Of a stretch of 24,000 bases of DNA, positions 1 to 24,000 are shown one piece after another. The DNA comes from Candidatus Hadarchaeota archaeon (GTDB taxonomy: Archaea; Hadarchaeota; Hadarchaeia; Hadarchaeales; Hadarchaeaceae), in assembly GCA_040755315.1 (NCBI GenBank), contig JBFMBF010000015.1:6819-30818 (forward strand). The letters run 5' to 3'. Position 1 is the first letter of the stretch. Each line of letters begins with the position of its first letter. Under the pieces are notes generated by a model, which saw only the letters and a program-made list of their open reading frames with translations, was not told the origin of the DNA and ran no database searches. The position numbers and the translations under genes were made by a program.

Positions 1-578
1 TCAGGGTGGTGAGCCAGACCAGCTTCGAGATCTGCCGCGGGCAGGCGCAGGACATGCTTTTTGAAAACAGGCTGGACATCACGGAAAAGGAGTACATGGA
101 GATGGTCGGCGGGAAGACGGGGGCGCTCATGGAGGCGTCGACTAGGGTCGGGGGGATGCTCGGCGGGGGGAATCTTGAGGAGGTCGAGGCGCTCGGGAAG
201 TATGGCCGACTGCTTGGGGTCGCTTTCCAGATCCAGGATGACATCCTGGGGGTTGCCGGGAAGGAGCAGAAGTTCGGGAAGCCCATAGGCAGCGACCTCA
301 GGGAGGGAAAGAGGACCCTAATAGTTATCAAGGCACTCGAGATGGCCGACAGAAAGGGAAAGAAGCTTCTTCTCAAGGTCCTCGGGAACAAACCTTCGAA
401 GAAAAACCTTGGGGCCGCGATTGACCTCCTGAAAACATCCGGCGCGATTGATTATGTCTCGCGGAAGGCCGTTGACCTTGTGGAGGAAGCCGAGGATTGC
501 CTCAGGGTTCTGCCTGACTCGGAGGCAAAGGCCGCTTTGGAGTCTCTCGCGGATTTTGTCGTAAAGCGGGAATTCTGA
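1..578 (+). CDS. idsA: Polyprenyl (geranylgeranyl) diphosphate synthase, C-terminal part; the 5' end lies beyond the left edge
   Basis: The frame is open to the window edge. It carries the second Asp-rich motif FQIQDDILG and the blocks GGKTGALMEA and GKPIGSDLREGKRT, typical of trans-isoprenyl diphosphate synthases. Confidence 0.9.
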   Translation, partial: RVVSQTSFEICRGQAQDMLFENRLDITEKEYMEMVGGKTGALMEASTRVGGMLGGGNLEEVEALGKYGRLLGVAFQIQDDILGVAGKEQKFGKPIGSDLREGKRTLIVIKALEMADRKGKKLLLKVLGNKPSKKNLGAAIDLLKTSGAIDYVSRKAVDLVEEAEDCLRVLPDSEAKAALESLADFVVKREF

Positions 579-644
579 GCGGTTCTTGAAAAAATTCCAA
601 CCAAAATACTTATCCCATGACACCACCAGCTCCGGAGTGTTGAA

Positions 645-2336
645 ATGGAGGACGTGAGGAGGGAAGTCCTTCGCTGGGCGCTGGCGAACGCCGCCGAGCA
701 CCAGGGAAGCGCGAGCGTAAAGGCAGTTTTGGGGAAAGTCATAGCGGAGCTTCCGGGGTGGAAGTCGAAGATAGACGCGCTCTCGAGGCTGGTGGATGAA
801 GTCGTTGCCGAGGTCAACTCCATGCCGGCGGAGGAGCAGCTCTTCCAGATAAAAAAAGTCGGCGCGGTGGAGCACCACAAGCGGGAGCAGAGGAAGGGCC
901 TTCAGGATCTCCCGGAAGTGGAAAGGTTCGGCCGAGTGGTCACCCGCTTCGCGCCAAACCCCAACGGGCCCCTTCACCTGGGCCACGCGAGGGCGGCCGT
1001 GCTCAGCCACGACTATGCGAGGAAGTACAAGGGAAAGTTCATCCTCCGCTTCGAAGACACCAACCCGGAAAATGTGATGCTCGAGATGTATGAGCTGATA
1101 AAAATGGACCTGCGCTGGCTCGGCCTCAGCTGGGACGAGGAGCACATCCAGTCTGACAGGATGCAGCTGTACTACGACTATGCTGAGCAGCTGCTGGGCG
1201 AGGGGAAGGCTTACATCTGCACGTGCGAGCCGGAGGTTTTTGGTGAGCTCAGGGATGCCGGTAAGGCCTGCCCGTGCCGGGAAATCACGGCCGAAGAGAA
1301 CCTCGTAAACTGGGAAAAGATGCTGTCGGGGGACTTCAAGGAGGGGGAGGCCGTCGTCAGGATAAAGACAGACCTGAAGCACCCAAATCCGGCCGTGAGG
1401 GACTGGCCCGCGCTCAGGATTGTTGACGGCCCCCACGCAAGGGTTGGCAAGAAGTACAAGGTCTGGCCGCTCTACAACTTCTCGGTTTCGATTGACGACC
1501 ACGAGATGGGCGTCACCCACGTTCTGAGAGGGAAGGAGCACGAGGTCAACGAGGAGCGCCAGCGCAAGCTCTACGCGCACCTCGGCTGGGAGTATCCTGT
1601 GGCGGTCCAGTACGGGCGGTTCTCCATCCCGGGGTCGGCCCTGAGCAAGACACAGACGATGAAGGCGATAAAGGCCGGGGAGCTCGTGGGGCACGATGAC
1701 GTCAGGCTCGCCACAATTGCCGCGTTGAGGAGAAGAGGTTTCTTGGCCGAGGCCCTGAAGCAGGTTGTGATTGATATCGGGCTCACGCAGGTCGATTCAG
1801 TCCTAAGCTGGGAGACCATCTCATCTTACAACAGGAAGCTGGCGGACGGGGTGGCCAGCCGCTATTTTTTCGTCCCTGCCCCTGTCAAGCTCCTGGTCGC
1901 GGGCAGCCCTGAAATCCACGAAGCTAGGCTGCACGCCCACCTGAGCAGGCCGGAGGCTGGAGAGCGCATCCTGCCGCTGAAAAAGGACGGGAAAGTCCTG
2001 GTGTTCCACATACCGCTCTCCGATGCGGCGCGCCTGAAGGTCGGCGACATCTTCCGGCTGAAGGACCTGATGAACGTCAAGCTCGCTTTCAAGGACGGGG
2101 CGCTGGAGGCGGATTTCGTGTCGCTGCAGGTGGCCGAGGTACCAAAGTTCCAGTGGGTCTCGGGCGGGGCCGTGGCCGTGGAGGTGATCCGCCCCGACGG
2201 GAGGGTCGAGTCAGGGCTTGCGGAGCCGGCGGTCACGGGCGTGCAACCTGGGACGCTCGTGCAGTTCGAGCGCTACGGGTTCGCCAGGATAGAAGCTGTC
2301 GGGCCCAAGGTCAAGGCGATTTTCGCGCACAGGTGA
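645..2336 (+). CDS. gltX: Glutamyl-tRNA synthetase, archaeal/eukaryal-type
   Basis: 563-aa ORF. HIGH-type motif in FAPNPNGPLHLGHARAA, KMSKS-equivalent in GSALSKTQ, and the class I catalytic core block RFEDTNPE. Confidence 0.95.
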   Translation: MEDVRREVLRWALANAAEHQGSASVKAVLGKVIAELPGWKSKIDALSRLVDEVVAEVNSMPAEEQLFQIKKVGAVEHHKREQRKGLQDLPEVERFGRVVTRFAPNPNGPLHLGHARAAVLSHDYARKYKGKFILRFEDTNPENVMLEMYELIKMDLRWLGLSWDEEHIQSDRMQLYYDYAEQLLGEGKAYICTCEPEVFGELRDAGKACPCREITAEENLVNWEKMLSGDFKEGEAVVRIKTDLKHPNPAVRDWPALRIVDGPHARVGKKYKVWPLYNFSVSIDDHEMGVTHVLRGKEHEVNEERQRKLYAHLGWEYPVAVQYGRFSIPGSALSKTQTMKAIKAGELVGHDDVRLATIAALRRRGFLAEALKQVVIDIGLTQVDSVLSWETISSYNRKLADGVASRYFFVPAPVKLLVAGSPEIHEARLHAHLSRPEAGERILPLKKDGKVLVFHIPLSDAARLKVGDIFRLKDLMNVKLAFKDGALEADFVSLQVAEVPKFQWVSGGAVAVEVIRPDGRVESGLAEPAVTGVQPGTLVQFERYGFARIEAVGPKVKAIFAHR

Positions 2337-2387
2337 GGCGCAAAAAATATATAGCGGGGGCAGGAACTTTTGCCGAGGCTGGGAGAG

Positions 2388-2837
2388 ATGGCGGATATAG
2401 ACAACATAGACCTTCGGCTGCTGAGGTTGCTTGCGGACGACTCGAAGGTCTCCCTGAAGAAGATGGCGAGGGAGGTCGGGCTGAGCATTACCGGCGTGAA
2501 CAAGAGGATCGAGAGGCTGGAGAAAAACGGGGTGATAAAGCAGTACTCCGCGATAATCGACCCGAAGAAGCTGGGGTATGGCGTGTCGGCTTTCGTGAGG
2601 GTGGAGGTCAGCCCCAGCGGCATGGACGACCTCATCAGGGCGCTCAGGAACAAGCACGAAGTCTGCGAGATGCACAAGGTCACGGGGGAGCGCCAGCTGA
2701 TGATGAAGGTCCGGGCGAGGGACCAGGAAAGCCTGAACAGGTTTCTGGAGGAGAACATCAGCGGCAGGGACGGGGTCCGCCACGTCACCACCACAATGGC
2801 GATGGCGACGTTCAAGGAGACGCTTCTCAACCCATAG
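2388..2837 (+). CDS. Lrp/AsnC-family transcription regulator
   Basis: N-terminal HTH (DIDNIDLRLLRLLADDSKVSLKKMAREVGLSITGVNKRIERLEKNGVI) followed by a RAM/AsnC_trans_reg-like C-terminal domain. I prefer the ATG at 2388 over the tracked TTG at 2370 because the TATA-like AAAATATATAG (2344-2354) would place the transcription start after 2370. Confidence 0.85.
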   Translation: MADIDNIDLRLLRLLADDSKVSLKKMAREVGLSITGVNKRIERLEKNGVIKQYSAIIDPKKLGYGVSAFVRVEVSPSGMDDLIRALRNKHEVCEMHKVTGERQLMMKVRARDQESLNRFLEENISGRDGVRHVTTTMAMATFKETLLNP

Positions 2838-2844
2838 GTGCCAT

Positions 2845-3072
2845 TTGATGCCCGAAGAAGAGAGGAGGATTGCAAAAGAAGTTCTTTCCAGCGTGCTGCC
2901 CTATATAGCCTACCCTCAGGAGCTCCGGGAGCGGCTCGAGAAGGGGCTGCAGGCGAGTGAAAACAGGGACGCCTTCGTGGAGAATCTTAAAAGGACGATT
3001 GCCGACGAAAATGACGTGACGAAGAAGACGGACCTGAGGATTTTTTTGGCCGAGTTCAGGCGGCACGTATAG
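2845..3072 (+). CDS. Small hypothetical protein (75 aa), predicted helical and charged
   Basis: The ORF fills the gap between the Lrp-family regulator gene and e2b2 on the same strand. Its composition matches its neighbours. I recognise no motif. Confidence 0.45.
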   Translation: MMPEEERRIAKEVLSSVLPYIAYPQELRERLEKGLQASENRDAFVENLKRTIADENDVTKKTDLRIFLAEFRRHV

Positions 3073-3115
3073 AAAAGTTTTAACATGCGGGCGAGGAACT
3101 ACTTGTGGTGATACT

Positions 3116-4063
3116 GTGCAGCCGCAGCTGAAGAAGGTCGCAGCGGACATCAGGAACATGAAGATTCGCGGGGCCGGGAGGATCGCCCGGGCGGCCGCCG
3201 GCGCCCTCAGGGATGTCGCCGCAAGCTCGAAAGCCAGGACCTCGGCTGAATTCATGAAGGAGGTGGAGGGGGCGGCGAAGCTTCTGGTGCTCACGAGGCC
3301 GACTGCTGTCTCGCTGCCGAACGCCGTCCGCTATGTCATGCTGGGGCTGGAGAAGGCTAAGGGGGCCGACCTCTGTGGGATGCAGGAGGTGGTGGTTTCC
3401 CGCGCCGAGGAGTTCATCAAGAATTCAGAGGAGGCGGTGAAGAAAATCGGGGAGATAGGGGCGAACAGGATCTCGGACGGGGACGTGCTCCTCACCCACT
3501 GCAACAGCCACTGCGCCGTCGCCGTGATCAAGACCGCGTTCAACCAGGGGAAGGACATCGAGGTGTACGTCACGGAATCAAGGCCCGTCTGGCAGGGGCA
3601 CCTCACGGCGAAGGAACTTCTGAAGGAGGGGATCCCCACCACCATGATAATCGACTCGGCCGTGCGGCACTTCATCAGGGAGATTGACAAGGTCGTCGTG
3701 GGGGCGGACAGCATCGCGGCGAACGGGGCGGTCGTGAACAAGGTCGGGACCTCGCAGATTGCCCTGGCGGCGCACGAGTCCAGGGTGCTCTTCTTCGTTG
3801 CTGCGGAGACGTACAAGCTGCACCCGGGGACGCTCGTGGGGCAGCTAGTGGAGATAGAGGAGAGGGACCCGCGGGAGGTGGCGGACCCGAGGAAGTTCCC
3901 GAGGCTGAAGATAAGGAACCCGGCTTTCGACGTGACGCCGCCGGAGTATGTTGATTTGATAATTACCGAGCGGGGGATAATCCCGCCGCCTGCGGCTTAC
4001 GAGCTGACGCAGGAAATCTTCGGGTGGAAGCCGGGCGGGTTTGAAAGCTTGCACGGGTTGTAA
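3116..4063 (+). CDS. e2b2: Ribose-1,5-bisphosphate isomerase (eIF-2B alpha/beta/delta-like family)
   Basis: Blocks NMKIRGAGRIARAAA, TRPTAVSLPNAVRYV, ESRPVWQGHLTAKEL, VVVGADSIAANGAVVNKVGT and NPAFDVTPPEYVDLIITERGIIPP are colinear with the Thermococcus-type R15P isomerase as I recall it. GTG start preceded by GGTGAT. Confidence 0.9.
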   Translation: MQPQLKKVAADIRNMKIRGAGRIARAAAGALRDVAASSKARTSAEFMKEVEGAAKLLVLTRPTAVSLPNAVRYVMLGLEKAKGADLCGMQEVVVSRAEEFIKNSEEAVKKIGEIGANRISDGDVLLTHCNSHCAVAVIKTAFNQGKDIEVYVTESRPVWQGHLTAKELLKEGIPTTMIIDSAVRHFIREIDKVVVGADSIAANGAVVNKVGTSQIALAAHESRVLFFVAAETYKLHPGTLVGQLVEIEERDPREVADPRKFPRLKIRNPAFDVTPPEYVDLIITERGIIPPPAAYELTQEIFGWKPGGFESLHGL

Positions 4064-4073
4064 TCCCGTCCGG
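4062..4073. repeat. Left copy of the 12-nt direct repeat AATCCCGTCCGG bounding the AT-rich MNT/HEPN island
   Basis: Identical 12-mer at 5301-5312, with partial similarity continuing for a few more nt. This copy overlaps the e2b2 stop codon. Confidence 0.5.
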
Positions 4074-4197
4074 CCCGTAACTACACGGGTTAGACTGGAA
4101 GGGCAACTGGATATGAAAGTAAAATAAGGTGGTCCCCCAAGCGCTTGGGCGACTCGCTTCAAAAGAGTTAAATAGTATTGTATTATAAAGTATACGT

Positions 4198-4788
4198 ATG
4201 TATGAAAAACTAAACATCACCGAAAACCACCTGCAAGTGCTTTCCCTGTTCACGAACGGGTTTGATAAAGAGTATTACATAAGGGAGGTGGAAAAATTGC
4301 TTAAAATCAGCCCTAGAACTGCTCAGTTAATTCTTGAAAATCTGGAAAACAAGGGGATTGTTGAATCAAAAATGAGAGGTAAAATAAAATCATACGCGTT
4401 GAAAAGGAGTATTTCAAGCCAGATGTACGTGGCATTCGCAGAGCAGTACAAAACAATCGCATTCCTTGAGAAAACCCCCATGATAAAAGAGATAATCGAA
4501 AAAATAATCCCTGCCGTCGATGGGGTGGGCGTTATTTTCGGGAGTTATGCAAAGGGGATTGCACGCGAGGAATCTGATTTGGATATTTTTGTTGTTGGGA
4601 AATATGACAACAAAGTTATAAAAAAGGTCTCTAAAACCTATGGAATCGAAATAGGTGTGAAATGTTATCCAGCAAAAGTGTTTGAGAAAAACCTCCACAG
4701 CGATATCTTGTTAAAGGAGATGCTGAAAAACCATCTTTTATTTTTGAACCTAGGTTTGTTTGTGCGGATGGTGATGAAAAACGGATAA
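4198..4788 (+). CDS. wHTH-fused minimal nucleotidyltransferase (MNT-type antitoxin-like)
   Basis: N-terminal winged-helix-like region (REVEKLLKISPRTAQLILENLENKGIVE) and the NTase signature GVIFGSYAKGIAREESDLDIFVVG (GS-x9/10-D-x-D). AT-rich compared with flanking genes. TATA-like TTAAATAG lies about 27 nt upstream, so the transcript is probably leaderless. Confidence 0.85.
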   Translation: MYEKLNITENHLQVLSLFTNGFDKEYYIREVEKLLKISPRTAQLILENLENKGIVESKMRGKIKSYALKRSISSQMYVAFAEQYKTIAFLEKTPMIKEIIEKIIPAVDGVGVIFGSYAKGIAREESDLDIFVVGKYDNKVIKKVSKTYGIEIGVKCYPAKVFEKNLHSDILLKEMLKNHLLFLNLGLFVRMVMKNG

Positions 4789-4825
4789 GATAAAATGGTG
4801 TGCTGGAAGAAAAGGTGGCCTTAGA

Positions 4826-5254
4826 TTGATTGAGCCAAATGCCAATCTTGCGAATGCGTATATCAAAAAAGCCGAAGAGGCATTGGAATCAATGCGGGTG
4901 AATGTAATAAAGGACTGGAAAATTTCAACAGCGTATTATACGCTTTATTTCTCACTTTACGCTCTGTTGATGAAAATCGGAGTAAAATGCGAAATTCACT
5001 CGTGCACGATCGAATTTGCTAGGCGGTTTTTGAACGAATATTTCAACGAAGAAGAGCTCGAATTCACCAAAGATTCGCTCAGGGCAAGGATCGATTCTCA
5101 GTATTATGTGGACAGGACTGTTCCAGACGCACAATACGATGAAATTGTTAAGAATGCCCCTGAATTTTTGGTAAAATGCAAATCAATACTCTCTAAACTA
5201 AACGAAAAGAAAATAAATGAGATAAGAAAAAAGTTCGAGAAAAGTATTGGGTAG
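4826..5254 (+). CDS. HEPN-domain protein, partner of the upstream MNT
   Basis: Classical HEPN (PF05168-like) layout: AYIKKAEEALESM ... STAYYTLYFSLYALLMKIGV ... HSCTIEFARRF ... LRARIDSQYY ... APEFLVKCKSIL. It lies immediately downstream of the NTase gene. TTG start. Confidence 0.75.
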   Translation: MIEPNANLANAYIKKAEEALESMRVNVIKDWKISTAYYTLYFSLYALLMKIGVKCEIHSCTIEFARRFLNEYFNEEELEFTKDSLRARIDSQYYVDRTVPDAQYDEIVKNAPEFLVKCKSILSKLNEKKINEIRKKFEKSIG

Positions 5255-5300
5255 CGGGGCGCCATTCACTCCAGCATAACACCGCGCGCAGCGAAAACTG

Positions 5301-5312
5301 AATCCCGTCCGG
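5301..5312. repeat. Right copy of the 12-nt direct repeat AATCCCGTCCGG
   Basis: Identical to 4062-4073. It abuts the stop codon of the hycI-like gene (5318-5320). Confidence 0.5.
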
Positions 5313-5317
5313 GCCGC

Positions 5318-5800
5318 TTATACTACTCCAAGGGCTTTCAGCTTTTTAAACAACTCTTCCTCAATAGCCTTAATTACCACAACTACTCCTCTGTTCATAT
5401 CCCCGCCGATTTGAACGCGCCCAGTCTGAATCCCTACCAGCAACACCTTGGCTCCAGTCTTCATCTTGAGGTAGCCAGAAAGAACTGAAATAGGCAGAGT
5501 ATGTGTTGAAATCTTCTCGCCGGCAATGTCCGCCGGACTCGCCACAACGACCTCGCCGGCCTTCCCGCCGAAGTCGGCCCCGTCCACGAAGACGACGTGG
5601 GTGGGGGTGAAACTCTCGATCTCCGAGATGAATCTCTCAGGAGCCATCCCCACCTCCAGAATAAGTAGCCGGGGAGAGCTGATTTTCTCCTTGAGCTTCC
5701 GCACGACCAGCAGGCCAGCGGCGTCGTCCCCCCTCATGTCATTGCCCACACCCACCACAACCACCCGCTCTGCGCCTTCGAGGACGGACAGGTCAATCAT
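5318..5800 (-). CDS. hycI: [NiFe]-hydrogenase maturation endopeptidase (HycI/HybD/FrhD family)
   Basis: VVVGVGNDMRGDDAAGLLVVRKL N-terminal signature and a later HTLP block. 160 aa. The start overlaps the hypB stop (ATGATTGA). Confidence 0.9.
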   Translation of the reverse strand: MIDLSVLEGAERVVVVGVGNDMRGDDAAGLLVVRKLKEKISSPRLLILEVGMAPERFISEIESFTPTHVVFVDGADFGGKAGEVVVASPADIAGEKISTHTLPISVLSGYLKMKTGAKVLLVGIQTGRVQIGGDMNRGVVVVIKAIEEELFKKLKALGVV

Positions 5801-6548
5801 GGCTGCCGCCCCTGAGCGAGCGATTCAAAATTTTTTCTAGGTGGCTTGAGAAGTCGGTCTTGAGAAGCTTCTCAGAATTTCCAATGGAGTCCTCAAGCAT
5901 CCGGTCAAAATCAATGCTTCCCAGAAAAGGCATGCCAAGTTTCTCAGCCTGTTTCTTTATGAATGCTGAACCGTCCCTCCTCATGTTCTCCACTACGCCG
6001 AGAACCGGAACCTTCAGCTCCTTCAGGAAATACAGCAGCTTGCGGACGGTCTCCCACGCCATCTTCGACTGGCTGGTGACGACGAGGAACTCCGCCCTCT
6101 TCATCACCCTGAGCAGGTCAAGGACCTCGTCCCCCGTCCCCGGCGGCATGTCGACAATGAGAAAATCCAGCGGGCCCCACCGCGTGATGGCCAGCATCTC
6201 TAGCATGGCGTTTGAAACTTCCGCGCCCCTGAGTGGTGACGGCCTGTCGCCCGTGTAGTAGACCAACGACATCAGCCTGACGCCGTGCACAAGCGGCGGC
6301 ACCACGCCCTTTTCCTCTTTTGGTGAAGCCTTCCCCGCGCCTAAAACGACGTGCGCGGAAGGGCCGTGAAAATCCAAGTCAAACAGCCCCACCCTGTAAC
6401 CGAGCTTGGACAGCGCCAGCGCGGAAGCGGCAGAAATAACGCTTTTCCCGACGCCTCCCTTCCCGCTGACTACCGCGATCAGCCTCCCGGCCTCCGCCAG
6501 CCTTTTCTCAGCCGTCTCAAGCCTCGGGTCACCTCTCCATCTCGACAT
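5793..6548 (-). CDS. hypB: Mrp/MinD-family ATPase-type HypB (nickel-insertion partner of HypA)
   Basis: Deviant Walker A VSGKGGVGKS and Mrp/MinD blocks (DLDFHGPS, DFLIVDMPPGTGD, GVVENM). No Cys anywhere, so it lacks the Fe-S-carrier CxxC of Nbp35/ApbC. It sits between hypA and the endopeptidase, as the ATPase-type HypB does in Thermococcales. Confidence 0.85.
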   Translation of the reverse strand: MSRWRGDPRLETAEKRLAEAGRLIAVVSGKGGVGKSVISAASALALSKLGYRVGLFDLDFHGPSAHVVLGAGKASPKEEKGVVPPLVHGVRLMSLVYYTGDRPSPLRGAEVSNAMLEMLAITRWGPLDFLIVDMPPGTGDEVLDLLRVMKRAEFLVVTSQSKMAWETVRKLLYFLKELKVPVLGVVENMRRDGSAFIKKQAEKLGMPFLGSIDFDRMLEDSIGNSEKLLKTDFSSHLEKILNRSLRGGSHD

Positions 6549-6930
6549 GCTCCAACAGCACCCCCCGTCCCCCCTTCAACTGGAAATCCGGGCTGCCACA
6601 TTTCGGGCACCTGAGGTAAACGTGCGCCACCTCCGGGATGAAGTGTACCGACTCTGCCTCGCCCGGCCTGAGGCCCCCGCGCCTGAAGCCCCACTCCGCG
6701 CGGCAGACGTTACACTCGAAAACAGATTTCTCCGGCTCCAGCGCCACATTCAGGTTCTCGGCCTTCGTGCCCCTGGCGAGCTGCCTGACCGCGAACTTGA
6801 AGACCTTCTTGTCAAGCTGCTGCAGCTCCCCCACCCTCACCCTTATGCCCAGCACCCGCCCGGCCTTCCTCTCGTCCGCGGCCTTCAGGGCGGCCGAAAC
6901 CACCCCCTCAGCCAGAGCCCATTCGTGCAA
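6529..6930 (-). CDS. hypA: Hydrogenase nickel-incorporation protein HypA
   Basis: N-terminal MHEWALAEGV nickel-site motif and a zinc site CNVC ... CPKCG. 133 aa. Overlaps hypB by 20 nt. Confidence 0.95.
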   Translation of the reverse strand: MHEWALAEGVVSAALKAADERKAGRVLGIRVRVGELQQLDKKVFKFAVRQLARGTKAENLNVALEPEKSVFECNVCRAEWGFRRGGLRPGEAESVHFIPEVAHVYLRCPKCGSPDFQLKGGRGVLLEHVEMER

Positions 6931-7024
6931 GTTCTCAAAATGCCAGAGGGGATTCAGCTAAAAGAGATATCGGCGAAAGCGGTTTTATTTGCCGCGCGCA
7001 AGTTCAAACGTCGTGGTGTAGAAA

Positions 7025-7777
7025 ATGCTGCCGGTTAAAGTTGATAGGCCGCCGCGGAGCACGCCCGTAATCACGTACACGCTGGCCATAATCAACCTCT
7101 CGGTGTTCGCCATAATGCTGGTCACCGGGACCTTCGAGTCGGCTTTCCAGAATTTCGGGCTGAAGCCTTCGGCGGTGCTGTCGGGCGGCGGCATCCCCAC
7201 CCTGTTCACCTCGATGTTCCTGCACGGGGGGTTCCTCCACCTGATGTTCAACATGTGGTTCCTCCTGATCTTCGGCGGCAGCGTGGAGGATGTGCTGGGC
7301 TGGAAAAAGTTCCTGCTCTTCTTCATCGGGGCGGGCGTGGCGGCGGGCCTCATCCATATCACGTTCAACCCGGCCTCCGACATCCCGGCGGTCGGGGCCT
7401 CCGGCGCCATCTCCAGCGTCATGGGGGCTTTCATAATCCTTTACCCGTTCGTGAGAATCCATGCCGTCGGCGAGTGGAGCATCATCAAGATACCGGCGGT
7501 CGTCTACCTGTTCTTCTGGTTCATCCTCCAGTTTCTGGGCGTGGCCGTCGGCTGGATCGTGGCGGAGTCTGAAGGGATTGCGTATGCGACACACGTGCTG
7601 AGTCTCATGGGTGGAATGGGGGTTGCCATCTTCGTCAGCATCCGAATGAGGCGCTCGACCGACTGCAGGTGGTTTGCGGGGGACGGAACCTGCAGGGCGG
7701 ACGGCCGGTGGTGCACGGGCAAGTCATGCGAGAACTACAGCCCGAAGCCGCCGAAGAAGGCCGGAGAGTTCGAGTGA
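7025..7777 (+). CDS. Rhomboid-family intramembrane serine protease with a Cys-rich C-terminal tail
   Basis: FLHGGFLHLMFNMWFL (HxxxN), catalytic GASGAISSVMGAF (GxSG), and His in AYATHVLSLMGG. Six-TM core. Tail: CRWFAGDGTCRADGRWCTGKSC. Confidence 0.9.
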   Translation: MLPVKVDRPPRSTPVITYTLAIINLSVFAIMLVTGTFESAFQNFGLKPSAVLSGGGIPTLFTSMFLHGGFLHLMFNMWFLLIFGGSVEDVLGWKKFLLFFIGAGVAAGLIHITFNPASDIPAVGASGAISSVMGAFIILYPFVRIHAVGEWSIIKIPAVVYLFFWFILQFLGVAVGWIVAESEGIAYATHVLSLMGGMGVAIFVSIRMRRSTDCRWFAGDGTCRADGRWCTGKSCENYSPKPPKKAGEFE

Positions 7778-7780
7778 CCT

Positions 7781-10108
7781 TCAGCCTTTCAGCCTGCTGG
7801 CGGCGACGAAAGCCTGGCCGACTGATATCCCGCCATCGCCCGGCGGGACCAGCCTGTGGCTTTTGAACTCAAGACCCTCTTTGACCACGGCGTCCCTCAC
7901 GCACGAGGTTATAGCGTCGTTGTAAAACACCCCGCCGGAAGCGCCGATGGTTTTTATCCCGCGCGCCCTTGCGGCCTCGACTGCCATCGCCGCCAATGCT
8001 CTTGCCACCGCGCGCTGGGCCCCGGCCGCGATGTCTTTTCTAGGGAGCCTCTTCCGCACGGCGCCGAGCACATCAACCAGAAGCTGGGAGCTGTCCGCAA
8101 CCAGCAGCCCGGATTCATTTTTGACATCCATCTCCAGCCCAGCTCTTTCGGGATCGCCGGCAGCCGCGGCAGCTTCGAGCTTCATCGCGGGCTCGCCCTC
8201 GTAGGTCCTCTCGCGGCAAATCCCCAATAGGCAGGAGACCGCGTCAAGGATCCGGCCGCAGCTTGAAGTCTGGAAGACATTCAATCCCCTCTCCAGCTGG
8301 CGCATGACCAGCTCGACCTCCCTAGCCCCATTCGGAAAACCTTGGATGCAGAACTCTTCGAGTGCCCGCTTCACCTCTTCGCGGGACATTGCCTGCGAAA
8401 GAATTCCGGCCACCGTCCTCGCGGGAAACTGCGTCGCGAGGTCCCCGCCTGGCATGGGCTGCTTCTTGAGCCCGCCGACGCGCTCGAAGTCTCCCGGCGT
8501 GGCCACCATCACCTCCCCTCCCCAGACTGACCCATCCTGCCCGAAACCAACACCATCCGCGGCTATCCCGACCAGCTCTTCCACCCCGGTCTCCGCCATG
8601 AGAGAAGCCAGGTGGGCATGGTGGTGCTGGACCTTCACGAGCTCGGCGCCAAACTTCCCGGCCATGGCCTCGGCCTCCGCAGTAGTGTTGTAAAGAGGGT
8701 GAAGGTCGCAGGCGACGGCATCCACGCCGTCAATGTTCAGGAGACCCATCAGGCGCCCGGCCCCCTCCCTGAGATATTCAAGTGTCTCAATCTTCGTGAC
8801 ATCGCCTATGTGCTGGCTGGGGAAGCAAAGGCTCCCCTTCAGAACAGAAACCGTGACGCAGAGCTCGGCTCCCAGCGCCAGCACCCTAGCGTTGCCGTCA
8901 AAATTCAGCTTCACGGGAGTTGGGACATGCCCCCGCGACCTCCTTATGAAGACGGGGGTTCCGGCCGTGAACCTCACCACGGAGTCGTCGCACCTGTTGA
9001 CTATTTTTCTGTCGTGCAAAAGGAGGTAATCCACTCGCCCTCCCAGCAACCCGAAAGCCTCCCGGTTGTCGACAGCCATGGGCATTCCCGGCATGTTCGC
9101 GCTCGTCATGACGTAGGCCAGCTCCTTCCCATGGTGGAGGATGAGGTGCTGTATCCCGGAGTACGGCAGCATCACCCCGACGGAGTAAAGCCCGGGCGCC
9201 ACCAGCTCCGACAGCGGGGAATCATCCCGGCGCTTCAGGACAACGATTGGGCGCTGGGGAGATGTCAGAATTTTCTCCTCTTCTCGGCCCATCTCGGCGA
9301 ATTTTTTTACAGCGTCTTGATCCTTCGACATCAAGGCGAAAGGCTGCTGTGGCCTTCCGAACAACCTGCGGAGGCGCGCCAAGACATCGTCCGAGGTCGT
9401 CTTGGCCGCCACGTGGGTTCCACCGATGCCTTTGATTGCCAAAATGGCCCCATCGTCCAGGAGCCTCGCCGCCTCTCGCGTGGCGTCCCGCACCTCCAGC
9501 TTCTCTCCATCCTGCCGGTAGAGCTCCAGCGCCGGCCCGCATTTTGAACAGCAGGTCGGCTCGGCATGGTACCTCCTGTCGGCCGGATCCCTGTATTCGC
9601 CGGAGCAGTCGGCGCAGAGCGGGAAATCAGCCATCGAGGTCCTCGGCCTGTCGTAGGGCAGGCTCTCGATGATCGTGAACCTAGGCCCGCAGTTGACGCA
9701 GGTTATGAAGGCGTAGCCGTGCCTGCGGTCCTTCTGATCCATCATCTCGCGCAGGCAATCGTCGCACGTGGCCATGTCCGAAGGGACTATCGATGGAAGG
9801 CCCGCGCCCGCCTTCTCGCTCTCCGCAACGTTGAAACTTTCAAAATCGCCTCTGGGAGGAAGCCACTTGACCAGAACATCCTCGACCCTGGCCATGGGCG
9901 GCTGCTCCGACCTCAGGAGTGATGCGAACTTCTCTATCGTGCCCCTGCTGCCCTCCACGACGATCTGGACGCCGGCATCGCCCATGTTGCGAACGAACCC
10001 CATGAGCCCCAAACGAGTCGCGAGCCTGCGGCAGAACGGCCTGAACCCCACCCCCTGCACGAGACCAGTGCTCCATATCTCCGCGCGCGCCTTGGACTTG
10101 TTTTCCAT
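7781..10108 (-). CDS. hypF: Carbamoyltransferase HypF
   Basis: Acylphosphatase domain (VQGVGFRPFCRRLA), two CxxC-x18-CxxC zinc fingers (CDDC...CVNCGPR, CADC...CSKCGP), and YrdC-like and Kae1-like domains. I prefer the ATG at 10108 (MENKSKARAEI) because a TATA-like TTAAAATTTTT sits about 27 nt upstream. The tracked start at 10171 lies upstream of that box. Confidence 0.96.
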   Translation of the reverse strand: MENKSKARAEIWSTGLVQGVGFRPFCRRLATRLGLMGFVRNMGDAGVQIVVEGSRGTIEKFASLLRSEQPPMARVEDVLVKWLPPRGDFESFNVAESEKAGAGLPSIVPSDMATCDDCLREMMDQKDRRHGYAFITCVNCGPRFTIIESLPYDRPRTSMADFPLCADCSGEYRDPADRRYHAEPTCCSKCGPALELYRQDGEKLEVRDATREAARLLDDGAILAIKGIGGTHVAAKTTSDDVLARLRRLFGRPQQPFALMSKDQDAVKKFAEMGREEEKILTSPQRPIVVLKRRDDSPLSELVAPGLYSVGVMLPYSGIQHLILHHGKELAYVMTSANMPGMPMAVDNREAFGLLGGRVDYLLLHDRKIVNRCDDSVVRFTAGTPVFIRRSRGHVPTPVKLNFDGNARVLALGAELCVTVSVLKGSLCFPSQHIGDVTKIETLEYLREGAGRLMGLLNIDGVDAVACDLHPLYNTTAEAEAMAGKFGAELVKVQHHHAHLASLMAETGVEELVGIAADGVGFGQDGSVWGGEVMVATPGDFERVGGLKKQPMPGGDLATQFPARTVAGILSQAMSREEVKRALEEFCIQGFPNGAREVELVMRQLERGLNVFQTSSCGRILDAVSCLLGICRERTYEGEPAMKLEAAAAAGDPERAGLEMDVKNESGLLVADSSQLLVDVLGAVRKRLPRKDIAAGAQRAVARALAAMAVEAARARGIKTIGASGGVFYNDAITSCVRDAVVKEGLEFKSHRLVPPGDGGISVGQAFVAASRLKG

Positions 10109-10134
10109 TCCTTGGAGAATGGTTGGCCAGCCGC

Positions 10135-10145
10135 TTAAAATTTTT
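10135..10145 (-). promoter_or_regulatory. Putative archaeal TATA box for hypF (leaderless transcript)
   Basis: The minus-strand AAAAATTTTAA is centred about 27-30 nt upstream of the ATG at 10108. Confidence 0.4.
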
Positions 10146-10246
10146 GTGTAAACCAGGGCGCTACAAAACAAGAAAAAGTGGCCGCCTAAACAATGTTACA
10201 AATGCAGCTACAAAAACCATTATTACAATCGCGGCTGTTGTTGTGA

Positions 10247-11587
10247 CTAGGGCCGCGCCCGGGGAACCTTGAGTGTATGTCTGCTGACTACTACGACTAT
10301 CGCTATAACCAGCGCGATTATCGAGACGCCCACCACCCACAATGGCGGAATCCCCGCCGTTGGCGTGGTTGGAAACGTTGCTGGACTCGTGGCCTGTGAA
10401 CCAGTTACCGCGAACACCGAGAAGCTCGGAGTTTCTGCAGAGACGTACAGGTAGCTCTCGTCCTCTCCAGTTATCGTGGTGGGCAGCTCGGTCCATACGC
10501 CGTTCACACAATGCTGCAACGTTATGGAATTATCATCCAAGTTGTTTGCAGCAATCCAATCTTGGTCTACTTTTATTCCTATTTCAGCAGTTTCTATCAA
10601 TTCCGGAATGTTTGTGCCAACTTGGAAGAGCTCTTGGAAATTCTCCGCTGGTGGCGGCACATTCTCTGGCAGGTCATCCGGACTCAAATGCAAAGCCGTT
10701 ATGACGACATCGGACACGTTCTCGCTCACATCAATCTTAATCCCGCCCACTGACACGTTTTCAGCAGGTCTTTCGGCGGGAATCCAAGGCCCGTTGTCGG
10801 CGGAGCGCATGAAAGGTGTTGAACCTTCAGGTATGTCGAAACCGACCGGGGCATCCGTGGTGACGTTGTCTCTCTCCCAAGTCCAGCACGGCTTGTTTTC
10901 CGGCGGTACCCAGTGGTTCTCCTCGGGATTCAACCGCGGGGATACAGAAGTCGAAAGCATGTTTTCCGACGGGGACGATGACGACATCCAACGCTCTGAT
11001 GGCATCCAATCTGAGCGCGGCGTCCAGTTTTCGGGCCTCTTCCAGCTACTCTCAGGCATATATGGTGGCACGATGTCCGTGAGGAGATTTTCCGGTACGT
11101 CCCAAGTTGTAGGAGGGGTCCAGTCCGAAGGGGGCCTCATCCCGCCTGGCCACCAGTTTTCTGGAGGCTCCCAAGCCGTGGGCCACCAGTCATGGACCGT
11201 GGTCCAGTGAACATACATCGCGTATGGATCATTCTCCGTGGCAGCGCTGGTAACTTGCACCCCGCAGAACGGGCAGTATGTTTTGCTCAGCGGCGGCGAG
11301 ATTGACGCGTAGGTCGTTCGTATGTAATTGGCAACTTCTGATATCGTGGAAAACTCCACTCCGTCTATCAAACTGTAAACAGGGCCCGGGTGTTCATTGA
11401 GGTACACGCTAAAGTGGTTTTCATACTGGTGCGCCGTCACTTCCGCAAAGCTGGAAAAATTCTCGTGGCAGATTGGGCACGCGTTTGGAGGAGGACCCGG
11501 TGGCTGTTGCGGAGGCGCTGCCACCGGCGAAACAAATGCAAAAATCACAAATGCCGATATAAGCAGGACGATTGAAACACATTTCAT
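10247..11587 (-). CDS. Secreted, membrane-anchored surface protein: signal peptide, two C2H2-like motifs, Trp-rich P(x)EN repeat region, PGF-pre-PGF-like domain, Thr/Pro linker, C-terminal TM anchor
   Basis: SD GGAGG precedes the ATG. N-terminal hydrophobic signal MKCVSIVLLISAFVIFAFVSPVAA. Motifs CPICHENFSSFAEVTAHQYENH and CPFCG-x18-HWTTVH. 15 Trp in aa 128-240. The block IETAEIGIKVDQDWIAANNLDDNSITLQHCVNGVWTELPTTITGEDESYLYVSAETPSFSVFAVTG matches the PGF-pre-PGF domain pattern. C-terminal IPPLWVVGVSIIALVIAIVVVVSRH. Confidence 0.8.
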   Translation of the reverse strand: MKCVSIVLLISAFVIFAFVSPVAAPPQQPPGPPPNACPICHENFSSFAEVTAHQYENHFSVYLNEHPGPVYSLIDGVEFSTISEVANYIRTTYASISPPLSKTYCPFCGVQVTSAATENDPYAMYVHWTTVHDWWPTAWEPPENWWPGGMRPPSDWTPPTTWDVPENLLTDIVPPYMPESSWKRPENWTPRSDWMPSERWMSSSSPSENMLSTSVSPRLNPEENHWVPPENKPCWTWERDNVTTDAPVGFDIPEGSTPFMRSADNGPWIPAERPAENVSVGGIKIDVSENVSDVVITALHLSPDDLPENVPPPAENFQELFQVGTNIPELIETAEIGIKVDQDWIAANNLDDNSITLQHCVNGVWTELPTTITGEDESYLYVSAETPSFSVFAVTGSQATSPATFPTTPTAGIPPLWVVGVSIIALVIAIVVVVSRHTLKVPRARP

Positions 11588-11712
11588 TCACTTGCCTCCG
11601 AACCAAGAAAACTATACAACATAAATACTTACCTATTTTTGCAAGAGGAACCCAAATTCTGGCGGCCCCACCTCTCTACAGCAGAAATTTTGTTTTCAAG
11701 AGAAGTGGAAGT

Positions 11713-11892
11713 CTAGTGCTCTCCCAGAATTTCCTTTTTTAGCGCCTCCTTTATCGCCGAACTCAGAATCGCCATTTGCCTTTCTTCCTCTGAATCGCCG
11801 ACTACGAGCACGCGGTGGGGTTCGGCAATTGCTTCTTCCAAAATGACTCTTTCGGGGTCTACTCCCAAATCTCTCAGCACAGATTTAGCCAT
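11713..11892 (-). CDS. Candidate small ORF (59 aa), below the ORF-track cutoff; function unknown
   Basis: ATG..TAG ORF read by hand: MAKSVLRDLGVDPERVILEEAIAEPHRVLVVGDSEEERQMAILSSAIKEALKKEILGEH. No convincing SD. Confidence 0.3.
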   Translation of the reverse strand: MAKSVLRDLGVDPERVILEEAIAEPHRVLVVGDSEEERQMAILSSAIKEALKKEILGEH

Positions 11893-12012
11893 TTCAAGTT
11901 CTTATAGTCAGAGTAAAATTTCCATTTCCAATCAATTCTGCGTTAGCAGACTATATTTTAGAGTCGGGGGCGTTCTATCAATAAAGCGAATAGCGACTAT
12001 CAAGAACAAGAA

Positions 12013-12405
12013 TTAAGGGGCTTTGGCTTTTTTGTTTTTGTGATTTTCTTTTTTTGAAGCCCATTCCATCAGAGGAATTATGGAATCTCTAACCTCAACC
12101 CCGTCTTGTGTTAGTGAATATTCCACTCTTGGCGGTATTTCTGCAAAAACTTCTTTTTCAATCAAACCTGATTTTTCTAATTCTTTTAGTCTATCTGCTA
12201 ATGTTTTTGGGCTTATATCTTCCAAGTTTTCCATAATTTTATTGAATCTTATTTTTTTGTTGTTTCCAATCGTTCCGATAATCGATAATGCCCATTTTTT
12301 ACTAATTACGTTTATAATGCCATCAGCAGGACATAAACAAATTTCTTTTCCTCCTTTAATCGTGCAATGAACATTCTTACAATGAGTATCACTTTCCTTT
12401 TTCAT
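12013..12405 (-). CDS. HxlR-family (MarR-like wHTH) transcription regulator with an N-terminal His/Cys cluster
   Basis: CPADGIINVISKKWALSIIGTI ... RFNKIMENLEDISPKTLADRLKELEKSGLIEKEVFAEIPPRVEYSLTQDG is the HxlR signature. The N-terminal extension is HC-x4-HC-x8-CLC. The gene is very AT-rich. Confidence 0.85.
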   Translation of the reverse strand: MKKESDTHCKNVHCTIKGGKEICLCPADGIINVISKKWALSIIGTIGNNKKIRFNKIMENLEDISPKTLADRLKELEKSGLIEKEVFAEIPPRVEYSLTQDGVEVRDSIIPLMEWASKKENHKNKKAKAP

Positions 12406-12508
12406 AGTAGCTCACCATTTCATTACTTTCTATGTTACTATAAACTTGATAGTTTAAATACTTTACAATTTATACTAATTAGATAACGTAAAGTAAGAGG
12501 TGAAAAAA

Positions 12509-12676
12509 ATGTGTTGTGGACCAAGTACTCGAGGATGGGACTGCACTTGCAACGTGCCAAGGCGCCGAGGTTTCCTGACCAAAGAAGAGGAAACAGACTC
12601 GTTGGAAAAATACAAGGAAGAATTAGAGAAAGAGATCAAAGGTGTCGAGCGCAAAATACGGGAGTTGAAGAGTTGA
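12509..12676 (+). CDS. Untracked 55-aa Cys-rich peptide with a charged coiled-coil tail (DUF5320-like by recollection)
   Basis: Strong SD AAGAGGTGA lies 7 nt before the ATG. Translation: MCCGPSTRGWDCTCNVPRRRGFLTKEEETDSLEKYKEELEKEIKGVERKIRELKS. A hairpin plus T8 follows. It is divergent from the HxlR-family regulator gene and upstream of the MFS gene. Confidence 0.6.
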   Translation: MCCGPSTRGWDCTCNVPRRRGFLTKEEETDSLEKYKEELEKEIKGVERKIRELKS

Positions 12677-12699
12677 ATTAATCTTCAACTCTTTTTTTT
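12662..12699 (+). terminator. Hairpin plus oligo-T terminator after the 55-aa ORF
   Basis: Perfect 10-bp stem GAGTTGAAGA / TCTTCAACTC (12662-12671 / 12682-12691), 10-nt loop, then T8 (12692-12699). The stem overlaps the stop codon. Confidence 0.5.
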
Positions 12700-12803
12700 A
12701 TGGAGTACCAAAATGAATGAAATAATTTTCGTGAGGGCGACATTACCGCCGGTTAGGGAGATCAAATAAACGGAGGCACAATCTGAAAAATACGAATGTA
12801 GGT

Positions 12804-13979
12804 ATGATGCTTATTGTTTTAGGGATGATGGCCTTCTGGTGCAATGGGGACAACTACGCGGCAGCGCCTCTCATTGTCGAGATCTCAAAAGATCTCGGGA
12901 TTGGCATCAGCGAAGCGGCTCTTTCGGTTATTGCCTACATGCTGCCCTTTGGGCTTTTTACTCTTATCTTCGGACCTCTTGCCGACCGGTACGGAAAGGC
13001 AAGAATTATTAACCTGGCAGCCTTTGGAACAGCCATTTTCAGCTGCCTTGGCGCGATAGCGTTCAACCTTGCTTCACTTATTGTCATCCGAGCCGTAAAC
13101 GGAGCCTTTGCCGCCGCCATCATCCCCGTAACCATGTCTCTTGTAGGAGATCGCTTCGGTCATGATTCCAAAGAGGTGCAAAATGCCTTGGGAAAAGTCT
13201 TTGGCATGATGTTTCTTGGTGGGGCGGTTGCAACGGCAATAGGAGGAGCACTGGCTTTCGTCGGCTCTTGGAGACTCGTCTACCTCGTCTACGGGATTGC
13301 GGAGTTGGTCATGTTTTTACTCATGCTGAAAATTCTGGAAAAACAGCCTGGAACCACTGCAAGATTGAACTTCAGGGAGGCTTACGGGGACGCGCTCGCC
13401 AAACCTAATCTCTTGAAGACAGTGAGTATCGTCTTTCTGGTGGGATTTTCTGTTTTCGGAAGTTTTGCCTATGTTGGAAAATTCGTCGAGACCCGGACAG
13501 GGTATAACATCCTTCTGGTTGGCCTGATCCTTACCTGCTTCGGGCTTGCAACGGTTGTTGGTGGCAGGAAGACCGGAGTCCTAACGCGGAAATTTGGAAA
13601 CAAACTCCTCCTTTTTGCTGGCATCCTCGCCTGTATCTCGTGGGCGCTAATGGGAGCCTGGCATTCCCCGTTGTGGATGTCTCTTTCGCTAGCCGGTTTC
13701 GGCTTGGGATTCATCATGATTCATCCAACCCTCGTCACCACAGCCCAGCAACTCATGCCGGCAAGGCGGGGTACGGTCATGTCCCTTGTCTCCTTCAACA
13801 TGTTCATAGGCGGCGGTATTGGAACGTTCGTTAATGGAAAGATTCTGGACCACTGGGGCTTTGGGGCGGTTTTTGTCTTTGCTGCAACTTCCATACTCCT
13901 TGCAGGCGCCATCGCTGCCGCACTCCTGCAAAGAATCGCGCCGGCTGCCTCTCTTCAGTCGCAGCCTGAACAGAGGTGA
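12804..13979 (+). CDS. MFS transporter (drug/metabolite:H+ antiporter-like)
   Basis: Motif A-like GPLADRYGKARII between TM2 and TM3, with about 11-12 hydrophobic segments. 391 aa. The first TM segment looks short. Confidence 0.9.
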   Translation: MMLIVLGMMAFWCNGDNYAAAPLIVEISKDLGIGISEAALSVIAYMLPFGLFTLIFGPLADRYGKARIINLAAFGTAIFSCLGAIAFNLASLIVIRAVNGAFAAAIIPVTMSLVGDRFGHDSKEVQNALGKVFGMMFLGGAVATAIGGALAFVGSWRLVYLVYGIAELVMFLLMLKILEKQPGTTARLNFREAYGDALAKPNLLKTVSIVFLVGFSVFGSFAYVGKFVETRTGYNILLVGLILTCFGLATVVGGRKTGVLTRKFGNKLLLFAGILACISWALMGAWHSPLWMSLSLAGFGLGFIMIHPTLVTTAQQLMPARRGTVMSLVSFNMFIGGGIGTFVNGKILDHWGFGAVFVFAATSILLAGAIAAALLQRIAPAASLQSQPEQR

Positions 13980-14050
13980 AACTAATGGAGGACAAGATTA
14001 TGCGCCCCGACCTCTCATTTTAAAGCCAAGGCGTTAGAGAGGTGGAAAAG

Positions 14051-14209
14051 ATGGGATATAAGGCGAGGCTTTACGTGAATGAGCCGAGTGCGTTTTTAGA
14101 CAGCTTGGCTGATTTTGCGCGTTCAACCGAATACAATTTTCCGCTGTACAGACGTGAGTGCTGGCGACCCCACTACACAAAAACTGCCAGACGTTTGCAC
14201 ACAAATTGA
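14051..14209 (+). CDS. Candidate small ORF (52 aa), below the ORF-track cutoff; function unknown
   Basis: SD GAGAGGTGG lies 5 nt before the ATG. Translation: MGYKARLYVNEPSAFLDSLADFARSTEYNFPLYRRECWRPHYTKTARRLHTN. It ends 3 nt before the convergent vapC stop. Confidence 0.3.
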   Translation: MGYKARLYVNEPSAFLDSLADFARSTEYNFPLYRRECWRPHYTKTARRLHTN

Positions 14210-14212
14210 CGT

Positions 14213-14632
14213 TCAGATTTCCTCGCGCCTCACGATGCTTGGGACCCAATCAAACCCTCTATCAAAAGATATCAAATCCTTGATTCCCCGGCTTTGCATC
14301 AGCGCTACGGTGGTTGAATCAACAAAGCTGAGGTTCGGGTATTTTTTAAAAATCTCGCCCGCAATCTTCAGCTCGATGTCATTTACTCTTACGAGTTCCA
14401 GGTGGGGGGATGAAAGCATGGCCTCGTATACCTTGTTTGACGCCTCGACTCCTCCCCTCCCACTGAACCTAATCAGGGTTAAAGTCTCGGCCATCACATA
14501 ATCCGTGAAGACGCATCTGCCCAGCTTTCCAACGCCCATTGTAGCCAAGATTTTTGAGGCATCTCTGTGCCTAGCGTCACGCTTGAGGGCCGCCGCCGCC
14601 AACACGACTGAGTCTATCGCGAACAAGCCCAT
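14213..14632 (-). CDS. vapC: PIN-domain toxin VapC
   Basis: Acidic PIN residues lie in FAIDSVVL, VMAETL, SFVDSTTVA and SFDRGFD. The ATG overlaps the vapB stop by 1 nt (TGATG). Confidence 0.85.
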   Translation of the reverse strand: MGLFAIDSVVLAAAALKRDARHRDASKILATMGVGKLGRCVFTDYVMAETLTLIRFSGRGGVEASNKVYEAMLSSPHLELVRVNDIELKIAGEIFKKYPNLSFVDSTTVALMQSRGIKDLISFDRGFDWVPSIVRREEI

Positions 14633-14877
14633 CAGCGCCCGTACAAAATTTTGTTGTGATTTTTGGTCACGTCAGAAGGGTCAGCTTCGACTAATCCAAC
14701 CATCTGGAGAAGCGGGTCTTTTTTTATTTTTTTTCTTCTGGGTTTGACAACTATCTCAGCCGCCATGGGGAGCCACTCAAGCTCGTCGCCGACTTCGAGG
14801 CCAAACATCCTCCTGACATCAGACGGGACCGAAGTCAGATACTTTTTCGATACTTTTGTTGTAGCCACGCGCCACAC
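14632..14877 (-). CDS. vapB: AbrB/SpoVT-type antitoxin VapB
   Basis: TKVSKKYLTSVPSDVRRMFGLEVGDELEW is a SpoVT-AbrB swapped-hairpin motif. GTG start (14877, or 14868). TATA-like TTTAAAAAC at 14900-14909 suggests a leaderless transcript. Confidence 0.8.
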   Translation of the reverse strand: MWRVATTKVSKKYLTSVPSDVRRMFGLEVGDELEWLPMAAEIVVKPRRKKIKKDPLLQMVGLVEADPSDVTKNHNKILYGR

Positions 14878-15184
14878 CGATTTACTATATTCCTATGCGT
14901 TTTTAAACTTTCCTATACTTTTAGTGTTTTCACTTAGATTGGATATTCCCGCGGATTGGGCGTCAAATTGTTTTATCTCCAAGTGGTTGCGTTTAGTCAG
15001 AATTACCTCCAAAGGTAACGTAGGGTTTATGCGGTTATTTTTCCTGTTTTCCCTTCTCTTTCTCCCGAATTCTGATTTCAGCCATCTGCTGGTGGGCCCG
15101 GGCGACCCCACCATCCCGCAGATTTGTTGGCCACACGTTCGGTTTAGGCGAGAATAGTTTTTAATGACGGGCCCCTGCCGAGTA

Positions 15185-15970
15185 TCAGGCAATGAATTTT
15201 TTGAGCTTTTCTGCCAGCTCCGTTGGCAGCGGCATGGCCTCCATGATCGTCGTGTCCGTGCACACCGAGACCGTCAGGCAGTCGGCGGCGGTCTTCCCAG
15301 ACGTGAGATTCTTCACAACGTTCCTCCACTTGATGTGCTTCCGACCGACCTCCTCCACCCACACCACCACCTCAATCTCGTTGTCCAGCCTGACCGGCGC
15401 CAGTATCTTCCCGCTCGTCTCCACGGTCGGGACGAAAATTCCGAGCTTGTGAATCAGCGTGGCGTAGCTGAACCCCAGACTCTCGAGTAGCTCCTGCTGC
15501 GCCCGCTCGCAGAATCTGAAGTAGTTGGTGTAGTGCAAGACCTGGAGATAATCGGTGTCGGAGAGAGATATCTTGTACCTGCTCCGGAAAGCATTTGCCG
15601 GGATTTGAATCTCCTTCGCGCCTTCTGACATTTTTTCCGTCACCTCCGGTTCAACATCAACTATTGACCCCTTAATCCCGAGGGAGCCAAGCAATTTATC
15701 TGTTTCATCCGCGGCCTTCTCCCTCGCCTCGCCCTCCTCGAGCCCGTCGCCGAGCAGCTCCTGCACCCTGATGTCCCTGTAGAGCGCCACGTTCCTGATG
15801 AAGTCCTCCTGGCTGAGCCTGCCGATTGCTATCCCCGCGTGGACCATGACGAGGTCTCCCGGCGAGAGCCTTTCCACGGCCACCATGACATCTTTCCTGA
15901 CGCCGCCGAAGTCGACGGTTGCGGTAGGCCCCTCGATCCCGATGACCTTGGCGGGAACTCCCCAGCACAC
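15185..15970 (-). CDS. hypC: HypC (Fe-scaffold chaperone) fused in frame to a 4HBT/YbgC-class hotdog thioesterase domain
   Basis: aa 1-72, MCWGVPAKVIGIEGPTATVDFGGVRKDVMVAVERLSPGDLVMVHAGIAIGRL..., is canonical HypC. aa ~126-261 align colinearly with YbgC/4HBT thioesterases, including the catalytic-Asp block SLSDTDYLQVLHYTNYF. The GTG start is 1 nt after the hypD stop. An internal SD (GGAGGTGA) lies 8 nt before the ATG at 15631. Confidence 0.85.
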   Translation of the reverse strand: MCWGVPAKVIGIEGPTATVDFGGVRKDVMVAVERLSPGDLVMVHAGIAIGRLSQEDFIRNVALYRDIRVQELLGDGLEEGEAREKAADETDKLLGSLGIKGSIVDVEPEVTEKMSEGAKEIQIPANAFRSRYKISLSDTDYLQVLHYTNYFRFCERAQQELLESLGFSYATLIHKLGIFVPTVETSGKILAPVRLDNEIEVVVWVEEVGRKHIKWRNVVKNLTSGKTAADCLTVSVCTDTTIMEAMPLPTELAEKLKKFIA

Positions 15971-15971
15971 T

Positions 15972-17195
15972 TCAATCGCCCTCCAGCTTCGCGGCCCCGC
16001 CGTGCCTGGCCCAGACGGAGCAGACCCCCTCCGAAGAAACCATGCACGGTCCCCATGGGCTGGCCGGTGAGCATCCCTTCATGAAGAGGGGACAATCGGT
16101 CGGCTTCGCTATGCCCACGACGACCTCGCTGCACCTGCACTTCGGAGGAAGGTCGTGCTCCCAGGGCACTCCGTGATGGGCGTGGGTGTAGATGAATTCT
16201 TCCGGCGCCAGATCCGGAATCCCGTGGTGCCTGAAGGCGTCGTGCCCCTGAAATTTTTCCCTGAGCTTCAGGCCGCTCCCGGGGATGAAGCCTATCCCCC
16301 TCCATGCAGCGTTTGTCTTCTCGAAAACCTCGTCAATCATCTTCTTCGCGTACTCGTTCCCTCCCCACCCCACCATCCGATTGTACTCGACCTTGATTTC
16401 CGGCCTGTCATCCTTCATCATTAGCAGAATCTGGGCCACTGCCATCAGAACGTCAATCGGCTCGAAGCCGGCGACTACCGTGGGCAGGCCGTAAAGCTTG
16501 GGCAGGAACTCCCACTCGGCCGCCCCGATAATCGTCGAGACGTGGCCCGGGGCTATCACCCCGCTTATGGGCAGCAGCCCCCTCTCCCGGTGGAGCTTGA
16601 TCGTGTACTTCATCGCAGCTGGCGTGAGCCTGAGCGCGCTCAGGAACTTCAGGTTGTCTGGCACCATCCCCTCCTTCATGGCGATCGCGTAACTCGGCGC
16701 GGTCGTCTCAAAACCTATCCCGAAAAACACCCCATCCTTCCCGGAGGCGCGAGAGTCCTTCACCGCGTCGAGGAAGCTGTACACCACCTTCACGTCCCCG
16801 CCTTCCGCCCTGGCCTCCTCAAGGCTGGCGGGATGGTCAGCCTTCGCGCTCCTGAGCCTCAACGAGTCGCCGTAGGTGTAGACCTTGGCGCCGCCCTGCG
16901 CGAGCTTCACGGCCACATCGACATAGTATGAAGGAACGACGCAGACGGGGCAGCCGGGCCCGGCCACCAGCTCAATGAACGGCGGTAGCAGCTCCCTCAG
17001 GCTGTACTGGGTGGCCGTCCACTCGTGGGTGCCGCAGAAGTTCATTATCTTGATGAGCTCGCAATTTTCCTTCTCCCTAACGGCCTCGGCATACTTCCCG
17101 ATGACCCTCTTGAGCTCTAGTGCGAGAGGGAGGTTTTCCCTGAATGTTCTTTTAAGGACCTCGATGTCTCCGGACTTTTCCATGGCCTGCACCAT
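15972..17195 (-). CDS. hypD: Hydrogenase maturation protein HypD
   Basis: IMNFCGTHEW (CGxHxH-type motif), GPGCPVCVVP and the C-terminal PWGPCMVSSEGVCSVW cluster. I prefer the ATG at 17195 or 17183. The tracked 17363 start would add about 56 non-homologous residues. Confidence 0.95.
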   Translation of the reverse strand: MVQAMEKSGDIEVLKRTFRENLPLALELKRVIGKYAEAVREKENCELIKIMNFCGTHEWTATQYSLRELLPPFIELVAGPGCPVCVVPSYYVDVAVKLAQGGAKVYTYGDSLRLRSAKADHPASLEEARAEGGDVKVVYSFLDAVKDSRASGKDGVFFGIGFETTAPSYAIAMKEGMVPDNLKFLSALRLTPAAMKYTIKLHRERGLLPISGVIAPGHVSTIIGAAEWEFLPKLYGLPTVVAGFEPIDVLMAVAQILLMMKDDRPEIKVEYNRMVGWGGNEYAKKMIDEVFEKTNAAWRGIGFIPGSGLKLREKFQGHDAFRHHGIPDLAPEEFIYTHAHHGVPWEHDLPPKCRCSEVVVGIAKPTDCPLFMKGCSPASPWGPCMVSSEGVCSVWARHGGAAKLEGD

Positions 17196-17560
17196 TTTAC
17201 ATTTACCCTGAAGATTTAACCACGCAATTCCCGGCTTCTGAAGTTTCTTGACCAGCTCGTTCCTAGTTGGCGGGATTCCTTTTGTTTCAAGTGAGTTACT
17301 CAAGCGCGCGCAGCGGCTTGAGCACCCACGCTTTGGCCGGTGTTCCCTCGACCACGGCTTCAACTGCCCTGTGCCGTCCGCTGCCAGCCACGATGCGTTC
17401 TCTCTTGACCTTTTTGGACCTTACACCAGTTGGTCTATTTTTCATTTTCCTCGCCGAAGCTTTTGGCGAAGGTTGCTTAAAAATGAGAAAAAACCGTGCG
17501 CGTACAGTGCCAAGACCGCTAACTAAATACATGTGCGCCGCCCGTGTTTTGAGTGATTCG

Positions 17561-18577
17561 ATGCCAAAAAACAAAATCACGCTGGAGCACGGCGCCGGCG
17601 GGACGGCCATGATGAAACTCATCTCGGAAATAGTGCTGAAGGAGTTCACAAACAGAAAAAGGGGACCAGTTGGGCTGGACGAGCTCGACGACGGGGCGGC
17701 GATAACAATTGGCGACAAGACTCTGGTCTTCACGACTGACGCCCACACCGTAAAGCCTCTATTCTTCCCTGGCGGGGACATGGGGCGGCTGGCGGTCTCT
17801 GGCACCGTGAACGACCTCGCCGTGATGGGGGGGCGCCCGCTCGCGATGGCCTGCGCCGTCGTGGTGGAGGAGGGCTTCCCCATCGATGACTTCCGCCGGA
17901 TTTGCAGGTCCATGGATTCGGCGGCGAAAGAAGTTGACGTGGCGATTGTGACGGGCGACCTCAAGGTCATGGAGAAAGGCGCAATCGACGGCATCGTGAT
18001 AACCACGACTGGGGCTGGCCTGGCAGACTCGCTCAAAACTGACTACCTACTCAAGCCAGGGCACAAAATCATCGTCACTGGAACAATAGGCGACCACGGC
18101 GCCACCATCCTCGCCAGCCGGGAGGGGATAGACATCGGCGGGGAACTCAGCTCCGATGTGGCCCCGCTCTGGGAAACTGTGGAGGCTGCGATGAAAGCTG
18201 GAGAGGTATCGTCCATGAAAGACCCCACGAGAGGAGGGGTGGCGGGAGCTCTGAACGAGTTTGCATCCAAATCCAAGGTCGGCATCCTGCTTGAAGAGAA
18301 AAAAATACCGATATCTGGGCCGGTGGGGAGCCTGTGTGAGATGCTCGGGCTCGACCCCCTGACCCTTACAAACGAGGGAAAGATTCTGATGGGGGTGGCG
18401 CAGGAGGACTCCGAAGCTGTTCTTCATGCCATCCGGAAGACGAAGTACGGCAAAAACGCCGAGATAGTAGGGGAGGCTACTTCTGAGAGGCCCGGAAAAG
18501 TTATTCTGAGGACCTCCGTCGGTGGTGGTCGGATTTTGCCTGCCCCCCTGGGAGACCCAGTTCCCAGGATATGTTGA
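17561..18577 (+). CDS. hypE: Hydrogenase maturation protein HypE
   Basis: N-terminus MPKNKITLEHGAGGTAMMKLI, PurM/AIR-synthase-like fold blocks, and a C-terminal PRIC cyanation motif. 338 aa from the ATG at 17561. The tracked 17267 start adds a non-homologous extension. Confidence 0.95.
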   Translation: MPKNKITLEHGAGGTAMMKLISEIVLKEFTNRKRGPVGLDELDDGAAITIGDKTLVFTTDAHTVKPLFFPGGDMGRLAVSGTVNDLAVMGGRPLAMACAVVVEEGFPIDDFRRICRSMDSAAKEVDVAIVTGDLKVMEKGAIDGIVITTTGAGLADSLKTDYLLKPGHKIIVTGTIGDHGATILASREGIDIGGELSSDVAPLWETVEAAMKAGEVSSMKDPTRGGVAGALNEFASKSKVGILLEEKKIPISGPVGSLCEMLGLDPLTLTNEGKILMGVAQEDSEAVLHAIRKTKYGKNAEIVGEATSERPGKVILRTSVGGGRILPAPLGDPVPRIC

Positions 18578-18578
18578 G

Positions 18579-18890
18579 CTAATGGCGCCTTCTGTGCTGG
18601 TTGAGGAACCCCATCCGGAAGCCCCACTCCGGGTAAATCTTGGCCACTCCTAGAGTAATTCCCCAAGCACCAAAAATTCCTAGGGTTATAGTTGCCCCGA
18701 GCAGCAAATCCATCGGCACGTTCCCGCTGATTAGGAAGAGCTCCCCATTCCAGAGGTGGTCGACCACGCCAAAAATCGCTCCACCGTAGAGTAAAAGGTT
18801 CAACCACCAGCCAGCGGGGCCCCCTCGCCTAGACCTCCAGGCCACCGTTGAAATCAGGGCTGTAGTAAGAGGTATTGCATAGCAAACCAT
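18579..18890 (-). CDS. Small integral membrane protein (103 aa, about 3 TM), function unknown
   Basis: Strong SD GAGGTGA lies 5 nt before the ATG. Three hydrophobic segments, a GVVDHLWNGE motif in TM2, and a basic HRRRH C-terminus. Its stop is 1 nt from the convergent hypE stop. Confidence 0.6.
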   Translation of the reverse strand: MVCYAIPLTTALISTVAWRSRRGGPAGWWLNLLLYGGAIFGVVDHLWNGELFLISGNVPMDLLLGATITLGIFGAWGITLGVAKIYPEWGFRMGFLNQHRRRH

Positions 18891-18908
18891 TTTTTCACCT
18901 CGTTGTAC

Positions 18909-18936
18909 GTAATACTTTTCAGTATAAAAGTATTAC
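18909..18936. promoter_or_regulatory. Perfect 28-bp dyad GTAATACTTTT-CAGTAT-AAAAGTATTAC overlapping a TATA-like box; candidate NikR operator
   Basis: 11-bp perfect inverted arms (18909-18919 / 18926-18936). It lies 19 nt upstream of the start of the membrane-protein gene. The centre reads TTTTATAC on the minus strand. Confidence 0.45.
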
Positions 18937-18961
18937 CTGCGCGCCGGCTTTGTGTAAAAAT

Positions 18962-18982
18962 CCGCCGGTCATAGACCGGCGG
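18962..18982 (-). other. Hairpin downstream of tnpA (candidate IS right-end structure or terminator)
   Basis: Perfect 9-bp stem CCGCCGGTC / GACCGGCGG with a 3-nt loop. On the tnpA sense strand it is followed by ATTTTTAC. Confidence 0.5.
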
Positions 18983-19002
18983 CATTCGACGGTCTTTACG
19001 CT

Positions 19003-19486
19003 TTAGGCGAAATCGGCCAGCGTCACCTGCTTCGCGTCCGACTTTCTTTTCGGTTTTCCCTGATTTCTCACGTACTCGTCGATTTCCTCCGACGTCCTGT
19101 CTCCCATGCTATCAAAGTAGTACGCCGGACTCCAGAGCCCGCTGCCCCAGAAGTACTTGCTCTTGAAGTACGGGAACTCGCGCAGCAGCGCGTGGCCGGA
19201 GTTCCCCTTCAGGGCCTTTGCCATGCTCGCCGGGGAGTGGTTCGGCCCGGAGTCGACCGTGAGGTGTACGTGGTCGCGGTCGAACCCGATTTCGCGGATT
19301 TCCATGCCGTACCTCTGCGCGGTCTCGTGCAGAATCTCACCACACCGGCCCTTCACTCGCTCGTCGTCGAAGACCGGATGGCAGTACTTGGTCTTGGCAG
19401 TACTTGGTCCTGAAGCACACGTGCATCACGTTCTTACCGACGCTCGAGCTGTAGTGCTTTATAGAGCTCCCGCTAATCTGATCCAT
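19003..19486 (-). pseudogene. tnpA: IS200-family Y1 transposase TnpA, frameshifted by a 16-nt tandem duplication
   Basis: SD GGAGGT precedes the ATG at 19486. The N-terminal piece MDQISGSSIKHYSSSVGKNVMHVCFRTKYC then shifts frame. The C-terminal piece (tracked ORF 19003-19356) carries the HUH motif DHVHLTV and the catalytic Tyr in IDEYVRNQG. Deleting one 16-nt copy joins them as ...HVCFRTKYCHPVFDDERVKGRCGEIL... Confidence 0.85.
19379..19410. repeat. 16-nt tandem duplication inside tnpA
   Basis: TGGCAGTACTTGGTC occurs at 19379-19393 and again at 19395-19409 (period 16, one junction mismatch). The two tnpA halves are offset by 130 nt, and 130-16=114 is divisible by 3. Confidence 0.9.
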
Positions 19487-19497
19487 AGGAATACCTC

Positions 19498-19550
19498 CTG
19501 GTGGCGCCCCTAGTCCTGCCCTCTAGATCAAAGGGCGCGGGCGCCACCAG
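19498..19550 (-). other. Large hairpin upstream of tnpA (candidate IS left-end structure abutting the tnpA SD)
   Basis: Perfect 12-bp stem CTGGTGGCGCCC / GGGCGCCACCAG with a 29-nt loop. The tnpA SD (19494-19498) directly abuts the stem. Confidence 0.5.
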
Positions 19551-19645
19551 ACAAACTAACCGAGAAGTTGATTAGCACTTTTCGAAAGCCCCGCGTGCCC
19601 GTAAAAGGCTTTTGAACAGCGCCCCCAAGATAACTCCGGTGCACA

Positions 19646-20050
19646 GTGACGCAAAAACTCGCGCGCGTAAGCTTGACGCTTCCAACGGAGCTGTTGACTG
19701 AGCTCGACGGCGCCATTCAGTCCCAGCGTTACGCAAGCCGCTCTGAGGCCATCAGGGACTCCATCCAAGATTTCTTGGCCGACTACCGGTGGCGGAAAGG
19801 GCTTGCAGGCAAGCTTCTCGGGGCCATCCTGGTGCTCTACGACCACGAAGTCAGGGGGCTGGGTGACAAGCTGATAGACATCCAGCACGCAAGCGCCGAC
19901 GTTATAAAATCTGTGCAACACCTTCACGTTGACGAAAAAAACTGCCTGGAAGTTTTGATTTGCGAGGGTCGGGCGAAAAAAGTACGTGAACTTGTTGAGC
20001 GGATGAGTACACTTCGAGGCGTGAAACAGGCAAAATTGGTGGTTGTCTAG
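19646..20050 (+). CDS. nikR: Nickel-responsive regulator NikR
   Basis: N-terminal ribbon-helix-helix RVSLTLPTELLTELDGAIQSQRYASRSEAIRDSI. C-terminal Ni-binding domain with the YDHE, HLHVD and CLEVL blocks. GTG start. Confidence 0.9.
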   Translation: MTQKLARVSLTLPTELLTELDGAIQSQRYASRSEAIRDSIQDFLADYRWRKGLAGKLLGAILVLYDHEVRGLGDKLIDIQHASADVIKSVQHLHVDEKNCLEVLICEGRAKKVRELVERMSTLRGVKQAKLVVV

Positions 20051-20087
20051 GCCGCAACCGCGAATGAAATCCCTGCAAAAACTATGT

Positions 20088-20477
20088 TTATTTTACCCGC
20101 TCCATCTTCCTTCTTCCGAGCGCCTGGATGTATTCCACCTCAGACCCCTCGTGCACTTCGCCGCGAAGGTTTATCGGAATGGGCAGCTCAAATGTCTCGT
20201 AGGTCAGAGTGTCCATGAGCTGGGCGTTGCTCTCGACAACGGCGAGAACCTGCGCGGCCCCCCTCTCGATGATGGGGACCTCGATTGTTGCGCTCGTCGG
20301 TCTCACGATGGTTCTTTTCTGAGAGTCGAAAAGCCCGACGGCATCGACCTTGGCTTTCGCGTGCCCGTGCTTCCCCGGGGCTGAAGTCGTGAAGCCAACT
20401 ATCCGGCATGGCTCCTCGTCAACAATTATAAACCTGCCCTCCTTGAGCTTGCCGACCTCGGTCACCTCTCTCGCCAT
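20088..20477 (-). CDS. eif5a: Translation initiation factor 5A (aIF5A)
   Basis: Hypusine-loop motif TSAPGKHGHAKAKV, followed by an OB-fold C-terminal half. I prefer the ATG at 20477 (MAREVTEVGKLK, preceded by GGTGA) over the tracked 20489. Confidence 0.95.
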   Translation of the reverse strand: MAREVTEVGKLKEGRFIIVDEEPCRIVGFTTSAPGKHGHAKAKVDAVGLFDSQKRTIVRPTSATIEVPIIERGAAQVLAVVESNAQLMDTLTYETFELPIPINLRGEVHEGSEVEYIQALGRRKMERVK

Positions 20478-20505
20478 CTTTTCACCCATCCCAGTTTTCA
20501 GCGGT

Positions 20506-20514
20506 GCTTAAAAG
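20506..20514. promoter_or_regulatory. Near-palindromic TATA-like element GCTTAAAAG shared by divergent aIF5A and nadK
   Basis: It lies about 29 nt from both the aIF5A ATG (20477) and the nadK TTG (20543). Confidence 0.35.
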
Positions 20515-20542
20515 TCTGGCGCTGAGAACAATTGGTGAAAAA

Positions 20543-21343
20543 TTGCGTGTTGGGCTTGCCGCGAAGGTTGAGGCCAAGCTTGCTCTCCTGACTGTCAGGA
20601 AAATCATCAAAATGCTGTCCGGCGAGGAGCTTCTGTTTGAGAGGAGGCTGTCCGAAAAGCTGGGAAAACCGCCCGCTTCCACAGCTTCTTTCAGAAAAGC
20701 CGACGCCGTGGTGGCCGTCGGCGGAGACGGCACCGTCTTGCTCGCGCAGAGGCTGGCCTCGGGCGTTCCGGTCCTCGGCATCCACGTAGCCGGGCGGGGT
20801 TTTCTGGCGGACGTTGAGATTCAGGACCTCGACAGGGCGATCAAGGCGCTGAAAGCTGGGCGGCTAGAGGTTGTCGAGAGGGAAAGGCTAGCCGTGACAG
20901 TGGGGAAGAAAAAACTTCCAGACGCCCTTAACGATGTCGTGGTCAGCAGGGGCGACGTGGGGAAAACAATTGACATCAGAGTCAAGGTAGACGGAGAAAA
21001 CGCCATGGAGATGAAAGGGGACGGAGTGATAGTGTCCACCCCCACGGGGAGCACCGCTTACGGGCGGGTGGCGGGCGGCCCTGTGGTCGACCCTAGGCTC
21101 AGGGTTTCTATTATAGTGCCCGTGAGCCCGGCTGATCTGGGGCAGGCCCCGATGGTGGTGCACCAGGATTCCGAAATTGTTGTGGAGTTGACAGAGGCTG
21201 TGAAACCTGCTTTGGTCAGCGTGGACGGGGTTCAGGAGGCCCGACTTTCAACTGGTGAGAAACTGATCATCGGCCGCTCGGATTTCCCGGGCCGCTTTTT
21301 CTCGTGGGGGGACTTTTACCTCAAGCTGAAGGAGCGGCTTTAG
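20543..21343 (+). CDS. nadK: NAD kinase
   Basis: Motifs VVAVGGDGTVL and GDGVIVSTPTGSTAYGRVAGGPVVDP. The TTG at 20543 is preceded by GGTGA. The tracked alternative is the GTG at 20504. Confidence 0.9.
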   Translation: MRVGLAAKVEAKLALLTVRKIIKMLSGEELLFERRLSEKLGKPPASTASFRKADAVVAVGGDGTVLLAQRLASGVPVLGIHVAGRGFLADVEIQDLDRAIKALKAGRLEVVERERLAVTVGKKKLPDALNDVVVSRGDVGKTIDIRVKVDGENAMEMKGDGVIVSTPTGSTAYGRVAGGPVVDPRLRVSIIVPVSPADLGQAPMVVHQDSEIVVELTEAVKPALVSVDGVQEARLSTGEKLIIGRSDFPGRFFSWGDFYLKLKERL

Positions 21344-21835
21344 TTGCCGAAGCTTCTGGTCCTCGACACCTCTGCTTTGGTCGCTGGTTTCGTGCCGGAG
21401 CTGTCTGATGCCGAGCAGGCGACCGTCCGCGAGGTGGTAGAAGAGGCCAAGAGCTTCTCAACAAGGCTTGGGCTCGAGACGGCAGTGATTTCCGGCAAGG
21501 TAAAAGTGCTGGCGCCTTCGAAAAGTGCCGTGGAAGAAGTTGAAAAAATATTGAAGGTGACGAGCGACACCATCTCCCAAACAGACACAAAACTTCTTGC
21601 CCTCGCCTTTGACCTGAAGGAAAAAGGCGCCGAGATAATCACTGACGACTATGCGATTCAGAACGTGGCGAGGAAGCTCGGCATCGCCCATCGCCCAATC
21701 AAGATGGCCGGGATAAAAAAGGTCTTCGAGTGGGAGTCGGCCTGTCCCGCCTGCGGCCGGAAACATCCCGCAGGCGTGAAGAAGTGCCCCGTCTGCGGCG
21801 CCAGCTTGAAGAGGAGACCAAAAACCAAAAGCTGA
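21344..21835 (+). CDS. nob1: Nob1-like PIN-domain endonuclease with a C-terminal zinc ribbon
   Basis: PIN N-terminus LVLDTSALV, then TDTKLLALA and ITDDYAIQNVA. The ribbon is CPACG-x11-CPVCG. TTG start directly after the nadK stop. Confidence 0.8.
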   Translation: MPKLLVLDTSALVAGFVPELSDAEQATVREVVEEAKSFSTRLGLETAVISGKVKVLAPSKSAVEEVEKILKVTSDTISQTDTKLLALAFDLKEKGAEIITDDYAIQNVARKLGIAHRPIKMAGIKKVFEWESACPACGRKHPAGVKKCPVCGASLKRRPKTKS

Positions 21836-21898
21836 ACCCGCATAACAAAATAGTATTGTTTTAAAAAGGGGCGAACATATGATAAGGGAGGTCAGATT

Positions 21899-22603
21899 GT
21901 GGAAGTAATGACTGTATCATTCGTAGGCGGCAAGGAGAAAAACGCAATAGAAATACTTCGGAAAAACGCCAAAGAGATTGTCAACGTTGTAAAGAAGTTC
22001 GAGGAGGTCGTCAACGCATACTTTTTGGACAAGGACCTCGAGAAGGCTGAAGCGTTGGGGAGAGAGTTATCCACAATCGAGACGAAGGCCGATCATGGGC
22101 GCAGGGATTTCATTAACGCGCTTTATGACGGGGCGTTCCTGCCTGCTTTCAGGGGCGACCTTGCCTGGCTGGCGGAGAGGCTGGACAGGGTGGCTGACAC
22201 TGCAGAAGGCGCCATGCGCGTGCTCATCCTGAGGGAGAGGCTGTTCAAGGCGCTGGCGGGTGTGGAGAAAAAGAGCAAGAGCGTCAAGGAATGGAGGAAG
22301 AAGTTCGTGGAGATGGCCAAGCTAACTGTTCAGACTGTCGAAACCCTGCGTGAATCTGTGGACGCAATCGGGACAAACATTGATGTGGCAATCAGGAAGG
22401 CCAAAGACGTGGACAACTTCGAGCACCAGGTGGACATACTAGAGGGTGGGTTGCTGCACGAGCTTTACGAGCTTGAGGACCTGTTCCCTCCGCTCAGCGT
22501 GATCCAGATGGCGGAGTTCATTAGAAGGTTTGGCAACATCAGCGACCGCGCCGAGGACATGAGCGACTCGATCCAGATTCTTGCCCTGACCCTTTTCACG
22601 TGA
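21899..22603 (+). CDS. DUF47 / PhoU-like phosphate-transport regulator
   Basis: Two-repeat helical protein with EADxxxR-like blocks (IETKADHGRRDFINAL; FEHQVDILEGGLLHEL). It lies directly upstream of a PiT transporter gene, the usual pairing. SD GGGAGGT precedes the GTG. Confidence 0.85.
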   Translation: MEVMTVSFVGGKEKNAIEILRKNAKEIVNVVKKFEEVVNAYFLDKDLEKAEALGRELSTIETKADHGRRDFINALYDGAFLPAFRGDLAWLAERLDRVADTAEGAMRVLILRERLFKALAGVEKKSKSVKEWRKKFVEMAKLTVQTVETLRESVDAIGTNIDVAIRKAKDVDNFEHQVDILEGGLLHELYELEDLFPPLSVIQMAEFIRRFGNISDRAEDMSDSIQILALTLFT

Positions 22604-22689
22604 TTTTAAGGCTGAACCTCAAACAATTTTGAATTTGCAATAACGGCTCCAGAAAAAAATACATTTTTAACTATACGTGGCAACGCTGT

Positions 22690-23718
22690 TTGGTGGTTGA
22701 GCTGATTGAGATAATCGTCCTGATCGTTGGATTTTTCGTGGCGTGGAACATAGGCGCAAACGATGCAGCGGACTCCGTCGGGGTATCGGTGGGCGCGCGC
22801 ATCATGAGATACCGCCGGGCGATAATATTCGTCGTGGCATTTGCGCTCATAGGCGCCATGCTCGAGGGAGGAAAGGTGGGGGGCACTGTGGGAACTGGAA
22901 TCATTAAACCAGCGCCTGGCGGTGTGAATCCCCTTATCACTGCCCCCCTCGCGACCATCGGAGCGCTCCTAGCTGCAGGGATCTGGATGCTCTTTGCTTC
23001 AACGCAAGGTTTGCCGATTTCAGTTACCCAGTCGATGGTAGGTTCCGTCATAGGCGCAGGGTTGGTAATAACAATGCTAGGACTCGCTGCTGGCGCAACC
23101 GTTGAATTTGGTAAGTTAGGAACAATCGGCATTTCCTGGGTGACAAATCCTGCGCTGGCGGCTCTCTTCGGATTTTTATTGTTCAAAGTTGTCAACTCCG
23201 CTTTAAAGAGGGTAAAAAACCTGATATTGCTCAACCGAATTTTTTCGGTTATTGTCCTATCCGCGGCGGCATATGGCGCTTACACGTTGGGTGCAAATGA
23301 CTTAAGCACTCTCACGGGGGTGCTCAATGGTTACGGGGCGTTTGGAGGTCAAACATACGCAGTTGCTGTGTTTGCCATGATAGCATTAACGCTCGGCGCG
23401 ATAATGTTCAGTAAAAACGTTGTGCAGACAGTGGGGTCCGGAATCACCGGCCTTGACCCTCGAAGCGCTTTTGCCTCTCAGTTCGGGGCCGCGCTCTCGG
23501 TTTGGTTTTTCGTTCAGTTGACTATCCCTGTTTCATCATCGCAGGCGCTGATTGGTTCGATAGCGGGAGTCGGCCTAGTGAAAGGCGCCAAAACCGTGAA
23601 CAAGAAAAACCTGCGCCGCATCTTTCTCATCTGGGTTTTGACACCATTTGTGACAATCGGCATTTCATTTTTGCTAGGCTGGCTGCTCGTCAGCGCTTTT
23701 CCAGGCGTGGCCGCCTAA
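22690..23718 (+). CDS. pit: Inorganic phosphate transporter, PiT (PHO4) family
   Basis: Signature WNIGANDAADSVG, repeated as YTLGANDLS in the second half. About 10 TM segments. The start is the TTG at 22690 or the GTG at 22693. Confidence 0.92.
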   Translation: MVVELIEIIVLIVGFFVAWNIGANDAADSVGVSVGARIMRYRRAIIFVVAFALIGAMLEGGKVGGTVGTGIIKPAPGGVNPLITAPLATIGALLAAGIWMLFASTQGLPISVTQSMVGSVIGAGLVITMLGLAAGATVEFGKLGTIGISWVTNPALAALFGFLLFKVVNSALKRVKNLILLNRIFSVIVLSAAAYGAYTLGANDLSTLTGVLNGYGAFGGQTYAVAVFAMIALTLGAIMFSKNVVQTVGSGITGLDPRSAFASQFGAALSVWFFVQLTIPVSSSQALIGSIAGVGLVKGAKTVNKKNLRRIFLIWVLTPFVTIGISFLLGWLLVSAFPGVAA

Positions 23719-23724
23719 TCTGGC

Positions 23725-24000
23725 CTAAACCCCGCGTTTTTTGCTAGCGATGTATTTGCCACCTTCTAATGAGGCGAAGGTTATCAGCATGAAAGCGATT
23801 CCAACCGCCCAATCTGAGAGCCGTGGGTAAGTCACCTCGAATATCCCTTGAAGTGGCGTTAGATAGAATACTAGAAACATTAATGCAAGCGATGAAGCAA
23901 TCGCAACCCACAAGAACTTGTTTTTGAAGACCCCAACCTTGAAGACGGTGTATTTTAAAGACCGCGCGGACACTGCGTTAGCCAATTCCAACAAGACAAT
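23725..24000 (-). CDS. C-terminal part of a cation-transporting P-type ATPase; the rest lies beyond the right edge
   Basis: The frame is open to the window edge. LANAVSARSLKYTVFKVGVFKNKFLWVAIASS...LTPLQGIF...LSDWAV matches the Cation_ATPase_C pattern (last TM helices). Confidence 0.75.
   Translation of the reverse strand: MVLLELANAVSARSLKYTVFKVGVFKNKFLWVAIASSLALMFLVFYLTPLQGIFEVTYPRLSDWAVGIAFMLITFASLEGGKYIASKKRGV

Follow-up and report, generated by a model that had tools for sequence, protein, structure and literature searches.

Why a gene in the hypC position of a [NiFe]-hydrogenase maturation cluster should run on into a complete thioesterase is the question raised by the 24,000-nt stretch of Candidatus Hadarchaeota DNA analysed here (the window). 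The N-terminal cysteine of HypC (Cys2, which becomes residue 1 once the methionine is removed) and HypD, the obligate partner of HypC, hold the iron for the Fe(CN)2CO group of [NiFe]-hydrogenases, a group that is later passed on to the large subunit. The preliminary description of this DNA had reported a HypC reading frame that starts 1 nt past the hypD stop codon and continues, without a stop, into a hotdog domain of the YbgC/4HBT type that keeps its catalytic Asp. The ORF list and the Pfam matches agreed with the first part of this statement, and the Pfam matches together with the conservation of Asp140 agreed with the second. The gene and its parts are the following.

15185-15970, minus strand: ORF of the hypC-thioesterase fusion, 261 aa, stop codon at 15185-15187 (ORF list, Pfam).
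15815-15970, minus strand: HypC OB-fold domain, aa 1-52, with Cys2 encoded at 15965-15967 and His44 at 15839-15841.
15683-15814, minus strand: aa 53-96, conserved extension of the HypC part made up of two helices, 54-74 and 79-96 (AF2).
15602-15682, minus strand: variable flexible linker, aa 97-123 (identity, pLDDT, length variation).
15188-15601, minus strand: YbgC/4HBT-type hotdog domain, aa 124-261 (Pfam, Foldseek, sequence match to 5v10).
15551-15553, minus strand: codon of the catalytic Asp140.
15509-15511, minus strand: codon of the invariant Cys154.
15640-15647 and 15629-15631, minus strand: possible internal start, GGAGGTGA followed after 8 nt by ATG (Met114), read from the sequence.

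The stop codon of hypD (TGA, 15972-15974) is separated by the single base 15971 from the GTG of the fusion gene (15968-15970), which is followed directly by TGC for Cys2. The encoded protein was 100% identical to NCBI entry MEW6222515.1, from a Candidatus Hadarchaeota MAG. This gene is a genuine fusion of a HypC and a hotdog part and sits in the hypC slot of the hypD-hypC operon.

The N-terminal half was matched by Pfam HupF_HypC on aa 1-62 (E 3.6e-18, 65.9 bits vs a cut-off of 28.5), and its OB domain aligned to residues 1-61 of Thermococcus kodakarensis HypC, 2Z1C (E 5.7e-12). The AF2 model of the fusion protein, with a mean pLDDT of 85.6, places five β strands within residues 5-52, at a pLDDT of about 90, and a helix from residue 54. 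Residue conservation was followed in 25 genomic copies, i.e. the window and 24 retrieved loci, each of the latter comprising the fusion region with a 10-kb flank on each side. M1, C2, G4, G22, G23, H44, A45 and G46 were invariant in these copies, and an ATG or GTG stands directly before the Cys codon in the window (GTG) and in 23 of the 24 loci, the remaining one (L017) having ACG.

The residues between the two domains had been described as an acidic linker. Only the stretch from about residue 97 to 123 held up as a variable linker, the length of which differs between family members and within which only residues 110-118 have a pLDDT below 50 in the AF2 model. Residues 53-96 are instead a conserved and confidently predicted helical hairpin of the HypC part, in which N60, G76 and A82 are invariant in the 25 genomic copies, and which is also found in 'long HypC' proteins that have no hotdog domain. 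Mean pairwise identity among the fusions was 61% in the hotdog part, 53% in the OB domain and 22% in the linker, the hotdog domain being the best-conserved region of the protein.

In the C-terminal half, Pfam 4HBT_2 matched aa 136-256 (E 7.8e-10, 39.7 vs a cut-off of 25.5) and Pfam 4HBT matched aa 143-225 (E 1.1e-9, 38.9 vs 20.6). The AF2 model shows a hotdog fold with a helix at 150-164 and strands within 128-236, and a Foldseek search of the PDB retrieved the YbgC structures 5v10, 1s5u and 5t06 with TM values of 0.84-0.90 on the target (E 1.9e-11 to 5v10); the hotdog domain also matched 5v10 by sequence (E 3.3e-14). The fusion protein scored 42.5 bits vs a cut-off of 48 with NCBIfam TIGR00074, 53.3 vs 68.7 with TIGR00051 and 50.7 vs 141 with the tol-pal YbgC equivalog TIGR02799. 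Because the TIGR00074 and TIGR00051 scores lie under the curated cut-offs, the HypC half is divergent, and so is the hotdog half.

Asp140 was invariant in 25/25 fusions, as was the aligned Asp in 125/125 stand-alone relatives; in E. coli YbgC the catalytic Asp of the D-x-D motif that precedes the central helix is Asp18. The YbgC-type active-site helix motif is conserved in fusions across two phyla. The loop after the Asp is invariably Y141-L142-Q143 in the fusions, whereas 96 of the 125 stand-alone relatives have a Gly there, and Cys154, His174, Thr182 and Asn197 are likewise fusion-specific. The Y-L-Q loop and the other fusion-specific invariant residues suggest that the domain may act on a specialised substrate rather than in generic acyl-CoA clearance.

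About 56 full-length protein clusters carry the same fusion at 42-100% identity, and at least 24 species of uncultured archaea have it (GTDB species-level MAGs of Hadarchaeota and Thermoproteota). The lineages covered, down to 42% identity, are Hadarchaeota, Nitrososphaeria, Geoarchaeota, Desulfurococcales and Sulfolobales. One uninterrupted frame runs through the hotdog motif in 25/25 genomic copies, and because the frame is open in all of these copies and in the 56 protein clusters, an assembly or stop-loss artefact is ruled out. The points on which the preliminary description had staked its reading came out in its favour: no stop lies between the domains, hotdog profiles match the C-terminal part, and the fusion recurs in relatives.

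When the hotdog part was compared with 1720 representative matches, only 4 reached an E value of 1e-30 or better and all four were fusions, the nearest stand-alone relatives showing 40% identity or less. Among the 150 best hotdog representatives no other HypC-hotdog combination was present. The closest stand-alone relatives (P0059/P0205, with 40% identity, and P0060) adjoin genes for lipoate ligase, radical SAM, CMD or TenA proteins or a PadR regulator, and no hyp genes were found beside them. A further sequence, P0057, was considered as a split stand-alone copy and rejected: the gene begins 22 nt from the edge of its contig, reads open as far as that edge and is followed by hypE, and it is probably a truncated fusion. 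Among the representatives compared, the hotdog subfamily of the window occurs only in fusions and arose once.

Related lineages of both phyla carry, after hypD, an unfused 'long HypC' of 99-116 aa (Hadarchaeota and Thermoproteota MAGs; e.g. L037, 7172-7504, and L039, 6184-6522). As with the fusion, its gene follows hypD and the protein consists of the OB domain and the two-helix extension up to about the motif SLGI, with 34-57% identity to residues 1-123 of the window protein, but it ends about 10-15 residues past the helices, without a hotdog domain. No hotdog gene was found near the 'long HypC' loci, and in a neighbour-joining tree of HypD the lineages bearing 'long HypC' nest among the fused ones. 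Since the hotdog domain is missing from the 'long HypC' of related lineages, it is an accessory with a patchy distribution.

The fusion gene is accompanied in the window by a full hyp set, of which it is the only HypC-like gene, together with a nickel regulator.

5318-5800, minus strand: hycI-type maturation protease (Pfam HycI).
5793-6548, minus strand: Mrp/NBP35-type P-loop ATPase (Pfam ParA/NUBPL).
6529-6930, minus strand: hypA (NCBIfam HypA NF003008, 151 bits vs a cut-off of 125).
7781-10171, minus strand: hypF (Pfam Acylphosphatase, zf-HYPF, Sua5_yciO_yrdC, HypF_C and HypF_C_2).
15972-17363, minus strand: hypD (Pfam HypD, E 3.5e-116, domain from aa 89 of the listed ORF).
17561-18577, plus strand: hypE, divergent from hypD (Pfam AIRS and AIRS_C; C-terminal end ...PVPRIC).
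19646-20050, plus strand: nikR-type nickel regulator (Pfam NikR_C and RHH_1).

The true start of hypD is likely the ATG at 17195 or 17183 rather than the listed TTG at 17363, and its translation contains the motifs FCGTHEW and GPGCPVC; that of hypE is likely the ATG at 17561, the listed ORF beginning at 17267. A family HMM run over all six-frame ORFs of the window and of the retrieved loci detected no second HypC.

Gene order around the fusion varies among lineages. In the window and in 14 of the loci (L001-L014) hypD lies directly upstream of the fusion gene. The order in Nitrososphaeria is two hdrA-like genes, mvhD, the small subunit, the [NiFe] large subunit, hycI, hypD, the fusion gene, hypE and hypF. 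In L007-L010 a radical-SAM gene close to hypD was considered as a candidate maturation factor but proved to encode the tetraether lipid synthase Tes. In the other ten loci (L015-L024) the fusion gene lies away from hypD, and one of these genomes has hypD on the same contig. In ten species of Sulfolobales/Desulfurococcaceae the fusion gene adjoins a 2-oxoacid:ferredoxin oxidoreductase cluster, without hypD nearby, and the HypC motif has another residue in place of Pro6; the role of the fusion could differ in these ten genomes. An unannotated neighbour of 379 aa (group B) was discarded as a divergent HypD (hhalign probability 0.3%); this membrane protein has a thioredoxin-like N terminus.

As to function, we tentatively favour, with a probability of about 0.45, the reading that the fusion joins the genome's HypC to a YbgC-type thioesterase with an intact active site that has a guard or editing role. 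The N-terminal part would act as an ordinary HypC with HypD, HypE and HypF. The fusion protein is probably a dimer or tetramer, as is usual for hotdog domains of this class; YbgC-class proteins are obligate oligomers, and in the entries of the closest PDB matches the respective sequence is present in 2 to 12 chains. The long flexible tether would let the active site reach Cys1, either of its own HypC or of a neighbouring one on HypCD, where the thioesterase would act on a thioester, either an acyl-CoA or an S-acyl adduct of Cys1. By native-chemical-ligation chemistry, acyl-CoA spontaneously acylates a free N-terminal Cys, first on sulfur, as a thioester, and then irreversibly on nitrogen; compounds with an N-terminal Cys are N-acylated irreversibly by acyl-CoA through such an S-acyl stage (PMC9586882). 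Such N-acylation would wreck the iron-binding N terminus of HypC, and the tethered enzyme would forestall this by hydrolysing either the S-acyl thioester or the acyl-CoA around it. The accessory nature of the hotdog domain fits a guard role. Against this reading stand the divergence of both halves, the fusion-specific invariant residues that suggest a specialised substrate, and the ten genomes in which the fusion gene lies away from hypD.

The preliminary description had proposed the thioesterase as a candidate either for the CO-ligand step or for proofreading, and this functional proposal is weakened by close relatives in both phyla in which the 'long HypC' beside hypD lacks the hotdog domain. 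It agrees with proposals in the literature (PMC10847431, PMC12134894), and we favour the removal of S-acyl adducts over the delivery of formyl or acetyl groups as precursors of CO.

Delivery would mean that the hotdog domain binds formyl- or acetyl-CoA and either loads Cys1, through an Asp140 anhydride or direct attack by the thiol, or decarbonylates its substrate at the iron, supplying CO under anoxic conditions as a non-homologous counterpart of HypX. The anaerobic source of the hydrogenase CO ligand is under discussion, formyl-CoA being an explicit candidate (PMC12134894), and E. coli HypC bears Cys1-dependent adducts of +26 and +28 Da, discussed as acetyl- or formyl-derived; such adducts of the N-terminal Cys have been put forward as precursors of CO (PMC10847431). 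In the fusion, a fold that binds CoA thioesters and keeps its catalytic Asp is tethered to the very residue concerned, and the bulky Y141, L142 and Q143, in place of A-A-G, could narrow the acyl pocket to C1 or C2 groups. The oxidoreductase adjoining the fusion gene in ten species, which makes acyl-CoA, CO2 and reduced ferredoxin, points in the same direction. However, related lineages in which HypD and 'long HypC' are very similar do not have the domain, and no split stand-alone copy was found among the sequences compared, so that a delivery step cannot be universally required in this form; moreover, no gene for generating formyl-CoA is linked to the fusion, and we know of no YbgC-type hotdog enzyme that decarbonylates its substrate or transfers acyl groups to a protein. 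We consider delivery unlikely, and that the hotdog domain is the supplier of the CO ligand, or one form of it, from a C1 or C2 CoA thioester under anoxic conditions seems rather improbable.

It is also distinctly unlikely that the hotdog domain is purely structural, gathering two to four HypC or HypCD units or docking onto HypD or the hydrogenase large subunit, with catalysis irrelevant. The obligate oligomerisation of YbgC-class proteins, the tethering by a flexible linker and the dispensability of the domain where hypD and hypC remain would all suit a scaffold, but the catalytic Asp and the whole active-site helix motif, invariant in two phyla, would serve no purpose in a pure scaffold, and the hotdog part is the most conserved of the protein.

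The internal start bears on the last alternative. The preliminary description had pointed to an internal Shine-Dalgarno sequence and ATG from which a free 148-aa thioesterase could be made alongside the fusion. Both signals are present in the window, where GGAGGTGA occurs at 3 sites vs 0.9 expected by chance, the other two lying inside the GluRS gene and hypF. Only the six nearest Hadarchaeota sequences (the window and L001-L005) keep Met114 and a GAGG at -15, most members of the fusion family having no internal Met, and a free 148-aa thioesterase made from Met114 is weakly supported. That a metabolic acyl-CoA thioesterase joined hypC through loss of a stop codon and has no maturation role, perhaps still being made separately from Met114 in the clade of the window, is very unlikely: the strong GGAGGTGA-N8-ATG, the retention of Met114 and an upstream GAGG in the six nearest Hadarchaeota despite a variable linker, and the non-hyp contexts of the stand-alone hotdog relatives speak for it, but the fusion persists across the lineages named above down to 42% identity even where it has moved away from hypD, the internal Met is missing in most members, and the hotdog subfamily occurs only as fusions among the matches compared, P0057 sitting at a contig edge.

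For each possible task of the domain, be it loading, editing or protection of the cysteine, the fusion provides independent genomic evidence for thioester chemistry at HypC. It physically ties such chemistry to the maturation step at which the origin of CO is under discussion and keeps a CoA-thioester enzyme and a cysteine-bearing chaperone covalently together across two archaeal phyla. If the domain only guards against non-enzymatic acylation, it would reveal a previously unconsidered weakness of metallochaperones with an N-terminal Cys; if it supplies CO, the fusion would be a 'Rosetta stone' for a thioester-dependent step performed elsewhere by an unlinked enzyme. It also offers a compact system for finding the thioesters that come to the HypCD scaffold, a single protein with a single catalytic Asp, for which relatives that naturally lack the domain serve as controls. 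In the literature searched, no paper connected HypC to an enzyme of the hotdog, 4HBT or YbgC type or described such a fusion.

Compared with the known systems, the fusion has in common with the HypC/HybG/HupF family (PF01455; Tk-HypC 2Z1C, 3VYR-3VYU) the Met-Cys N terminus, the OB fold, the motifs VDFGGV and VHxGxAI and a gene placed directly after hypD, and it is about 50% identical to Tk-HypC across 60 residues. Canonical HypC is a single domain of 75-110 aa, whereas the 261-aa fusion carries an additional helix and an entire enzyme domain and has Trp3 where canonical HypC usually has Leu or Ile. With the YbgC/4HBT class I thioesterases (E. coli 1S5U/5T06, Pseudomonas aeruginosa 5V10, Slr0204 4K00) it shares the fold, a colinear sequence, the catalytic Asp within D-T-D and the H/Y-x-N-Y start of the helix. 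It differs from them in the loop, which is A-A-G (D-A-A-G-V-V) in that class and Y-L-Q in the fusions, in its identity of only 17-26% to the closest solved structures in fold alignments, and in being joined to HypC without a tol-pal association.

HypX is, as the hotdog domain appears to be, a patchy accessory factor of maturation, and it uses the CoA thioester formyl-CoA for the CO ligand (PMC12134894, PMC6802093). This likeness is a possible functional analogy only, because HypX is a formyltransferase plus crotonase-fold protein separate from HypC and not homologous to the fusion, and neither Pfam nor NCBIfam detected HypX-type domains (N10-formyl-THF transferase, crotonase-fold) on the fusion protein. 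HupF of Rhizobium leguminosarum is a HypC paralogue with a C-terminal extension that is protective in cofactor assembly (PMC12134894, PMC3534401); the HupF extension is short and non-enzymatic and guards against O2 in aerobic bacteria, whereas the fusion carries an enzyme domain.

The fusion gene was found to be a single uninterrupted ORF of 261 aa on the minus strand (15185..15970), separated by one base from the hypD stop codon (TGA, 15972-15974) and opening with GTG-TGC, its product starting with Met-Cys. Pfam profiles matched HupF_HypC on residues 1-62 (E 3.6e-18, well over the gathering score) and 4HBT_2 plus 4HBT on residues 136-256 (E about 1e-9, over the gathering score), and the codon of Asp140 lies at 15551-15553. 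The preliminary description had reported this ORF, the hypD junction, both domains and Asp140, and all these statements proved correct according to the ORF list, the profile matches of both halves and direct reading. A search among about 5.8 billion proteins returned 58 relatives of the fusion protein, 56 of them full-length (216-282 aa), with both Pfam domains and 42-100% identity; one of them, NCBI MEW6222515.1 of a Candidatus Hadarchaeota MAG, matches the window protein at every residue. The survey of related archaeal genomes that had been proposed used a single genome for each GTDB species and detected the fusion in 24 of them; these are all MAGs, labelled Hadarchaeota/Hadesarchaea, Geoarchaeota, Nitrososphaeria/Nitrososphaerota, Desulfurococcales/Desulfurococcaceae, Sulfolobales and Thermoproteota. 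The frame is open from the Cys codon through the hotdog motif in 25 of 25 genomic copies (the window and 24 other loci), which excludes a mis-assembly, or the loss of a stop codon, in this single genome. The codon before Cys is ATG or GTG in these copies except at locus L017 (about 9998-10000), where the conserved Cys is preceded by ACG; in this one MAG the start may be non-canonical or lie further upstream, or the ACG may be a sequencing error.

In an AlphaFold2 model that used the family alignment as input (mean pLDDT 85.6), the protein falls into four parts, given here with their mean pairwise identities:

Residues 1-52: OB-fold barrel, 53%
Residues 54-74 and 79-96: two helices, 40%
Residues about 97-127: unstructured linker (pLDDT below 50 at 110-118), 22%
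Residues 128-259: hotdog domain, 61%

With the highest identity of the four, the hotdog enzyme domain is under tighter constraint than any other part of the protein. Among the invariant residues are C2, G4, G22, G23, H44, A45 and G46 in the HypC part, and D140, Y141, L142, Q143, V144, H146, Y147, N149, Y150, C154, E155, H174, P181, T182, E184, R194, D196, N197, W204, C237 and D239 in the hotdog part. The N-terminal part aligns with Thermococcus HypC (2Z1C, E 5.7e-12), and the C-terminal part resembles YbgC-type thioesterases both in sequence (5V10, E 3.3e-14) and in fold (5V10, the YbgC structures 1S5U/5T06 and the DHNA-CoA thioesterase 4K00; TM 0.8-0.9 on target). When the hotdog domain of the fusions was aligned with 125 stand-alone relatives, the column of D140 contained Asp in all 125, and the Y/H-x-N-Y-F helix start of the fusions turned out to be the norm in the family, whereas the three residues after the catalytic Asp are an invariant Y-L-Q in the fusions and mostly A-A-G in the stand-alone relatives (Gly in 96/125). 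Because the Asp and the helix start are kept and the loop is Y-L-Q, the domain looks catalytically competent but specialised. A short-linker variant, P0049 (216 aa, from a Logan contig), retains little of the second helix and the acidic linker, its HypC part passing almost straight into the hotdog domain.

The GGAGGTGA-N8-ATG that had been pointed out within the fusion gene is present at 15647-15629. Its ATG encodes Met114. This Met and a GAGG at -15 are kept in the window and in the five sequences closest to it (69-88% identity), within a linker that varies elsewhere; Met is absent at this position from the Nitrososphaeria, Geoarchaeota and group B sequences (those in which hypD is not adjacent), and GGAGGTGA was also found inside two other window genes. 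A separately translated 148-aa thioesterase is possible in the window clade, and the internal start is no general feature of the fusion family.

The window holds a complete maturation set, listed here together with other features around it:

4198-5254 (+), 14213-14877 (-) and 19003-19356 (-): mobile or defence-type small genes flanking the hyp genes
5318-5800 (-): hycI
5793-6548 (-): Mrp/NBP35-type P-loop ATPase, between hycI and hypA and overlapping both
6529-6930 (-): hypA
7781-10171 (-): hypF
10247-11587 (-): 446-aa ORF between hypF and an HxlR regulator
15185-15970 (-): hypC-thioesterase fusion
15972 to about 17195 (-): hypD
about 17561-18577 (+): hypE
19646-20050 (+): nikR

The listed ORFs of hypD (15972-17363, -) and hypE (17267-18577, +) overlap head to head, both opening at an upstream TTG, and their profile matches begin at aa 89 and aa 141, respectively. 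The true starts are likely ATG 17195 or 17183 for hypD and ATG 17561 for hypE, so that about 370 bp of intergenic sequence would separate the two divergent genes. The annotated window ORFs included no classical HypB GTPase; the Mrp/NBP35-type ATPase present instead resembles the Mrp/MinD-type HypB substitute reported in Thermococcales. The fusion is followed immediately downstream by a pair of MazE-like antitoxin and PIN toxin genes, a nucleotidyltransferase and HEPN pair also flanks the hyp genes, and an N-terminally short IS200-like Y1 transposase ORF adjoins hypE. The 446-aa ORF gave no Pfam match and carries a PGF-pre-PGF domain (NCBIfam TIGR04213), the mark of a sorting signal for archaeal surface proteins.

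In the window and 14 further loci (group A), hypD is directly upstream of the fusion on the same strand. In three Nitrososphaeria genomes the order is two hdrA-like genes, mvhD, the small subunit, the [NiFe] large subunit, hycI, hypD, fusion, hypE and hypF, the fusion filling the canonical hypC slot of the hydrogenase operon. According to a family HMM, neither the window nor the sequence up to 10 kb from the fusion at any locus contains a second HypC-like ORF. In ten Sulfolobales/Desulfurococcaceae species (group B), the fusion is not near hyp genes; at most about 1.5 kb separates it from a four-subunit 2-oxoacid:ferredoxin oxidoreductase (alpha, beta, gamma and ferredoxin delta), as in L021 (oxidoreductase region 4480-9864, fusion at about 10001-10777), with thioredoxin-like or membrane proteins also among the neighbours. 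Such oxidoreductases produce acyl-CoA, CO2 and reduced ferredoxin. The fusion and the oxidoreductase genes point the same way in L015 and L024 and diverge in the remaining group B loci, and their adjacency may be either functional or merely inherited synteny. One group B genome has an orphan hypD about 115 kb from the fusion on the same contig, with no canonical hypC beside it. In Sulfolobales MAGs (L032 10001-12292; L033; L035/L036 6001-8283), an orphan hypD is directly followed by a 301-aa FmdA_AmdA (formamidase/acetamidase-like) gene; in one of these MAGs the contig also carries the fusion, at a distance of 115 kb, and these cases share long-range synteny and are therefore not independent.

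HypDs very similar to the fusion-linked ones are followed in three settings by a long HypC of 99-116 aa, which consists of the OB domain and both helices, ends shortly past the SLGI motif and lacks the hotdog domain:

L037 7172-7504: Sulfolobales MAGs (L037/L038)
L039 6184-6522: Candidatus Hadarchaeum genome, adjoining the operon of a [NiFe] hydrogenase that has Fer4 and NAD-binding subunits
L040 1442-1792: a third MAG

In a HypD neighbour-joining tree, which carries no support values, the unfused lineages nest among the fused ones. Hence, the two-helix extension belongs to a HypC subfamily, and the hotdog domain is an accessory that was lost or never fixed in several lineages. The long HypC proteins are natural domain-less controls for the fusion.

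When the hotdog part by itself served as query in an exhaustive HMMER search, 1.84 billion cluster representatives yielded 1720 matches, only four of them at E 1e-30 or better, all fusions. The next best are ordinary thioesterases of 135-155 aa with 40% identity or less, the two closest of which sit in unrelated neighbourhoods, and none of the remaining top matches has a HypC-like N-terminus. P0057, the only apparent stand-alone copy, was rejected since its gene is cut by the contig end and followed by hypE. On these grounds, the domain was recruited a single time and today occurs only within fusions. The closest stand-alone relative, P0205 (L027 3784-4245, 40% identity), has the DTDYLRV, LIHEY and VCTD motifs in common with the fusion, and its neighbours (lipoate-protein ligase, radical-SAM, CMD and TenA genes) hint at an ancestral role related to medium-chain acyl groups or lipoate.

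In this protein, about 27 variable residues connect a HypC with all its hallmarks to a YbgC-type thioesterase whose active site is intact; the fusion is encoded within a hyp operon and is under strong purifying selection. We consider it highly probable (roughly 0.85-0.9) that it is a functional HypC-thioesterase with a part in [NiFe] maturation. The HypC part would do its normal work with HypD, and the linker would keep the thioesterase active site within reach of Cys1 (Cys2 of the fusion after Met removal). E. coli HypC and HybG show Cys1-dependent adducts of +26 and +28 Da by native mass spectrometry, discussed as S- or N-acetyl and formyl derived and as possible CO precursors (PMC10847431), and a 2025 review, for which the origin of CO under anaerobic conditions is the chief open question, discusses formyl-CoA (PMC12134894); a thioester at the Cys1 position is therefore plausible. 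Moreover, acyl-CoAs react enzyme-free with N-terminal-cysteine compounds, giving an S-acyl thioester and then an irreversible N-acyl product (PMC9586882). The iron-binding N-terminus of HypC is itself chemically exposed to this reaction and, for this reason, we favour a guard or editing role, in which S-acyl-Cys1, or acyl-CoA close by, would be hydrolysed by the thioesterase in time to keep the N-terminus from being blocked. Such a role agrees with the hotdog domain being an accessory of patchy distribution, and it would also fit the hot-spring or deep-subsurface origin that several MAG names suggest. The specific thioester-at-Cys1 mechanism is nonetheless put forward tentatively, its chances being slightly short of even.

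The preliminary description had placed a thioester-handling enzyme on the iron scaffold, either for the CO-ligand step or for proofreading; this interpretation is supported in part, its architecture, conservation and novelty holding good and its mechanism being a proposal. Delivery of a formyl or acetyl CO precursor by the hotdog domain, the more consequential of the two roles, is compatible with the invariant bulky loop after Asp140 and with the oxidoreductase neighbourhood of the group B fusions, though neither is evidence for it, and we regard it as rather improbable. A purely structural role of the domain is unlikely because its active site is invariant, and a chance fusion of an unrelated enzyme to hypC is likewise unlikely given its persistence across phyla and differing genomic contexts.

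The only annotations that these proteins have at NCBI and JGI are "HypC family" or "acyl-CoA thioester hydrolase", and the literature searched yielded no paper on HypC combined with hotdog, 4HBT, YbgC or acyl-CoA thioesterase in the sense of a fusion. By the literature searched, this conserved domain architecture is previously undescribed, and its function is directly testable. The protein is not homologous to HypX. It counts as a HypC by the N-terminal Cys, the fold, the motifs and the linkage to hypD, but it is not a small single-domain protein and falls under one curated score threshold, and it counts as a class I hotdog enzyme of the YbgC/4HBT type by fold and catalytic Asp, with an atypical loop.

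Follow-up and report, generated by a model that had tools for sequence, protein, structure and literature searches.

The nikR locus and its 28-bp dyad

The window, which is the whole stretch of 24,000 nucleotides analysed here, belongs to a hadarchaeal genome (G000) of 1.21 Mb in 50 contigs that is 86.6% complete. Two genes of the window are oriented away from each other, nikR on the plus strand and a gene for a 103-residue membrane protein on the minus strand. Further out, the membrane-protein gene has hypD and hypE as neighbours, and nikR has the genes for aIF5A and NAD kinase. The space between the two divergent genes holds a 28-bp dyad and an IS200/IS605-type element (Table 1).

Table 1. 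Features around the dyad, in window coordinates
Feature	Position	Strand	Remarks
Three-helix membrane protein gene, 103 aa, proposed regulated target	18579–18890	-	N-terminal M-V-C-Y; invariant D44-H45
Shine-Dalgarno GAGGTG	18896–18901	-	5 nt 5' of ATG; read from sequence
Candidate NikR operator, 28-bp dyad with 11-bp perfect arms	18909–18936		Same position kept in relatives
Promoter-distal half-site GTAATAC	18909–18915		On the gene strand, the downstream half, between putative TATA box and expected transcription start
TATA-like element TTTTATAC within the candidate operator	18922–18929	-	Read from sequence
Half-site GTATTAC	18930–18936		On the gene strand GTAATAC, just 5' of putative TATA box, at the predicted BRE position
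IS200/IS605-type element, core	18953–19579	-	Homology with three other copies (76–78% identity) starts and stops here
tnpA (Y1 transposase), split in two frames	19003–19486	-	Pfam Y1_Tnp; ORFs 19003–19356 and 19337–19486
16-nt tandem duplication disrupting the tnpA frame	19379–19410		Missing from three other IS copies (G006, G057, G042)
nikR, 134 aa, intact	19646–20050	+	Pfam RHH_1 and NikR_C

The dyad has the sequence GTAATACTTTT-CAGTAT-AAAAGTATTAC, with 11 perfectly complementary base pairs per arm and a spacer of 6 nt, and both its arms and its TATA-like centre are exactly as the original prediction described them. It can also be read as GTAATAC-N14-GTATTAC, that is, as two 7-bp half-sites with 21 bp from centre to centre within a total of 28 bp (7-N14-7). 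In this form it occurs once in the window, compared with none in 100 dinucleotide-preserving shuffles, and the whole genome likewise contains a single occurrence. The dyad and the ATG of the membrane-protein gene are separated by 18 nt, and this stretch includes GAGGTG-AAAAA. The centre of the dyad reads TTTTATAC on the gene strand and is predicted to act as the TATA box of that gene.

The nikR product combines an N-terminal ribbon-helix-helix (RHH) domain with a C-terminal NikR_C domain, and scores 153 bits against the NCBIfam model of the nickel-responsive regulator (NF002169, cut-off 111). Its residues H81, H92, H94, and C100 align with the nickel site of Pyrococcus horikoshii NikR (2bj1), and thus form the His-His-His-Cys pattern of the high-affinity nickel site. 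By these features, the regulator encoded in the window looks functional.

Retention of the dyad at loci with and without the insertion element

The IS is missing from this locus in four relatives from other genera (G003, G004, G015, and G021), all of which carry the same 28-bp box before the membrane-protein gene. In such IS-free relatives, nikR and the membrane-protein gene are divergent neighbours 106–162 bp apart and the dyad is kept between them; the original prediction had estimated the distance at 130–150 bp and foreseen the divergent arrangement. The box has nikR as its divergent neighbour in G003, G004, G008, G015, G021, G044, G060, and further Hadarchaeota MAGs. The gene across the box from nikR is not always the same even within one genus (g7), being the membrane-protein gene in G015 and G021, and nikMNQ in G008 and G044.

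A second conserved element, which is GAAAGCTTGAAAAT-like, lies 35–40 nt 5' of the nikR start in relatives (L004, L005, L007, L008, and L014), only a few nucleotides from the box. G009 and G016, whose nikR has no box alongside, share it as well. This element is probably nikR's own promoter (BRE/TATA), and it would yield a nearly leaderless mRNA.

The IS copy of the window is the only one in its genome. Its true ends are uncertain, as the left end lies somewhere between 18937 and 18953, and the right end between 19579 and approximately 19630; on the right side, homology to the other copies ends at 19579 and weak similarity continues to approximately 19630. If the 16-nt duplication that splits tnpA is not an assembly error, this copy is apparently dead. 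The proximity of the IS, which starts within 0–16 nt of the dyad, raises the question of whether the dyad belongs to the element as one of its ends, as a guide structure, or as a target hairpin, all the more so as the IS200/IS605 family transposes through single-stranded hairpins. A structure of this kind should accompany other copies of the IS and be gone from empty sites. Neither is the case. The three related copies found in family genomes (G006, G057, and G042) share homology with the window copy from approximately 18953 onward, and their flanks are mutually unrelated and without the dyad, whereas the dyad is kept in IS-free relatives of several genera; furthermore, a second box occurs elsewhere in G000 in spite of the single IS copy. 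We therefore rejected the dyad as a part of the IS, and give this explanation practically no weight. The original prediction had named recurrence of the dyad beside other IS200 copies as a sign of an IS end, and no such recurrence was found.

Isolated matches of 24–38 nt to the IS-end hairpin CCGCCGGTC-ATA-GACCGGCGG are present at several places in G003 (L077, L079, and L081) and G006 (L080 and L082). These matches could represent solo ends of the IS or miniature elements derived from it.

A shared box upstream of five gene families

We scanned 46 genomes of the hadarchaeal family with the strict pattern GTAWTAY-N14-RTAWTAC, using the same pattern read backwards as control. The scan returned 26 sites compared with two for the control, a recurrence above chance, although the genomes are related MAGs and the site counts are hence not independent. 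All 26 strict sites, together with the variants found by relaxed matching, could be assigned to positions 3–36 nt 5' of start codons, and the downstream genes fall into five families. Three of these are small membrane proteins, namely the 103-residue protein family and two related families whose N-termini read M-A-C-F... and M-W-L..., respectively. The fourth is nikM-nikN-nikQ, the canonical target of NikR, with the box 15–17 nt upstream in seven out of seven operons of the family. The fifth is a HemN-like radical-SAM gene, which has the box 15–18 nt upstream in all ten close orthologues from seven genera; more distant homologues (about 36% identity) are without it. The original prediction of a NikR operator had suggested a genome-wide search for similar dyads near nickel-transport genes, and such sites do occur upstream of nikMNQ and beside nikR. 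Because the box is common to nikMNQ, the small membrane proteins, and the HemN-like radical-SAM gene, these genes appear to constitute a hadarchaeal NikR regulon.

The second box of G000 is located on contig 3 (45582–45609; L057:3583–3610), 15 nt 5' of the gene for a 422-residue HemN-like radical-SAM protein. The other weak dyad-like hits in this genome (in C1, C2, C47, and others) have two to three arm mismatches and GC-rich spacers; they were attributed to chance, and only C3:45582 was kept. The upstream neighbours of the second box comprise two ArsP_1-type permease genes with CPxC motifs, a DUF364 gene, a ZIP transporter gene, and a thioredoxin gene. DUF364 is a domain with a putative role in heavy-metal chelation.

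An alignment of 34 sites in the orientation of the gene gives the consensus GTAATAT-TTATATA-N-AAAA-GTA(T/A)TAC. Positions 1–9 and 18–28 of the matrix are nearly invariant. Specifically, positions 1–7 read GTAATA(T/C) and correspond to the half-site at 18930–18936, while positions 22–28 read GTA(T/A)TAC and correspond to the half-site at 18909–18915. The TATA-like element is always in the upstream half, and at the positions matching that of the window the family consensus is TTTATATA.

The window dyad is among the most symmetric of the sites compared, and its perfect 11-bp arms could be taken for a nucleic-acid hairpin, be it a terminator, an attenuator, or a cruciform, instead of a protein site; the second box of G000 might be read in the same manner, since it contains the stop codon of the upstream permease gene. 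Across the 34 sites, however, only 7–11 of 14 positions are complementary, and every site has A at position 4, yet the partner base at position 25 is T in 23 sites and A in the other 11. The variation between sites is thus not compensatory, which points to protein recognition of two half-sites and argues against selection for a hairpin. As the box also lies 5' of the expected transcription start and in divergent promoter regions, a hairpin function is extremely improbable.

We then considered whether the box is simply a strong core promoter, composed of BRE, TATA, and an initiator-proximal part, with incidental palindromy and no repressor. Its TATA-like middle and its fixed orientation and distance to the start codon would agree with that. 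Such an element should be general to promoters, while the box is found only once or twice per genome; its invariant outer arms, GTAATA and GTA(A/T)TAC, and the A4 tract 3' of TATA are common to unrelated gene families. A further argument comes from G002, a genome of the same genus as G000 whose syntenic region (L035 1081–1818, corresponding to window 18579–20489) contains the genes for NADK, aIF5A, the membrane protein, HypE, and HypD. In G002, aIF5A is directly followed by the membrane-protein gene, the alignment blocks being 16 nt apart compared with 1195 bp in the window, where the box, the IS, and nikR intervene. There is no box at this syntenic site of G002 and nikR was not detected in its genome, that is, the box is gone together with nikR. 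HypE and aIF5A of G002 are 93% and 98% identical to those of the window, respectively, and the membrane protein only 62%. A core promoter without any repressor is accordingly a very unlikely account of the box.

Likeness to published NikR boxes

The NikR boxes predicted in delta-proteobacteria are inverted repeats of 27–28 bp with the form GTGTTAC-[N13/14]-GTAACAC or, reversed, GTAACAC-[N13/14]-GTGTTAC (Rodionov et al., 2004; PMC545781). The hadarchaeal box shares with them the overall length, the 7-bp half-sites with a GT...AC frame, and the location at promoters of nikMNQO-type transporters and beside nikR. Compared with the reversed form, the window box has one mismatch per half-site, so that six of seven positions match GTAACAC/GTGTTAC. 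It differs in that the half-site GTA(A/T)TAC is almost self-palindromic, the spacer is AT-rich with a putative archaeal TATA element and no bacterial -10, and the host belongs to an uncultured archaeal phylum. The window dyad hence has the geometry, the half-site class, the promoter position, and the association with nikR that are typical of NikR boxes.

The original prediction had drawn on the Escherichia coli operator at PnikABCDE, GTATGA-N16-TCATAC (PMC7055735; complex structure 2HZV). The likeness holds for the total length of 28 bp and the outer GTA...TAC ends, whereas among published boxes the GTGTTAC-N13/14-GTAACAC class of PMC545781 comes closest. The E. coli operator deviates in its inner half-site (GTATGA versus GTAATAC), in its bacterial promoter, and in its target, which is the ABC importer nikABCDE and not a small membrane protein. 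In E. coli, a tetrameric RHH repressor sits on two half-sites two turns apart and represses in a nickel-dependent manner, and the same layout is proposed here.

Comparative-genomic NikR operators are an established type, which includes archaeal nikMNQO operons, for which NikR sites were predicted by Rodionov et al. (2006), as cited in PMC10617489 (also PMC545781). Our analysis shares with that study, as far as it is cited there, the comparative-genomic inference and the nikMNQO target, which has the box in seven relatives here. The targets that PMC10617489 cites from it include neither the small (D/E)H membrane proteins nor the HemN-like radical-SAM protein. Our literature search found neither an experimentally verified archaeal NikR operator nor a paper linking NikR to Hadesarchaea.

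Bacterial homologues of the membrane-protein gene provide an independent line of evidence. At 14 bacterial loci, the homologue is part of an operon with the order nikR, outer-membrane barrel (Phenol_MetA_deg), membrane-protein gene. Upstream of all 14 operons there is a -35 element, TTGACA, together with a 27-bp box, GTG(Y)TAC-N13-GTAA(Y)AC, which overlaps the -10 element and has the published NikR-box form. The right arm of five of these boxes is GTAATAC, the half-site sequence of the window.

These comparisons also bear on the possibility that the box serves another transcription factor, for instance of the DtxR, ArsR, or TrmB type, whose targets overlap with nickel genes. In G052 and G053, the radical-SAM gene does have a DtxR-type regulator gene downstream, approximately 1.4 kb from the site. 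Moreover, the box is present in G017 (91% complete), in which nikR was not detected, and it stays with the target genes even where nikR is elsewhere in the genome; in G009 and G016, conversely, nikR is found without an adjoining box. No other regulator is repeatedly adjacent to the box, though, in contrast to nikR, its divergent neighbour in at least 14 loci. In its length of 27–28 bp, its two-turn spacing, and its GTnnnAC half-sites, the box agrees with published NikR boxes, and the bacterial homologues have a canonical NikR box before nikR itself. We hence regard a different regulator as improbable, yet as the most serious of the rival explanations.

Proposed control by NikR

Taken with its position and conservation, the dyad is very probably an operator at which nickel-loaded NikR binds across BRE and TATA and represses the membrane-protein gene. 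The two RHH dimers of the NikR tetramer would contact the two GTA(A/T)TAC half-sites. With centres 21 bp, or two helical turns, apart, both half-sites lie on one face of the helix, which suits two such dimers. The box is predicted to span the BRE position and the TATA-like element and to end at about the expected transcription start; assuming a start approximately 25 nt 3' of the TATA centre, the leaders of the target genes would be roughly 8–29 nt long. Because the box covers the putative BRE and TATA almost to the expected start, Ni-NikR bound there would block TBP and TFB. In this scheme, NikR loaded with nickel excludes the two factors and represses when nickel is sufficient, whereas NikR would leave the DNA and the membrane-protein gene would be expressed when nickel is scarce. 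Repression of this kind is what one would expect for uptake genes, and the same logic should apply to nikMNQ.

In the window genome, the box and nikR appear to have been separated by the insertion of an IS200-type element that is now decayed. As this element is on the nikR side and starts 0–16 nt past the box, it leaves both the operator and the core promoter of the membrane-protein gene intact. NikR acts in trans, so that control of the membrane-protein gene should persist despite the IS. The displacement of nikR by about 650 bp means that its autoregulation through the box, if it ever existed, has probably been lost. The locus thereby gives two natural variants for the coupling of regulator and operator, one in which an IS separates nikR from the box, and one, the sister genome, without both.

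The operator represents an expected type of switch, and its value is that of a marker for genes without family assignment. It places in the nickel regulon an unannotated, widely distributed superfamily of small membrane proteins and a HemN-like radical-SAM gene, and these members, along with the two locus variants, are the less ordinary part of the system.

The small membrane protein

An AlphaFold2 model of the 103-residue protein, based on 23 sequences, has three helices with a mean pLDDT of 85. A fold search of the PDB with this model gave no match (best E = 5.6), and neither Pfam nor NCBIfam has a family for the protein or for the two related small families. Among the residues that never vary in the 103-residue family are D44-H45, located in helix 2, and D61, and the protein nearly always begins with M-(V)-C-Y. 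An (E/D)H pair occupies the equivalent position in the two related families.

The original prediction had seen a faint resemblance to HupE/UreJ, a family with the signature HPxxGxDH. Membership in this permease family (PF04955) was rejected, given that there is no Pfam or NCBIfam match, that three helices are modelled compared with about six, and that only the DH pair is shared; the DH motif itself, on the other hand, has turned out to be the invariant core of the family. An assignment to the NikM/CbiM S-components (PF01891/CbiM, MHIPDG) was likewise rejected, as no family match was found and the N-terminus is M-V-C-Y; the 103-residue family is clearly different from the true NikM genes that relatives possess. 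With HupE/UreJ and with the NiCoT proteins HoxN and NixA, the family has in common the invariant acidic-His pair in a transmembrane helix and the gene linkage to nikR and hyp. It differs from both by the missing family match, by its size of about 100 residues with three helices compared with six to eight, and by the N-terminal M-x-C-[YF].

Nickel is essential for the hydrogenases and CO dehydrogenase of these subsurface archaea, and archaeal nickel uptake is little understood (PMC10617489). We searched G000 for NikM/CbiM, NiCoT, and HupE/UreJ and found none of them in this 86.6% complete genome, in which hyp genes are present; importers of the NikABCDE type were outside the search, and the completeness of the genome means that the three families are to be read as not found rather than absent. 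With hyp genes present and the three searched transporter families not detected, the membrane protein is a concrete candidate for the role of the missing importer. Involvement in nickel uptake is the most economical interpretation, one that we favour by a slight degree over its negation. In the hadarchaeal family, nikM occurs in seven genomes and the membrane-protein gene in 27, and only G060, which has 4% contamination, has both; this near-exclusive distribution is suggestive only, since the genomes are related.

The family extends far beyond Hadarchaeota, reaching Omnitrophota, Planctomycetia, Spirochaetota, Caldatribacterium, Micrarchaeota, Thermoplasmata, and others. Among the loci of the membrane-protein gene across phyla, 27 of 80 have nikR within 2.5 kb. 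The gene stands at the end of a hycI-hypAFCDE operon on one Omnitrophota chromosome, and follows znuA-like ABC genes and nikR on one metagenomic contig. A wider reading is that the three-helix (D/E)H proteins of about 100 residues, those of the 103-residue family and of the two related families alike, are an unrecognised minimal nickel permease that replaces NikMNQO in most Hadarchaeota and is paired with a dedicated outer-membrane barrel in diderm bacteria; separately, the HemN-like radical-SAM protein in the NikR regulon might hint at undescribed nickel-linked tetrapyrrole or cofactor chemistry. We put these two ideas forward tentatively, and on balance doubt them somewhat more than we believe them.

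In Omnitrophota, Planctomycetia, and Spirochaetota (L102, L107, L111, L116, and others, at approximately 1550–2480), the barrel that precedes the membrane-protein gene in the same NikR-box operon is a secreted Phenol_MetA_deg/DUF5777 protein of 250–310 residues. The barrel and the membrane protein look like a two-membrane route of nickel uptake. A Fur-family gene with an N-terminal extension is often next at these bacterial loci. In several Hadarchaeota, a gene for an 83–88-residue protein resembling the beta-barrel of EF-Tu domain 2 lies beside the membrane-protein gene or nikM (L064 2382–2633, L068 2329–2595, L006, L010, and L063).
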